From Bacteroidales bacterium (lineage in GTDB: Bacteria > Bacteroidota > Bacteroidia > Bacteroidales > AUK083): a DNA stretch of 63,976 nucleotides. Under the pieces are notes generated by a model that made no database searches, was not told where the DNA came from, and saw only the letters and a program-made list of their open reading frames with translations. Positions 1 to 63,976 of the stretch are shown here, piece by piece. Position 1 is the first letter of the stretch. Every line of letters begins with the position of its first letter. Position numbers and translations under genes: made by a program. The stretch is taken from NCBI GenBank assembly GCA_021158345.1, contig JAGGUV010000118.1, positions 1 to 63,976 of the forward strand. Direction: 5' to 3'.

Positions 1-2
1 CT

Positions 3-3000
3 GAACTTATTTCTCCCCAGGATGGAGCAGTTATACAAGATGAATATCCTGTTTTTACATGGATGCCTCCTATGCCAATACCTCCTGGACAAGAAATAAC
101 TTATGTTGTAAAAATCGTTGAAATACTTAATGGACAAACAAAAGAAGAAGCAATGCAATCAAATCCTGCATGGTTTGAAAACAAAGACATACAAACTACT
201 TCTTTTCAATATCCCGTTTCAGCAAGAAAATTTAAAGCAGGTAAAAAATATGCCTGGCAACTTATTTGTTTTATGGATCCTAATTTGTCAAATGGGTTAA
301 AAAGTGAAGTGTGGAGTTTTGAATACTTAAGTTCAACCTTTGGAATAATTAAGATTTTAGAACCTGAAGGAGATTGTTATAATGTTTGTTGTTCAGGTGA
401 TACAACAGATCAAAAAATAACCTTTGAAATTATACATATTGATAGAGTGGATTTATCAAAATCCGGTTTTTCACTACGAAGGACAGCATCAGGACACTGT
501 TGTGGCAGTTGGAACTTTGGTGCTCCAATACATACAATAATATCAAACGGTTGGGGGACATACGATAGAGATATTATCCCTAATCATGATAGATTTACTT
601 TCTTTCCTTATAATGTTCATGAATCATGTTTGTGTGATGGAGATAATGTTTGGTATCAACTTCGTATAAGAAATGAATCAGAAGAAGATATTGGAAATTC
701 CCCCTATGAAGGTTCATTTATCGTAGATTTGACAGGTCCAATAGTTACAGATTATTCACCTGAAACAGATTTCAGTTCTGGACCATTCAATTTCGAAATA
801 AATATTGATGACAACCCACATCCAATTTGTCATGGTAATTTTAGTGGTTTTGACGGTTATGGTTTACTCAAAGTTTATAATCAAAACGTATCTCCGCATC
901 AACTTCTTGCCACTTATATGTCATATTGGTATTGGTATAATCTCTATGGAGATGTGCTTCCACGTGTAGAATACAATTCATTAAATTGGGATGATTCTGA
1001 AAATAAATTTACAGCTAACTGGCCTCCAACATATTGGTCTCGCGACATAACATTACCAGATGATACAATAGGTTTATGCCAATTACAAATATGTTTGGAA
1101 GCATGGGATAATTGTGGAAACCTAATTGATAGAACTTCCTCAGATGATGGGAAAAGTTGTGTTTCAGCAGGAGCACCTTTCTGCTGGGAAATTAGTCGTG
1201 GTGATTATGGAGATGCACCGGATGAATTTGATAACCTCAAATATCATTATTGTTCTCATAATTTAACATCAAGATATGATCATTTGCCACCTGGATATAT
1301 TCCTGAAACGCCATGGTCAAGTTATGATGCAGCTAAACATTGCGATTTTTCAAAAGAATGGCTCGGTAATATTAATGATTCATGTCAATGTTCAGGCCCT
1401 TCTGCCACAGCAGAAACAGATGCCAAGACAATAAATTTAGATGAATTTGACAATGGTGTAGCATTTACAGATATTAATTTTAATACTTGCGATACACAAA
1501 CAGTAAGAGTTTTAATTAATACTTCAGGAATTGTATCAAGGTATAATGATGGTTGTTTACATTTACATGCATGGTTCGATTGGAATCGTGATGGTGATTG
1601 GGATGATACTTATGAATGTGACGGTACACCTGCTGATGATCATATTTATTGGCTTACTGCCAAACCACTATGTATGCCAACCGGAACTCCACCAATAAAT
1701 ATAAATCGTTATGATTTCAAAATTTGTGAACCTTATTGGATAAATGAAGGACGTAATTGTGAAATATACGAGTTAACATTTTTGGCAGGTGATACCACTA
1801 AAGCTGAAGGTACTAATGAACATGTTTCAGATTCTCTCTGGTGTCGTTTCAGATTATCTTATGATGGTGATGGTGGAACTGAAGCCAATGAATATCATGG
1901 AGGAGTAAAATTTGGCGAAGTTGAGGATTATCCGTTAGTTATTACCTCTCCACCCGACACCACTTGCCAATGTGAATGTGATCCTCCATTTATTTCAGGT
2001 CCTAATTTGGTTGTTAATGGTAATTTCAGTTTAGGGAATACCGGATTTACATCTGGTTTTACTTATGTAGCTGTACCCCCATCTCCACCTCCACCAGTTA
2101 ATGAGGGAAAATATTGTATTACCACTAATGCAGCTCTTGCTTCTCCATCACACTGGGTTGGATTTGATCATACTTTGCCCCCGACCGGAAATTTTCTTGC
2201 ATGTAATGGTTATGCTATTCCAAGTTTAGCAACTAGTAATTGGGCTTGGAGAAATAGTATGATTGTTGTTACACCAAGTACTAATTATAAATTTTGTTTC
2301 TGGGTACGAAATTTAAATAAAACAGATTATACACCAGGAAGTTCAAGTTTTTCAAATCCCTTAATTCAACCAAGCATTAATGGAGTACCAATTACAAGTT
2401 TCAGAGCTGATTACGCACCTGTAACTCCCCATTATAATGTCCCGCAGGACAATACATGGCACTTTATCGAAGCTGACTGGTTTTCGGGAGCTGTAACTGG
2501 GCCAATAAATATAGAAATATGGACAATGGCAACTGCATATTCTGGCAATGATTTTGGCATTGATGATATCTGCTTTTTCAAATGCGATACCATTCCACCC
2601 CCTCCACCCGACACCACTTGCCAATGTGAATGTGATCCTCCATTTATTTCAGGTCATAATTTGGTTACAAATGGTGATTTTTCAACTGGCACCATTGCAC
2701 CAAACACCTCAGTATATGCTCCTTGGCCAGGTGCATGGCCAACTATGACTGAAGGAAAATATTTTGTAGGTAATAATGCTACTTTACTTAACGCTTGGAC
2801 AGGGACAGGCATGGGTACACCTCCTGATAATTTCCTGATGTGTAATGGAAGCACAATAGCAGGTACACCTGCTTGGAAAAGTTTACCTATCACAGTAAAT
2901 ATAGGAAGTACTTATAAATTTTGTGTATATGCTAATAATTTAATTCCACCAACAAGAAATATAAGCGATCCAAGTATTCAATTAAGAATTAATGGTGTAG

Positions 3001-3536
3001 CTGTTAGCCCAATTATTCTACTGCCTGAAATTCCGAATGTTTGGGTGCCAATAACAGGAACTTGGATTGCTGGAGTTACTACAGCTAATTTAGAAATATT
3101 GTCAACATCTACTGAGAAGGTAGGAAATGATTTTGGTATTGATTGTATCTCTTTCATAGAATGTACTCCTCCAGACACAAACCAGTGCGATTGTGAGATA
3201 ATAAAAGTTCATATAAATGGAACATCGGTAGAAGACGGTGATAGAATAGATATTTCCGGAGCAAGCGTCTTTCTGCCTGTAAGTCGTCATTTTGATGTAA
3301 CAGCAAATTGTGGTGACTGCCCGCTTACATCTTACTTGTGGACAATTACAAAACCTGATGGTTCTATTGATACTGATTCAAGCCCTATATTTACATATAG
3401 CTTTACTCACAATGGTTTATATACCTTTGAAATTACCATAACTTGTTCAGATGGGTCAACATGTAACAGGACATTTTCTGTAAATATCGCAGCAGGGGGA
3501 AATACGATAGCTCCTTACAGACCTCCACAAAGATAG
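3..3536 (+). CDS. Large secreted multidomain surface protein, 5'-truncated by the window edge: GEVED domain, two tandem CBM4/9-like modules, C-terminal PKD-like domain
   Basis: The frame is open from nt 3 (ELISPQDGAVIQDEYPVFTW...), so the true start lies upstream. GDYGDAPDE ... WFDWNRDGDW ... FGEVEDYP matches the GEVED-domain signature. Two ~215-aa modules each begin PPDTTCQCECDPPFISG.NLV.NG.FS and end GNDFGIDDICF / GNDFGIDCISF. The C-terminus is PKD-like (WTITKPDGS...GLYTFEITITCSDGS). No T9SS C-terminal domain is visible. Confidence 0.75.
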   Translation, partial: ELISPQDGAVIQDEYPVFTWMPPMPIPPGQEITYVVKIVEILNGQTKEEAMQSNPAWFENKDIQTTSFQYPVSARKFKAGKKYAWQLICFMDPNLSNGLKSEVWSFEYLSSTFGIIKILEPEGDCYNVCCSGDTTDQKITFEIIHIDRVDLSKSGFSLRRTASGHCCGSWNFGAPIHTIISNGWGTYDRDIIPNHDRFTFFPYNVHESCLCDGDNVWYQLRIRNESEEDIGNSPYEGSFIVDLTGPIVTDYSPETDFSSGPFNFEINIDDNPHPICHGNFSGFDGYGLLKVYNQNVSPHQLLATYMSYWYWYNLYGDVLPRVEYNSLNWDDSENKFTANWPPTYWSRDITLPDDTIGLCQLQICLEAWDNCGNLIDRTSSDDGKSCVSAGAPFCWEISRGDYGDAPDEFDNLKYHYCSHNLTSRYDHLPPGYIPETPWSSYDAAKHCDFSKEWLGNINDSCQCSGPSATAETDAKTINLDEFDNGVAFTDINFNTCDTQTVRVLINTSGIVSRYNDGCLHLHAWFDWNRDGDWDDTYECDGTPADDHIYWLTAKPLCMPTGTPPININRYDFKICEPYWINEGRNCEIYELTFLAGDTTKAEGTNEHVSDSLWCRFRLSYDGDGGTEANEYHGGVKFGEVEDYPLVITSPPDTTCQCECDPPFISGPNLVVNGNFSLGNTGFTSGFTYVAVPPSPPPPVNEGKYCITTNAALASPSHWVGFDHTLPPTGNFLACNGYAIPSLATSNWAWRNSMIVVTPSTNYKFCFWVRNLNKTDYTPGSSSFSNPLIQPSINGVPITSFRADYAPVTPHYNVPQDNTWHFIEADWFSGAVTGPINIEIWTMATAYSGNDFGIDDICFFKCDTIPPPPPDTTCQCECDPPFISGHNLVTNGDFSTGTIAPNTSVYAPWPGAWPTMTEGKYFVGNNATLLNAWTGTGMGTPPDNFLMCNGSTIAGTPAWKSLPITVNIGSTYKFCVYANNLIPPTRNISDPSIQLRINGVAVSPIILLPEIPNVWVPITGTWIAGVTTANLEILSTSTEKVGNDFGIDCISFIECTPPDTNQCDCEIIKVHINGTSVEDGDRIDISGASVFLPVSRHFDVTANCGDCPLTSYLWTITKPDGSIDTDSSPIFTYSFTHNGLYTFEITITCSDGSTCNRTFSVNIAAGGNTIAPYRPPQR
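1948..2001 (+). repeat. Copy 1 of a perfect 54-nt intragenic direct repeat (linker PPDTTCQCECDPPFISG)
   Basis: ctccacccgacaccacttgccaatgtgaatgtgatcctccatttatttcaggtc is identical at 1948-2001 and 2602-2655. Confidence 0.95.
2602..2655 (+). repeat. Copy 2 of the perfect 54-nt intragenic direct repeat
   Basis: Same 54-mer as 1948-2001. The flanking domain sequence is much more diverged. Confidence 0.95.
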
Positions 3537-3551
3537 AATTTTATAAAAATA

Positions 3552-3589
3552 AACAAGGGCAAGTGATAATCTTGTCCTTGTTTATTTTG
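3552..3589 (+). terminator. Rho-independent terminator after the surface-protein gene
   Basis: Stem aacaagggcaag / cttgtccttgtt (12 bp with one G-U), 7-nt loop, then a T-rich tail. Confidence 0.8.
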
Positions 3590-3624
3590 TTTACTAATTT
3601 TATTAATTTTAAACATCAATAATT

Positions 3625-5400
3625 ATGAACAAGCTCATCATAAAATATATTGTATTCTCAATATCTATTATTTGTTTGTTAATTCCTTTGTCAATTTTAG
3701 CACAGGATAGTTATTCTCCAATTAAATTTTCAGGAAGTAACAGGATTTACGGTCAGTATTCAAGCAGACAGGGGTCTTTTTCACAAGTGCCTGCAAGTTT
3801 TTTGCGTGAAGAGTTAAATTTACGTCTTGAGATTTATGGTATTCCTTTAAGTTCAAGTTTTTTTCTGTCAACTGAGCAAAGAGGAATAAGGCAAAACATA
3901 AATACTTTCAACTTTTCTATAAATCCAAAACAATTACTTATGAACAAGGCAAAGCAGGAATTATACAAAACTAAACCGGGAAAGTTTTTCCGTAAACTTA
4001 TGTCAACTTTTTCAACCATTGAAATTGGAACTTGCCGCCCTACATACTCTCCATTGATTTTAAACGGCATTCCTGTAAAAGGAGTTAATATAGAATTTAC
4101 GCCGGGAATTTTTTATTCGGCTTTTGTTTCGGGGAAAACTAAAAAAAGAATTCAAAATGTAGAAGCTTCACAACAAACTTACGAGCAATATTTGCAATTT
4201 GGTAAAATAGGTTTAGGGAAAAAAGATAAATCTCATTTTTTTGTTTCATTTCTTCATGTTAAAGATGATGAAAATTCTATGACTCCTGATTCATCATTTT
4301 ATATTAGTAGAGCTGACACTATCATCCTGCCGGGCGATACAATAATTCATAATCAGGATACTAGTGCATATACAATTAAACCACAAGAAAATTTCGTAGC
4401 AGGTACAGAAGCAAAACTTTTTTTGTTTAAGAAAAAATTTTATCTCGGCGGAGAACTTGCTGTGTCAATGCTTACACGCGATATGACTGCTTCTGATATA
4501 GAAATTAATGATGAAAATGTACCTAAATGGGCAAAAGATTATTTCAATCCAAAAGTCAGCAGCTCTATTGACTATGCTTATTCTGTTAACACAGCCATTA
4601 ATCTCAAAACCACAAAATTGTCGGGCTCTTATAAGATGGTAGGCCCGGGATTTAATTCTTTTGGAACACCATATTTAAGAAACGATTTTAAAACTTATGA
4701 GGCAAAAATCAGTCAAAGTCTTTTGAAAAGAAAAATATCTGTTTCATCTTATTTCAGAAAAAGCAAAGATAATTTAATCGATTGGAAAAATTCAACAACA
4801 ACTTATACAGCTTATGGAATTAGCGCTTCTTTTAGATTTAGAAAATTTCCATATTTTGTAATTAATTATTCTCCTTATTTGCAAAGTAACAAAAGTGATA
4901 CAAGTGAAAAAGAAAACAAAACACAAATTTTTAATTTCTCAAGTGGTTATAATTATAAAATCAAAGATTTAAGAGCTTCTACAAATTTCAATTATTCATT
5001 ACAAAACAGCGAAATACAATTTGATACAACATCAAATAATTATAAAACCTCTACTTATTCCGTATATGAAAATTTAAGTTTTAAAAAACCTTTAAGCCTT
5101 TCTTTTGTGGTAAGTTTGAGTAACAGAGAATATCCTGAAAATACAACACAAATATATACTTATGGTTTAAGCGGCACTTATAGTACATCAAAGAAATGGA
5201 GAAATACTTTTGGTATTACATTGTCAAATCAAAAATCAAAAAATATTAAGACAAGGATATATCTGAATTCTTCATTTCAGGCATGGAAATTCGGACAAAT
5301 GAGCTTACGTGCAGAACAAAATTTTTATCGTGATAAAGAACAAACAGATAAAAACTATGATGGATTAATTTTAAGAGTAATTTTTACTAAAAAATTCTGA
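3625..5400 (+). CDS. Predicted outer-membrane beta-barrel protein, family not recognised
   Basis: Signal peptide (LLIPLSILAQD), alternating-residue Y/S/N/T-rich repeats typical of beta-strands, and a C-terminal aromatic residue (...IFTKKF). Confidence 0.6.
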   Translation: MNKLIIKYIVFSISIICLLIPLSILAQDSYSPIKFSGSNRIYGQYSSRQGSFSQVPASFLREELNLRLEIYGIPLSSSFFLSTEQRGIRQNINTFNFSINPKQLLMNKAKQELYKTKPGKFFRKLMSTFSTIEIGTCRPTYSPLILNGIPVKGVNIEFTPGIFYSAFVSGKTKKRIQNVEASQQTYEQYLQFGKIGLGKKDKSHFFVSFLHVKDDENSMTPDSSFYISRADTIILPGDTIIHNQDTSAYTIKPQENFVAGTEAKLFLFKKKFYLGGELAVSMLTRDMTASDIEINDENVPKWAKDYFNPKVSSSIDYAYSVNTAINLKTTKLSGSYKMVGPGFNSFGTPYLRNDFKTYEAKISQSLLKRKISVSSYFRKSKDNLIDWKNSTTTYTAYGISASFRFRKFPYFVINYSPYLQSNKSDTSEKENKTQIFNFSSGYNYKIKDLRASTNFNYSLQNSEIQFDTTSNNYKTSTYSVYENLSFKKPLSLSFVVSLSNREYPENTTQIYTYGLSGTYSTSKKWRNTFGITLSNQKSKNIKTRIYLNSSFQAWKFGQMSLRAEQNFYRDKEQTDKNYDGLILRVIFTKKF

Positions 5401-5720
5401 AATAATTAGTAGTAGCTTAATCACTATTTGATAAAGATTATTTGACGCAATAAATCACTACAGTTTTTAACCTGTTCGTTAAGATTCATAGTTTACAAAA
5501 GTTATAGATTAGACTTTACACTAAATTAGTTTCTAACCTTATTGATGTTTCTTTATTTCTTAATTCATTTTTTTTGTTTTTCTGTAAGAGACTTAACATT
5601 TAAGTTTATAAACCTCAAATTTAGTTAAGATGCACTTTACTCACTTTTTTGGATAGTATCTATCGGTTTGGATATTACCACTAAAACAAAAGACAGTTAC
5701 ATTTTGCTAATGCTAAAAAA

Positions 5721-5757
5721 AATTCCGTCAACATATAAATTATGTGTTAACGGAATT
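5721..5757. terminator. Bidirectional hairpin terminator between convergent genes
   Basis: aattccgt(c)aaca...tgttaacggaatt hairpin, flanked by an A-tract (5715-5720) and a T-tract (5756-5760). Confidence 0.7.
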
Positions 5758-5780
5758 TTTATATAAAATTTTATTAAAGT

Positions 5781-5793
5781 GGACTTCTATTAA
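5781..5793 (-). repeat. Intergenic motif copy 1 (TTAATAGAAGTCC read on the minus strand)
   Basis: Plus strand reads ggacttctattaa. It contains the 12-mer TAATAGAAGTCC also found at 21137, 38404 and 57739. Confidence 0.9.
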
Positions 5794-5795
5794 AA

Positions 5796-7022
5796 CTATT
5801 TAAAAAATTTATTTTGAAATAAATTAACAGCTAAAAATCCATAAATTCCCGTTATTAAAATTATAGAAAAGTCAATCAAATGATTTTTAAAAATAACTTT
5901 TCTACGTTTTAAAATTAAAAAATGTCCAAACACTAATAATAAATTAAGGATAATCCAATTAAACCCTTTAGTTTTAGCATAATAAAAGTTAATATAATCG
6001 CTATATTTATTGAACATGGAAATTTGTGCAGGGAAAATATAACTAAAGACTTTACCTTCTTTTCTCTCTGCGCGAGAAAGCCATGTTTTATTATATTCAG
6101 CAACTTTTTTATATTCTTTATCAAGTGCTACCACTTGTGTATAATTTTCCCCAAGGCGGATTACATTATAATTAAAAAGATCACCAAAAATTCTCAATTC
6201 CTCTTTTTTAGGTTGAAAATCTTTAATAGGAAATTTTATTAAATCATACTCATCCTGTGTAAGAATATAAATTTCATTTTTTTGAGAAAACAAATAACAA
6301 TAGTATTTTTTATCTCTAAAATCAACACAAGCAATATATTTAAATTTTAAACCTTTGGGCACTTTAACTTTTTGAATATATGGATGACCCTTAACCATTT
6401 TGATATGAAATAATTGATCTTTAGAATCAGTAACAATATAACCTTCATCGCAAGATTTTCTTGTTGTTGGAATACCGGCAATTAATTTTGCAGGGAATGC
6501 AAATCCACGTTTTTGTAAAACAGCTGTGAACATTCTGCTTTTATTTTTAATAACGGAATTTGTTTTTGCATCAACAAACTCCATACGCTTGGTAATTCTA
6601 AAAAAATCCTGGGGCATCTCAATTTTTACTCTTCCTGATTCAGATTCAAATAACGGAAAAAGGTGAGCTTGAGGAGTATTCATATCCTTTGGCTTAAATC
6701 TAAAAAATGATTTATTAAGACCAATTTCATGAGGATCCATTATACAGCCATTAATAGAATCGGGAAATAATCCGTAAATCATTAACTGTCTCATATTAAG
6801 CAACGGAAGCTTTTCTTCCCATTCCTTACGAGTCAATTTATTTCCTTTGTTGTCATATCTATTACGCCCTTGTTGAATAATAAAATCTTTATCAATACAA
6901 CTGTATAAAACGAATGGTGAGCGATTTGGCTTTTCAAATAATTTCCAATAAAAATCCGGTAAAAAAATTGAAAATGTCAATATTGCGACTAATACTAATA
7001 TATATCTACTTATTTTTTCCAT
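5796..7022 (-). CDS. Membrane-anchored accessory protein of the ABC module (N-terminal TM, large extracytoplasmic domain, two C-terminal TMs); possibly the DUF4857 family
   Basis: Hydrophobic N-terminus (YILVLVAILTFSIFL) and C-terminus (WIILNLLLVFGHFLIL...IILITGIYGFLAVNLF). There is a 2-nt gap to the upstream permease gene. The DUF assignment is from memory and is not verified. Confidence 0.55.
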   Translation of the reverse strand: MEKISRYILVLVAILTFSIFLPDFYWKLFEKPNRSPFVLYSCIDKDFIIQQGRNRYDNKGNKLTRKEWEEKLPLLNMRQLMIYGLFPDSINGCIMDPHEIGLNKSFFRFKPKDMNTPQAHLFPLFESESGRVKIEMPQDFFRITKRMEFVDAKTNSVIKNKSRMFTAVLQKRGFAFPAKLIAGIPTTRKSCDEGYIVTDSKDQLFHIKMVKGHPYIQKVKVPKGLKFKYIACVDFRDKKYYCYLFSQKNEIYILTQDEYDLIKFPIKDFQPKKEELRIFGDLFNYNVIRLGENYTQVVALDKEYKKVAEYNKTWLSRAERKEGKVFSYIFPAQISMFNKYSDYINFYYAKTKGFNWIILNLLLVFGHFLILKRRKVIFKNHLIDFSIILITGIYGFLAVNLFQNKFFK

Positions 7023-7024
7023 AA

Positions 7025-7693
7025 TTACATTTCTCCTTTTCTAAATCTGTATGCTGAGAATAAAAGCGATACACTAATTAATAAAGTAATAATAGCTAAC
7101 GTTAAATTTACCGGCTTGTATGCACCGGTTATACCTCTCTCATAATAAAGAGGTATGAACATTGAAGTTACAACTAAATAAAATATTTTATACATCCATA
7201 TGGGTTCCATAACTATTAATCCTACAAGTGAATAAGCGGCAATACCACCTAATAACCAAGGAATAATCGTAATAATGGCTTCATTTACAATTTCATAAGC
7301 AAAAAAACAATTACTTAAACTTATAAAAATTGAAAATACAATTGAAAAACAAATTAATAAACTAAGATTGCCAAAACCCAACATCATAAGAAGCATTTTA
7401 TTCTCATTGACAGGAAGATGAAAACTTAATTTAACGCGTTTACTAACAATTTCAGGAACATATTGTGCTGCAGCAATTCCAATACCAACTAATAATGGCA
7501 GATATTTTATTAATCCAAAAAACTGATATTTTTTAAAAAGTATTAAATACCACAAATTATTGGCATCCTGAAATGTAATGTCATGCTTGACATTGATAAA
7601 AATATAACTTACAAAAACTCCTAATAATAATGTAGCTCCAATCAGATACCATCTGACTTTTAGCCATTCTTTAAATATAATTGATTTCCACAT
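7025..7693 (-). CDS. ABC-2-type transporter permease-like membrane protein (about 6 TM)
   Basis: 222 aa, almost entirely hydrophobic segments, starting 4 nt after the ATPase gene ends. Confidence 0.6.
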   Translation of the reverse strand: MWKSIIFKEWLKVRWYLIGATLLLGVFVSYIFINVKHDITFQDANNLWYLILFKKYQFFGLIKYLPLLVGIGIAAAQYVPEIVSKRVKLSFHLPVNENKMLLMMLGFGNLSLLICFSIVFSIFISLSNCFFAYEIVNEAIITIIPWLLGGIAAYSLVGLIVMEPIWMYKIFYLVVTSMFIPLYYERGITGAYKPVNLTLAIITLLISVSLLFSAYRFRKGEM

Positions 7694-7697
7694 AATT

Positions 7698-8588
7698 TTA
7701 ATATTTACCTGTTAAACCTATGAACGCATCCTCAAGATTCATTTCTACTTGTTTAAAATTTTTCACCGAAATATTTTCTTTCTTTAAAAATTCCTTAACA
7801 AAATCTTCTGATTCAAAAGTATGTAGTTCTACTTTATTTTTAATTTTATCAACACTTGCCACAAACTTTTCTTTAGAAAGGTCTATGTTATTATTATCTA
7901 ACTCAAATGTAAACTGTTTAAAAGAATCCATAAATTGATTAACAGGGCATTGAGCTAAAACTCTGTTATAATCCATTATTAACAAATCATCTATGAGTCT
8001 TTCCATATCGGAAATTATATGTGAAGTAACAAAAATTGTTTTATTATTAGCCTTAGCATATTCTCTTAGATAATCAATAAATAATCTTCTGTAACCGGGA
8101 TCTAAGCCCATAGAAAAATCATCTAGTATTAAAAGATCGGGATCTTGAGCTAATATTAAACCTAAAGCAACCTGAGATCTTTGTCCGCAAGACATTGAAG
8201 AAATTTTCTGTGTTGGGGTTACTTTCAATTTTGACATCAAATCCCAATAAGGTTCACTATTCCAGTTCGGATAAAATTTTGAATAAAATTTTTCAATTTG
8301 ATAAATATCCATAAAAGCATACTGAACATGTCCTTCTATTAAAAATCCTATTCTTCCTTTTGTTTCAGGAGTTAAGTGCTGAGAATTTTCACCAAAAATC
8401 AAGCATTCACCACTTCGAGGTTGAAGAAACCCATTCAAAATATTAATGGTTGTCGTTTTCCCCGCACCATTTTTCCCTAATAATCCCAGTATACTACCTT
8501 CCCTCACATTAAAGTTGAGATTTTCATATACAAGTTTCTTCCCATAGTAATGGGTAAGATTTTTACACTCAATAACATTGTTGTCCAT
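7698..8588 (-). CDS. ABC transporter ATP-binding protein (ABC-2 / DrrA-GldA-like, with a C-terminal extension)
   Basis: Walker A GKNGAGKTT, signature MSCGQRSQV, Walker B LLILDDFSMGLD, H-loop SHI. Confidence 0.9.
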   Translation of the reverse strand: MDNNVIECKNLTHYYGKKLVYENLNFNVREGSILGLLGKNGAGKTTTINILNGFLQPRSGECLIFGENSQHLTPETKGRIGFLIEGHVQYAFMDIYQIEKFYSKFYPNWNSEPYWDLMSKLKVTPTQKISSMSCGQRSQVALGLILAQDPDLLILDDFSMGLDPGYRRLFIDYLREYAKANNKTIFVTSHIISDMERLIDDLLIMDYNRVLAQCPVNQFMDSFKQFTFELDNNNIDLSKEKFVASVDKIKNKVELHTFESEDFVKEFLKKENISVKNFKQVEMNLEDAFIGLTGKY

Positions 8589-8601
8589 AAAAAAATTTAA
8601 T

Positions 8602-10158
8602 TTAAAAGTTTACACCAAAAGTAAAGTTGACCATAATTCTGGAAAATCCTTTGCTAGCACGAATCATATCAACATTAGTATTAATAAAAATACTATCAAA
8701 ATATTTATTTAAAGATCTTTCATAAGAAAACTTTAATCCCGGAGCAAAATATGAATCAGTCAGATATTCAAAATCAGGAATTAATAATTTATCCACGATA
8801 AAATTCGTTTTTTCAAAGTTTTGTTTTCCTGACAGATTTGTTTTGTATTTGCATCCTGCTGAAATAGAAAAAATATTTTTTTTCAAATAAAATGATTTGT
8901 CTAAATAAAAAGACAATAATAAATTTTCATAGTTTTGAATTTGACTTGGGAGATAATATTTTTCTTCAAAATTATAATAATTTACAGCAAATTTAAGACC
9001 ATAATTCTTATGATAGTTATTTTTCAATTTAATAAAATCATACATCAATCTCGCATTTATGTGAGTAGAACCATATTTTTCTTCCCTTGCATACGTAATC
9101 CAATGCTCAAGATTTGTTTCTCCAACCTGTTCAAGTCTTTGAATAATCTCAGTTCCCAGATATGTATGGATATTGGCATTTGCAGTAATTGCATGAATTG
9201 TTAGTTTATTTTTGATAGTCGTATGATTGTATATATCAAGTAGAATACCATCTAATTCAGAATCTGATTTACATACGGACCAGGAAGCATTACTAGCTTT
9301 TCTACCATCTTTAACTGCTTCATTTGAAAATAATATTTTAGCACCAAATAAACTATTAAAATTACCTGATTTATAATTTATTTGACTATCGAAACCATAA
9401 CCATTCCTATCATAAAGACGTGCAAAACTGCTTGCTCTATGAAATGTAAACATTCCAGGACCATGAATTTGAAAAAGTGTTATGTATTCATTTTCCTTAA
9501 TTATTTTAACACTAATGTCTTCGTTATAATATTCATAAATAAAATTTAAACCAAAATGGAATTTGTCTATAGAGTATAGTAGACCCGGAGTTATAGAAAA
9601 GTTAAGCACCTTATTTTGTGGACGAGGATCACGATCTTGCGAAGATAAACCAACATTGTATGCAACTGCCCCACCTAAAACTAATTTTCGGTTTAACGGA
9701 ACAGAAAGTCCACCTTTTACTGTAAAAAATTCACGATCACATTTATCACCTCCAATAGTATCAATCATAGTGTATGGGGTATCTCTAAACGGATTATTAA
9801 CACAAGAGTAATCTAAATTTTTCTCAAAACTTTTATCATATCTAAAACTACCGTAAAGACTTACTTTTTTCAATTTTGAATACGATTCTGTAAAAAATTG
9901 ATAATGAATTAAATTATCTCCCTGTTGAACTCTTTTATAATCTCCATCTTCAAAAAAAAGTCCTAAATTAATTGTAGCAGGCATAATTCCATCAATTTTA
10001 CTCAACCCTGCAGGGTTTGATGAGCTAATCCACGGATTATTTATGTGTAATAATTGAAAAGAGCTTAAAGAAACTCTTTTCAATGAGTCGGGCTTTGCTG
10101 CCATACAAGCTATCATTTGAACTGATAACAATAATGTAAAAAATATCTTTTTATTCAT
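8602..10158 (-). CDS. Outer-membrane beta-barrel protein (possibly the DUF6850 family)
   Basis: I chose the start at ATG 10158 (MNKKIFFTLLLSVQMIACMA signal peptide). It overlaps the upstream stop in ATGAATAA. The C-terminus is ...FTFGVNF. The longer tracked ORF (to 10311) would run 160 nt into the upstream gene. Confidence 0.65.
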   Translation of the reverse strand: MNKKIFFTLLLSVQMIACMAAKPDSLKRVSLSSFQLLHINNPWISSSNPAGLSKIDGIMPATINLGLFFEDGDYKRVQQGDNLIHYQFFTESYSKLKKVSLYGSFRYDKSFEKNLDYSCVNNPFRDTPYTMIDTIGGDKCDREFFTVKGGLSVPLNRKLVLGGAVAYNVGLSSQDRDPRPQNKVLNFSITPGLLYSIDKFHFGLNFIYEYYNEDISVKIIKENEYITLFQIHGPGMFTFHRASSFARLYDRNGYGFDSQINYKSGNFNSLFGAKILFSNEAVKDGRKASNASWSVCKSDSELDGILLDIYNHTTIKNKLTIHAITANANIHTYLGTEIIQRLEQVGETNLEHWITYAREEKYGSTHINARLMYDFIKLKNNYHKNYGLKFAVNYYNFEEKYYLPSQIQNYENLLLSFYLDKSFYLKKNIFSISAGCKYKTNLSGKQNFEKTNFIVDKLLIPDFEYLTDSYFAPGLKFSYERSLNKYFDSIFINTNVDMIRASKGFSRIMVNFTFGVNF

Positions 10159-11338
10159 AAATTTTCGGTTTTGGTTCAACGCCTTTAAAAAAATCTTCAC
10201 TGGAATTGTTTGTATCCTGATATACAGTTCTACCATCAATGACTTCTTTAACTTTCCTTCTAAGACATTTTGCTGATCTGGCGCCGAATTCATTATATGT
10301 ATAACCTGCATCTAACTCTATTGGTAAACGTTTATAAATGGCGTGGGGTTCATCAAAAACAACTTCTACAGCATCTAATACATTGTCAACAGGAATTTTA
10401 CAATAATAACGAGTACTGGAACCACCACTATTATTTTTAGCAATTAAATTATTATTTATAAATTCTTTTCGTTCTTCTTCGTTTGTTCCACCGGGTATAG
10501 AAACCAAAGCTATAGCACTTCCTCCTTTAACATGAAAACAGACATCTGTTCCTCTAAAAGTGAACAAATCTTCAATTAAATTAGGAGAAGTAGGTGAATC
10601 AATATCAGCGTTAGAAGCAGTATAAACATAAAATTCAAAATCAGCATCACCAAGATTAACAGGACACAATGGGTTCCCATTAGGGTCGTCTTTATGATTA
10701 ATTGCATCTCTTGCAAGAATAATACTTTGTCCGGGACCAACAGGATGTTCTTCTCCATTACCAGGTATTGTCCAAATCATTTTTACAACGATATCATCAG
10801 GTAAAAATGTCCAATAATTTTCACCAATACCATAAGATTCATGTTCAACAATTGATAGACCATCAACATATTGTGTTGTTTCAGAATTATTGTATATCTC
10901 AATATATTGATCGGATAAATATTGTTTTCCTGCAGGCGTTAAACAACCGCTGTAATAATACTCTTTTATAATAAAAGCATTTGTTTTGCTCACAACAATT
11001 GGAATTGTATCAATAATAGACGAAAAAATATCTAAATTCTTCAAACCATTAATATAAACATTACAACCATTTGCAGAAAAAGAATGAGTAATTGTAGCAC
11101 TATAAAATCCGGGCTCAACTCCTGTAAAATTAACAATACCTTCAGGCGTTGTTAAAGCCTCTACAGAATAGCTTTTGTTTAGATTATTTAAAACAACTTT
11201 AGCACCTTCTTGATATTCACTTGGAACATCATCGCCAAAATCAATTTTTAACTCGGCAGTATAGCTTTTATATTCAGGATTTTTCATACAAGATGAAAGA
11301 ATGAATAAAACAAAAATGTATATTAAAATTTTTTTCAT
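10151..11338 (-). CDS. Surface lipoprotein with a lamin-tail-domain (LTD)-like module (possibly the DUF4876 family)
   Basis: Lipobox FILSSC. The N-terminal region is Ig-like (GIVNFTGVEPGFYSATI). The segment IIKEYYYSG...DQYIEIYNNSETTQYVDGLSI resembles the LTD pattern. Confidence 0.6.
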   Translation of the reverse strand: MKKILIYIFVLFILSSCMKNPEYKSYTAELKIDFGDDVPSEYQEGAKVVLNNLNKSYSVEALTTPEGIVNFTGVEPGFYSATITHSFSANGCNVYINGLKNLDIFSSIIDTIPIVVSKTNAFIIKEYYYSGCLTPAGKQYLSDQYIEIYNNSETTQYVDGLSIVEHESYGIGENYWTFLPDDIVVKMIWTIPGNGEEHPVGPGQSIILARDAINHKDDPNGNPLCPVNLGDADFEFYVYTASNADIDSPTSPNLIEDLFTFRGTDVCFHVKGGSAIALVSIPGGTNEEERKEFINNNLIAKNNSGGSSTRYYCKIPVDNVLDAVEVVFDEPHAIYKRLPIELDAGYTYNEFGARSAKCLRRKVKEVIDGRTVYQDTNNSSEDFFKGVEPKPKIYE

Positions 11339-11340
11339 AA

Positions 11341-14076
11341 CTATAATTTTACTTTAAATTCTGCACCGAAATATATAGATGAATTTCTGCGGACATAGCT
11401 TCCGCCGCGAATATATTTGTACATAGGACGGTGATTTAAAAAGTTATTAACAAATAAACTCAATTTCATTTTATCAGTAATTTCCTTTGAAAGTCTAAAA
11501 TTCAATTGAAGCAAAGGGTCCATTATTTCTGTCAAATAATAATTATCTGATTTAACATTCACGTATCTGATAAAATCAGGGTTAGTTCTCATATCTTCAG
11601 TGAATTGAATTACATTATTATCTTTGTCAAAAATATAAATTGGAGCTTCGTCATAGAAAGGGAAATAATACTTATCATACCAAATTTCCTGTAAAGTTGT
11701 TGAAAGTATTAGTTTCAACTCGGGGATGTGAGTTACCATTCTAAGTCTGGTATTTAACTGTTCTTTAATTTGACTTTCGCCAGCAGGATACATCCCAACA
11801 AAATCATATTGATTACTTGAAGCACTACTTGGAAGATATTCGTATGTGTCAGTGCTATAAACACGCTTAGTCCTAAACCAAGCTCCATCGATAATAAAAG
11901 AGGTATATAAAAAATTTATTTTACCGAGGTTTAAGCTAAACTCAACACCTTTTTTTACAGATTTTTTATTATTAGTTGCATATCTATAACTATAAATATG
12001 ATTATCATATAATTTTGTTAAGGTTGACAAATTTGGTTTTTCCCCCGGGGGAATTTCACTGGCATCGTAGTGATAATAATCGATGAAAAGATATTTTGAA
12101 ACAAAGCTAAAGCCATTTGTTAAGTCTTCTCTAAAAGCAGTGATATTACCTTTGATTTTCCCCATACAAAAATCTATACCAATTTCTCTTTTAAAATTTT
12201 CTGAAGGCTTCAGATTAGGGTTATCAGTATTAAAGATTTTGGTATAAAATATAGCTGTCTGCGTATTTGGGTCCCCTGTATAATAATCCAAAACAGGAAT
12301 ATCATAATAAGCTTTATCAGGATATAAATACAATAAAGAGGGAGATTTATAATTTTTACCAATTCCAAAATTAACAGTTAATTTTTTAAAAAAATCATTA
12401 TTTTTTTTATTTAAGATTCTATATTTAAGATTAAAACGAGGTTCGAAATAAAAGCCTAAATCACTTGAAAACAAACCTGAAGATTGAAAATTATTGAATC
12501 GTATGCCACCTTGAACTGCAAGTCTTGTTGTATTAATTGGGATAATAATTTTATCCTCAAGATAAAGAGAGTAATTCTGTAAAGAAGGAATTTGTTTAAA
12601 AGACCGAGGACGACTTGAATGGCTGGATATAAAAGGGGGATTAATAATGTCGTAGATTTGACCATCACCATTATTTCCGTTTAATCTATACTCAGCACCA
12701 AACAATATTGAATTTACAATTTTATTTTTAAAAGTTGATATTTTTTTTGTGTTAATTTGACCGAAAATATTTATTGGCATTCCGTCAATTTTTAACTCAG
12801 TTAGCTGTTCAGTGGGTAAATAAATCCCGATATTTTCGCCCTCAGTTTGTGAAATTGAAATTGCTTCAATATTATTAGTTGATCTATATTTTTTTTCCCA
12901 GTTCTCCTGATGAGAAATAGAAGTTGAAAAAGAATAATTAAGACAAGAAATTAATTTTTTATTCAAAGTCCATTTACCATGAAGATTTAGTCTTAGACCT
13001 TTATTTTTTGTTTCATATTCTTCATCCTTCACCATTGCATCAGGATCTGTTTTTGTATTATCAACAGTTCCATAAAAATTTGCTTTTGCATTAAAAGTAA
13101 GAGGTGTAGAATTTTTTAAAAAGACAGTAGAATATGCTATAGCACCTGTTATTCTATTAAATCCTTTATATTTACTTCTTACATCAGAATATGACTGAAT
13201 ATATTCAAAACTATAATTAAGAAAATCATTTTTATTAGAAATTTTCATTCCTTTATTAAAAGATATTTGCTTTATCTTAGGGTCGGTTTTTATTTTAACT
13301 TCCAAAGGAGAGTAACCTGCTTTAGTTTTAACAATCACAGCACCTGAAGTTAGATCTCCATAAACAACAGAAGGCACACCTTTAATAACCTCGACAGATT
13401 CAATATTATTTGTTGATATTTGGCGTAGATCAACTCCTGTACCTGCAACAGTGCTGTAATTGCCCTCAGAAGAAGTAGCTGTTGAATAGGTTTGTAAATT
13501 TGCATCGTTTGAAATAGGAGCTCCGTCCACAATTATTGCAGTACCCATAGCACTATTATCATCAGTACCAATTTCACGAATAGCTATTTTTTGAGGATTT
13601 GATAAGTCAGGATTTCCTGATATATTTCCGGGAACAAGTTGCATCACATCTCCAAGACTAGTAGGTTGAACATATTCTAAAGCTACTCTTCCAATTTTGT
13701 TTGTTGTTGTAATACCTCCTCCTCTTTTTGCGACAATAGTAACTCCTTTCATATCAAAAGAAGTAGGAATAAGGTGAATTATTATTTTTTTCCCAATATT
13801 TTTAGTAAAATCCATCTCAGCAGAATAAGAAACATATCCCAGACACTGAATTTGTAATGTATAGGTATTTGGAGAGATATCATCAAATTCAAAGCGACCA
13901 TTTTCATCTGTTATTGTCCAACGTTCAATCTCTTTTAATTTAACAGCACTGCACACAACAACTTCACCTGTTTTTTTATTTATTACTTTCCCTTTAATAT
14001 TTATCTTTTTTTGAGAGAAAACGTGAGAAGTAAAAAATAATATTAACAATAAAAATATTATTATTTTTTTATTCAT
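11341..14076 (-). CDS. TonB-dependent receptor with an N-terminal carboxypeptidase-regulatory-like domain
   Basis: Start at ATG 14076 (MNKKIIIFLLLILFFTSHVFSQ). CarboxypepD_reg module: INIKGKVINKKTGEVV...TDENGRFEFDDISPNTYTLQIQCLGYVS. Plug region: IESVEVIKGVPSVVYGDLTSGAVIVKTK. C-terminus: FGAEFKVKL. Confidence 0.9.
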   Translation of the reverse strand: MNKKIIIFLLLILFFTSHVFSQKKINIKGKVINKKTGEVVVCSAVKLKEIERWTITDENGRFEFDDISPNTYTLQIQCLGYVSYSAEMDFTKNIGKKIIIHLIPTSFDMKGVTIVAKRGGGITTTNKIGRVALEYVQPTSLGDVMQLVPGNISGNPDLSNPQKIAIREIGTDDNSAMGTAIIVDGAPISNDANLQTYSTATSSEGNYSTVAGTGVDLRQISTNNIESVEVIKGVPSVVYGDLTSGAVIVKTKAGYSPLEVKIKTDPKIKQISFNKGMKISNKNDFLNYSFEYIQSYSDVRSKYKGFNRITGAIAYSTVFLKNSTPLTFNAKANFYGTVDNTKTDPDAMVKDEEYETKNKGLRLNLHGKWTLNKKLISCLNYSFSTSISHQENWEKKYRSTNNIEAISISQTEGENIGIYLPTEQLTELKIDGMPINIFGQINTKKISTFKNKIVNSILFGAEYRLNGNNGDGQIYDIINPPFISSHSSRPRSFKQIPSLQNYSLYLEDKIIIPINTTRLAVQGGIRFNNFQSSGLFSSDLGFYFEPRFNLKYRILNKKNNDFFKKLTVNFGIGKNYKSPSLLYLYPDKAYYDIPVLDYYTGDPNTQTAIFYTKIFNTDNPNLKPSENFKREIGIDFCMGKIKGNITAFREDLTNGFSFVSKYLFIDYYHYDASEIPPGEKPNLSTLTKLYDNHIYSYRYATNNKKSVKKGVEFSLNLGKINFLYTSFIIDGAWFRTKRVYSTDTYEYLPSSASSNQYDFVGMYPAGESQIKEQLNTRLRMVTHIPELKLILSTTLQEIWYDKYYFPFYDEAPIYIFDKDNNVIQFTEDMRTNPDFIRYVNVKSDNYYLTEIMDPLLQLNFRLSKEITDKMKLSLFVNNFLNHRPMYKYIRGGSYVRRNSSIYFGAEFKVKL

Positions 14077-14143
14077 ATTAAAATAATTTTTATCAAAAAA
14101 AAACAATCATCTATGATGCAAATTGTATTTATTGTAACTCCTT

Positions 14144-14187
14144 AAAAAAATAAGGGAATCAATCAAAAAGCATCAATTGACTCCCTT
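14144..14187 (-). terminator. Rho-independent terminator after the BNR-propeller gene (minus strand)
   Basis: 11-bp stem (agggagtcaat / attgattccct on the minus strand, one G-U) followed by a T-tract (plus-strand A-tract 14144-14150). Confidence 0.7.
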
Positions 14188-14201
14188 TAATAAAAACATA
14201 A

Positions 14202-16595
14202 TTATTTAATTATCACCTTATTTGTATATCTCTTTCCATTCACATATGTTGAAACAAAATACAATCCTGGAGCATATGATCTATGATTAATAATACATTT
14301 TAAAGCGTTAGGTTCACTTTTATATATTAATTTGCCACAAATATTATAAACAGCACAAATATCAATATTTCTCTTAGAAGAGATTACTTCAAACTCAGAA
14401 GGTCTATACACAATATTAATAGTATTATCGTCAACAATGCTTTCATTAAAACCAACATCAGAAGTCAATTCCAATAAAGCAATTTTATAAATTTTTCCTT
14501 TTGCAAGAGCATATAATGAATCATTAACTATTCCTGCAATATGCCATATAGACGAACCGGGATAACAGGTTTCCCATGTTGCACCTGCATCTTTAGATAA
14601 TTTTGATTTTGAAGAACTACCTAATGCAAGGTATCTGGTATCAGTTAATTTACAAAAATCATTAGTTCCTGAAATACCTTCAAATTCAGTAAATGAAGCA
14701 CCTCCATCCATAGTTTTCCATATTCCATCAGAAGTTGTTGGGATATAATATTCATCTTCATTAATATATTCAATTCCTTTAATAAACATATTATCATCCT
14801 CACCTTCATCTAATATCGGATATAAATTAGTGTATGTTGCACAAGCATCTGTTGTTTTTAAAAAGATTTTATTACCTAAGATATATCCTGTGTCAGGAGT
14901 TATAAAATAAATTTTGGTAACATAAGGACTGCCCATATCATCTGTAACTGAAAACCATGTATCACCACTATCAGTAGATCTAAATACTCTTGAGTGAGTA
15001 ACTCTACCTTCGTAACCGGCAACAGTATCATACCAGTTAGCCCATACAAAAATAATTGAATCAGTAATATTTTCAATAACACAAGGATCAAAACCATAAC
15101 AATTTTCATTGAATGGATTTTTTGAAACATCAGCTTCGTCTTCTTTACCTATTTCATTAATATCCATTAGTGACCAGGTTTTCCAATTATCAGTAGATTT
15201 AAAAATAAGACCGGGATGATAGGAATCGGGTTTATTGCCAGACGAAGGATAGTCAATAAATTTAATACGACGTGAAGTTGCATAAGAAACTCCATCAGAA
15301 GTAGTAAGATTAACAAAATCAATATCAGCTTCATCTTCTGCACCAGGAACAAATAATTCAGGCATACTAACATCAGTCCATGTAATACCATTGTCGCTTG
15401 TAGTTTTGGCAAATTCATCATATCCGACAACTATTGCATTATTTGCATCAATGATGTGCATTTTTTGTATATTAGATCCTTCATCAGTGAGAGTTTGTTC
15501 TACCCAATTAGTTGGATTTGTTGCCAAGTCAGAAACAGCAAGTTTATAGATAATATCTTTACCTAATGCATATATTGAATCATTAAAAACACCTGCTATC
15601 TCCCAACAACTTTTACCGGGATAACATGATGTCCAATTTAATCCACCATCAACTGTTACTTTTGATTTTGAAGAAGAACCAAGTACCATAATAATATTGT
15701 CATCAAAAGCTTTTATATCATTACCACCACCAGGTGCACCATTTTCATATTTAGTAAAATTAGCACCACCGTCAGTAGTATGGAAAATACCATTTGTTGC
15801 AGTAACAACATAAAATTCAGTTTCACTTATTACATCAATATCAAAAATATAAATAGTTTCATCTCCACCTTCAGCTATAACTAAATTAGGATAAATATCT
15901 ACATTTTCATTTGTTCCGAATGTATTTTTAAAAAGTGTATTTTTCCCTGCAACATAATTTATGCTACCTACATTTTCGATAGCAGTAATAATATTATTGC
16001 CAAGATCATCAGTTATTGCTGACCATATTGTTCCTCCGTCAGTAGTATAATATACAGCTCCTTTACTAACTTTTGAACCGGTATTAATGTCATACCAGCC
16101 AACATAAATTAAAGCATTATTAGCATCAATACATTCTACAGTAAACAAATCCAAACCATAACATCCAACAGATGTCGGGTTTAATAGTGTATCCCCACCG
16201 AAACCAATACCTGATAAATCCATTTCTGACCAGGTTGCACCATTATCAAGAGTTTGTAATAATTTTCCGTTAACATAAATATCATCAATACCGCTGTAAT
16301 TGACAATTTTTGCTCGTCGCGAACTCATCAACCCTATTCCTTCATCATTAATGCTTAAAGAATTAAAATCGTAAACTGCATCAACAACTTTAACTGGACT
16401 CCAGCTTATGCCATTGTCGTTTGAATTCATAAAAGTATTGCCGTAACCTACGACAACTAATGTATCGTTCACATCATTCATTCCTTGCAAATTATTACCG
16501 GGGCTTAATGTTTGAGGCACCCAGTTATAAGTTGTTTGCGAAAAAACCGCAAAAGAAATAAAACTTAAAAATAATAAAGTAAAAATTTTTTTCAT
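14202..16595 (-). CDS. Secreted tandem beta-propeller protein (BNR / Ycf48-like repeats) with a T9SS type-A C-terminal sorting domain
   Basis: Signal peptide present. Ten S/T-x-D-x-G-x-(T/S)-W-like motifs: SNDNGISWS, LDNGATWS, TTDGGTIWS, TTDGGANFT, TVDGGLNWT, TSDNGITWT, STDNWKTWS, STDSGDTWF, TMDGGASFT, SKDAGATWE. The two halves have parallel motif order. C-terminal domain: ...APGLYFVSTYVNGKRYTNKVIIK. Confidence 0.8.
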   Translation of the reverse strand: MKKIFTLLFLSFISFAVFSQTTYNWVPQTLSPGNNLQGMNDVNDTLVVVGYGNTFMNSNDNGISWSPVKVVDAVYDFNSLSINDEGIGLMSSRRAKIVNYSGIDDIYVNGKLLQTLDNGATWSEMDLSGIGFGGDTLLNPTSVGCYGLDLFTVECIDANNALIYVGWYDINTGSKVSKGAVYYTTDGGTIWSAITDDLGNNIITAIENVGSINYVAGKNTLFKNTFGTNENVDIYPNLVIAEGGDETIYIFDIDVISETEFYVVTATNGIFHTTDGGANFTKYENGAPGGGNDIKAFDDNIIMVLGSSSKSKVTVDGGLNWTSCYPGKSCWEIAGVFNDSIYALGKDIIYKLAVSDLATNPTNWVEQTLTDEGSNIQKMHIIDANNAIVVGYDEFAKTTSDNGITWTDVSMPELFVPGAEDEADIDFVNLTTSDGVSYATSRRIKFIDYPSSGNKPDSYHPGLIFKSTDNWKTWSLMDINEIGKEDEADVSKNPFNENCYGFDPCVIENITDSIIFVWANWYDTVAGYEGRVTHSRVFRSTDSGDTWFSVTDDMGSPYVTKIYFITPDTGYILGNKIFLKTTDACATYTNLYPILDEGEDDNMFIKGIEYINEDEYYIPTTSDGIWKTMDGGASFTEFEGISGTNDFCKLTDTRYLALGSSSKSKLSKDAGATWETCYPGSSIWHIAGIVNDSLYALAKGKIYKIALLELTSDVGFNESIVDDNTINIVYRPSEFEVISSKRNIDICAVYNICGKLIYKSEPNALKCIINHRSYAPGLYFVSTYVNGKRYTNKVIIK

Positions 16596-16644
16596 AGTCT
16601 TAATATTTAGTTAGTAATTCAGTTAATTATTTAATTTGTAAAGT

Positions 16645-16684
16645 TAAAAAAAAATTAGAAAGTCATCAATAATGACTTTCTAAT
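16645..16684 (-). terminator. Strong rho-independent terminator ending the ECF / 4Fe-4S unit (minus strand)
   Basis: Perfect 13-bp stem attagaaagtcat / atgactttctaat with a 5-nt loop, followed on the minus strand by a T9 run. Confidence 0.85.
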
Positions 16685-16699
16685 TGCATTATTTATTTT

Positions 16700-18625
16700 T
16701 TAATACAAATCCTTTTTTGTCAAAATGAAACATATTAGCAATTTTACCTTTTTCCCGTTTGAGTATGTAAATTTCAATGTATCACTAACAAGTAAATTAT
16801 ATATTTCATCATCACTAACCATACTCTTAATAAAGCTAATATCAATTACTTTTTTATATTTCTCATCTAATAACGTTTTTAATCCAATTATTCCATTATT
16901 ATTAGAAAGGTGGCTAACTAAATAGGGGAATCTCCTGGTTAAAGAGCTATTTTTACCCAATGGTATTCTATATATATCAATATCTGTGGTATCGTAACTA
17001 CTATACTTATTAAATTTTGCATGATAAGGTTTAAACATATTTTGAAGGAACTCTTCTTTACTTATTAATTTAGAAATTGATTTACCAACAACTTCATATT
17101 TTAGTTCAATTTTTTTAATATTTGGCTCTACACCATAACTTAAATATTCTGTTTCAAGTATTTCCTTCAATTTTCCTTGATCAACATTATAATTTCCGGG
17201 AAAATAAATTTTAACAATAACAGGGCAAGAATATTCTGTTTGAAGACCAACGGCTTTAGTTTTTTGTTTTAAAAGGATTGATAAATATTTAAAATCATAT
17301 ACATCAAAAAAATTCTCCAATAAAACTTTTACTTCTCTCACTTCAGTTGTACCTTCACTTAGCAATCTAATCTGTGCTCTTTGAGGAGTAAATAATGCTT
17401 TATTAATATTGTCTTCATTTGTAACTGAGGGGTCATAATATATTTTTGCCGTATGGGTTTTTACATAGGTAGCAACTCCTAAAACACCTTTTACTTTTTT
17501 CATTTGAGAAGCAAATGCTTTTGAGCTTCCATAACACTTAATATTTTTCAAGCCTGAGCGGGAATATGTCTCCGCTTTGGCCATAGTTTCAGTATCATAC
17601 CATTTCTGGTTAATAGTAGGAATTTCAAAAGTAGAGCCTAAATATAATCCAAGAATAACTAAAACGCTTATAGCAACTGGTGGCAGCCATTTTAAATTTT
17701 TCTTTTTGTTAATTTGTATTGTTTCATTTACAGGACATACTGAAAGACAATCACCACATAAATTACAATCAGCATCCTTTACAGTAGTCATATTAGCAAT
17801 ATCAATACCTTGTGGACATTTCATGCTACATAACTGACAATTAATACAGGTTTTTTCGTTACGTGTAATTCTGGCAATAGGGAAATACTTTCCGTTTAAT
17901 TTAGCAATTTCTATTATATAACCACCAATGCAGGCAACAGCCAAAGGCCATACAAAACTGATTTCTAAACCAAATTTTAATAAAACAATATAAATAAGTA
18001 AGGTTGTAACAGCAAAAATTGTAAATTTAAAAATATTTGAAATAGCTCCTAAAGGACATAAATATTTACACCAAAACATTCGAATAAATATTGAACCGAA
18101 AAAAAGAAGAACAATAGCAATAGATGCATATAATACAACAACATCCACACTAAAGTTTGTTGTTATTGCAAAATACGGATCAAATGTTTTGCAGAATAAT
18201 TCACTTGAACTTAAGGTAAAATATAATGTTATGAATAATAAAATATATTTTAAAGCTCTTAGAATCTTATCGGCAATTCCCTTAATAGTAAATCTGACTT
18301 TTAATTTATCACCAAATTTCCCTAACCATTCACCTACAGTTCCAAGAGGACAAATATATGAACAAAATAACTTGCCAAAAAGTATAATTCCAATTACCAA
18401 TAAAACTCCCATAACAATTTGAGCACTAGACATTGTACAGGCCAACGATTTATTAAGTAAATAACTACCTAAAGCTTGTATACCTCCAAAAGGACAATAA
18501 GCTTCAAAATCAGGAACGAAACTTTTATTAAATTTTGGTAGAGCTGCAAGAATAATAATTACTAAAATAATTCCCCATTGAATTAATGTCCTCAACCAAT
18601 TTGATGTTGTAATTTTTTTCTTCAT
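16700..18625 (-). CDS. Polytopic 4Fe-4S-binding membrane protein (NapH/NosH/CcoG-like) with a ~300-aa C-terminal extension containing ferredoxin-fold / degenerate HMA-like modules
   Basis: Two CxxxCP motifs (FCSYICPLG, CKYLCPLG). Two ferredoxin clusters (CINCQLCSMKCP, CNLCGDCLSVCP). After the last TM comes IKCYGSSKAFASQMKKVKGVLGVATYVKTHTAKIYYDP, which has an HMA-like layout but lacks CxxC. Confidence 0.75.
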   Translation of the reverse strand: MKKKITTSNWLRTLIQWGIILVIIILAALPKFNKSFVPDFEAYCPFGGIQALGSYLLNKSLACTMSSAQIVMGVLLVIGIILFGKLFCSYICPLGTVGEWLGKFGDKLKVRFTIKGIADKILRALKYILLFITLYFTLSSSELFCKTFDPYFAITTNFSVDVVVLYASIAIVLLFFGSIFIRMFWCKYLCPLGAISNIFKFTIFAVTTLLIYIVLLKFGLEISFVWPLAVACIGGYIIEIAKLNGKYFPIARITRNEKTCINCQLCSMKCPQGIDIANMTTVKDADCNLCGDCLSVCPVNETIQINKKKNLKWLPPVAISVLVILGLYLGSTFEIPTINQKWYDTETMAKAETYSRSGLKNIKCYGSSKAFASQMKKVKGVLGVATYVKTHTAKIYYDPSVTNEDNINKALFTPQRAQIRLLSEGTTEVREVKVLLENFFDVYDFKYLSILLKQKTKAVGLQTEYSCPVIVKIYFPGNYNVDQGKLKEILETEYLSYGVEPNIKKIELKYEVVGKSISKLISKEEFLQNMFKPYHAKFNKYSSYDTTDIDIYRIPLGKNSSLTRRFPYLVSHLSNNNGIIGLKTLLDEKYKKVIDISFIKSMVSDDEIYNLLVSDTLKFTYSNGKKVKLLICFILTKKDLY

Positions 18626-18658
18626 ATAATTTTTTATTAATAATTTTTATTTTTTTAA

Positions 18659-19060
18659 TTAAAAAAATTGAAAAGCAGATGGTTCAATTATTAAATGATG
18701 AGCCTCTCGAAATTCAATTAATGATTTAGATTTTTCAGGTACTTTATTTGTTAATAATTTTGCATCAGCATTTTTTCCAAGAACAATTCCAAGAAAAACT
18801 GCAATTAATATTACAGTTGCAAATTGTGCATACATACTTAAACTCAATTTTCTGACACGTGGAATACTAATTTTCTTTTTTCTTAAAAGGATTTTATTTA
18901 TTAAAGCATCTGATGCTTCATAGTTTTGATCTAATACAGACATTGTATTATTCACTCTTGTGTTTAACTCATTACAATGAGGACACTTACTTAAATGTTT
19001 TTCTACTTCTTGGTCTGAAATATCAAAAACAATATACTGATATATTTTGTTACATTCCAT
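18659..19060 (-). CDS. Anti-sigma factor (zf-HC2 type, single TM)
   Basis: H-x3-C-x2-C motif HLSKCPHC near the N-terminus, a TM segment (YAQFATVILIAVFLGIVLG), and a position inside the ECF sigma unit. Confidence 0.7.
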   Translation of the reverse strand: MECNKIYQYIVFDISDQEVEKHLSKCPHCNELNTRVNNTMSVLDQNYEASDALINKILLRKKKISIPRVRKLSLSMYAQFATVILIAVFLGIVLGKNADAKLLTNKVPEKSKSLIEFREAHHLIIEPSAFQFF

Positions 19061-19109
19061 TTCTTAATATTATAAGACGTTTAAAAATTAAAAATCTGGC
19101 GTGAGACAT

Positions 19110-19625
19110 TTATTTTTTTTCCAATTCATCACGTCTGGCACATTCTTTTTTATTACAATAACGACATAAATCACCCACTTGCATCATATCTTTCAACAAT
19201 TGATTAAGCAATATAACCTGATTTTCATCACAAATACTACGTATATTCAAAAAATGTTTAATGGTTTGACGTTTTAATCCGGTTTGAGTTCTACCAATTT
19301 TATTTGCAATAGAATCCAATTTTCGTTTTGAAGGATTTTCACTTGTGAGCTCATCAATAATTGCAAAATTTGCTTCGCATTGCATATCAAGTAATGACTG
19401 GTAAACCCTGAAAATTTTATTATCAAGCAAACAAACTTTCTTATATTGTTCTTCTGTCAAATTCAATTCTTTCTTTAAGAATAAATCAGAGTTAAAATTA
19501 CTATCACTGTTTACAGTTGATGAGCTTGATTTATAGTTTAAAAACAATATCGTTACAAAAGCAGATATGTTTATGATTAAAAGAAAAATATTAATCCATT
19601 TGATAACTCTATGTTTTTCATTCAT
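19110..19625 (-). CDS. Membrane-anchored Spy/CpxP/ZraP-family (LTxxQ) periplasmic stress or metal-sensor-like protein
   Basis: N-terminal TM, LNLTEEQYKKV (LTxxQ motif), helical K/E/Q-rich body. It starts 7 nt after the sigma factor gene. Confidence 0.6.
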   Translation of the reverse strand: MNEKHRVIKWINIFLLIINISAFVTILFLNYKSSSSTVNSDSNFNSDLFLKKELNLTEEQYKKVCLLDNKIFRVYQSLLDMQCEANFAIIDELTSENPSKRKLDSIANKIGRTQTGLKRQTIKHFLNIRSICDENQVILLNQLLKDMMQVGDLCRYCNKKECARRDELEKK

Positions 19626-19632
19626 AATTATA

Positions 19633-20214
19633 TTATTTTATATGGTCTTTAAAATAGTTTGCTAACGATTTTCTTAATTTTATTTTTGAACGATAAATTA
19701 ATGATTCAACCGATGCCTGACTAAGATTCATAATTTTACATATTTCCTTTTGTGAATAATTTTCGAATTTATGAAGAAGTAAAGCCTTTTTTTGTTTGCC
19801 TGGCAAATTATCAATTGCTTTAAAAAGAATTTTATTTGCTTCTTTTTGTATATATATATCTGCAGGTGTTTTATTGTACTTAGAGCTATTAATGTCACTT
19901 TTCATATTAGCTACTACACCTAAAAAATCCGTTGACAAGCCAGCTTTTGCCGGATTTTTTTTTCGTAAAAAACTTAATGATTTATTATATGATATCCGGA
20001 ATAACCAACCTGAAATATCATCAATATTTCTAAGTTTATGAATCGAACGATAAACCTCCAAAAAAACATCCTGAAAGACATCTTCAGAATCCATTTTATT
20101 TCCAATAAGTCGATAAACAGTATTCATAACCAACCCTTTATATTTTTTTATTAAAATACGAAAAGCAATATCGTTATTATTTTTTATTTTTTCAACTAAT
20201 TGTTTATCATCCAT
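19633..20214 (-). CDS. RNA polymerase ECF-type sigma-70 factor
   Basis: Region 2 DVFQDVFLEVYRSIHKL...WLFRISYN. Region 4 HTH SQKEICKIMNLSQASVESLIYRSKIKLRK. Confidence 0.9.
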   Translation of the reverse strand: MDDKQLVEKIKNNNDIAFRILIKKYKGLVMNTVYRLIGNKMDSEDVFQDVFLEVYRSIHKLRNIDDISGWLFRISYNKSLSFLRKKNPAKAGLSTDFLGVVANMKSDINSSKYNKTPADIYIQKEANKILFKAIDNLPGKQKKALLLHKFENYSQKEICKIMNLSQASVESLIYRSKIKLRKSLANYFKDHIK

Positions 20215-20269
20215 TATGAAAAGAGTGAAAGCGCTAATTATTTTAATTTGGTAACCCGAAAAAAATTAA

Positions 20270-20695
20270 CTAATCCAGCAAACCATTTTTTCTTAAATAT
20301 TCCTCAGCTTTTTCTCTGGTCAAAAACAAATCTCCATCTTCTTCCAACCATGTTTCTCCTTTTGATAATCCCATTTTTGAACAGCCTTTATTTTCTCCGA
20401 CATTAACAGTTTCAAGGGCTTTCATTTTTATACCATTTTGTTTAATCCTTAAAATTTTTGCTTTTATTGGTTTCCCATTACTTGGAATTCCATTTTTATC
20501 AACAGCCACTATCACACCATAACAGATAGCGCCTTGCTTAGCCCAATCACCAATTTTTGCCTTTAGAGAATCATTTAATTTAACAGTCTCCTCTTTGTAT
20601 TCGTATTTTATTTCTGAATCCGCTTTTTCCCCTGATCCACAACTGACAATTGTAAAAATGCTTATAAGCATTAATAAATTAAATAAATGTTTCAT
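20270..20695 (-). CDS. Small lipoprotein, function unknown
   Basis: Lipobox FTIVSCGSG. No recognisable domain. Confidence 0.6.
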   Translation of the reverse strand: MKHLFNLLMLISIFTIVSCGSGEKADSEIKYEYKEETVKLNDSLKAKIGDWAKQGAICYGVIVAVDKNGIPSNGKPIKAKILRIKQNGIKMKALETVNVGENKGCSKMGLSKGETWLEEDGDLFLTREKAEEYLRKNGLLD

Positions 20696-21136
20696 TGATG
20701 TTTTTTTTTATTAATAAATTAAAAAATTCATAACTAGTAATATTATCAAAATTCAAATAATTTATCCATTCATAAAGAACGCAAAAAATTTACCCCATTT
20801 TCTTTATCAAAAAATTTATTGTCTTATCTTTATCTATTACTGCAAATTAAATTTTAATCCCCATAGTATTATTAGACGTAAAAAAACAGAAAATCAAGCG
20901 TTTTTTTTTAATTTTTTATCTTCAAATAACAATTATCTAAACTAAATTATTCAATTGTTTACTATAAACTAATTCAGGATTTTCCCTTTTTTATGAATTA
21001 ATCGTGCTAAAAACAACTAAAATAATTTTATCATTTTTTTTATTGGCATTATTAACTAATTTTTTATCAGCTTATAATTTTATTTTTAGCAATAATAATA
21101 TAAAATCAAATTAAATTGTAAATACTTTAAAAATAA

Positions 21137-21148
21137 TAATAGAAGTCC
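21137..21148 (+). repeat. Intergenic motif copy 2 (TAATAGAAGTCC)
   Basis: Exact 12-mer shared with 5781-5792 (reverse complement), 38406-38417 and 57741-57752 (reverse complement). Confidence 0.9.
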
Positions 21149-21315
21149 TCTTAACTAAATTATTTATATGTTTGCTATAAATACAGGATACTGTACTTTA
21201 AGATTATAAATTAATAATATAAAATTACAAACAGATGAAATATCCATGAACATGGGGAATTTAGATTTTAGATTTAATTTGGACACACCCTGTACATTTC
21301 ATTACAGGGCAAGTA

Positions 21316-22209
21316 TTGCCCATTGGATTGCACACAGATTTTATTAATAATGTTAAAGTTCAAGATTATTTTATCGAAAAAAACAACATTAAAAGCATTA
21401 TAAAAATCAGAAAAAAATTTTCTCATAAAGGTAATTTCGGTCATGCTCTTTTAATATCAGGTAGTTATGGTAAAATGGGAGCTGCTGTATTAGCGTCAAA
21501 AGCATGTTTACGCACAGGCGTTGGATTGCTAACAACACATATACCAAAACTCGGGTATAATATTTTACAGACAGCAATACCCGAAGCTATGACAAATATT
21601 GATACTTCAGATAAATTTTTAAGTGAATTATCCGATTTATTAAAATACAATTCAATTGGAATTGGTCCCGGCATAGGCACAGAAGAACAGACACAAAAAA
21701 CTCTTAAACTATTAATTCAAAATTCTCCGGTTCCATTAGTAATTGATGCTGATGCAATTAATATTCTCGGTGAAAATAAAACATGGATATCCTTTCTGCC
21801 TGAAAATAGTATTTTAACACCTCATCCAAAAGAATTTAAAAGAATAGCAGGCAAAACATATAATGATTTTGAAAGGAATAAAATACAGAGAGAATTTTCA
21901 ATAAAAAATAAAGTATATCTTGTCTTGAAAGGAGCGCATACAGCAATAAGTTGCCCTGACGGAAATTGTTATTTCAACAGCACAGGAAATCCGGGTATGG
22001 CAACAGCAGGTAGCGGCGATGTACTCACAGGAATAATTCTAAGTTTATATGCACAAGGATATTCTTCAAAAAACGCTTGTATTTTAGGCGTTTATATTCA
22101 CGGGCTGGCAGGTGATATTTCAGCAGAAAAATTATCCTTCGGAAGCCTTATTGCTTCTGAGATTATAAACAATCTTAATGATGCGTTAAAAAAAATAATT
22201 ATGTTTTAA
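21316..22209 (+). CDS. nnrD: ADP-dependent NAD(P)H-hydrate dehydratase (YjeF C-terminal domain only)
   Basis: HKGNFGHALLISGSYGKMGAAVLASKACLRTGVGL and GNPGMATAGSGDVLTGI motifs. The tracked start is TTG, so the true start is uncertain. No N-terminal epimerase domain is present. Confidence 0.85.
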   Translation: MPIGLHTDFINNVKVQDYFIEKNNIKSIIKIRKKFSHKGNFGHALLISGSYGKMGAAVLASKACLRTGVGLLTTHIPKLGYNILQTAIPEAMTNIDTSDKFLSELSDLLKYNSIGIGPGIGTEEQTQKTLKLLIQNSPVPLVIDADAINILGENKTWISFLPENSILTPHPKEFKRIAGKTYNDFERNKIQREFSIKNKVYLVLKGAHTAISCPDGNCYFNSTGNPGMATAGSGDVLTGIILSLYAQGYSSKNACILGVYIHGLAGDISAEKLSFGSLIASEIINNLNDALKKIIMF

Positions 22210-22217
22210 TTTTTAAC

Positions 22218-24044
22218 TTATTCTTCTACACGCAGATTATCAATAATAAACATTTGTCGTTCGGGAGTGTTTTTACCCATATAAAACGACAGCATCTCGT
22301 TAAGAGTAGAATCTTTTTTCAATATCACAGGTTCAAGGCGAATCGAAGGGCCAATAAAATGTTTAAACTCATCAGGAGAAATCTCTCCTAAACCTTTAAA
22401 CCTTGTAATCTCTATATTATTTTTCAACTTTTTTATAGCTTCTTCTTTTTCCTTTTCAGAATAACAATAATAAGTTTCTTTTTTATTTCTAACTCTGAAC
22501 AAAGGTGTTTGCAAAATGTATAAATGACCTGATTTCACAAGGTCGGGGTAAAACTGAAGGAAAAATGTCATAAGCAATAAACGGATATGCATACCGTCAA
22601 CATCAGCATCAGTAGCAATAACAACATTATTATATCTTAACTTATCAACACCTTCTTCAATATTTAAAGCAGACTGTAAAAGATTAAATTCTTCATTTTG
22701 ATAAACAATTTTTTTACCAATGCCATAAGAATTCAAAGGTTTACCTTTCAGACTAAAAACAGCCTGAGTGTTAACATCTCTTGATTTAGTAATTGAGCCG
22801 CTGGCAGAATCGCCCTCAGTAATAAACAAAGTTGTCTCTAAACGTCTATCATCTTTCGATTGATAATGCACTCTGCAATCACGTAACTTTTTATTATGAA
22901 GGTTGGCTTTTTTAATACTCTCTCTAGCAAGTTTTTTAATACCTGCCATTTCTTTGCGCTCTTTGGCAGATTGTTGGATTTTCTTTAAAAGTATTTCAGC
23001 AGTTTCAGGATTAATATGCAGGTAATTATCAAGATTCCGTTTAACTATATCGTTAATGTAATTCCTGATAGTCATACCATCTGGTTCAACATACTGAGAG
23101 CCTAATTTTGTCTTTGTCTGTGATTCAAAAACAGGTTCCACCACTTTGATACTTATTGCAGCAACAATAGAAGAACGAACATCAGAAGGCTCAAAATCTT
23201 TTTTATAAAAATCTCTTATAGTCTTAACAATAGCTTCACGAAAAGCAGCCTGATGAATACCCCCCTGTGTAGTATGCTGACCATTTACAAATGAGTAGTA
23301 TTCTTCGCCGTAAAGTTTTTTACTGTGAGTAAAAGCAAATTCAAAATCAGATTCCTTGATATGTATAATAGGATATAATCCTGAACCATTAATAGTATTA
23401 CTTAAAAGGTCAAGCAATCCGTTTTTAGCATAAAATTTCTCCCCATTAAGAAATATTTTCAGACCATTATTAAGATATACATAATTCCAGAGCATTTTTT
23501 CAACATATTCCATAATAAAATGGAAATTGCCAAAAAGCTCATTATCAGGCATAAATTTAATAATTGTACCATTTTTTAAAGTTGTATCCTCAATATTATG
23601 GTCATTTAAAATTTCTCCCTTTTCAAACTCAATAATTTTAGTTTTGCCATCTCTTACACTCTGAGCCCAAAAATACGAAGCTAATGCATTAACAGCCTTT
23701 GCTCCTACTCCGTTTAACCCTACAGCTTTTTTAAAGACTTTTGAATCGTATTTGGCGCCTGTGTTTATCTTCGACATACAATCAAGAAGCTTAGTAAGCG
23801 GGATGCCTCTGCCATAATCGCGTATGCTTACAAGATTATTTTCAATATTTACTTCAATAGTATTTCCAAAGCCCATAACATACTCATCAATTGAGTTATC
23901 AATAATCTCTTTTATAAGCACATAAATACCATCATCATACGAAGCTCCATCGCCAAGCTTACCAATATACATCCCCGGCCTCTTTCTTATGTGTTGTCGC
24001 CAATCAAGCGATTTTATACTATCTTCTGTATATTGTTCTTCCAT
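22218..24044 (-). CDS. parE: DNA topoisomerase IV subunit B (GyrB/ParE family)
   Basis: GHKL ATPase motifs ([23 protein letters not shown]), Toprim motifs ([23 protein letters not shown]). The 608-aa length fits ParE rather than GyrB. Confidence 0.85.
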
Positions 24045-24184
24045 TAACTATATTTTTTTTGCAAAAATAATATTTACTTTAAGCTATAAAACCCATTTAA
24101 AAAAAACTTATGAAAATTTTATTCACAACTTAAAATATTTTTAGGAGAATAATGAACTTATGTAAGATTATAATTTGTTTTTGG

Positions 24185-24330
24185 GCGGCAAAATCGGGCT
24201 ATACGCTTGTAGCTGTATCATTAGTGCTGTGTTTTTGTAGGCAGTGCGTGGGCTTACTCCGATCGCCTCCGCCTGCCAACACAAAACATCAGCACTAATT
24301 TCTACAGGCTATCGCTCCTATCCCTGCCGC
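24185..24330. ncRNA. Candidate structured RNA or DNA hairpin of unknown class (GC-rich ~150-nt imperfect hairpin)
   Basis: Nested complementary blocks: gcggca(24185-90)/tgccgc(24325-30), tgtag(24208-12)/ctaca(24302-06), attagtgctg(24220-29)/cagcactaat(24290-99), tgtttt.gt/acaaaaca, ggcag(24240-44)/ctgcc(24273-77), gcg/cgc. Local GC is far above the surrounding intergenic DNA. Confidence 0.3.
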
Positions 24331-24490
24331 ATAACACCATAATATTTTTTCGCTGTTGAAAAAATCCTGCATACTTCTAAAATCTGAAGAATTTTAATGA
24401 AAATTTTAAAGATTTCTACTAATTAACTTTTAAGTTTTGTACTGACATTAATTTTATGTTTATACTCTCGTTTTATCACTTAAACCGTTA

Positions 24491-25300
24491 TTACTTATAC
24501 ACATTGTTAGGCACAGTAGTTAAATCCAATTCTGTTCTATATTCTACACTCGGTTCCTTTAATAAGTGCATTTCTAATTGTTTAGGTTGTCTAAATCCCT
24601 GTAATTTATTCCTGTATTTGTTAAATATTATTTCGTTTTCAATTTCAAGTTTTCTGTTTTTACTAATTTCAAGATATTCCTCCTCAACATCAATTCCAAG
24701 GAATTTTCTTTCTAATAGATTTGCAGCAATACCAGTTGTACTACTTCCAGTAAACGGATCTAAAGTCCAAGCACCTTGTTTTGTTGAAGCTAAAATAATC
24801 CTCGCTAATACCGAAAGCGGCTTTTGTGTTGGATGTTTGCCACAAGATTTTTCCCATTTTGCAATAGCTGGCAATGACCAAACATCTTTCATCTGTTTCC
24901 CATCATTTATTTCTTTCATTAATTCATAATTGAAGTAATGTGGAACTTTGGCATTCTTTCTTGCCCAAATAATTTGTTCGGTTGAATGAGTAAAATAACG
25001 GCAAGAAAAATTTGGTGGTGGATTTGTTTTTTGCCAAGTGATAATGTTTAATATTTTAAAGTCAAGTTCCGTTAAAATTTGCCCAATACTAAAAATATTG
25101 TGCATTGTTCCACTAATCCAAATAGTGGCATCTTTTTTCATTTTGCCACGAACAAGTTTTAACCAGTTACGGTTAAACTCATTTATAAACTCAAAACCTT
25201 TTGATTTATCCCATTTGCCTTTATTAACACTTGTGATTTTACCGTTTTTTATGGTCAACCCATCATTCGATAAAAAATAAGGTGGGTCGGCAAAAACCAT
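24491..25300 (-). CDS. DpnA-like beta-class N6-adenine (N4/N6 family) DNA methyltransferase, apparently N-terminally truncated
   Basis: The ORF begins MVFADPPYFLSNDG (motif IV right at the start). Also ITWQKTNPPPNFSCRYFTHSTEQIIWARK, GKHPTQKP and motif I LDPFTGSSTTG. Homologous-looking codons continue upstream in frame (TTQFDFKFD) but are closed by a TGA with no alternative start. Confidence 0.75.
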   Translation of the reverse strand: MVFADPPYFLSNDGLTIKNGKITSVNKGKWDKSKGFEFINEFNRNWLKLVRGKMKKDATIWISGTMHNIFSIGQILTELDFKILNIITWQKTNPPPNFSCRYFTHSTEQIIWARKNAKVPHYFNYELMKEINDGKQMKDVWSLPAIAKWEKSCGKHPTQKPLSVLARIILASTKQGAWTLDPFTGSSTTGIAANLLERKFLGIDVEEEYLEISKNRKLEIENEIIFNKYRNKLQGFRQPKQLEMHLLKEPSVEYRTELDLTTVPNNVYK

Positions 25301-25337
25301 ATCAAATTTAAAGTCGAATTGTGTGGTATGAGCTCAT

Positions 25338-25760
25338 TTATCCAAAATAAAAATCACAAAGGGTTTCCAACACAATACGTTTTAAGTTTTTATTAACGCC
25401 TAATTCCTCTATATATTTACTATTATCAACCAGTATTTGTGAAGCTCCGGCTTCAATTGCAATTAATAAGGCTTTATCTTTTTTGACGCCCAATGAAATT
25501 AGCCTATTCATTAACACTACTCTTGCATCATTTTCATCTAAATCGTTTCTTATAGATAAACAATACTCGTACAATTCTATATCTATTTTGTCAATTATTT
25601 CGCAGACTTCATTTTCAGGCAAATTATTGTTTCGAATATAACCTTTTATTTTTGTATCCAAGTGAACTTCAAAAGGTTCTTTAATATCCAACCCCCAGAA
25701 TAAAATAGTTCCTCCTCTAATTTTATAAAAATTATTTTCTTCTGAAAATCTATCATTCAT
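25338..25760 (-). CDS. Hypothetical 140-aa protein inside the R-M island
   Basis: Its ATG overlaps the stop of the 57-aa ORF (ATGAATGA). No recognisable motif. Confidence 0.55.
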   Translation of the reverse strand: MNDRFSEENNFYKIRGGTILFWGLDIKEPFEVHLDTKIKGYIRNNNLPENEVCEIIDKIDIELYEYCLSIRNDLDENDARVVLMNRLISLGVKKDKALLIAIEAGASQILVDNSKYIEELGVNKNLKRIVLETLCDFYFG

Positions 25761-25926
25761 AACTAATTATCTTTATTTCTTTATCCATAAAATTATCACT
25801 ATTTAAAACGATTTCTTCATTATCATACAAATATTTAGCTTTTTCGATAGCTTTCTTTTCACTATCTGCTTTCAAAACAAGTGATTTTGATAAAATTTCC
25901 GTTATTTCTATTTTAATTTTTTTCAT
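25753..25926 (-). CDS. Untracked 57-aa ORF, DpnD/PcfM-like small protein (tentative)
   Basis: ATG at 25926-25924 lies inside the last codons of the endonuclease gene, and TGA at 25755-25753 overlaps the next ATG. Translation: MKKIKIEITEILSKSLVLKADSEKKAIEKAKYLYDNEEIVLNSDNFMDKEIKIISYE. It is below the 60-aa cutoff of the ORF track. The pattern (..I.ITE......V.A.SE..A......Y..EEIVL...DF) resembles DpnD/PcfM-like proteins as I recall them. Confidence 0.5.
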   Translation of the reverse strand: MKKIKIEITEILSKSLVLKADSEKKAIEKAKYLYDNEEIVLNSDNFMDKEIKIISYE

Positions 25927-26695
25927 AATTTACCTTTTTATATTTTCCTCGTCCAATAAATTCTACCAAACCATTATCTCTCATAATTTGTAATTGTTGT
26001 CTTATTTTATCTTTGATAAAATTATTTTTTGGATATTTTTTTTTCAACCTGTCTTCAAATTTATATACATCTTTTAAATTAAATTCATTTTTAGGGATAT
26101 TATCAATACATTTCATAACATCTAAAATCCATCCTTTTCCCTCTCCTTTTTTCTTTTTTATAAAAGAAACCTTATTCCAACTATTTAATACTTTGGTTTT
26201 AGGTAATATTTTAGTTCTCTTTATGAAATAAATTCTACCGTTTTCAGGTATTTCAGTAAGATTAATATTACATCCTATCCAACCAGCTCTTCGTGCATTA
26301 CTGGATAAAGGTTTTCTTTTTTCAATAATATTTGGCAAAAAAAAGAATTTTGGAATGATTAAAAAATTAGTTACTTCCCATTTAACTTTATCGTAAGTCA
26401 AAAAAAAGAAATTTGGATTATTCTCAGAAAGAATTCTATCAATCATAGTTGAATATGAACCATCAACAATTTTATTACTTATCTTAATGCTGTTTTTACT
26501 TTTTAATTCAAATTCTTCTCTACAATTTTTACATAAAAAATCTGCAACAGGTTTATTATTCTCAAATTCAAACAATGGATTGCCACAGTTTGGACAGAAA
26601 CCATTATTTTTTACCCAATTTTCTGTTATTACTCTAGCTATTTGAGATTTGCTAGAATAATTTTCTGCTATTTTTAAATCAAATTTCAAATCCAT
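25913..26695 (-). CDS. DpnI-family ('Dam-replacing' family) PD-(D/E)XK restriction endonuclease with a Cys4 motif and a C-terminal winged-helix domain
   Basis: CPNCG...CKNC (Cys4). Catalytic-type D52...E63-L-K65 (PVADFLCKNCREEFELKSK). Also NPNFFFLTY and ARRAGWIGCNI. C-terminal IRQQLQIMRDNGLVEFIGRGKYKKV. Length (260 aa) and motif spacing match my recollection of DpnI (about 254 aa, D53/E64/K66). Confidence 0.75.
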   Translation of the reverse strand: MDLKFDLKIAENYSSKSQIARVITENWVKNNGFCPNCGNPLFEFENNKPVADFLCKNCREEFELKSKNSIKISNKIVDGSYSTMIDRILSENNPNFFFLTYDKVKWEVTNFLIIPKFFFLPNIIEKRKPLSSNARRAGWIGCNINLTEIPENGRIYFIKRTKILPKTKVLNSWNKVSFIKKKKGEGKGWILDVMKCIDNIPKNEFNLKDVYKFEDRLKKKYPKNNFIKDKIRQQLQIMRDNGLVEFIGRGKYKKVNYEKN

Positions 26696-27554
26696 TAGGC
26701 ACCATTCGGTTAATATTTCTTCTTGCTAAGACCCTTTTAATGTCAAATTTATTATACAACTCATCAAAGAAGTTGTCGTTAGGATTTTTCCCTTTAACGT
26801 CAGAGTTACTTAATATCCATTGATAGCCTAAGATATCTATTTTCTCACAAAATTTGGCAAGTCTTATTTGTTCGCTATCATCAAATTCATCTTTTGCATA
26901 AGAATTAAAACTTGATGTTTCACTCAATGGCTTGTATGGTGGGTCGAAATAAAACAGAGTGTTGTTTTCTGCATATTCCATGGTCGCTTCAAAATCTCCG
27001 TTCAAAATAGTTACTTTTTGTAAAACATCACTAACAGCTCTTAAATTATCTTCATCGCAAATCATGGGTGTTTTATAACTGCCTATTGGTACATTAAATT
27101 CATTTTTACGATTTACTCGATACAAACCATTAAAACAAGTTCTGTTAAGAAAGATAAACAATGCTGTTTGGCTAGTTTTATCTGAATTTCGATTATTAAA
27201 TTGTTTTCTTTTTGAGTAATAGTATTCTTTTTTTTCTTCAAGTTTATCTTTTAATGAATGATATTCTTTTTTCCATTTTTTTAAAATAGATATTAATTCT
27301 TCTACATTTTCTTTTATTGTTTGATATGAGTTGGTTAAATCTGTATTAATGTCGTTTATAATTGCGTGTTTAATATTTGGATATTTTTGTAAAATCCAAA
27401 AAAGAATAGCACCACCACCAACAAACGGTTCAATGTAGGTAAATTGAGTTTGTTTCATGTAACTTGGAATTGCATTATCAATTTCAGTCAATAATTGAGC
27501 TTTTCCACCAGCCCATTTAACAAAAGGTTTTGCTATTTTATTCATTTGTTTCAT
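26679..27554 (-). CDS. Dam-family (D12 class, alpha-type, DpnM-like) N6-adenine DNA methyltransferase
   Basis: KWAGGKAQLL, motif I EPFVGGGAILF, NRTCFNGLYRVN, motif IV FYFDPPY. The last 17 nt overlap the start of the DpnI-like gene, and the C-terminal tail (...RRNINRMVPNGFEI) looks shorter than typical Dam. Confidence 0.85.
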   Translation of the reverse strand: MKQMNKIAKPFVKWAGGKAQLLTEIDNAIPSYMKQTQFTYIEPFVGGGAILFWILQKYPNIKHAIINDINTDLTNSYQTIKENVEELISILKKWKKEYHSLKDKLEEKKEYYYSKRKQFNNRNSDKTSQTALFIFLNRTCFNGLYRVNRKNEFNVPIGSYKTPMICDEDNLRAVSDVLQKVTILNGDFEATMEYAENNTLFYFDPPYKPLSETSSFNSYAKDEFDDSEQIRLAKFCEKIDILGYQWILSNSDVKGKNPNDNFFDELYNKFDIKRVLARRNINRMVPNGFEI

Positions 27555-27625
27555 ATTTTCAATTTTCGTTTCTTTCTATTGTGCCTAACTATTGAGAAAG
27601 AAAGTTGTTGATAAGGATATTTTTT

Positions 27626-28495
27626 TTATTTAGCCAATATCCAAATATCTTTATATTTTGGACCGAGTTTTTGTTTTGCTTTTTTAGATTTTGACAATGA
27701 AGGAAAGTCAGAAAGTGAAAGTCTGTATCTGTTTTTTTGTTGTATAATTTTAGCTTTATGAAAGCCTCTTGCTTTATATTTCTTTAAATCTCTTTGTGAA
27801 TCTTTTAAATTAGTATAACTACCAAATATCAAATAATATCTTTTAGAAATTTTACTTTTCAATGCCTCTTTTCTATCCTTATATTTTGAATTGACAATAA
27901 AATTATCTGAATTACAAACCTTAAGTTTTTTTTCAACATCAATTTCTTCACCAAACCAAACAACTGCATAATTTTGAGAAATGGCAACACCTACTGCTTT
28001 CCAATCTTTATCAACCCACTTTCCTGAATTTATAATAACACTATTCGATGCTTGAGTGCTAATCCATGTATTAAAAACATCTTTATATTGAAATTCAGCA
28101 CTACTGTAAAAAGTAATTTCAAAACCAAACCCATCATAATTTGTTAATTCAGCAGGTTTATTCATCATACATAATTGACTTTTCATATCATTAGTATAAC
28201 AACACGGAGTCCATTTATCGCTGTCAGACCACGAGTGCATATTACAATTATCAGAAAAAACAAAATTCGATTGCAAATCATTAACATGCATTTTTGAAAC
28301 ATAGCACAATGATTTTGATAAAGGAATTTCATTAAGATTATGTTCTTTTCTGTATTTGTTTATCAGATTGTATAATTTTAACTCTGATTTTGAAATACAA
28401 AAATTTTTCGGTATTTTATTAGATGCTGTAACAGTTTCAAAATTTGCCAGCAATAATCCGATAAATAAAAATAAAATAACTTTAAAGCTCTTCAT
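27626..28495 (-). CDS. Secreted CAP/SCP (YkwD-like) domain protein with a C-terminal SPOR peptidoglycan-binding domain
   Basis: Signal peptide. LINKYRKEHNLNEIPLSKSLCYVSKMHVNDL matches the CAP pattern. C-terminal YYLIFGSYTNLKDSQRDLKKYKARGFHKAKIIQQKNRYRLSL is SPOR-like. Confidence 0.6.
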   Translation of the reverse strand: MKSFKVILFLFIGLLLANFETVTASNKIPKNFCISKSELKLYNLINKYRKEHNLNEIPLSKSLCYVSKMHVNDLQSNFVFSDNCNMHSWSDSDKWTPCCYTNDMKSQLCMMNKPAELTNYDGFGFEITFYSSAEFQYKDVFNTWISTQASNSVIINSGKWVDKDWKAVGVAISQNYAVVWFGEEIDVEKKLKVCNSDNFIVNSKYKDRKEALKSKISKRYYLIFGSYTNLKDSQRDLKKYKARGFHKAKIIQQKNRYRLSLSDFPSLSKSKKAKQKLGPKYKDIWILAK

Positions 28496-28680
28496 TTATA
28501 ATTCTATTTTTTATAATCATTTCAAAAATACAAAAAAAACAGCAACAACAAAACAATTTAATAAATATGAAACTTTTTTTTATGGTATACGTAATTTAAA
28601 TTAAGGAGACTTAAGACAACAAAACAGAAATAAAACAAAATGATTTCTTTCTTAATCTTTAAAAAATAAAACTTGATAAA

Positions 28681-29091
28681 ATGAAAAAATATTTTTTTAC
28701 AATTTTATTATTAGCAGTTGTTCTTTTCTGTTCAGCACAAGGAAAACATTCATTAATTACACAAAAAGTAATAAAAGATTCAATTTCATCTGATAGTTGT
28801 AAATACGAAATAATAATTACTGAACCCGGTTTTAATTCGTGGTTTGAAACAAACAGAAAACCAAAATGGTTTTATTCAAAATCATATTTAAAATATTGGG
28901 ACTATATTTATACAGTAAACTGGAATATGAAAAATATTTCAGAAAGAGGTAATATCAACAATCCGTTTTATTATTATATAGATTATAATTACAATATAGA
29001 TTACGGCAAAGAAGTATATTACAAACTATATTATTATTTTAAATATATTGAGTATAAATACCATAAAAAGATTTATCCATATAAAAGATAA
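28681..29091 (+). CDS. Small secreted Y/N/K-rich protein, function unknown
   Basis: Signal peptide MKKYFFTILLLAVVLFCSAQ. No confident family assignment. Confidence 0.5.
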   Translation: MKKYFFTILLLAVVLFCSAQGKHSLITQKVIKDSISSDSCKYEIIITEPGFNSWFETNRKPKWFYSKSYLKYWDYIYTVNWNMKNISERGNINNPFYYYIDYNYNIDYGKEVYYKLYYYFKYIEYKYHKKIYPYKR

Positions 29092-29130
29092 ATAAAAAAA
29101 CTGAGGTTTAAAATTCTATATTTTTAATTA

Positions 29131-30345
29131 TTACTCCATTTCCTGCAACCATTTTTCAGATAATAATCCGAGACTAACAGCAAGGTCAATAATTTTCTGA
29201 TTACGTTTCACAACAGGTGGGTCAATCATTTTTGTTCCCAAAGATACAACGCCCAAACCTTTTTTTTCAGCCTCATAAAAAGCTTTAACAATTTTTTTAG
29301 CTTTTTCTATTTGATTTTCTTCTGGAGCAAAACTTTCAATAATAACAGGTATCTGACGAGGATGAATACACCCCATACCTTCAAACCCAAGGCTTTTCGA
29401 CATTTTAACATTATTTTTTAAACCTTCCATATCAGCAACATCAGAAAACACAGAATCAATGGGTTGAATTTTAGCAGCATGACAAGCATTAACAAGTCTG
29501 GTTCTTGCATAAATAGATTCTATACCTTCTTTAGTTCTTTGAACACCTATGTCGGCAGTAAAATCTTCAAGACCAATAGCTAAAGCAACAACATTTTTAG
29601 ATGACGTTGCTATTTCAAAAGCTTTTTCAACACCTAAAGCACTTTCAATAATAGGCATATAAAAAATCCGGGAATCAATATTATATTCTTTTTTAATTTT
29701 ATTAACCTCAACATCAATTTTTCTCACATAATCAGCACTCTCGCATTTTGGCAATAATAATAAATTAACATTAAAAGGAATAACATATTTCAAATCGTCA
29801 ATACCTCTTTGTCCCTGATTAATTCGAACCATTCGCTCAGCACCGTAAAAATTAATCCTACAAAGTGCATTCCTAACTAATAAACGTGCTTCTTCTTTTT
29901 TAGATAAAGCAACAGAATCTTCAAGGTCAAGAATTATACCGTTAGGTTTATGCAAACCCGCATTAATCATCATACTTGGTGTATTGCCGGGTAAATATAA
30001 CCTTGAAAAACGATATAAATCTCTTTTTGTACTATATTTATTCTCATCAATAATATCAAACAGATATTGTTTGTCAGTATCAATTAATTGTTTAACAGCA
30101 GCTTCGATACGAGCAGCTATAACAAAATCAAGTGCACCAAAATCTTCAATGATTAATTTTGCATTTTCTATATCAAAATATTTTAATACTTTATTTGCTA
30201 AATTTATAATTGAATCAGCAAATAATGTTTTTACTTTACTTTGTAATTGTATTTCTATTCCTCCTTGATTTGTAATTTCAAGACTAAGAAAACAATCAGA
30301 ACGAACCTTTTTACCTTTATTTCCTGCTATTGCTATTTTTCCCAT
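29131..30345 (-). CDS. Citrate lyase acyl-carrier (CitD-like) fused to citrate lyase beta subunit / citryl-CoA lyase (CitE, HpcH/HpaI family)
   Basis: The N-terminal ~95 aa match the CitD layout (IAIAGNKGKKVRSD...IEDFGALDFVIAARIEAAV). The remainder is CitE-like (RLYLPGNTPSMM, GIILDLEDSV, PIIESALGVEKAFEIA, GLEDFTADIG, GFEGMGCIHPRQI). Confidence 0.75.
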   Translation of the reverse strand: MGKIAIAGNKGKKVRSDCFLSLEITNQGGIEIQLQSKVKTLFADSIINLANKVLKYFDIENAKLIIEDFGALDFVIAARIEAAVKQLIDTDKQYLFDIIDENKYSTKRDLYRFSRLYLPGNTPSMMINAGLHKPNGIILDLEDSVALSKKEEARLLVRNALCRINFYGAERMVRINQGQRGIDDLKYVIPFNVNLLLLPKCESADYVRKIDVEVNKIKKEYNIDSRIFYMPIIESALGVEKAFEIATSSKNVVALAIGLEDFTADIGVQRTKEGIESIYARTRLVNACHAAKIQPIDSVFSDVADMEGLKNNVKMSKSLGFEGMGCIHPRQIPVIIESFAPEENQIEKAKKIVKAFYEAEKKGLGVVSLGTKMIDPPVVKRNQKIIDLAVSLGLLSEKWLQEME

Positions 30346-30617
30346 TTGTTTATTTTTTTATTAAAAATCAAAAATATAATTTTTTACAATTTTAAAATAA
30401 TATTCATCTACTTTCTTTAAAAAAATTATATTAAAAAAAACGTAAAACTGAATTAATTTATAGCAAACATACGAATAATTCAGGTTAAATATCCTGATTA
30501 TTAACAAATAAAATCATTATTATTTTGTTAATAAATTTTTATTAATTATTTTAAAAATTACTTTAATTTTAATACATTTGTTAAAATTAATTTTATTTCT
30601 AATCAAAAAAAATAACG

Positions 30618-32099
30618 ATGAACAATACCACTAACAATAATGGGAATAAATCGAACAACCATTTTGAGAAAACACTAAAAGAATGGATTACCGAAGAAAA
30701 ATGTGCTGTTGAATTTATCAATGTAATAAGTAAACTATGGTTTGATAAATCAATAGAATTAATAATTTTCAGGAGGCAATTACTTGAACGTTCTCCAAGT
30801 AATATTTTAAACAAACATTCTTATGCTGAAAATATCATTAATAAAAAATTAAACATTAAAGATTCTTTACTTTTGGCAAAAGCCATATTAGATACAAACA
30901 TTGCGCCTGCACGTATTGATATCGGTCGTTTAAACAAAGAATGGACAGAGGAAAAAGATAATTACAAAGATGTTAATTCTTTTATAAATGACAAATTAAA
31001 AGCATTTATTAATGTTAGTCCCAGAAGTAAAGAATACAAAGATGTAATATTATATGGTTTTGGACGAATAGGCAGATTAGTAGCACGCGAACTGATAAAC
31101 ATAGCAGGAGATGGCTCCAGGTTAAGATTAAGAGCTATTGTAACCAGAAATACTGATGCTGCAAATATAAAAAAAAGAATTTCATTATTCAGAAAAGACT
31201 CTGTACATGGACCTTTTAACGGTATTGCAATTGATGATGCAGACAATAAATCATTATATATTAATGGACATATTGTTAAAATGTTAAGTGTAAAAAATCC
31301 TGAAGACATGAACTATGAAGAAGAAGGTATCACTAATGCTTTATTAATAGACAATACCGGAATTTTCAGAGACAGAATTTCCTTAAGCAGACATTTAAAA
31401 GCAAAAGGTGTTGACAAAGTACTTTTAACAGCTCCTGCAAAAGGCGATATTCCTAATATCGTTTATGGTGTTAACCAGGATGATTTCGATTTAAACAAAG
31501 AAAAAATCTTCTCTGCAGCATCATGCACCACTAATGCAATTGTTCCTGCATTAAGTATTATTGAGAAAAAAATTGGTATAGAAACAGGGCATATAGAAAC
31601 TATTCACTCATACACTAACGACCAAAACCTTTTGGACAACATACATAAAAAACCAAGAAGAGGACGTTCGGCTGCCCTAAATATGGTACTTACATCTACA
31701 GGAGCAGGAGATGCTGCTGTAAAAATCATTCCCATTTTAAAAGGTAAACTTACTGCAAATGCTATTAGAGTTCCTACACCTGATGTATCTTTAGCAATTC
31801 TTTCACTTAATATTAAAAAAGAAACTTCAAGAGAAGAAATAACTGAATTGTTAAGAAATGCATCTTTAAAAGGAAACCTTATTGAACAAATTCGTTTTTC
31901 AACTTCTCAGGAAGCTGTTTCCTCCGATTTTATTGGAGACTCATGTGCCGGCATTTTCGACAGTCCTTCTACTATTGTATCAAATAATAAAAAAAATATT
32001 ATTATTTATATCTGGTATGATAATGAATTTGGATATACTAACCAGGTTATACGTTTAGCAAAACATATTTCAATGGTTAAAAGCTACAGATATTATTAA
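30618..32099 (+). CDS. gap: Glyceraldehyde-3-phosphate dehydrogenase, long form with a ~140-aa N-terminal extension
   Basis: NAD-binding motif LYGFGRIGRLVAREL, catalytic SAASCTTNAIVP, WYDNEFGY near the C-terminus. Confidence 0.9.
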   Translation: MNNTTNNNGNKSNNHFEKTLKEWITEEKCAVEFINVISKLWFDKSIELIIFRRQLLERSPSNILNKHSYAENIINKKLNIKDSLLLAKAILDTNIAPARIDIGRLNKEWTEEKDNYKDVNSFINDKLKAFINVSPRSKEYKDVILYGFGRIGRLVARELINIAGDGSRLRLRAIVTRNTDAANIKKRISLFRKDSVHGPFNGIAIDDADNKSLYINGHIVKMLSVKNPEDMNYEEEGITNALLIDNTGIFRDRISLSRHLKAKGVDKVLLTAPAKGDIPNIVYGVNQDDFDLNKEKIFSAASCTTNAIVPALSIIEKKIGIETGHIETIHSYTNDQNLLDNIHKKPRRGRSAALNMVLTSTGAGDAAVKIIPILKGKLTANAIRVPTPDVSLAILSLNIKKETSREEITELLRNASLKGNLIEQIRFSTSQEAVSSDFIGDSCAGIFDSPSTIVSNNKKNIIIYIWYDNEFGYTNQVIRLAKHISMVKSYRYY

Positions 32100-32120
32100 A
32101 AACATAATTTTAACTTTTTT

Positions 32121-32166
32121 AATCCATCAGCTAAAAAATTCTCATTAGTTGATGGATTTTTTTTTA
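32121..32166 (+). terminator. Rho-independent terminator after gap
   Basis: Stem aatccatcagcta / tagttgatggatt followed by T9. Confidence 0.85.
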
Positions 32167-32240
32167 TATTAGTATCTCATAAAATAATAAAATTGTATCT
32201 TGCGGGTTTTTATTTATGTTAACATATTTACTATAATCTT

Positions 32241-33860
32241 ATGAGTACCAAGACCAAATATATTTTTGTAACAGGTGGTGTTTCATCATCATTAGGAAAA
32301 GGAATAATCTCAGCTTCATTAGGGAAATTGCTTCAGGCAAGAGGCTTCAATGTAACTATACAAAAATTAGATCCATATATTAATATTGACCCGGGCACAT
32401 TAAATCCATACGAACATGGCGAATGTTTCGTTACTGAAGACGGTGCTGAAACAGACCTTGATCTTGGTCATTACGAAAGATTTTTAAACATACACACTTC
32501 TCAGGCGAATAATATTACTACAGGTATTATTTACAAATCAGTAATAGAAAAAGAACGAAAAGGAGAATATCTCGGACAGACTGTTCAGGTGATACCTCAT
32601 ATTACTGATGAAATAAAATACAGAATAAAATTACTTGCACATAAACAAAATTTCGATTTTGTTATTACTGAAATCGGGGGAACTGTAGGCGATATTGAGT
32701 CATTGCCATATATTGAAGCATTACGACAAATGCGTTGGGAAATGGGTGACGATTGTATTTCCATTCATCTTACTTTAGTCCCTTATCTCGCTGCTGCAGG
32801 CGAATTAAAAACTAAACCTACTCAACACTCTGTTAAAACATTACAGGAAGCTGGTGTTCAACCTGATATTATTGTTTGCAGAACAGAAAAACATATTTCT
32901 GAAGCTATAAAAAACAAAATAGCTCGATTTTGTAATGTTAAAGCAAAAGATGTTATAGAATCTATTGATGCTAAAACAATTTATGATGTCCCATTATTGA
33001 TGCTTAAAGAACATTTAGATTTGGAAGTTCTCCGTATCTCAAACATCCCTTGTAAAAGAGAACCGGATATTGAAAAATGGAAAGAATTCTTATTCAAATT
33101 AAAACATCCTAAAAAATCTGTTACTATTGGTTTGATTGGCAAATACACTGAGCTAAAAGACGCATATAAATCAATAGTTGAATCGTTTATTCATGCAGGG
33201 ACTATAAACGAATGCAAAGTAAATGTGATAAGAATAAGTGCTGAAAAAGTAAATGACACAACAGTAAAAGAGCTATTAAAAGATGTAGATGCTGTATTAG
33301 TAGCACCCGGTTTTGGTGAAAGAGGTATTGAAGGAAAAATTACTTCTATAAAATATGTACGTGAAAACAAAATTCCTTTTCTCGGAATATGCTTAGGCAT
33401 GCAATGTGCTGTTATTGAATTTGCAAGAAATGTTTTAAATTTTGAAAATGCTCATTCAACAGAAATAAATCCTAAAACAAAATTTCCTGTTATTGATATT
33501 ATGGAAAACCAGAAAAAAATATCAGGTATGGGTGGAACCATGAGACTTGGAGCTTATCCTTGTAATATTGTTAAAAATACTAAGGCTTTTGAAATATACA
33601 ACACACAAGCGACTACTGAACGCCACAGACATAGATTTGAATTCAATAATAAATATCTCGAAGATTTTAAAAAAGCAGGTATGATTCCTTCAGGAATTAA
33701 CAATAAAGATAACCTGGTTGAAATTGTTGAACTGAAAAATCACCCTTGGTTTATTGGTGTACAATTTCATCCCGAATACAAAAGCACAGTAGTTAATTCT
33801 CATCCTGTTTTTATCAATTTTATTAGAGCAGCTATTAAACAAAAAGAATTAAAAAAATAA
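32241..33860 (+). CDS. pyrG: CTP synthase
   Basis: [28 protein letters not shown], glutaminase domain GICLGMQ and HRHRFEFN. Confidence 0.97.
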
Positions 33861-33902
33861 TTACTTTTGCAAATTATTTCTAACAAAAAAAAAAATTACT
33901 AA

Positions 33903-35810
33903 ATGGATAAAAAAACTGTTACAGGATTAATATTAATATTTGCTATATTAATGTTCTACTCCTATTTGAACAAACCATCAAAAGAAGAAATTGCAGAAAG
34001 ACAAAGGATACAGGATTCAATAGCTAAAGTTCAACAAAAATCTATAGATACAACGAAAATTGCCGATATTCAGGAGCATATTAATACACCTGAAAAAACT
34101 GATTTAGACCAAGTTGAAGAACCTGAAAACAATTCAGATGAATTAGGAGTTTTTTCAAATTCCGCCCAAGGAAAAGAAAAAATTTATTTAATTGAAACCG
34201 ACCTGCTTAAAATTAAAATTTCTAACAAAGGTGGTAAAATTATATCTGCAATACTAAAGGATTACAAAACTCACGATTCTCTACCCTTAGAGCTCATCGA
34301 AAAAAACTCTTCTGATTTTGGCTTTGAATTTTTTGCCAACAACAGATATATTAATACTAACAATTTATTTTTTCAATCAGGAGATAATAATACCGATAGC
34401 ATTATAACAGTATCAAAGGCTGACTCTTGTAGCTTATCTTTAAGACTTTATACAAATAATAACGATTTATCACATAATAGTTACATTGAATACATTTATA
34501 CCTTCAAAGGCGATAACTATATGTTTGATTTATCAGTAAACTTTGTAGGTTTAAAAAATGTTATTAGTTCAAATACCGACTATCTAAACCTCAACTGGAA
34601 TACAAACTTACTTCAACAAGAAAAATCTGTCAGCAAATATAATGGAGCGACAATATATTATAAATACTATAATGATGATGTAAAATATCTTTCTGAAACA
34701 AAAGATGATGACAAATCATTAAAAACCAAAATTAAATGGATATCTTACAAACAACAATTTTTCACATCAACATTAATAGCTGATAAGTATTTTATTAATG
34801 CAGACATAAAAACTTTTACAAATAAGAAACATAAAAAGAGATACCTAAGAACAATGAGCTCTACCATAGGAGTACAATTTAATCCTATGGCTGACAAAAA
34901 TAATATTAAACTGCATTTTTATTATGGACCAAACAAATACAGAACTTTAAGAAAATATCACCTTGATCTGGAACATCAGATACCATTAGGCTGGAGTTTT
35001 TTCCTTATGCATTGGATAAATAGATTTGCCGTAATACCGGTTTTTAACTTTCTTGAAGGGTTTAATTTTAATTATGGAATAATAATTTTAATTTTAACAA
35101 TTCTTTTAAAAATTGTACTGTTTCCAATAGCATACAAAACATATTCGTCATCAGCAAAGATGCGAGTATTAAAGCCTGAAATCGATGAAATAAGCAAAAA
35201 ATACCCCAAGAAAGAAGATGCAATGAAAAAGCAACAAGCTACCATGGCTCTTTATAAAAAAGTAGGTGTGAGTCCAATGGCAGGATGTTTACCAATGCTG
35301 TTACAATTTCCTATTCTCATTGCATTGTTTAGATTTTTTCCTGCAGCAATTGAACTAAGACAACAATCATTTCTATGGGCTACCGACTTATCTTCTTATG
35401 ATTCTATTTGGAATTTTCCTAATGGTTTTTCAATACCGTTTTATGGCGACCATGTAAGTTTATTTACATTGTTGATGACTATTTCAACCATCATATATAC
35501 TAAAATTAACAATGATACGATGGGGACTTCCAGCACTCAAATGCCGGGAATGAAAGCAATGACTTATCTTATGCCTATTATGTTCCTTGGAATTTTTAAT
35601 AATTATTCTGCAGGTTTAAGTTATTATTATTTTCTTGCAAACATCTTCACTTTCGCACAGATGTATTTTATCAAACAACATATTGATGAAGATAAATTAA
35701 GAAAAAAACTTCTTGCTAATCAGAAAAAAACCGTAAAAAAGTCAAAATTTCAAAAGCGGCTTGAAGATATGGCAAAACAAAAAGGATACAATCAATACAA
35801 AAAAAAATAA
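33903..35810 (+). CDS. yidC: Membrane protein insertase YidC
   Basis: N-terminal TM, large periplasmic domain, conserved core (NYGIIILILTILLKIVLFP...MAGCLPMLLQFPILIALF), basic C-terminal tail. The pyrG-yidC neighbourhood is typical of Bacteroidota. Confidence 0.93.
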   Translation: MDKKTVTGLILIFAILMFYSYLNKPSKEEIAERQRIQDSIAKVQQKSIDTTKIADIQEHINTPEKTDLDQVEEPENNSDELGVFSNSAQGKEKIYLIETDLLKIKISNKGGKIISAILKDYKTHDSLPLELIEKNSSDFGFEFFANNRYINTNNLFFQSGDNNTDSIITVSKADSCSLSLRLYTNNNDLSHNSYIEYIYTFKGDNYMFDLSVNFVGLKNVISSNTDYLNLNWNTNLLQQEKSVSKYNGATIYYKYYNDDVKYLSETKDDDKSLKTKIKWISYKQQFFTSTLIADKYFINADIKTFTNKKHKKRYLRTMSSTIGVQFNPMADKNNIKLHFYYGPNKYRTLRKYHLDLEHQIPLGWSFFLMHWINRFAVIPVFNFLEGFNFNYGIIILILTILLKIVLFPIAYKTYSSSAKMRVLKPEIDEISKKYPKKEDAMKKQQATMALYKKVGVSPMAGCLPMLLQFPILIALFRFFPAAIELRQQSFLWATDLSSYDSIWNFPNGFSIPFYGDHVSLFTLLMTISTIIYTKINNDTMGTSSTQMPGMKAMTYLMPIMFLGIFNNYSAGLSYYYFLANIFTFAQMYFIKQHIDEDKLRKKLLANQKKTVKKSKFQKRLEDMAKQKGYNQYKKK

Positions 35811-35831
35811 CTAAATAGTATAATTTTTTTT

Positions 35832-35860
35832 AAAGAGGCATTATTTTTAATGCCTCTTTT
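35832..35860 (+). terminator. Rho-independent terminator after yidC
   Basis: Perfect 12-bp stem aaagaggcatta / taatgcctcttt with a tttt loop and a short T tail. Confidence 0.75.
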
Positions 35861-36074
35861 AGTATTCTTAAAAGAAAAATTATTAAAAGAATTTTCTCCA
35901 ACTGCCAATAATAGAATAACTTAACAACTAAAAATAAAATAAATAATATTGACTCAAATTTCATTTTTAATTTCCAATAATTATTTATAATTTTGCACCC
36001 AATTTTTTGCAATTAACGGAGTATTAACCAATTTAGATATCAATAATATATATCTAAACATTAAAAAAAATTAA

Positions 36075-38072
36075 ATGACTTCAAACGAATCAAAAGTCAA
36101 CGAAGAATTACCTGAGAACAAAAATCAATCTGAACAGGTAGAAGAAAAAAAAGAAGTTGTTGAAACTACAGAAAAAAAAGTAGAAGAAGAACAACCAAAA
36201 GAAACAACAGTAGAAGCAACTGCAAAACCAGAAGAAACAACAGAAGAAGAGAATTCAAAAACTGAAGAAGTAAAAGAAGAAATCAATCTCGAAAAACCTG
36301 TTGTGGAAGATTTTAACTGGGATGCAATAGGAAAAAAACAAGAGGCATACTCAAAAGAAGAAAGAGAAAAACTTGAAGGAATCTATGACAAAACTTTAAG
36401 TAAAATTGTTGAGCATGAAGTTATCGACGGTACTGTTGTTGCTAAAACAAACAGAGAGGTTGTTGTAAATATAGGTTTCAAATCAGAAGGTATTATTCCT
36501 ATATCAGAATTAAGATATAACCCTGATATTAAAGTTGGAGATCCTATTGAAGTATATGTAGAAACTCAAGAAGACCCAAAAGGACAATTAATTCTTTCTC
36601 ATAAAAAAGCACGTACTCTCAGATCATGGGAAAAAATTAACAAAGCTTATGACAATCAGGAAATTATTAAAGGATATACAAAATGTCGTACTAAAGGTGG
36701 TTTAATTGTTGATGTATTCGGTATTGAAGCATTCTTACCGGGCTCACAAATTGATGTTAAACCTATTAGAGATTATGATGCTTTTGTTAACAAAACCATG
36801 GAATTCAAAGTTGTAAAAATCAACCACGAATTTAAAAATGTTGTTGTTTCACATAAAGCTCTTATTGAGGCTGAATTAGAAATACAAAAAACCGAGATAA
36901 TGGCTAAACTTGAAAAAGGCCAGGTTCTTGAAGGTACTGTTAAAAACATCACATCATACGGAGTATTTGTTGACTTAGGTGGTATTGACGGCTTAATTCA
37001 TATTACTGACTTATCATGGGGAAGAATAAATCATCCAAATGAAATTGTTGATTTAGACCAAAAAATTAAAGTTGTTATTCTCGACTTTGATGAAAACAAA
37101 AAACGTATTGCTTTAGGATTAAAACAATTAACACCTCATCCATGGGATAGCCTTGATCCAAACTTAAAAGTTGGAGATAAAGTTAAAGGTAAAGTTGTTG
37201 TAATTGCTGATTATGGTGCATTTGTTGAAATTTATCCTGGCGTTGAAGGTTTAATTCATGTTTCTGAAATGTCTTGGTCACAACATCTACGTACTGCTCA
37301 CGATTTCCTTAAAATAGGTGATATTGTTGAAGGTGTAATTTTAACTCTTGACAGAGAAGAAAGAAAAATGTCTTTAGGTATTAAACAATTAATTCCTGAT
37401 CCTTGGATTAATATTAAAGAAAAATATCCTATTAATTCAAGACATACTGCTACAGTTCGTAACTTTACCAACTTTGGTATTTTTGTTGAATTAGAAGAAG
37501 GTATTGACGGTTTAATTCACATCTCTGATCTTTCATGGTCTAAAAAAATTAAACATCCTGCTGAATTCACAAAAATTAATGAAAAAATCGAAGTTGTTGT
37601 CTTAGATATTGATACTGAAAACAGAAGATTAAGCTTAGGTCATAAACAATTGGAAGAAAATCCTTGGGATGTATTTGAATCAGTATTTACTGTTGGTTCT
37701 ATTCATAAAGGTACTGTTGTAAAAATTCATGACAATGGAGCTATTGTAGCGCTACCTTATGGTGTTGAAGGTTTTGCACCAACAAGACATATACAAAAAG
37801 AAGATAATACTACTATTAAAATTGATGAGACTGCAGACTTTAAAGTTATAGAATTTTCAAAAGAAAATAAAAAAATTATAGTTTCTCATTCTAAAATCTT
37901 CCAAGATAAGAAAGCTAAAGAAAAATCAAAAACAATTGAGGCTAAAAAAGAGGCTGATAAAAAAGTCAAAAAAAATGTTAATAAAATAAAAAATAACATT
38001 GAAAAAACAACTTTAGGGGATATTGATGTTTTAGCAAACTTAAAATCTAAAATGGATAAAGACAAAAAATAA
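36075..38072 (+). CDS. rpsA: 30S ribosomal protein S1 with an acidic E/K/T-rich N-terminal extension
   Basis: Six S1/OB repeats (for example GQVLEGTVKNITSYGVFVDLGGIDGLIHITDLSW and GDKVKGKVVVIADYGAFVEIYPGVEGLIHVSEMSW). The first ~75 aa are low-complexity E/K/T. Confidence 0.95.
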   Translation: MTSNESKVNEELPENKNQSEQVEEKKEVVETTEKKVEEEQPKETTVEATAKPEETTEEENSKTEEVKEEINLEKPVVEDFNWDAIGKKQEAYSKEEREKLEGIYDKTLSKIVEHEVIDGTVVAKTNREVVVNIGFKSEGIIPISELRYNPDIKVGDPIEVYVETQEDPKGQLILSHKKARTLRSWEKINKAYDNQEIIKGYTKCRTKGGLIVDVFGIEAFLPGSQIDVKPIRDYDAFVNKTMEFKVVKINHEFKNVVVSHKALIEAELEIQKTEIMAKLEKGQVLEGTVKNITSYGVFVDLGGIDGLIHITDLSWGRINHPNEIVDLDQKIKVVILDFDENKKRIALGLKQLTPHPWDSLDPNLKVGDKVKGKVVVIADYGAFVEIYPGVEGLIHVSEMSWSQHLRTAHDFLKIGDIVEGVILTLDREERKMSLGIKQLIPDPWINIKEKYPINSRHTATVRNFTNFGIFVELEEGIDGLIHISDLSWSKKIKHPAEFTKINEKIEVVVLDIDTENRRLSLGHKQLEENPWDVFESVFTVGSIHKGTVVKIHDNGAIVALPYGVEGFAPTRHIQKEDNTTIKIDETADFKVIEFSKENKKIIVSHSKIFQDKKAKEKSKTIEAKKEADKKVKKNVNKIKNNIEKTTLGDIDVLANLKSKMDKDKK

Positions 38073-38100
38073 CATTTTTAAACCTCACTTTTTTTAAAAA

Positions 38101-38131
38101 AGGATGCTGCTTATTGTAGCATCCTTTTTTT
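38101..38131 (+). terminator. Rho-independent terminator after rpsA
   Basis: Stem aggatgct / agcatcct, 9-nt loop, T7 tail. Confidence 0.85.
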
Positions 38132-38180
38132 ATTATACCTCTCCATATATGATGTTTGGATACTTCACTTTTTTTATCTT

Positions 38181-38365
38181 CTAAAATCATAAATCGTTAA
38201 TCTTAAATCATCCCTATCTTCACAAATCTAAAATCTAAAATCATTCCCTTTTGATTTCAGAACCCTGCTACAGTCGTTTCTCTTCACCTTGTGAAATAGA
38301 AAAATGATTTCACTTGGCAGGCAGAACAGGCAAGGATTAACGATTAGCGATTTTTGATTTTTCAG
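38181..38365. other. ~185-nt element bounded by imperfect inverted repeats (MITE-like remnant or structured RNA)
   Basis: Left arm ctaaaatcataaatcgttaatc (38181-38202). The right arm gattaacgattagcgatttttgatttttcag (38335-38365) is its imperfect reverse complement. The interior holds hairpin gtgaaat/atttcac (38291-38313) and a GC-rich patch cttggcaggcagaacaggcaagg. Confidence 0.3.
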
Positions 38366-38403
38366 TTTAAAAAGTAAATTAAGAATATACATATTATAAT
38401 GAA

Positions 38404-38417
38404 TTAATAGAAGTCCC
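38404..38417 (+). repeat. Intergenic motif copy 3 (TTAATAGAAGTCCC)
   Basis: The exact 14-mer is the reverse complement of 57739-57752. Confidence 0.9.
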
Positions 38418-38497
38418 ATATATTTAATAACAAATAATTTTGTGATACACAAATAAAAAATATACCTTTGAAAAAAATAAAATTAAATATTTTAAAC

Positions 38498-39403
38498 ATG
38501 AAAAAATCAAACATTAAACAGCCAGTTTCATTAGTATTATCAAGTGGAGGAGCAAGAGGGATTGCACATATAGGTGTTATTGAAATATTAGAAAATCAAG
38601 ATTTTGAGATAAAATCTATTTCAGGGGCATCAATGGGAGCCCTGATAGGTGGCATTTATGCAGCAGGCAAATTAAAAGAATACAAAGAATGGATATCAGG
38701 GTTAAAAAAAATTGATGTTTTAAAAATGTTTGATTTTACATTAAGCAAATACGGGCTTGTAAAAGGAAATAAAGTCTTTAAAGAAATGGAAAAAATAGTT
38801 CCAAATATAAATATTGAGGACATGGATATTACATTTACAGCCATTGCCACTGATATTTTAAAAAGAAAGGAAATGATTTTTAACTCAGGCAAATTATTTG
38901 ATGCAATAAGAGCTTCCATAGCAATACCATCAGTTTTTACACCTCTAATAATAAACAACTCTCAATTAGTAGATGGAGGTGTTGTAAATCCTATACCTAT
39001 CAACAGGGTTAAAAGAACCCCGGGGGATATTATCGTTGCTGTGAATGTTGGAGCAAACATTCCTATAGAATATCCTAAAATTAGTCATTCCGAACAAAAT
39101 GAAAAACAAACTGATAACGAAATATCAGAAATAATCAATACTGTTTTAAAAAAAATATTTAGAGTAAAACAAACAAAAAATACCAAAAACACATTAGGAT
39201 ATTTTGAATTGATATCCGAAACTATGAACACAATGCTTCAAAGATTAACAGAAATGTCAATAGAATATAATAAACCGGACATTTTAATAAACATATCAAG
39301 ACATTCATGCGGGACATTTGATTTTTATAAAGCAGATAAAATGATAAAAATCGGGAGAGAAGAAACATTAAAAAGCATCAAAAATTACAGAGAGAAAAAA
39401 TAA
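38498..39403 (+). CDS. Patatin-like phospholipase
   Basis: LSSGGARGIAHIGV (oxyanion G-G-x-R), GASMGA (GxSxG), DGGVVNPIP (catalytic Asp). I prefer ATG 38498 to the tracked TTG 38468. Confidence 0.88.
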   Translation: MKKSNIKQPVSLVLSSGGARGIAHIGVIEILENQDFEIKSISGASMGALIGGIYAAGKLKEYKEWISGLKKIDVLKMFDFTLSKYGLVKGNKVFKEMEKIVPNINIEDMDITFTAIATDILKRKEMIFNSGKLFDAIRASIAIPSVFTPLIINNSQLVDGGVVNPIPINRVKRTPGDIIVAVNVGANIPIEYPKISHSEQNEKQTDNEISEIINTVLKKIFRVKQTKNTKNTLGYFELISETMNTMLQRLTEMSIEYNKPDILINISRHSCGTFDFYKADKMIKIGREETLKSIKNYREKK

Positions 39404-39487
39404 TTTATTTTTTGCATAAACTGAGATAACTATTAATTTTATTTAAAGGTCAGATTTTTCTTACTTTTACAAAAAAATTCCCTACAG

Positions 39488-40399
39488 ATGAATCCATATG
39501 TATTAATATTGGGCAGCAATGCAGCAACTCCTTCAAAAGACAGAAATCCCAGTGCACAAATATTATTTCTCGCAGGTAAAACTTTTTTGATTGATTGTGC
39601 TGAAGGAACTCAGATGCAATTAGTTAAATATAAAATCAAATTCAATAACATTGAAAATATTTTTATCAGTCATTTACATGGCGACCATTATTTCGGATTA
39701 ATAAGTCTTATCTCTTCTTTTCATCTGTTGGGCAGAAAAAACCCATTGCATATTTATGCTAATGCTGATTTAAAAAATATTATAGACATACAACTACAGG
39801 TTTCTAAAACAACTTTGCAGTATCCATTATATTTTCATTCAATTAATGCAGAAGCTTTTGAAACAATTTTTGAAGATAGCAACATAGAAATTAAAAGTTT
39901 TCCTTTGGAGCATAGCATTTCTACTTCAGGATTTTTGTTTAAAGAAAAAAAGAAAGAAAGAAATATAAACAAAAGCTTTTTAAGAAAAGAAAAACCTTCA
40001 ATAGAAGAAATAAAAAAAATTAAAAACGGTGCTGATTATATAAATAATCAAGGAAAAAAATATTCTAATGAAGATATAACTTTTATTCATAAAGAACCAT
40101 GTTCATACGCATATTGCTCTGACACAAGATATTCGGAATCAATTATTAAATATATTTCGGGTGTTAACATATTATATCATGAAGCAACTTTTAAAGCCGA
40201 CAGACAAAAAAACGCTTATGAAAAATTTCATTCTACAACAACAGAAGCAGGTCTTATAGCTAAAAAAGCTAATGTAAAAAAATTAATTATCGGCCACTTC
40301 TCTTCAAGATATGATAATTTAACTGAACTGATTGAAGAAACTAAAACTGTTTTTAAAAACTCGGAAATTGCTGAGCAAGGGAAAAAATTTTTATTATAA
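39488..40399 (+). CDS. rnz: Ribonuclease Z (MBL fold)
   Basis: ISHLHGDHYFGL motif, about 300 aa, C-terminal GHFSSRY. Confidence 0.88.
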   Translation: MNPYVLILGSNAATPSKDRNPSAQILFLAGKTFLIDCAEGTQMQLVKYKIKFNNIENIFISHLHGDHYFGLISLISSFHLLGRKNPLHIYANADLKNIIDIQLQVSKTTLQYPLYFHSINAEAFETIFEDSNIEIKSFPLEHSISTSGFLFKEKKKERNINKSFLRKEKPSIEEIKKIKNGADYINNQGKKYSNEDITFIHKEPCSYAYCSDTRYSESIIKYISGVNILYHEATFKADRQKNAYEKFHSTTTEAGLIAKKANVKKLIIGHFSSRYDNLTELIEETKTVFKNSEIAEQGKKFLL

Positions 40400-40462
40400 T
40401 AAAAGATATTTTTCTTAGTTAATATCTAAGAAAAATTATATCATTAAAAATATACATTTAAA

Positions 40463-41722
40463 ATGAGTGACAAATTCAACACTATTATTAATTCGGAAAT
40501 TGGAGAGCTTGAGGGTGTTATAATCCATACTCCCAGTCATGAAATCGAAAACATGACACCTGGAAATGCAGAAAGAGCTTTATACAGCGATATATTAAAT
40601 CTTTCAATTGCATCATCAGAATATTCTCAATTTAAAAATGTTCTTGAAAAACACACTAAAACATTCGAAGTTAAAGATCTTTTAACTGACATATTACTAA
40701 ATGAAAAAGTAAAACACAATTTAATAGATAAAATTTGTAAAGATGAAAACAAATTTAACCTCAAAAACAAACTCTTATCATTAAATCCTAAAGAACTTAC
40801 TACTCAGCTTATTGAAGGTATAATAATGGATAAAAACACTTTAACAAATTATTTAAACAAAGACAGATTTTCGTTAAAACCTTTACATAATTTTTTCTTT
40901 ACACGTGATGCCTCAGTAAGTATTTTCAATAATGTATTTATTAGCAAAATGGCAAATAAAATCCGTGAAAGAGAATCTATTATCATGGAAGCAATTTTCG
41001 ATTATCATCCTTTTTTTAACACAAAAACTATTAACCCTTTAAATTTTAAATCTGCGCCTGAATTAACTTTCGAAGGTGGTGATGTTTTAGTGGCAAGAGA
41101 TGATGTAATAATTGTAGGACAAGGTGCAAGAACTAATTCTCAAGGCATTGACTTTATCATTGACAAGATAAAAGAAAATAAAGAAAAAAAACATATCATT
41201 GTCCAGGAATTACCTTATTCTCCTGAATCATTTATTCATCTTGATATGGTTTTTACTTTCCTTGATGTTGACAAATGCATGGTTTATTCTCCTCTTATTA
41301 TGAAATCAAACAGATTTTTAACTATTCATATTACTGTTGATAATGGAAAAGTCGTTTCAATTAAAAAAGAAAAAAACATTCCTGAGGCATTAAGAAAAAT
41401 CGGTATGGATATTAAAACAATATCATGCGGTGGAGAGAAAGATTTATATATTCAGGAAAGAGAACAATGGCATAGCGGTGCTAACTTTTTTGCCTTGTCT
41501 CCCGGAAAAATTATCGGTTATGGCAGAAATCAATATACTATTGAAGAATTAAATAAAAACGGGTTTGAAATTATTAATGCAAAAGATATTATTAAAAATA
41601 AAGTTGATATTAAAAAATACGATAAATATGTAGTTACTATTGATGGTTCAGAGCTTTCAAGAGGCGGTGGCGGCTGTAGATGTATGACTATGCCTGTTAA
41701 AAGAAAAACAGTTAAATGGTAA
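40463..41722 (+). CDS. arcA: Arginine deiminase family protein
   Basis: SEIGELEGVIIHTP, FFFTRDAS, FEGGDVLV, IHLDMVF, and the C-terminal catalytic Cys in GGGGCRCMTMP. Confidence 0.85.
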   Translation: MSDKFNTIINSEIGELEGVIIHTPSHEIENMTPGNAERALYSDILNLSIASSEYSQFKNVLEKHTKTFEVKDLLTDILLNEKVKHNLIDKICKDENKFNLKNKLLSLNPKELTTQLIEGIIMDKNTLTNYLNKDRFSLKPLHNFFFTRDASVSIFNNVFISKMANKIRERESIIMEAIFDYHPFFNTKTINPLNFKSAPELTFEGGDVLVARDDVIIVGQGARTNSQGIDFIIDKIKENKEKKHIIVQELPYSPESFIHLDMVFTFLDVDKCMVYSPLIMKSNRFLTIHITVDNGKVVSIKKEKNIPEALRKIGMDIKTISCGGEKDLYIQEREQWHSGANFFALSPGKIIGYGRNQYTIEELNKNGFEIINAKDIIKNKVDIKKYDKYVVTIDGSELSRGGGGCRCMTMPVKRKTVKW

Positions 41723-41897
41723 CCTGTTTTAAATATCCGGGATTTGCTAATGACATGTATAATATTTATTAACTAATCCCGAATTAAAAAATCATTTACT
41801 GGAATTATGCTATTTTTTTTATTTTTACATATTAAAAATAGTATAATTTTAAAAACACTTTTTCGGAGATATATCAATAATTAAAACTACATAACTT

Positions 41898-42710
41898 ATG
41901 CTTAGTAATATTCCAAAAATAAAAAATCTTAAATACAATAATTTCTTTCTTATTGCAGGTCCTTGTGTTGTTGAAAATGAAGAAATTACTTTTAATACTG
42001 CCAAAAAAATTCGTAGTATAACAGATGAGCTGAAAATTCCTTTTATTTTTAAATCATCATACAAAAAAGCAAACAGAACAAAATTTGATTCCTTTACAGG
42101 CATAGGTGATGAAAAAGCTCTGAATATATTAAAAAAAATCAGAGAAGAATTAAATATTCCTGTTCTTACCGACATACACACAGAAAAAGAAGCTTATCTT
42201 GCTGCCGAATATGTTGACGTAATTCAAATCCCTGCATTTCTGTGCAGACAAACCGACTTGCTTATTGCAGCAGGAAAAACAGGCAAATTTGTTAACATCA
42301 AAAAAGGTCAGTTTCTTTCTGCCGAATCAATGAAATTTGCAGTAGAAAAAATTAAAAGTACAGGTAATAATAATATTATGCTCACAGACAGAGGCAATAT
42401 GTATGGTTATCAAGACCTGATTATTGACTACAGAAATATCAAAATAATGCAGCAAAACAATTTACCTGTAATATTAGATTGCACACATTCGTTACAACAG
42501 CCTAATCAGGCAGCAGGAGTATCAGGTGGAAAGCCCGAATTAATTGAAACTGTTGCCAAAGCCGGTATTGCTGTTGGTGTTGATGGTATTTTTATTGAAA
42601 CACATCCTGACCCTTCAATAGCAAAATCTGACGGTGCTAATATGTTAAAATTAGATTTGCTGGAAAATTTACTAATTAAACTGATAAAAATACGTAAAGC
42701 TATTATCTGA
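41898..42710 (+). CDS. kdsA: 3-deoxy-8-phosphooctulonate synthase
   Basis: FLIAGPCVVE, FKSSYKKANR, IQIPAFLCRQTDL, NIKKGQF, DCTHSLQ. Confidence 0.95.
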   Translation: MLSNIPKIKNLKYNNFFLIAGPCVVENEEITFNTAKKIRSITDELKIPFIFKSSYKKANRTKFDSFTGIGDEKALNILKKIREELNIPVLTDIHTEKEAYLAAEYVDVIQIPAFLCRQTDLLIAAGKTGKFVNIKKGQFLSAESMKFAVEKIKSTGNNNIMLTDRGNMYGYQDLIIDYRNIKIMQQNNLPVILDCTHSLQQPNQAAGVSGGKPELIETVAKAGIAVGVDGIFIETHPDPSIAKSDGANMLKLDLLENLLIKLIKIRKAII

Positions 42711-42744
42711 TTTTTATAAGGGTTTTATTACAAAAACCATCAAA

Positions 42745-43923
42745 CTATTTTTCTATTACAACATTTTTTATTGAGCCTGTATTTGGGTAAAATTTTATCT
42801 CTGATTTATTAGCAGGCAAAAATGTAACTATACCAAATTGATTTATTAAAAAATCCGATTTAAAATACTCTTCCTTATTATAAATTATAGAAACATTACC
42901 ATAATCGGGTATTCTGTAATAAAAACCTTTTGATCTCTTTTCTTTCTTGGTATCGTAATTTTTCTTAATAACATTATTAAACTTATCAGTAGTCTTCATG
43001 TTAATAACTTTAATATTAACTTTTTCCCCAATGGAAGACGATAAATCATGAACACCTGAACTTTCGGAGAACTTAAATAATGGAGTTATAAGTTCATCTT
43101 TTATATCTGAATTGGGAATATATGTATAATGGTAAGTGAATTTTTTCTCTAATTTAACCCCTGTAAATAATTTTAAATCATCATCACTGATTTTTTTCAA
43201 TTGCGAGTCCATATATTCAATTGCTCCTTTATCATAACTAACTTCCTGAAAACCTGTAAGCAATTTATACCTGCTTTCTTTTATTCTCATTATTTCATCA
43301 GCAATTTCTTTTGCTTTATCTTCCGAAGTTTTGTTAATCAGAACAGTATTAAAAATTTGCTTCTCAATTGTAGAAGTATCAACATCAACTCTTGTAAAAA
43401 CAGTATCAATATGCTCCACAACATCAGGACTTAAATAATAATTAAAAACACTGTTATAATCAAAATTCCCTGAGATATATTTCTTATCTGATTTATTAAT
43501 TTTTCTTTTAAATAATTTATCGTTAACACCCATTATCAACCCTGACTCAGTAAGAGACATCAAAACCGATTTAGTTTCCTTAGATGCTTTTTCATCAATT
43601 TCCACATAATAATATTGATCTGCATCAGGAATATATGAAGGTTTTATTATAACATTAGTAATCTCATATTTATTTGAATTAGTCTTAATTACTTTGTTAA
43701 GCCCAAGATATTTCTTTGCATAATCAGAATAAGGACCTTTAATATTCTGGGTTTTTAATACCTGGACTTCAATATTTAATACAGTTTTTGGTAAAGCATA
43801 ATAAACACCATATCCATTAATTTCTTTTGCAGATGATAATGGTATTACTTTTACCTGTGAAAAAGCACTGTTTATCATACATAATATTAAAGTAAAGACC
43901 AATAAAAATTTATTCCTATCCAT
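42745..43923 (-). CDS. Secreted hypothetical protein
   Basis: I prefer the internal start MDRNKFLLVFTLILCMINSAFSQ (signal peptide) at 43923. No confident domain. Confidence 0.55.
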   Translation of the reverse strand: MDRNKFLLVFTLILCMINSAFSQVKVIPLSSAKEINGYGVYYALPKTVLNIEVQVLKTQNIKGPYSDYAKKYLGLNKVIKTNSNKYEITNVIIKPSYIPDADQYYYVEIDEKASKETKSVLMSLTESGLIMGVNDKLFKRKINKSDKKYISGNFDYNSVFNYYLSPDVVEHIDTVFTRVDVDTSTIEKQIFNTVLINKTSEDKAKEIADEIMRIKESRYKLLTGFQEVSYDKGAIEYMDSQLKKISDDDLKLFTGVKLEKKFTYHYTYIPNSDIKDELITPLFKFSESSGVHDLSSSIGEKVNIKVINMKTTDKFNNVIKKNYDTKKEKRSKGFYYRIPDYGNVSIIYNKEEYFKSDFLINQFGIVTFLPANKSEIKFYPNTGSIKNVVIEK

Positions 43924-44154
43924 TGTTAATATTTTTTTTAACCAATAATCTTTTTGATACAAAGTTATAAGTTTTTTTAAAACAAAAATTTATAACCCAA
44001 TCATTTTAATTTTTTACATCAAAAATACATATTATTTTATTCATAAAAATTAAAATACAGAAACAATTTAATATCTTTGTTGATTCATTTTATAAAAAGC
44101 TATATAAATAGCATTAAAATAAAACTACATTGAGGCAGAGCCATAGGTGAAATT

Positions 44155-44185
44155 AAATAAATTTGCTTTGCAAACAAATTTATTT
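44155..44185. promoter_or_regulatory. 31-bp palindrome carrying back-to-back TAnnTTTG (-7-like) boxes in the divergent region upstream of pstS
   Basis: aaataaatttg-ctttgcaaa-caaatttattt. TAAATTTG reads outward on both strands. It is flanked by ggcag (44134-38) / ctgcc (44187-91). Confidence 0.35.
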
Positions 44186-44269
44186 CCTGCCAAAAGGGCC
44201 GGGGAATTAAACATATTGATAAAATGCTGAAAAATATTTCTTATTAATTAAACATAAAAAAATATTATC

Positions 44270-45247
44270 ATGAAAAATTTGATGAAATTAATAATCAGTT
44301 TAATAATAATTTTTTCTGTGTATAGCTGCAATAATGCTGAAAAAAAAGGCACAAAAAATGACTCTTCTCAGAAAGAATTAAAAGGCAGAATTTCAATATC
44401 AGGGGCTTTTGCTTTATATCCTATAACAGTAAGATGGGCAGAAGAATTTAAAAAGATACATCCAAAAGTAGTAATTGACATTTCAGCAGGAGGTGCAGGT
44501 AAAGGCATGACCGATGCTTTAACACAAATGGTAGATATTGGGATGTTTTCAAGAAATATACGAAAGGCTGAGAAAGACAAAGGAGCATGGTGGGTTGCTG
44601 TTGCTAAAGATGCAGTATTGCCCACTATTAATGTTAAAAATCCATTAATCAGTCAATTAAAAACCAAAGGCATCTCAAAAAAAATATTTATTGATATTTT
44701 TATTAATAATAAAATTAAATATTGGGAAGAATGTTTTGGTGACAAAGAAGGGAAAAACAAAATGAATATCTATACACGTTCTGACGCTTGCGGTGCAGCA
44801 GAAATGTGGGCACAATATTTAGGCGGTCATCAGGAAGGGCTATCAGGAATAGGAGTCTTTGGCGACCCCGGTATTGCAGATGCTTTAAGAAAAGACAAAA
44901 ATGGTATAGGATACAATAATATTATTTATATTTATGATAATTATTCTCGAGAAAAATACAATGGTATTGATGTTATTCCAATAGACTTAAATGAAAACGG
45001 AATTATTGATGAAGAAGAAAAATTTTATACCAATCTTGATAAAATAATGGAGGCAATAAAAGCAGGAAAATATCCTTCTCCCCCTGCAAGAGATTTATAC
45101 CTTGTATCCAAAGGAAAACCCGAAAGGTCTATTGTTATTGTATTTTTAAAATGGATACTCACAGAAGGGCAGAAATATCTTAATGAAGCAGGATACACTC
45201 AATTACCGGAAGATAAAATACAGGAAGAAATAAAAAAATTAAATTAA
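44270..45247 (+). CDS. pstS: Phosphate ABC transporter substrate-binding protein
   Basis: Lipoprotein-type signal (VYSCNN). GAFALYPI...ISAGGAGKG pattern. It is followed by pstCAB. Confidence 0.88.
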   Translation: MKNLMKLIISLIIIFSVYSCNNAEKKGTKNDSSQKELKGRISISGAFALYPITVRWAEEFKKIHPKVVIDISAGGAGKGMTDALTQMVDIGMFSRNIRKAEKDKGAWWVAVAKDAVLPTINVKNPLISQLKTKGISKKIFIDIFINNKIKYWEECFGDKEGKNKMNIYTRSDACGAAEMWAQYLGGHQEGLSGIGVFGDPGIADALRKDKNGIGYNNIIYIYDNYSREKYNGIDVIPIDLNENGIIDEEEKFYTNLDKIMEAIKAGKYPSPPARDLYLVSKGKPERSIVIVFLKWILTEGQKYLNEAGYTQLPEDKIQEEIKKLN

Positions 45248-45268
45248 TTTATTTTAAATAAGATTATT

Positions 45269-46171
45269 GTGAAGATAACCTTAATAAGCAGAAACTCAAA
45301 AGACAAATTCCATTTTACATGGATGACTATTTGTTTGATAATAATATTATTCTTACCATTATTATTAGGAATTGGCTTATATTTAAAATCAAAACTATTA
45401 TTAGATTCCACATCAGTTTTTGATATTTTATTTAGTAAAGAATGGTCACCTATAGAAGGTAAATTCGGCATGCTTCCTTTTATAAATAGTTCTTTGTGGG
45501 TAACAATAATAGCAATATTAATAGCAGGTCCTATTTGCTTATTTTCAGCAATACATCTCACACAATATGCAAAAAAAAGTTTTTTAAATTTTATGCACCC
45601 TATTATTGATATTTTATCGGGGATACCTTCAGTTGTTTATGGAGTTTGGGGCATACTTATTATAGTACCTCTTGTTTCAAAATATATTGGACCGTTTTTC
45701 GGGAAAGAAACTACAGGTTACAGCATACTATCAGGGTCTATTGTTTTGGCTGTTATGATAACACCTTTTATATTAAATATTTTAATAGACATTTTTCAGA
45801 CAATACCAAAAGAATTGCAAGAAGCATCATTATCGTTAGGAGCTACAAAATGGCAGACAATAAAAAAAGTAATTCTAAAAAAAGCATTACCCGGAATTAT
45901 CTCTGCAATTACTTTAGGCATATCAAGAGCTTTTGGCGAAACAATGGCAGTAATGATGGTTGTGGGAAATGTTACTAAATTAAAATACGGGGTTTTTCAA
46001 CCGGGTTATCCCCTACCTGCTTTAATAGCAAATAATTATGGTGAGATGATGTCAATACCAATGTACGATTCAGCTCTTATGTTTGCTGCTTTTATTTTGT
46101 TTGCAATAGTATTATTGTTCAATTTTGCATCCCGGTTATTAATAATAAAATATGAAAGAGAAATAAAATAA
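45269..46171 (+). CDS. pstC: Phosphate ABC transporter permease PstC
   Basis: Six-TM permease with the EAA-type loop EASLSLGATKWQTIKKVILKKALPGI. The tracked start is GTG. Confidence 0.9.
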   Translation: MKITLISRNSKDKFHFTWMTICLIIILFLPLLLGIGLYLKSKLLLDSTSVFDILFSKEWSPIEGKFGMLPFINSSLWVTIIAILIAGPICLFSAIHLTQYAKKSFLNFMHPIIDILSGIPSVVYGVWGILIIVPLVSKYIGPFFGKETTGYSILSGSIVLAVMITPFILNILIDIFQTIPKELQEASLSLGATKWQTIKKVILKKALPGIISAITLGISRAFGETMAVMMVVGNVTKLKYGVFQPGYPLPALIANNYGEMMSIPMYDSALMFAAFILFAIVLLFNFASRLLIIKYEREIK

Positions 46172-46175
46172 TTTT

Positions 46176-47039
46176 ATGAGGCATCTTAAAATAAAACAAT
46201 TTGAAGAATCTTTCTTTAGGGTAATAATGTTTCTATCTACATTATTAATTGTATTAACATTATTCCTTATCATCTTTACCATTTTGTATAAAGGTCTGCC
46301 ATCATTATCATGGGAAATGATTTCGCAAGTACCAAAAGGAGGCTTTTATTTTGGAAAAGAAGGTGGAATTCTTAATGCCATAATCGGTTCATTATACCTA
46401 TCTTTTGGTGCAACAATAATAGCTATGATTATAAGTTTACCCGTTGCCTTATTTATTAATATTCATTTGGTAAAAAGAAAAAAATTAGTTAATGCCATAA
46501 GATTTATTCTTGATTTATTATGGGGAGTTCCCTCAATAGTATATGGAGCTTTTGGCTTTGCCGTTATGATATATTTCGGATTAAGAACATCATTATTAGC
46601 AGGTATGATAACATTAACATTTTTAATAATACCAATAATGATTAGGTCTATGGATGAAGTATTAAAAACAATACCAATAGGATTAATGGAAGCTTCATTA
46701 TCGTTAGGTTCCACAAGGTCAGAAACAGCTTATAAAATATTTTTCAAACAAAGTCTTCCAGGAATTATTACTGCAATATTATTATCTTTTGGAAGAGCTA
46801 TTGGCGATGCAGCCTCTGTATTGTTTACTACAGGTTATACCGACAATATTCCAACATCAATATCTCAACCGGCTGCTACTCTCCCACTTTCAATATTTTT
46901 TCAATTAACATCACCTATACCTGAAGTACAAAACAGAGCTTATGCATCTGCAATTGTTCTTACTTTTATAATTCTGTTAATAAGCATTTCATCTAGATTT
47001 TTATTTAATAAATTTAATAAACACAATATTAAGTCTTAA
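46176..47039 (+). CDS. pstA: Phosphate ABC transporter permease PstA
   Basis: EASLSLGSTRSETAYKIFFKQSLPGI loop. Position between pstC and pstB. Confidence 0.9.
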   Translation: MRHLKIKQFEESFFRVIMFLSTLLIVLTLFLIIFTILYKGLPSLSWEMISQVPKGGFYFGKEGGILNAIIGSLYLSFGATIIAMIISLPVALFINIHLVKRKKLVNAIRFILDLLWGVPSIVYGAFGFAVMIYFGLRTSLLAGMITLTFLIIPIMIRSMDEVLKTIPIGLMEASLSLGSTRSETAYKIFFKQSLPGIITAILLSFGRAIGDAASVLFTTGYTDNIPTSISQPAATLPLSIFFQLTSPIPEVQNRAYASAIVLTFIILLISISSRFLFNKFNKHNIKS

Positions 47040-47042
47040 ATT

Positions 47043-47804
47043 ATGGATAATGACATTAAAATAAATATTAAAGACCTAAATTTATTTATTGGAAATAAAC
47101 ATATTTTAAAAAATATAAATATTTCGATACCAAATAAAAAACTAACAGTAATATTAGGTCCTTCAGGCTGCGGAAAAACAACTTTGTTGAAAACTCTTAA
47201 CCGCCTGACAGACCTTTATCCTGAAGTAAAAGTAAAAGGAAATATATTTATTGATAATGAAGATATCTTACATACCAATAAAAACATTACAGAAATAAGA
47301 AAAAATATGGGTTTGTTATCGCAACAGCCATATCCTTTGCCAATGAATATTTTCAGAAATGTAACTTATGGTCTGAGAATTAGTGGTAGAAGAAACAGAA
47401 AAATTTTAAAAAACCGTGTTGAACATTATTTAAAACAAGTAAACCTATGGGATGAAGTAAAAGACAGATTAAAAGATTCTGCCTCTCAATTGTCAATTGG
47501 ACAACAACAAAGGTTATGTCTGGCACGTGGCTTGGCTGTTGACCCTGAAATAATTCTTGCAGACGAACCCACTTCTGCTTTAGACCCTATCTCAAGCCAG
47601 ACCATTGAAAATGAATTCTTAACATTTAATGGGAATTATACAATTATTGTAGTTACTCACTCATTGCGTCAGGCTAAAAGAATTGCCGATTATGTAATTT
47701 TTATGTACTTGGGTGAAGTTATTGAACAAAATTCTGCAGATGAATTTTTTAATAATCCTAAAGAAGAAAAAACCAAAGAATATCTTAAAGGAATTTTTAA
47801 CTGA
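47043..47804 (+). CDS. pstB: Phosphate ABC transporter ATP-binding protein PstB
   Basis: GPSGCGKTT, LSIGQQQRLCLARGL, ILADEPTSALD, VTHSLRQA. Confidence 0.95.
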   Translation: MDNDIKINIKDLNLFIGNKHILKNINISIPNKKLTVILGPSGCGKTTLLKTLNRLTDLYPEVKVKGNIFIDNEDILHTNKNITEIRKNMGLLSQQPYPLPMNIFRNVTYGLRISGRRNRKILKNRVEHYLKQVNLWDEVKDRLKDSASQLSIGQQQRLCLARGLAVDPEIILADEPTSALDPISSQTIENEFLTFNGNYTIIVVTHSLRQAKRIADYVIFMYLGEVIEQNSADEFFNNPKEEKTKEYLKGIFN

Positions 47805-47843
47805 TTTTTTTATTCAGGCTTAATTTTCGCAGGAATTAGAATA

Positions 47844-47873
47844 AAACATATTTTTTCTATGAAAAATATGTTT
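47844..47873. terminator. Bidirectional hairpin terminator between pstB and coaE
   Basis: aaacatattttt(t)c-tat-gaaaaatatgttt hairpin between convergent genes. Confidence 0.7.
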
Positions 47874-47879
47874 ATGAAA

Positions 47880-48494
47880 TCAAAAATTGCTTATCTGATT
47901 ATGAATATTTAAAATTTGTGGTAATAATAATTTTTTTTCACTATTATCAATAATAAAATCAGAAGATTTCGCAATAATATTTTCATCATCCTGAGATTCT
48001 ATTCTTTTAAGAACATCTTGTTTAGTTAAATTATTTCTATCCATTACTCTTTTTATTCGTAAAGATAAAGGAGCAGTAACACAAATAATTTTATCCATAT
48101 TTTTATGAAACCCGCTTTGAAACAATATTGCAGCTTCAAAAATAATATATTTTTGAAAATTATTATTATCAATAAATTTTTCAAACTTCAATTTTACGAG
48201 AGGATGTATTATTGAATTTAGTTTTTCTAACTTCTGCTTATCATTAAAAACAATTTGAGCAAGTTTTTTGAAACTAATATTATTATCCTGAATAAAAACC
48301 GAATTAGTAAAATTTTCTTTAATTTTCTGTTTTACAGATTCAATAGAATATAATTTTTTGGCTTCATTATCAGCATTAAAAACTTTAACACCGAATGTTT
48401 TAAAGACATCTGCAACAATAGTTTTTCCACTACCAATTCCGCCGGTAAGACCAATTTTTAGCGGACAATTATTATTCAAAAAAACATCATCCAT
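47880..48494 (-). CDS. coaE: Dephospho-CoA kinase
   Basis: IGLTGGIGSGKT P-loop, about 200 aa, yajC/coaE neighbourhood. Confidence 0.9.
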   Translation of the reverse strand: MDDVFLNNNCPLKIGLTGGIGSGKTIVADVFKTFGVKVFNADNEAKKLYSIESVKQKIKENFTNSVFIQDNNISFKKLAQIVFNDKQKLEKLNSIIHPLVKLKFEKFIDNNNFQKYIIFEAAILFQSGFHKNMDKIICVTAPLSLRIKRVMDRNNLTKQDVLKRIESQDDENIIAKSSDFIIDNSEKKLLLPQILNIHNQISNF

Positions 48495-48501
48495 AAAAAA
48501 A

Positions 48502-49515
48502 TTATTTTAAAATAATATATTCTACTTTTTCAGGTGTTATTTTTGTAATCTTCACAAAATCGGGAGCATTAGCAACTTCTACATCAAGCTTTTTATTATC
48601 CGATATACTATCATCTAAATATTTAGCAATAACAGTAAACATTTTAGTATCAATTCTCTTAAAATCCTTTAAAGCTACTATATAAGTTATTTTAACTCTT
48701 TCGGGAAAAAATTTAAAAACATTTTCGTCCTTTGATGATGATATAACATTAACAGGAGCTTCTAAACTTTCCTCAGTAAATTTTTCAACATCAATAAATA
48801 CTCTGACGAAATTTGTAGAATATTTAATATTAGAATTTACATCAGGCATTATCAGCGGTATATCATCAGCAACCTTTTTATCTAAGAGTAAAAATTTCTT
48901 TTCAGTGGTTTCAACAAAATTAATATCATTGATTACTGAAAACGGGCCTGTTACAACAACGCTGTCTGGGATAAATTTTATGCTGTCATATAAAAGATAC
49001 TGCTTTTGCAGGCTAATTTTAACATTAGATTTTACAGGAAGTTTTTTATTATAAAGCTCATCAAATAATAAAGATAAAGTATCAGGATATATTGAAATAA
49101 TCTCATCCCCAGACTTCAAATTTCTACTAATAACGTTATACAATAAAGAAGTCCTTATGCCGGATTTATAGGTTCTCTTAATTTTTTTAACAGGCAATTT
49201 TGAGACATCAATATAAATTGGTGAATTGCGTGAAAAATATTTAATACTCATTAATCTAAAACCCTTAGCTTTTACTAAAACAGACAAATTTGTATCGCTG
49301 GCATTAACCAACAATTCATTGCTTGGAATATTAGTGAAAACTATAGGATAATTAATATCATCAACATAAAACTGTGATAACTTAATAAGCAACCATATAA
49401 TTATTGCAATAAAAAAACATATAATAAACCCTGAAGCCTGATTCTTTCGTTTCTCATCATCAGAATTTTTATTTTTTTTAAATAAATCAAATAAACCCGG
49501 CGACTTCAATATCAA
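48502..49515 (-). CDS. YbbR-like domain-containing membrane-anchored protein
   Basis: N-terminal TM followed by repeated beta-rich modules. The position between yajC and coaE is conserved in Bacteroidota as I recall it. The family call is tentative. Confidence 0.5.
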   Translation of the reverse strand: MILKSPGLFDLFKKNKNSDDEKRKNQASGFIICFFIAIIIWLLIKLSQFYVDDINYPIVFTNIPSNELLVNASDTNLSVLVKAKGFRLMSIKYFSRNSPIYIDVSKLPVKKIKRTYKSGIRTSLLYNVISRNLKSGDEIISIYPDTLSLLFDELYNKKLPVKSNVKISLQKQYLLYDSIKFIPDSVVVTGPFSVINDINFVETTEKKFLLLDKKVADDIPLIMPDVNSNIKYSTNFVRVFIDVEKFTEESLEAPVNVISSSKDENVFKFFPERVKITYIVALKDFKRIDTKMFTVIAKYLDDSISDNKKLDVEVANAPDFVKITKITPEKVEYIILK

Positions 49516-49851
49516 TTATTTTTTTTCAGACATTTGATTAGAAAATTCAGAAGCAATAGCTGATTTTTCAAGTTTTAGCTTATTTTGCCCCTCTGTTTCA
49601 ACAATAACAGTAGTTTCTCTTACTTCTACAATTTTACCATGAATACCACCAATTGTAACAATTTTGTCACCTTTTTTTAAAGACTCTCTGAATTTTTTTT
49701 GCTCTTTTGCTTTTTTTGTCTGTGGTCTGATCATAAAAAAATAAAATACCACAAATATCAAAGCTAACATTATCAGCATTGAATAGCCACCACCTTTTTG
49801 ATCGGACTGTGTTTGTCCTGCCATTAAAATTACATTCATTAAATTCATCAT
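49516..49851 (-). CDS. yajC: Preprotein translocase subunit YajC
   Basis: FFMIRPQTKKAKEQKKFRESLKKGDKIVTIGGIHGKIVEV. Confidence 0.9.
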   Translation of the reverse strand: MMNLMNVILMAGQTQSDQKGGGYSMLIMLALIFVVFYFFMIRPQTKKAKEQKKFRESLKKGDKIVTIGGIHGKIVEVRETTVIVETEGQNKLKLEKSAIASEFSNQMSEKK

Positions 49852-49876
49852 AATTTTTTGTTTTTATAGATTAATA

Positions 49877-50341
49877 CTAATTTTTTTCAGGTATATAAAT
49901 TACTGCTTTAATTCTCAAAACTTTAGTATTTGGTTGAGTATTTGAAACTATAGTAATTGTTTTATTCTGAAAACCTATTCTCCCATTACTATCGAATTTC
50001 ACATCAATTATAGCTTCTTCACCGGGATGTATGGGCCTTTCAGGGAAAGTGGGCACAGTACAACCACATGAAGTACTTACGCTTGCTATTATCAAATCAG
50101 CGTTTCCGACATTTTTAAATTTAAATGCAAAAGAAACCTGTTCTCCCTGAATAAGTTTTCCGAAATCATGGACTTCTTCATTAAACTTAATTTCAGGCAA
50201 CAGAACTTTTTTTGCATGTTTTTCAGCACTATTCGGATTATATACATTTTTTGTAGATATCTGATCCTTATCACTATTATTTCCACACGAATAAAATAAT
50301 ACTGATATTATCATCAAAATATATAAAACTATTTTACTCAT
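49877..50341 (-). CDS. DUF1573 domain-containing lipoprotein
   Basis: FYSCGN lipobox. HDFGKLIQGEQVSFAFKFKNVGNADLIIASVSTSCGCT is the DUF1573 pattern. Confidence 0.8.
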   Translation of the reverse strand: MSKIVLYILMIISVLFYSCGNNSDKDQISTKNVYNPNSAEKHAKKVLLPEIKFNEEVHDFGKLIQGEQVSFAFKFKNVGNADLIIASVSTSCGCTVPTFPERPIHPGEEAIIDVKFDSNGRIGFQNKTITIVSNTQPNTKVLRIKAVIYIPEKN

Positions 50342-50452
50342 AATTACTTTTTTTGTCTCAAAAATATTTGTTAAAAATACTAATTAAATAAATTCTATAA
50401 CAAATATATTTGAGGAAATTAAAATAAACTAACATAAGAGCCCCATTAGGTA

Positions 50453-51412
50453 TTATTCTAACAAGCCCCTTCCAATTTTTTTGATTTTATTATTTTTTTT
50501 CAAATCTGCTACAAGCTTATCAAGCATACCATTAATAAATGATTTACTATTAGGAGAACTGAAGATTTTAGATATTTCAATATATTCATTCATCGAAACT
50601 TTTAAAGGAACATAGGGAAACTCCAAAAACTCTACTAAAGCCATTTTAATAATAATAACATCAATAATAGCAATTCTATCCAAATCCCAATTTTTAGCTT
50701 TCTCATTAATTAATTCATCAAATTCTTTTGACCTTAAAATTGATTTCTTAAATAAATCCTTCACCATTTGTACATATTCATTATTACCCTCAGGTGTGAG
50801 TTTATATAATGAAGGCAAAGAAGTATATTCATCCCATGATTGTTTATACGATTTAATGGTTTTTATTATCATAAAATTTACAATCTCATAATCATATACC
50901 CAATTTATATTTTTTTCTTCATAAAATGATTTTAAAATATCGTCCGGTAAAATAATTTTTTTTAAAAGTTTAATAACAATTTTTTTATCAGCTTCATAAG
51001 AATTATTATCGGAATTCATATATTCTATATAGAAACTGGAATTCTTAATCTTTTTATATAATTTTAATATTAAATCATTCTGTTCATGCCATGAAATCTT
51101 TCTTAACTCAATATGTTTTATCAATGATTTATTTGTTGATAATTGCTTTAAAAATTTGTTATCAATAAATTTTGTATTAGGATTAATTTCTTCTTCTGTG
51201 GGGAAAAATTTTTGTTTATTTTCTTCGGAGCGGAACTTTACAAATTCAATGATTTCAACTAAAAATGAAAGTTGATAAATAAATAAATCATACATCTTTT
51301 CAATATCTGATAGAACTTGTTTTTCTGCAGTAATAATATTTTTATTATCAGATTGAAAATAAGCATATAAAGCTTGTAAAACTTTTATTCTTAGCTGCCT
51401 TCTGTTTATCAT
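50453..51412 (-). CDS. nusB: Transcription antitermination factor NusB (long Bacteroidota form)
   Basis: MINRRQLRIKVLQALYAY at the N-terminus. The C-terminal NusB core has WDLDRIAIIDVIIIKMALVE...EYIEISK...FINGMLDK. Confidence 0.85.
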   Translation of the reverse strand: MINRRQLRIKVLQALYAYFQSDNKNIITAEKQVLSDIEKMYDLFIYQLSFLVEIIEFVKFRSEENKQKFFPTEEEINPNTKFIDNKFLKQLSTNKSLIKHIELRKISWHEQNDLILKLYKKIKNSSFYIEYMNSDNNSYEADKKIVIKLLKKIILPDDILKSFYEEKNINWVYDYEIVNFMIIKTIKSYKQSWDEYTSLPSLYKLTPEGNNEYVQMVKDLFKKSILRSKEFDELINEKAKNWDLDRIAIIDVIIIKMALVEFLEFPYVPLKVSMNEYIEISKIFSSPNSKSFINGMLDKLVADLKKNNKIKKIGRGLLE

Positions 51413-51654
51413 TGTTAAGAACTTTCTTTTTATATTTCTGCAAAATTAATTTTTTTTTAAAATAATTTGATATTTCTGCAAATATTTATTTTTACTATTT
51501 ATAAAAATGATAAAAAAAAACTTAAATTACAAACGAATAAATTTGATATAAATAGCTTATTGTATAAATTGGGTAAAAAAATTTTATTATTATTTTTTGA
51601 TTAAATAAATTTATTTTTAATTTTGATTATTATTTATTAATAAAAAAAGATAAA

Positions 51655-52014
51655 ATGGAAGAGAGTGAAAATAAAGAAAGAAGAGAAGACATTTTTTCAA
51701 AAGTAGTCAGAGCAGGTAAAAGAACTTACTTTTTTGATGTAAAAGAAATGAAATCAGGAGAGTATTATCTTACTATTACTGAAAGTAAAAGACGATTTGA
51801 TAATGACCATGGTAAATTTTATTATGAAAAACATAAATTATTCTTGTACAAAGAAGATTTTGAAAGATTTTCAGATGCTTTTAAAGAAACTCTTGAGTTC
51901 ATTAAAACAGAAAATGCTTCTGATGAACCAATAGAAGATAATACTAAAGATGCTGATAAAACCAAGGTTGATGTTAAATTTGAAGATCTAAAATCTGATA
52001 ATAACGAAGAATAA
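51655..52014 (+). CDS. PUR-alpha-like nucleic-acid-binding protein (DUF3276)
   Basis: IFSKVVRAGKRTYFFDVKEMKSGEYYLTITESKR...HKLFLYKEDFERF. Confidence 0.8.
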   Translation: MEESENKERREDIFSKVVRAGKRTYFFDVKEMKSGEYYLTITESKRRFDNDHGKFYYEKHKLFLYKEDFERFSDAFKETLEFIKTENASDEPIEDNTKDADKTKVDVKFEDLKSDNNEE

Positions 52015-52279
52015 CTTTTAAAAAAATATCCAACAATTAGGATATCTTCTATACTTAACATTTTCTATTATAACATTATAAATAACATTTAATAAAATGT
52101 TATTTTGTTTCTTTTTGTTAATAAAAAAATTATTTAGTTAATAATATTTTTATCTTAATATGTCATCTGAAAATTTAAAAGTATATTTTTGTAAAGATTT
52201 TTTTACTGATAAAGATGAAATAGCAAAAAAATCATAATATTTTTTTAATCATCTTTAATAATTAAAAAAATTAAGACAT

Positions 52280-52963
52280 ATGAAAATAACTTATTACGGA
52301 CATGCAAGTTTTATTGTTGAAATAAATAATAAAAAATTATTATTTGATCCCTTTATTTCAATAAATCCATTAGCCTCACATATAGACATTTCGTCAATAA
52401 AAACTGATTACATATTAATTTCACATGGACATAGGGATCATATTCTCAATACTTTAGAAATAGCTAAAGCAAACAATGCTACAATAATATCAAACCCTGA
52501 AATCAGTAATTGGTTTATTAATAAAGGCTATAAAAATACTTGCCCCCTTAATACCGGCGGAAAACATTTGTTTGATTTCGGAATAGTAAAATTAACAAAT
52601 GCCATTCATTCGAGTGTTTTACCTGACGGGACAAACGGAGGCAATCCAGGAGGTTTTTATATTGAAACCGGAGATTCGGCTTTTTATTTTGCAGGTGATA
52701 CAGCACTTAGTATGGACATGAAATTAATTGGTAATAATAAAAAAATTATATTTGCTTTTTTACCTATTGGAGACACATATACTATGGGTATAGATGATGC
52801 TATAATTGCATCCGATTTTATTAAATGTAATACTATTATTGGAATGCATTATGATACATTTCCTGATATTATTATTAATAAAAAAGAAGCTATTGATAAA
52901 TTCTCTGCATCAGGTAAAAAATTAATTTTAATGAATATAGGTAAAGAAATAATAATAAATTAA
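52280..52963 (+). CDS. Metal-dependent hydrolase, MBL fold (UPF0173 family)
   Basis: MKITYYGHASF...FDPF...ISHGHRDH. Confidence 0.85.
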   Translation: MKITYYGHASFIVEINNKKLLFDPFISINPLASHIDISSIKTDYILISHGHRDHILNTLEIAKANNATIISNPEISNWFINKGYKNTCPLNTGGKHLFDFGIVKLTNAIHSSVLPDGTNGGNPGGFYIETGDSAFYFAGDTALSMDMKLIGNNKKIIFAFLPIGDTYTMGIDDAIIASDFIKCNTIIGMHYDTFPDIIINKKEAIDKFSASGKKLILMNIGKEIIIN

Positions 52964-52966
52964 CAT

Positions 52967-53779
52967 ATGGGAAAAGTCATTGCTATTGCAAACCAAAAAG
53001 GCGGCGTTGGTAAAACCACTACTGCCATTAATCTCAGTGCCAGTTTGGCAATATTAGAATATAAAACGCTTGTGATTGATGCTGACCCTCAATCTAATTC
53101 CACCTCAGGGCTTGGCTTTGAATTGAAAAATATTAACACCAGTATTTATGAGTGTCTTATTGATAATGTTGACCCAAAAAAAACTATTCTTAATACTAAA
53201 ACACCAAATCTCGACCTAATACCTTCGCATATCGACCTTGTAGGTGCAGAAATTGAAATGATAAATCTGCCAAATAGAGAGAAAATGCTGCTTAAAGTAA
53301 TTAATAAAGTTAAAGATGTTTATGACTTTGTTATTATTGACTGCTCCCCATCATTAGGGTTAATAACTGTTAATGCCCTTACTGCCGCCGATTCGGTAAT
53401 AATTCCCATACAGTGTGAATATTTTGCTTTGGAAGGTCTCGGGAAATTACTCAATACCATTAAAATTATCCAATCACGGTTAAACCCGTCTTTAGATATT
53501 GAAGGGTTATTACTTACAATGTATGACAGCAGATTGCGATTATCAAAACAAGTTGTTCAGGAAATAAAAACTCATTTTCAACAAATGGTATTTGATACAA
53601 TTATCTCCAGAAATATAAGACTTAGCGAGGCACCCAGTTTTGGAGAAACAATTATTATGCATGATGTTAAAAGTTCAGGAGCAATAAATTACTTAAATTT
53701 AGCACGTGAAATTTTACAGAAAAACAACCTTACAATAATTAGTAAATCAGAAAAAAGCAACAATATAAATGACAATTAA
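52967..53779 (+). CDS. parA: Chromosome partitioning ATPase ParA/Soj
   Basis: IAIANQKGGVGKTTTAINL deviant Walker A, IDADPQSNST, IIDCSPSLG. Confidence 0.95.
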   Translation: MGKVIAIANQKGGVGKTTTAINLSASLAILEYKTLVIDADPQSNSTSGLGFELKNINTSIYECLIDNVDPKKTILNTKTPNLDLIPSHIDLVGAEIEMINLPNREKMLLKVINKVKDVYDFVIIDCSPSLGLITVNALTAADSVIIPIQCEYFALEGLGKLLNTIKIIQSRLNPSLDIEGLLLTMYDSRLRLSKQVVQEIKTHFQQMVFDTIISRNIRLSEAPSFGETIIMHDVKSSGAINYLNLAREILQKNNLTIISKSEKSNNINDN

Positions 53780-54671
53780 TAAAAAAAGAGCATTAGGAAG
53801 AGGTCTTAATGCAATATTAGAAAGCCCTGATACTGATATCACTTCAAAAGACATATCAGGCAACTATGTAGTAGGAGCTATTGCAAAAATAAAAACAGAT
53901 AAAATTATTGCTAATCCTTTTCAACCTCGTACTGATTTTGAAGAACAGGCCTTGAAAGAATTAGCAGAATCAATAAAAAAACAAGGCATTATTCAACCTA
54001 TTACTGTCAGAAAATTAGGTTATGATAAATATCAACTTATCTCAGGTGAAAGACGATTAAAGGCGTCTTCTATGGCAGGATTAGATGAAATCCCTGCATA
54101 TATTCGTGTTGCCAACGACCAACAAATGCTAGAAATGTCTCTTGTGGAAAATATCCAACGTAAAAGTCTTAATGCTATTGAAATTGCTATCAGTTATCAA
54201 CGTCTTATTAAAGAATGTGATCTTACACAAGAAAAATTAAGCGCTAATGTTGGCAAAGACAGAACCACTATTTCTAATTACCTGCGATTACTGAAACTCC
54301 CTGCTGAAATTCAAATTGCTCTTAGAGATGGAATTATTACTGTGGGACATGCCAGAGCTATTATTAATATCGAAGACGCTGAAACTCAATTAAATATTTT
54401 CAAAAATATTATTAAGAAAAATTTATCCGTTCGTGCTGTTGAAGATATTGTTAGAAACATTAATAATGTTAAACCAAAAGCAAAACCCAAAAATATTCCT
54501 CTACCAGAAAAATACAAATCTGCAAAAAACAAACTTTCTGATAAATTTAATACTAATATTGATATCAAAAGAGATGCTAAAGGAAAAGGAAAAATTGTTT
54601 TTACTTTTAAATCCGACAAAGAACTAAATAATATTATTTCTATTATTGACAAGAACATTCTTGACGATTAA
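53769..54671 (+). CDS. parB: Chromosome partitioning protein ParB/Spo0J
   Basis: ALGRGLNAIL, NPFQPR, GIIQPITVR, LISGERRLKAS, HTH region QEKLSANVGKDRTTISNYLRLL. It overlaps parA by 11 nt. Confidence 0.95.
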   Translation: MTINKKRALGRGLNAILESPDTDITSKDISGNYVVGAIAKIKTDKIIANPFQPRTDFEEQALKELAESIKKQGIIQPITVRKLGYDKYQLISGERRLKASSMAGLDEIPAYIRVANDQQMLEMSLVENIQRKSLNAIEIAISYQRLIKECDLTQEKLSANVGKDRTTISNYLRLLKLPAEIQIALRDGIITVGHARAIINIEDAETQLNIFKNIIKKNLSVRAVEDIVRNINNVKPKAKPKNIPLPEKYKSAKNKLSDKFNTNIDIKRDAKGKGKIVFTFKSDKELNNIISIIDKNILDD

Positions 54672-55263
54672 TATTTACATTAAAAAATTTATCAAAGTGT
54701 TAAAAAGATTTTTTCTTATCATATTATTATCATTTTTATGCTTTTCAAACAAAGGCATTTCACAAAATAATAATAAAGAGATACGTCTTGACACTCTTTC
54801 AACAAAAATTCATTCACCCAAAAAGGCAACTATTTACTCTGCAATTTTACCAGGATTAGGACAAGCATATAATAAAAAATACTGGAAAATCCCCATTATA
54901 TATGCAGGCTTTGGCACATTAATATATTTTATAAACACCAACTCTAAAGAATACCATAAATTCCTTGACGCATACGTATATAAATTAAATAAGGATACAT
55001 TCCCTACAAACAACGAATATGTCACACGTTATGAACTTGCAGACCTGAAAACAGGCAAAGATTATTACAGACGAAATATGGAATTGTCTTACCTCTTAAC
55101 AGGTTTCTGGTATGTTATTAATATTATTGATGCTAATGTCGATGCTAATCTTTTTGATTATGATATTAGCGATGATTTGTCATTAAAAATTGAACCATGG
55201 TTTAATAAACCAAAACGTTTTGTGAAATCAGTACCCGGAGTGAAGTTGACTTTTAATTTTTAG
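54646..55263 (+). CDS. DUF5683 domain-containing protein
   Basis: SAILPGLGQAYNKKYWKIPIIYAG motif. The tracked start is TTG. An in-frame GTG at 54697 (VLKRFFLIILLSF...) is a plausible alternative. Confidence 0.75.
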   Translation: MTRTFLTINIYIKKFIKVLKRFFLIILLSFLCFSNKGISQNNNKEIRLDTLSTKIHSPKKATIYSAILPGLGQAYNKKYWKIPIIYAGFGTLIYFINTNSKEYHKFLDAYVYKLNKDTFPTNNEYVTRYELADLKTGKDYYRRNMELSYLLTGFWYVINIIDANVDANLFDYDISDDLSLKIEPWFNKPKRFVKSVPGVKLTFNF

Positions 55264-55286
55264 ATTTAATCTATACATATAAACAT

Positions 55287-56009
55287 ATGAAAATAAGCAT
55301 TTTGGGATATGGGAAGATGGGTAAAGAAATTGAAAAAATTGCCCTTGAACATAGTCATAAAATTTTAACAAAAATTGATAACCCAGAAGATTGGAGAAAA
55401 AATATTTCTTTATTTAAAAAATCGGATATTGCTATTGATTTCAGCACTCCTCAAACTGCTATACCTAATATTTATAAATGTTTTGAATATAACATTCCCA
55501 TTGTGATAGGTACTACAGGTTGGTATGAAAAATTTGAAGAAATAAAAAAATTTACAATCAACAATAACAAAGCATTATTTTATGCTTCAAATTTTAGCAT
55601 TGGCGTTAATATTTTTTTTAAAATAAATAATATTCTTGCTAAAATTATGAACGGGCACAAAGAATATAATGTTAAAATACAGGAGACACATCATATTCAT
55701 AAACTTGACGCACCAAGTGGTACAGCCATAACACTGGCTAATGGAATTATCGAAAATCTGGATAATAAAAAGTCATGGACAAATAACAAAACCAATAAAA
55801 ATGAAGAACTTGAGATAACCTCAATACGGAAAGGTGAAATTTCAGGTATTCATTCTGTTGAATATGATTCTGATTTTGATACTATTGAATTAAAACATTC
55901 GGCTAAAAGCAGAAAAGCATTTGCAATGGGTGCTATTATTGCAGCTGAATGGCTTTATGGAAAAAAAGGAGTCTTTAATATGAACGATATTTTATCTGAA
56001 AACAAATAA
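55287..56009 (+). CDS. dapB: 4-hydroxy-tetrahydrodipicolinate reductase
   Basis: MKISILGYGKMGKEI, IDFSTP, GTTGW, ETHHIHKLDAPSGTA. Confidence 0.93.
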   Translation: MKISILGYGKMGKEIEKIALEHSHKILTKIDNPEDWRKNISLFKKSDIAIDFSTPQTAIPNIYKCFEYNIPIVIGTTGWYEKFEEIKKFTINNNKALFYASNFSIGVNIFFKINNILAKIMNGHKEYNVKIQETHHIHKLDAPSGTAITLANGIIENLDNKKSWTNNKTNKNEELEITSIRKGEISGIHSVEYDSDFDTIELKHSAKSRKAFAMGAIIAAEWLYGKKGVFNMNDILSENK

Positions 56010-56219
56010 TGAAAAAACCAACCACAAATTACACTCGTGATAAAAATTAAAATTATAATAGATTTTATCTTTAACAATCTGTGAATTTGTGACATTATTT
56101 GTGTTTATTTGTTTTCGATATTAACTCAATAATTATAATTTTAACATTTTTTATAATTATAATTTTTGAAAATCCATTTTTTTTTTAATATTTGTAATCT
56201 TAATATAAAAAATATATAA

Positions 56220-57737
56220 ATGAACATCTACGAAATTTTATTACTTATAGCTTTAATTTTATGTACCATAGGATTATGGAAGATATTTGAAAAAGCAGGC
56301 GAAAAAAACTGGAAAGCTTTAATACCACTATATAATATATTTATATGCTTAAGAATCGCTGACAAACATAAAAAATTCTGGTGGTATTTTTTTCTTATAA
56401 CACCGTTTATAAATGTCTTTATGATAATGCTTCTCATTGTTGAGATAATAAAACATTTCGGCAAATTCAGTCTGGGACAGGAAGCATTAGCAGTGTTGTT
56501 TCCGTATATTTATCTCCCTTATCTCGGATTTTCTTCTAAAGAAAAATATTGTTCTACAAAAGATCTTCCTGTAATTAAAAAAACCGTTGTCAGGGAATGG
56601 GTTGATGCAATAATCTTTGCTGTTATTGCTGCCACAATTATACGTACTTTTCTTATTGAAGCTTATACTATCCCCACATCCTCAATGGAGAAATCATTGC
56701 TTGTGGGCGATTTTCTTTTCGTAAGTAAAATAAGCTACGGACCACGTGTACCCGAGACACCTCTTTCATTTCCATTTACTCACCACACTCTGCCTTTGAC
56801 AAAATATACTAAATCATATCTTGAGTGGATAAAATTACCTTATTACAGATTTCATGGACTGGAAAAAATTAAAAACAATGACGTAGTTGTATTTAATTAT
56901 CCTGACGGTGATACTGTAGCAAACAAAATTCAAAGTAATGAAAGCTATTATTCTTTAGTTAGAAGATTTGGACGTAATAGAGTTTGGCAAGACAAATACA
57001 CTTTTGGAGATATTATTGCCAGACCCGTTGATAAAAGAGAAAATTTTATTAAAAGATGTATTGCTATTTCAGGAGATACTTTGCAAATTATCAATCAAAA
57101 AGTTTTTATTAATGGCAAAGAAAATATTAATCCGGGCAAAAAACAATTCCAATATATTGTTACTACCGACGGTTCCAGAATAAACCCGAAAGCTCTTGAA
57201 AGACTCGATATTACAGAAACGGTTATGACTATTGCTCAAAACAAATTCTTAATAACTCTTACTGACGAGGCTGCTGAAAAACTTAAACATTTTGTTAACG
57301 TAAAAAGTGTTGAGCAATATATTCAACCTAAAGGAAAAGGGCAACCATATATTTTTCCTTTTGACACAACTTACAAATGGAATGTAGATAATTATGGACC
57401 TATTGTTATACCAAAAGCAGGAGCAACAATATCTGTTAACACAAAAAATATTTGTCTTTATAAAAGGATAATTAATGTTTTTGAAGATAATGACCTTAAA
57501 ATTAAAGACAATAAAATATTCATTAACGGCAAAGAAACTAATACCTACACTTTTAAAATGAATTATTACTGGATGATGGGAGACAACAGGCATAATTCTG
57601 CCGACTCACGTTTCTGGGGCTTTGTTCCTGAAGATCATATTGTGGGTAAAGCTATCTTTGTATGGCTGTCGTTAGACAAAAACAAATCATTGTTTGACGG
57701 TAAAATAAGATGGAGAAAATTGTTTAGGGTGATTTAA
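56220..57737 (+). CDS. lepB: Signal peptidase I with an N-terminal DUF5684-like membrane domain
   Basis: Catalytic Ser in IPTSSMEKSLLVGDFLFVSK, box GDNRHNSADSRFWGFVP. The N-terminal IPLYNIFICL...FWWYF membrane module precedes these. Confidence 0.9.
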   Translation: MNIYEILLLIALILCTIGLWKIFEKAGEKNWKALIPLYNIFICLRIADKHKKFWWYFFLITPFINVFMIMLLIVEIIKHFGKFSLGQEALAVLFPYIYLPYLGFSSKEKYCSTKDLPVIKKTVVREWVDAIIFAVIAATIIRTFLIEAYTIPTSSMEKSLLVGDFLFVSKISYGPRVPETPLSFPFTHHTLPLTKYTKSYLEWIKLPYYRFHGLEKIKNNDVVVFNYPDGDTVANKIQSNESYYSLVRRFGRNRVWQDKYTFGDIIARPVDKRENFIKRCIAISGDTLQIINQKVFINGKENINPGKKQFQYIVTTDGSRINPKALERLDITETVMTIAQNKFLITLTDEAAEKLKHFVNVKSVEQYIQPKGKGQPYIFPFDTTYKWNVDNYGPIVIPKAGATISVNTKNICLYKRIINVFEDNDLKIKDNKIFINGKETNTYTFKMNYYWMMGDNRHNSADSRFWGFVPEDHIVGKAIFVWLSLDKNKSLFDGKIRWRKLFRVI

Positions 57738-57738
57738 A

Positions 57739-57752
57739 GGGACTTCTATTAA
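57739..57752 (-). repeat. Intergenic motif copy 4 (TTAATAGAAGTCCC read on the minus strand)
   Basis: Plus strand reads gggacttctattaa, starting 2 nt after the lepB stop. It is the exact reverse complement of 38404-38417. Confidence 0.9.
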
Positions 57753-57999
57753 TCATCAAAAAAATAAAACTTTAAAATGCAGCCTTTCCATTAATAAAAC
57801 AGACTGCATTTTTTTTATTAAGCAACAGCTTGATATATAATTTGCTAAACATATTTATTCACAGCATATTATATAAAAACTATTAATTGTTTAAATAAAT
57901 ATATGCAATTTAATTCAATGTTCTAACAAATAATTAATTTGATTTTTAGGTTTATTTGTTGTATCTTTGTTATTATAACAAATAAATAAAAATCTCAAA

Positions 58000-59085
58000 A
58001 TGAAAACTTCCAAAAAAAAATTATTAATTATTCTGTTTATTTTATTTTCATCTCTATTAATTAAAGCAAATCCTGTAATATCTCCACCAATTATAAGTGA
58101 ATTATATGTTAGTAAATATTATGGATATAATTGGGAAATGGAACTTGTTAACAGTGGAAATTATAGTCTGGATGATATGTATATTACTAGTTCTACTGAT
58201 ACAGCCTTTTTTAAATCAGGTATTACATTTGAACCTGGTGAAACAATAACTATAAATCAAAGTGACTTAGTGTCTCCTTTATTTATTGATATAGAAGGAG
58301 ATGAAGTTACAATTTATTATATTGATTGGCCTATTTCTGATTTTCCCTTTATATTTGGAAACTATCCAAATTCAAAAATTAGCTCACCATATAACGGACA
58401 ATCACTTGTTAATCAAAAGTTTCATAATTATGGTGATGATGATTTCTGGTGGATAGTTAAAGAGAGACACCCAACATTTGGTAGAAATGCTTTTATAACA
58501 AGTACAAGAGGTTTATTTAAAGGCTTTGTTTACGACGCTCTTCATAAACCTATTAGTAATGTAAATCTTAAATATTCTTATTATTCTAATTCTAATTTTT
58601 GGATAGAACCATATATCTCTGTAGTTTATACTAATGAAAACGGTTATTTTGAAAGCAACCTTATGTTTTGCAGAAAATTCAATTTATGTGTCAATTATAA
58701 AAATATTACTTATCTGGATACATTAATTTCAATAGAACCTGATTCTGTAAATTATTTTGAGTTCACTTTAGACACTTTATTTGTAGGATTAAACGACTTT
58801 AATTCAAAAAACAATATTTCTATAAAAAATTATCCTAATCCTTTTAATCAAAAAACAACAATTTCTGCAGAGATGCCAAAAAATAAAAAAAACTCAAATG
58901 TTTTGATTAAAATATTTAATTTACAAGGTGAGATGATTAAAATCATTCCTGTTAATAATTCATCTAATAATGATATTAAAGTAACAATTGATAAAAACAA
59001 ATTGGATTTATCATCAGGAACTTATATTTACACTCTTGAAATAGGACATAAAAAAATTGCAACAAATAAAATGACTGTTATTTAA
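58000..59085 (+). CDS. Secreted protein with a T9SS type-A C-terminal sorting domain
   Basis: Signal peptide. C-terminus IKNYPNPFNQKTTISAEMP...IKIFNLQGEMIKII...GTYIYTLEIGHKKIATNKMTVI is the Por_Secre_tail pattern. There is a possible LTD-like N-terminal module and a CarboxypepD_reg-like middle (GFVYDALHKPISNVNL...TNENGYFES). Confidence 0.8.
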   Translation: MKTSKKKLLIILFILFSSLLIKANPVISPPIISELYVSKYYGYNWEMELVNSGNYSLDDMYITSSTDTAFFKSGITFEPGETITINQSDLVSPLFIDIEGDEVTIYYIDWPISDFPFIFGNYPNSKISSPYNGQSLVNQKFHNYGDDDFWWIVKERHPTFGRNAFITSTRGLFKGFVYDALHKPISNVNLKYSYYSNSNFWIEPYISVVYTNENGYFESNLMFCRKFNLCVNYKNITYLDTLISIEPDSVNYFEFTLDTLFVGLNDFNSKNNISIKNYPNPFNQKTTISAEMPKNKKNSNVLIKIFNLQGEMIKIIPVNNSSNNDIKVTIDKNKLDLSSGTYIYTLEIGHKKIATNKMTVI

Positions 59086-59666
59086 TGATTCGAAAAAGCT
59101 TTACTATAGTAATTTTTTTTTTATTTCTCACTCACTTTTCTTATTCTCAAAACATCGAATTTTATAAAGAAGATTTATCTTTTGAAATAAAAAATAATTA
59201 TTTTTATGTTGATGGCATTTATCATTTTTGTAATGTTAGTGATAAACCGTTGAAAAACATTTTACTTTATCCTTTTCCTCAAGACTCAGCTTATGGACAT
59301 ATTGATTCTGTTCAAATAGAAGAAATAGGTAATAAAAAAAATGTTTTAATTAGATATAATAATAAAAACGCCTTATTTAAAGTTAATTTAGAATCGTATG
59401 GAATAAAAAAATACAAGATTGCTTACAGACAAAAATTATTAGAACAAAAAGCTGAATATATTTTAACTACAACTCAACAATGGAATAAGCCTTTTGAAAA
59501 TGCATCCTACAAACTAATTGTACCAAAGTCTTTAGAAATAGATTCTATTTCATATAAAGAAGATAGTATTAAAATTATACAGGACAAAATTTATTATTTT
59601 TGGAAAAAGAAAAATTTTATGCCTTACAAAAATTTCATTGTATATTTTAAATCACCAAAAAAATAA
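59085..59666 (+). CDS. Secreted hypothetical protein, translationally coupled to the T9SS cargo gene
   Basis: ATGA start/stop overlap with the upstream gene. Signal peptide FTIVIFFLFLTHFSYSQ. Confidence 0.55.
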   Translation: MIRKSFTIVIFFLFLTHFSYSQNIEFYKEDLSFEIKNNYFYVDGIYHFCNVSDKPLKNILLYPFPQDSAYGHIDSVQIEEIGNKKNVLIRYNNKNALFKVNLESYGIKKYKIAYRQKLLEQKAEYILTTTQQWNKPFENASYKLIVPKSLEIDSISYKEDSIKIIQDKIYYFWKKKNFMPYKNFIVYFKSPKK

Positions 59667-59682
59667 AATCACAAATTTTTTT

Positions 59683-60486
59683 TTATTTAAAAGGTGAATC
59701 AGGCTCTTTAGCCATATGATTATACGAAAGTTTATCTAATAATTTAGGGAAAACTTTACCAAGGAAAACAGTAAATTTACCTTCAACAAAAGTAAGTATT
59801 AAAGACCTTTTACGTTTTTTAACAGCATTTGCAATTTTTTTAGCTACTTTTTCTGCTGACATCATTTTTGATTCATCCCTTGGAGTACTACCTTGCTCAG
59901 AACCATCAGCTGTTAAAGCATTACTACGTACATTTGAAGCTGTAAACCCCGGAGCAACTACGAGAACATGTAAATGATTTTTTAAATTTTCCACCCTCAA
60001 AGTATCTAAAAACCCTCTGATAGCAAACTTAGAAGCTGAATAAGCAGTTCTGCCCGGCAGACCAATATATCCTGCTATAGAAATAACTCCAACAACACTT
60101 CCTCTTTGCTCTAAAATATATGGTAAAGCATATTTAGTACAATAAACAGTGCCCCAAAAATTAACATCCATCAATCTACGCATAACATCCAAATTCATAT
60201 CAGCAAACAAGGCTCTCATTGATATTCCTGCATTATTTATCAGAACATCAACCCTCCCCCATTTTTCTATTGTCTTTTCCACTAAATTTCTACAATCTTC
60301 CTCTTTAGAAACATCTGTTTTAATTGATAGAATTTTGTTAGAAGACAAATCGGCTTTTATCTCATTTAATTTCTGAATATTACGGGCAGCCAATACTAAT
60401 TTTGCTCCTCTCCCTGCAAACTCGTATGCCAATGCTTTACCTATTCCTGAAGAAGCTCCTGTTATTATTACAACTTTATTATTCAT
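59683..60486 (-). CDS. SDR-family oxidoreductase
   Basis: TGASSGIGKA, NNAG, YSASKFA (catalytic YxxxK). Confidence 0.9.
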   Translation of the reverse strand: MNNKVVIITGASSGIGKALAYEFAGRGAKLVLAARNIQKLNEIKADLSSNKILSIKTDVSKEEDCRNLVEKTIEKWGRVDVLINNAGISMRALFADMNLDVMRRLMDVNFWGTVYCTKYALPYILEQRGSVVGVISIAGYIGLPGRTAYSASKFAIRGFLDTLRVENLKNHLHVLVVAPGFTASNVRSNALTADGSEQGSTPRDESKMMSAEKVAKKIANAVKKRKRSLILTFVEGKFTVFLGKVFPKLLDKLSYNHMAKEPDSPFK

Positions 60487-60698
60487 ATTAAAATCTTTAT
60501 TTAATTATTCTATTGAATTCTCCTCTTAAGAGATATTCATTGTCATTGATGGTCATTAATGAGCAAATTCATTAAAAAAATTTAAATTTCAAAGCAAGAT
60601 ACAAAATTTTTAAAACTATAATTTATATTCATATATATGGCTTGAAATTTTTAACAATTAAAAAATATAATACTTTTGCAAAAGCAAAAATACAAATT

Positions 60699-61886
60699 AT
60701 GATTTCACAACGACAACTATTCTTAAAACATGTAGGTCAGACTTCAAAAGAGCCAATGTCATTAGAAATAGAAAAAGCCGAGGGCATTTATCTTTTTGAT
60801 GTAAACGGCAAAAAATATTATGATATGGTTTCAGGAGTGTCAGTAAGCAATATTGGGCACAGAAATCCTGAAGTTATTAAAGCTATAAAAGACCAACTTG
60901 ATAAATATATGCACCTGATGGTTTATGGAGAATATATACAATCTCCACAGGTTAAGCTTGCAAAATTACTTTCTGATAATTTGCCAAAAAGTTTAGATAC
61001 AGTATTCTTTGTAAATTCAGGCAGCGAAGCAGTAGAAGGTGCTTTGAAATTAGCCAAAAGATATACTAACAGAGCTGAAATAATTTCTTTTAAAAAAGGT
61101 TATCACGGCAGCACACAAGGTGCTTTAAGTGTCTTAGGAAGTGAGACTTTAAAAAACTCTTACCGTCCTCTCCTACCGGATATAAAATTATTAGAATATA
61201 ATAATATTGAAAATCTTAAAGAAATTACCGAAAGAACTGCTTGTGTTATCACTGAGACTATTCAATCGGAAGCTGGGATTATTTTGCCTGAAAACGATTT
61301 TCTGAAAAAGCTAAGAGAGAGATGTCATGAAACAGGCACATTATTGATTTTTGATGAAGTGCAAATGGGTTTTGGCAGAACAGGAAAATTATTCAGCTTT
61401 GAGAATTTTGATGTTATTCCCGATATTTTTACAATTGCCAAAGCTATGGGCGGAGGAATGCCTATCGGAGCTTTTGTATCTTCAAATGAAATTATGTCAA
61501 CTTTAACATTTAAACCTGCTTTGGGGCACATAACAACTTTTGGAGGTCATCCTGTTTGTTGTGCCGCAGCTCTCGCTAATCTTAATTTTATCCTTAAAAA
61601 TAATATTATTGATGATGTTAATGATAAAGGAAAATTATTTGTCAAATTATTATCCAATCATCCAAAAGTAAAAGGAATACGTCGGAAAGGTCTTATGCTT
61701 GCAATAAAATTAGAAAATCACTACTTATTGGAAAAATATATCAATATTTCTCTTGACAACGGACTTATTCACGATATGTTTTTATTTAATGATGATTCAT
61801 TCAGGATAGCTCCTCCATTAACAATAACTTTCGATGAAATAAAAGAAGTAAGTAAAATTATTATTTCATGTTTAGATAAAATTTAA
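60699..61886 (+). CDS. Class-III (acetylornithine/ornithine-type) PLP-dependent aminotransferase
   Basis: NSGSEAVEGALKLAKRYT, FDEVQMGFGRTGKLF, PLP-Lys in IFTIAKAMGGGMPIG. I prefer ATG 60699 (MISQRQLFLKH) to the tracked TTG 60642. Confidence 0.88.
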   Translation: MISQRQLFLKHVGQTSKEPMSLEIEKAEGIYLFDVNGKKYYDMVSGVSVSNIGHRNPEVIKAIKDQLDKYMHLMVYGEYIQSPQVKLAKLLSDNLPKSLDTVFFVNSGSEAVEGALKLAKRYTNRAEIISFKKGYHGSTQGALSVLGSETLKNSYRPLLPDIKLLEYNNIENLKEITERTACVITETIQSEAGIILPENDFLKKLRERCHETGTLLIFDEVQMGFGRTGKLFSFENFDVIPDIFTIAKAMGGGMPIGAFVSSNEIMSTLTFKPALGHITTFGGHPVCCAAALANLNFILKNNIIDDVNDKGKLFVKLLSNHPKVKGIRRKGLMLAIKLENHYLLEKYINISLDNGLIHDMFLFNDDSFRIAPPLTITFDEIKEVSKIIISCLDKI

Positions 61887-61889
61887 ATT

Positions 61890-62366
61890 ATGAATTCAGA
61901 AGAAAAACGATTTATGAAAATTGCTATTGACTTAGCAAAAGACAATATTAAAAACAATAATGGTGGTCCCTTTGGTGCAATAATAGTTAGAAACGGAGAA
62001 ATAATTGCTACAGGTGTTAATAATGTTACAAAAAATAACGACCCAACAGCACATGCCGAAATAACAGCAATAAGAAATGCATGCAAAAAACTTGAAACTT
62101 TTGAATTAAACGATTGCGAAATTTATTCTTCTTGCGAACCTTGTCCTATGTGTTTAGGGGCTATTTATTGGGCAAGATTTAAAAAATTATATTTTGCTGC
62201 TTCTAAAAACGATGCTGCATCTATTGGTTTTGATGATGCTTTTATTTATAATGAATTTAACAAACCTTATAAAGAAAGAAATATTGAATGCATACAAATA
62301 ATGCGTGATGAAGCTGTTAAAGCTTTTGAAATATGGGAAAAAACTGAAGAGAAAATTCAGTATTAA
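61890..62366 (+). CDS. Nucleoside/guanine deaminase (CMP/dCMP deaminase zinc-binding family)
   Basis: HAEITAIRNA and PCPMCLGAIYWA zinc motifs. The size and tail resemble B. subtilis-type guanine deaminase. Confidence 0.85.
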   Translation: MNSEEKRFMKIAIDLAKDNIKNNNGGPFGAIIVRNGEIIATGVNNVTKNNDPTAHAEITAIRNACKKLETFELNDCEIYSSCEPCPMCLGAIYWARFKKLYFAASKNDAASIGFDDAFIYNEFNKPYKERNIECIQIMRDEAVKAFEIWEKTEEKIQY

Positions 62367-62499
62367 AAAACTTATATTTTAAGATAAGAGTTTTATTGGA
62401 ATAGTTAAATATATGATTGTTACGGTATTCATCAGAAAATTATAATGATGAGGTTCCAGGTTAATTTGTGACACAATAAAAAGAATGAATATAAAAATA

Positions 62500-63618
62500 T
62501 TATTTTTTACTTCCTAAAACAGTAACAGAGCCTTTGTAAGTTTCGTCGGAATAATAGCCGTTACATTTTAAGATATAAAAATAAACACCATCGGAAACAT
62601 CTTCTGCATTCCAGTCATTCTGATAATCTTTATTTTCGTATATCTTTTTACCATATCTGTTAAAAACTATCAAATGAAAATTAATATACCATTGTTTGAT
62701 AGGAAAAGGTGTTAAACTGGAATTGTTATCATCTTTACTTATTTGAAAGAAATCATTTTTACCATCACCATTAGGGGTAATAACATTAGGAATAATTAAT
62801 TCAACAGGCTTAACTTCAATATAATGCATAACAGAGTCAACACATCCTGTTACAATAGAAGTTGCTTTAAGCCATACTTCATAAATATTTGTTGTATCAG
62901 GAAAAGTATGCACAGGGTTTAACTCATAGGAAGTCTCTGTAGAATCACCAAAATTCCAGACACGGTTTTCAACATCAACAGACTCATCAAAAAAATTAAC
63001 AATAGGATTTTCAATATAAATAACACTATCGCCATCAGGTATATCAGTAGAAAAATCAATTTCAGGTCTGTCAAGAACTTCTAACGAAAAAGTATCTTTT
63101 AACGCACATTTTGTATCGTAAGCAATAACCCAGTTATCTTTTTCACATAATCCCATTGCTATGCTATCATGTAAAAAAGGACTTGAACTCCAGTCGAATT
63201 CATAAGGAGGATAACCTCCCGAAACTCTGACTTTTGCCTGACCCATACATGTTCCCGGACAAAACTCATTGAGTTGAATTATTTCATCAAAAACTATATG
63301 AGAATATACACTTACTTTTACACTATCATAACAAGTATCATAATCATTAATTATTCTCACATAAAACATAGCTGTATCTACAGGAGAGACTTTTGCAGCA
63401 TTCATTACACTAAGAGTATCGCCATTAATATCTGTCCACAAATAATCAAATGTAAAAGGTTTTACGCTAATAAAGATACTGTCTTTAAAACAAATAGTGG
63501 TATCATTACTTATCTCATATTCAAAATTGCACACTGCTTTTCGTGAATTATTTTGAGCTGATAAATTATTAGAGAAAAAATATAATGTGATGGATATTAT
63601 TATAAGGATTCTGTTCAT
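62500..63618 (-). CDS. Gliding-motility-associated C-terminal domain (T9SS type-B CTD) surface protein with SprB-like and PKD-like modules
   Basis: C-terminus IPNVITPNGDGKNDFFQI...FNRYGKKIYE...WNAEDVSDGVYFYILK (CHU_C / type-B pattern). CPGTCMGQAKVRVSGGYPPYEFDW is SprB-repeat-like. WNFGDSTETSYELNPVHTF is PKD-like. Confidence 0.8.
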   Translation of the reverse strand: MNRILIIISITLYFFSNNLSAQNNSRKAVCNFEYEISNDTTICFKDSIFISVKPFTFDYLWTDINGDTLSVMNAAKVSPVDTAMFYVRIINDYDTCYDSVKVSVYSHIVFDEIIQLNEFCPGTCMGQAKVRVSGGYPPYEFDWSSSPFLHDSIAMGLCEKDNWVIAYDTKCALKDTFSLEVLDRPEIDFSTDIPDGDSVIYIENPIVNFFDESVDVENRVWNFGDSTETSYELNPVHTFPDTTNIYEVWLKATSIVTGCVDSVMHYIEVKPVELIIPNVITPNGDGKNDFFQISKDDNNSSLTPFPIKQWYINFHLIVFNRYGKKIYENKDYQNDWNAEDVSDGVYFYILKCNGYYSDETYKGSVTVLGSKK

Positions 63619-63976
63619 ATAATTTTCATTTTTAATCTTATTTAAGATACAAAAAGATAAACTTATTTTTTATTTAAAAATTGCTTTGCTAAAGTAATAA
63701 AATTTATTTTTAATAATATTTATCACTTCAAAAATACACATTATTTCTGAAATTCTTGGTTATTAAATGCCAATTTTATATGAATGTTTATAGCTTCAAT
63801 ATTTTTGTTTTCTGAATGAGTTCACTAACAATATTAATTAATTAGCATTTACAAAAAAAGGCTATTTTCTAAAAACTTTGTAAATATAGGTTTACCGATT
63901 ATGTTTTATTTTCATAAAAATCTAAAATAAAATAGTATTTTTGATTTGGTGTTTAAAATCTAAAAAAAATTGATGA

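Follow-up and report, generated by a model that had tools for sequence, protein, structure and literature searches.

How can a gene of the Dam family of GATC methyltransferases lie beside one for a DpnI-type nuclease, which is directed against Gm6ATC? This question is raised by five ORFs, all on the minus strand, that form an island flanked by a gene of the ParE/GyrB type (22218-24044) and one of the SPOR/CAP type (27626-28495) in the window, i.e., the whole 63,976-nucleotide stretch analyzed here. A preliminary description of the island had listed a Dam-family methylase, a DpnI homologue, DpnD, a 140-aa protein, and a beta-class methyltransferase, and all five are borne out by Pfam and NCBIfam matches and by the ORF coordinates. 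While these gene identities stand, its statements about GATC content and gene order do not. GATC, said to be plainly not avoided, occurs 56 times in the window against 145 expected (observed/expected, 0.39) and is the second most depleted of the 4-bp palindromes there. Moreover, the insertion of dpnC-dpnD into a dpnM-dpnA-dpnB operon has to give way to an ancestral M1-R-M2 frame, in which the R gene was replaced instead.

We consider it likely, with a probability of roughly 0.8, that this locus is polymorphic for GATC restriction, that the island represents its DpnI-type, methyl-directed allele, and that both of the island's methyltransferases are relics. The apparent suicide of Dam and DpnI is then resolved because both methylases are truncated. 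What the island displays is a switch in restriction type, of a kind already known in pneumococcus and Neisseria, and not a suicide pairing.

The two methylase genes

The first methylase gene, M1, of the Dam/DpnM type (26679..27554, minus strand, 291 aa), matches PF02086 (E = 8e-66) and TIGR00571 (E = 1e-85) and keeps the AdoMet motif and the catalytic site of the Dam family (EPFVGGGA and FYFDPPY). The region of the GATC-contact loop is also kept: KWAGGK and NRTCFNGLYRVNRKNEFNVPIG of the window align to KWAGGK and NRYGYNGLCRYNLRGEFNVPFG of EcoDam, and the region, whose GATC-contact residues we take to be those assigned in the literature on the EcoDam structure, is common to EcoDam and DpnM. Its retention, and the partnership of the intact allele with MutH/Sau3AI-like or DpnII-family GATC nucleases, lend no support to the idea that the methylase has a different specificity. 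Codon 282 (ARRNIN) is the last that shows similarity to intact relatives, and the final nine residues (RMVPNGFEI) are junction sequence, which overlaps the start of the DpnI gene by the 17 nt noted earlier. The window protein covers positions 2-252 of the 267 positions of TIGR00571, whereas the intact allele covers 2-267. In the alignment with full-length relatives the tail SNPNKRG.LTELLITN is absent from the window protein, and the missing KRG.LTELLITN forms the last beta-strand (E288-294) in an AlphaFold model of the full-length protein. The complete Dam catalytic fold, which includes this C-terminal beta-hairpin strand, is therefore not present in M1 of the window.

The second methylase gene, M2 (24491..25321, minus strand), is beta-class and resembles DpnA and the second methylase of MboI. 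From its first ATG at 25300, the ORF (25300..24491) matches PF01555 from residue 1 (E = 3e-56) and retains ADPPYF and LDPFTGSSTTG, i.e., DPPY and an FxGxG-type AdoMet motif. It does begin right at DPPY, as previously remarked: the first ATG (MVFADPPY) corresponds to residue 32 of the intact protein, similarity to intact relatives begins at about residue 26 (QFDFKFD), and an in-frame stop lies upstream of the start. The native start and about 25-31 N-terminal residues are missing; the lost segment, M..PYFKS.DK.F.LL.GD..ELLP, is present in all intact relatives, and M2 of the alternative allele L007, described below, has the intact N-terminus MIKPYFKSEDKNFTLLQGDV. A scan throughout the window found no code for either the M1 tail or the M2 N-terminus.

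The local GATC methylases of the 64-kb window are thus both truncated, and we infer that M1 and M2 are catalytically dead relics. An option already raised in the preliminary description, that of a crippled methylase whose C-terminal tail was replaced by the overlap, gains support from these comparisons and can be extended to the second methylase. That description had not recognized the odd ends of both genes as true truncations relative to many intact relatives. With their complete Pfam domain, such relics will be labeled "DNA adenine methylase" by automated annotation, and methylome predictions for these genomes will consequently include G6mATC in error.

Alternative alleles and related loci

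A locus from another sample of the same species, L007, aligns to positions 29218..26704 of the window at 98.1% nucleotide identity over 2.5 kb and is unrelated beyond that point; the neighboring DUF6146 proteins are 100% identical. In L007 a Dam of full length (319 aa) is followed by a MutH/Sau3AI-like nuclease of 203 aa and the intact start of M2, while the window and two other loci (L008 and L176) carry the DpnI allele. As judged from the aligned DNA, methyl-directed and methyl-sensitive GATC alleles evidently alternate at one locus in one species; this is seen on the SPOR-side flank, which the L007 contig covers before ending short of the parE side. The left junction, where the resident operon passes into the DpnI cassette, maps to 26704..26710 (minus strand), in the loop preceding the last beta-strand of M1. 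It is marked both by the end of the L007 alignment and by a step in nucleotide identity between the window and the related locus L001 from about 83% to 97%. The right junction lies about 25 codons into M2, and the cassette of DpnI, DpnD, and orf140, the gene for the 140-aa protein, spans about 1.4 kb. Between the window and L001, dS is 0.087 for DpnI, 1.5 for Dam, and 1.7 for M2, and the closest relatives of DpnI-linked Dams are intact Dams, with 90-99% identity in 5 of 13 cases. These comparisons demonstrate, at the level of sequence, that the DpnI cassette moves between diverged methylase frames.

Loci with a methylase-X-methylase frame were surveyed in 80 species genomes. The slot between Dam and M2 holds a DpnII-family nuclease (PF04556) in 34 loci, a 177-aa nuclease in 14, and DpnI in 13, the rest being occupied by MutH-like or other nucleases; the 34 DpnII loci, and also L010, L015, and L007, are intact GATC R-M relatives. 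The comparison with these loci establishes a DpnII/MboI-like ancestral operon with the order M1 (Dam/DpnM-type), R (GATC nuclease), and M2 (beta-class), whose R gene was replaced by the DpnI-DpnD-orf140 cassette with clipping of both flanking methylase genes. The beta7 tail of Dam is found in 71 of 73 non-DpnI loci versus 0 of 13 DpnI loci (Fisher p = 1.2e-13), and the exact point of truncation differs slightly among the DpnI-linked Dams. With the exception of L053, every non-DpnI locus has an M2 that starts at residue 1. In the 13 DpnI loci M2 starts at residue 6-64, is frameshifted in three, and has lost DPPY in four. Against the inactivity of M2 count the DPPY and FxGxG region that it keeps in the window, several other loci where it lacks only about 12-15 residues, and the locus L171, in which a full-length M2 directly follows DpnI. 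An unbiased metagenome survey, seeded with DpnI, covered 41 loci whose upstream sequence reached 900 nt or more and recorded 13 long M1 relics, nine short ones (25-165 codons), and 19 loci with no relic. How often the two gene families adjoin had been posed as a question in the preliminary description; an intact Dam adjoins DpnI in 0 of the 13 genome loci and 0 of the 41 metagenome loci.

If the locus is indeed a methyl-directed allele, the two dead methylases would leave it without GATC methylation of its own. DpnI would be expressed from the upstream signals of the old operon, the M1 relic being read through up to its overlap with the DpnI start, and would cut incoming Gm6ATC DNA, such as that of phages or plasmids from Dam+ hosts or from siblings with the DpnII-type allele. 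A further GATC methylase may be encoded elsewhere in the genome, of which the window covers 64 kb.

The M1 relic, though dead, might have been kept for a noncatalytic role: as the source of a promoter, a translated leader, or translational coupling for DpnI, or as a protein that binds GATC and, in partnership or antagonism, modulates DpnI or helps it become established. Such a role would agree with the long open relics whose ends lie only a few codons from the start of DpnI in 13/13 genome loci and 13/41 metagenome loci, with the overlap of the two genes in the window, and with a promoter scan, itself uninformative for this organism, that gave no separate standout signal. We regard it as unlikely, however, that the relic is maintained in this way: the long form is dispensable, as 28 of the 41 metagenome loci have a short relic or none, and its integrity can be explained by recent recombination into working genes, as the close intact relatives of five DpnI-linked Dams illustrate.

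It is quite unlikely, in our view, that M1 and/or M2, though truncated, can still methylate GATC while DpnD and orf140 keep DpnI restrained, an arrangement that would turn the island into a module for conditional suicide, abortive infection, or addiction. In its favor, all 13 DpnI-linked genome loci have an unbroken 282-codon M1 relic with all motifs, in which relaxed constraint is not detectable: substitutions at otherwise invariant sites number 4 in 13 DpnI-linked Dams versus 21 in 74 (p = 0.34), with no excess. Both DpnD and orf140, moreover, show conservation, translational coupling, and purifying selection (dN/dS 0.18-0.49 for the two together), yet neither has a known function. Recent derivation from intact genes accounts for the uninterrupted relics, but retained function would do so too. 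What weighs against activity is that the class-I methyltransferase sheet has lost one of its core strands and that every DpnI-linked Dam lacks this strand, through more than one junction point and with no intact Dam ever adjacent. Furthermore, M1 relics decay to short remnants or nothing, many M2 relics are frameshifted or devoid of DPPY, and the DpnI cassette of Streptococcus pneumoniae has dpnD in the absence of any methyltransferase. A suicidal module restrained by small proteins, as once suggested for this island, is thus both unsupported and unnecessary.

The nuclease and its small companions

The DpnI homologue (25913..26695, minus strand, 260 aa) combines a PD-(D/E)XK catalytic domain bearing a Cys4 site (PF06044, positions 1-182 of 183, E = 2e-81) with a C-terminal winged helix (PF17726, positions 2-70 of 70, E = 2e-34). 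Its membership of the DpnI family, proposed from motifs at the outset, is confirmed by these profile matches and by an end-to-end match to R.DpnI (4esj; residues 1-254, E = 1e-86) at ~55% identity; the PADLOC model for methyl-directed nucleases, mREase_II, also matches (E = 2e-110). D52, E63, and K65 of the window enzyme align to the catalytic residues Asp53, Glu64, and Lys66 of R.DpnI (PMC4117772), and C34/C37/C55/C58 (CPNC...CKNC) to its Cys4 cluster. The residues of R.DpnI for guanine readout (N48, R126, and R135) and those of its methyl-binding cleft (L129, R135, W138, and G140) are all identical in the window enzyme, in which RKPLSSNARRAGWIG aligns to RKPLAPTANRAGWIG and ENNKPVAD to ENNRPVAD. 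With dN/dS of 0.13-0.26 against homologues, the enzyme appears intact and canonical, and it is predicted to be a type IIM endonuclease specific for Gm6ATC. A change to a methyl-sensitive mode or another site, giving a conventional R-M pair with working methylases, is suggested by the adjacency itself, specificity being never certain from sequence, but it is hardly credible given the similarity to R.DpnI along the whole length, the retention of every catalytic, readout, and cleft residue just named, and the truncation of the methylases precisely where a DpnI nuclease is present and never otherwise.

DpnD (25753..25926, minus strand, 57 aa) matches PF14207 (E = 5e-12), follows DpnI in most related loci, and overlaps both neighbors, as had been described, by 14 nt with DpnI and 8 nt with orf140. 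The product of orf140 (25338..25760, minus strand, 140 aa) has no match in Pfam, NCBIfam, or PADLOC. A profile search returned 56 matches, each to residues 3-77 or else to residues 77-139, which identifies this accessory protein, by all appearances, as a fusion of two small-protein families of ~70 aa. Its AlphaFold model (pLDDT 90.5) resembles no fold in the PDB, and its dN/dS is 0.26-0.49. One guess is that DpnD and orf140 regulate DpnI or aid its establishment in a cell whose DNA has so far been methylated. A tentative Flavo-1-like hairpin element (24188..24332, minus strand) lies downstream of the M2 relic, but its match to RF01705 is weak (23.5 bits, where the gathering score is 42; E = 0.011 for a search of 451 nt; 85-nt insertion); in related loci, strong Flavo-1 copies sit where Dam and DpnI join.

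A bolder possibility, which we offer as a rather doubtful speculation, is that DpnI-DpnD-orf140 is a selfish cassette specialized for the GATC R-M operons of different phyla. Recombination in the conserved methyltransferase genes would let it in, and a system that methylates and is methyl-sensitive would become a nonmethylating, methyl-directed one, with M1 killed at a stereotyped junction by loss of its last strand only. DpnD, the two orf140 domains, and maybe the dead GATC-binding M1 relic or Flavo-1 would restrain DpnI until methylation had been diluted. If true, this would explain what DpnD does, a question of long standing. Whether or not it holds, DpnD and the two orf140 domains offer handles on how a methyl-directed nuclease establishes itself in a previously methylated cell.

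Comparison with known restriction systems

With the methylases as relics, the paradox of Dam beside DpnI gives way to a concrete and testable account. Familiar from pneumococcus and Neisseria, the DpnI/DpnII-style "restriction polarity switch" turns up again, with a stereotyped architecture, in many genomes of Bacteroidota, Ignavibacteriota, and other groups, and at least five unrelated nuclease cassettes dock into one and the same methylase-X-methylase frame.

The cassette polymorphism of DpnI and DpnII in S. pneumoniae was reportedly worked out by Lacks and colleagues. That polymorphism, including DpnIII, has been reviewed (PMC3812788). As in the window, the pneumococcal alleles are mutually exclusive at one chromosomal locus within a species and are exchanged by homologous recombination in shared flanks; the DpnII allele joins a nuclease to two GATC methylases of the Dam/DpnM and DpnA types, and the DpnI allele has dpnC (DpnI) followed by dpnD. 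The window differs in its ancestral order, which is MboI-like rather than dpnM-dpnA-dpnB, in the replacement of the R gene only, with clipped relics of both methylase genes left as the shared flanks, and in the additional accessory gene orf140. Its frame, unlike the pneumococcal one, also hosts MutH/Sau3AI-like, DpnII-family, 177-aa, and DUF6996/6997 nucleases, and the system is found in low-GC genomes of the Bacteroidota/Ignavibacteriota type and beyond.

In Neisseria, drg (NmeBII/Drg) likewise places a DpnI-family Gm6ATC nuclease at the leuS/dam locus, and strains MC58, 053442, Z2491, and alpha710 of N. meningitidis have it inside dam, which the insertion truncates (PMC4269198), so that the earlier view of every explanation for the present island as unusual was overstated. 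Strains with dam and with drg coexist in the species, but the gene disrupted there is a solitary dam rather than an R-M operon, and neither a second methyltransferase, nor accessories such as dpnD and orf140, nor a recurrent junction before the last beta-strand has been reported. The intact relatives of the window locus correspond to GATC R-M systems of the MboI, DpnII, and LlaDCHI type, which have two methyltransferases; M1 and M2 of the window are 83-99% identical to the methylases of these relatives, but the cognate nuclease is gone and both methylases are truncated.

Gene content of the island

The island comprises five closely packed ORFs on the minus strand, flanked by a gene of the ParE/GyrB type (22218-24044) and one for a SPOR/CAP-domain protein (27626-28495). 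The first (27554..26679) encodes a 291-aa Dam-family methyltransferase (M1; PF02086, E = 8e-66; TIGR00571, E = 1e-85), and the second (26695..25913) a 260-aa DpnI homologue that contains PF06044 and PF17726, matches R.DpnI (4esj, E = 1e-86, residues 1-254) and is recognized by the PADLOC model for methyl-directed type II restriction endonucleases with E = 2e-110. These are followed by a 57-aa DpnD-like ORF (25926..25753; PF14207, E = 5e-12), a 140-aa protein without a family match (orf140; 25760..25338) and a 269-aa PF01555 methyltransferase (M2; 25300..24491) that begins with MVFADPPY. The ORF overlaps claimed in the preliminary description are borne out by the ORF coordinates in the window, and a scan for sigma-70 promoters and terminators gave no signal above chance (21 sites versus 20.8 expected). 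The peptide DTTCQCECDPPFISG is encoded at two plus-strand positions close to the beginning of the window (1980-1991 and 2634-2645), 654 nt apart and in one frame, a repetition suggesting that a large protein encoded there contains a cysteine-rich domain in more than one copy.

DpnD lies directly 3' of DpnI in most of the loci compared. For orf140, a word-indexed search retrieved only three homologous proteins, while an exhaustive profile search gave 56 matches, which split cleanly into those covering residues 3-77 and those covering residues 77-139; in orf140, two families of ~70 aa each are fused, and elsewhere these exist as separate genes, joined to DpnD, or in the reversed order. Its AlphaFold model (pLDDT 90.5) consists of a small alpha/beta domain and a helical bundle, and a fold search against the PDB found no match below E = 0.25. 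Our guess is that the two families and DpnD serve to regulate or establish DpnI.

Truncation of the flanking methyltransferase genes

The Pfam Dam model stops at residue 281, and the Pfam domain of the window Dam therefore appears complete. TIGR00571, in contrast, covers the window Dam only at positions 2-252 of 267, versus 2-267 in a full-length relative. When aligned, the closest relatives of the window Dam fall into two length classes, one of 303-327 aa, in which ARRNIN is followed by SNPNKRG.LTELLITN, and one of 286-293 aa, including the window Dam, in which unrelated short tails such as RMVPNGFEI, SLVA, FKMVA and PSSCKKKY come straight after ARRNIN. In the AlphaFold model of a full-length protein (pTM 0.79), the LTELLIT segment absent from the window Dam forms the last strand (residues 288-294), after the strand at residues 268-274. 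In the class-I methyltransferase fold, this last strand lies within the central sheet. The M2 gene is clipped at its other end: intact relatives begin with M..PYFKS.DK.F.LL.GD..ELLPQFDFKFDMVFADPPY, and homology in the window M2 starts at QFDFKFD, with an in-frame stop immediately upstream and with the first ATG encoding the M of MVFADPPY; the motifs are retained in this relic. Coding sequence for the missing M1 tail or M2 N-terminus was found in no frame of the 64-kb window, which is the extent of the genome covered here. A role for orf140 as an in-trans donor of the missing Dam strand was considered, as its C-terminus NKNLKRIVLETLCDFYFG looks like NPNKRGVLTELLITNF, and was rejected because a 23-member alignment of the domain keeps only ..FY.G, without an ELLITN-like motif. 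We infer from these truncations that both methyltransferase relics are catalytically inactive. With both methylases truncated, the earlier idea of a deliberately suicidal methylase-nuclease module is unneeded.

A survey seeded with Dam, using one genome per species, gave 80 loci with 62-85% identity to the window Dam. The slot between Dam and M2 was occupied by a DpnII-family nuclease (PF04556, E = 3e-96) at 34 loci, by a 177-aa putative PD-(D/E)XK nuclease at 14, by DpnI at 13, by MutH-like nucleases at several and by DUF6996/6997 proteins at two. The KRG.L.ELLITN tail was present at 71 of 73 scorable non-DpnI loci versus none of the 13 DpnI loci (Fisher p = 1.2e-13). The two tail-less Dams among the former belong to L053, a locus with another nuclease-like protein in the slot, and to L065, which is cut by a contig end. 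M2 begins at residue 1 at every non-DpnI locus of this survey but L053, and at residues 6-64 at the 13 DpnI loci, where DPPY is gone in four and a frameshift is present in three. A further survey was seeded with DpnI, hence unbiased with regard to Dam, and yielded 80 metagenomic loci; in none of the 41 scored, those with at least 900 nt upstream, was there a Dam with the last strand (long relics in 13, relics of 25-165 codons in nine and none in 19). Three loci (L115, L139 and L157) looked like exceptions, with Dam alignments extending to residues 295-311, which proved to be junction tails without the motif of the last strand. The sole locus seen with a full-length M2-type methylase directly after DpnI is L171:132-1930, where the conserved N-terminal LL.GD motif reads LFNND (GD to ND) and a contig end cuts the region upstream of DpnI. 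The junction is not one fixed nucleotide, since Dam ends after NIN, ININ or ANPE(N/K), or after NRGEV in a distant lineage (40% identity); all these variants lie in the loop preceding the last Dam strand.

The conserved Dam-M2 frame (loci L013-L092) holds at least five unrelated nuclease cassettes, namely those of the DpnII family, the 177-aa PD-(D/E)XK-like protein in either orientation, MutH/Sau3AI-like nucleases, DUF6996/DUF6997 and DpnI, accompanied by recurrent small accessory ORFs (about 87, about 175 and about 184 aa) without a Pfam match. L053 (2239-3727) has no DpnI, but both of its methyltransferases are clipped, and its slot encodes a protein of 247 aa, possibly another methyl-directed nuclease, which the PADLOC "type II REase" model matches weakly (E = 1e-9). 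A 67-aa ORF is common to L053 and the DpnI loci L072, L075 and L089, in the latter between DpnI and M2, and all four carry on the opposite strand a 160-180-aa PF05869 phage-type "Dam" N6-adenine methyltransferase (NPPY). At L081, L082, L091 and L092, a full-length Dam ORF runs on into a ~100-aa C-terminal extension with a DGQHR motif, suggestive of a fusion between the methylase and a ParB/sulfiredoxin-like domain.

At a second type of junction, an ~85-nt Flavo-1 RNA motif (RF01705) separates the clipped Dam from the start of DpnI and is antisense to the operon (L041:5861-5934, L052:5876-5962, L057:5876-5952, L072:5870-5948, L075:5870-5952, L089:5870-5955 and L116:3912-3990). Scores are 50-59 bits at most of these loci; L041, with 33.5 bits, falls short of the gathering score of 42. 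An additional copy in inverted orientation follows the M2 relic in L089 (8847-8947). Five non-DpnI loci yielded no Flavo-1, and all that the window shows is a weak hairpin resembling Flavo-1, downstream of M2 (24188-24332). The motif may represent a repeat element or a site of recombination.

Allelic variation and mobility of the cassette

An alternative allele of the same species from a different sample (L007) is 98.1% identical to the window over 29218..26704 and unrelated beyond, which places the left breakpoint in the window at about 26704-26710; the neighboring DUF6146 proteins are 100% identical. L007 encodes a full-length Dam of 319 aa, 99% identical to the window Dam, then a nuclease of 203 aa with similarity to the catalytic domain of Sau3AI (4pxg, E = 5e-11) and to MutH (E = 1e-8; PF02976), and then an unclipped M2 start, MIKPYFKSEDKNFTLLQGDV. 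Because L007 carries this allele and three further samples carry the DpnI allele with the junction of the window, the locus is polymorphic between a methylating GATC restriction-modification allele and a DpnI allele. An apparently split DpnI in L177 reflects a scaffold gap of Ns and no frameshift.

Between the window and a further DpnI locus, L001, DpnI is 95% identical with a dS of 0.087, versus 1.5 and 1.7 for the flanking Dam and M2 relics, and nucleotide identity rises from ~83% to 97% exactly at the junction. DpnI-linked Dams are dispersed across the Dam tree, and the nearest relative is mostly an intact Dam (window-L007, 99%; L075-L071, 97%; L089-L091, 95%; L041-L046, 93%). Judging from these comparisons, the cassette of DpnI, DpnD and orf140 moves independently of its methyltransferase arms. 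Relaxed constraint on the DpnI-linked Dam relics, seen as a ~3-fold excess of substitutions at invariant sites in a biased count, was dismissed when leave-one-out analysis showed no excess (p = 0.34). The relic ORFs are open, lack excess substitutions at invariant sites and have low dN/dS because recombination is recent, and the substitution and dN/dS statistics are therefore silent either way on present function. Conventional nuclease cassettes likewise appear to swap between diverged methyltransferase arms; the MutH-like nuclease of L009:6935-7546 is 98% identical to that of L007:2585-3196, while the adjoining Dams are only 88% identical.

Predicted GATC specificity and comparison with known systems

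R.DpnI uses Asp53, Glu64 and Lys66 for catalysis, reads guanine with Asn48, Arg126 and Arg135, and forms its methyl cleft with Leu129, Arg135, Trp138 and Gly140 (PMC4117772). Every one of these residues is identical in the window DpnI when aligned to 4esj. Given this conservation and dN/dS values of 0.13-0.26, we predict that the window DpnI would perform Gm6ATC-dependent cleavage. The ancestral methylases, for their part, were GATC enzymes, to judge from the Dam/DpnM contact region and the DpnII-, MutH- and Sau3AI-type partners. The initial impression that GATC is not avoided did not hold, as the window has 56 sites versus 145 expected (O/E 0.39), the second lowest ratio among the sixteen 4-bp palindromes over 1-63976. 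Such depletion fits a long past of GATC-targeting restriction in the lineage. CTAG (O/E 0.23) and GGCC (0.40) are likewise under-represented over 1-63976, and the low GGCC is a hint that another part of the genome encodes a GGCC system.

Literature searches found no description of a Bacteroidota-type architecture of this kind. Functionally, the island equals the DpnI half of the DpnI/DpnII-type polymorphism (PMC3812788), and the insertion of drg within dam in Neisseria is its mechanistic parallel (PMC4269198). It differs from both in that the replacement is confined to the R gene of an M1-R-M2 operon, in that both methyltransferases are left as clipped relics doubling as homology arms, and in having a stereotyped left junction and one extra accessory gene.
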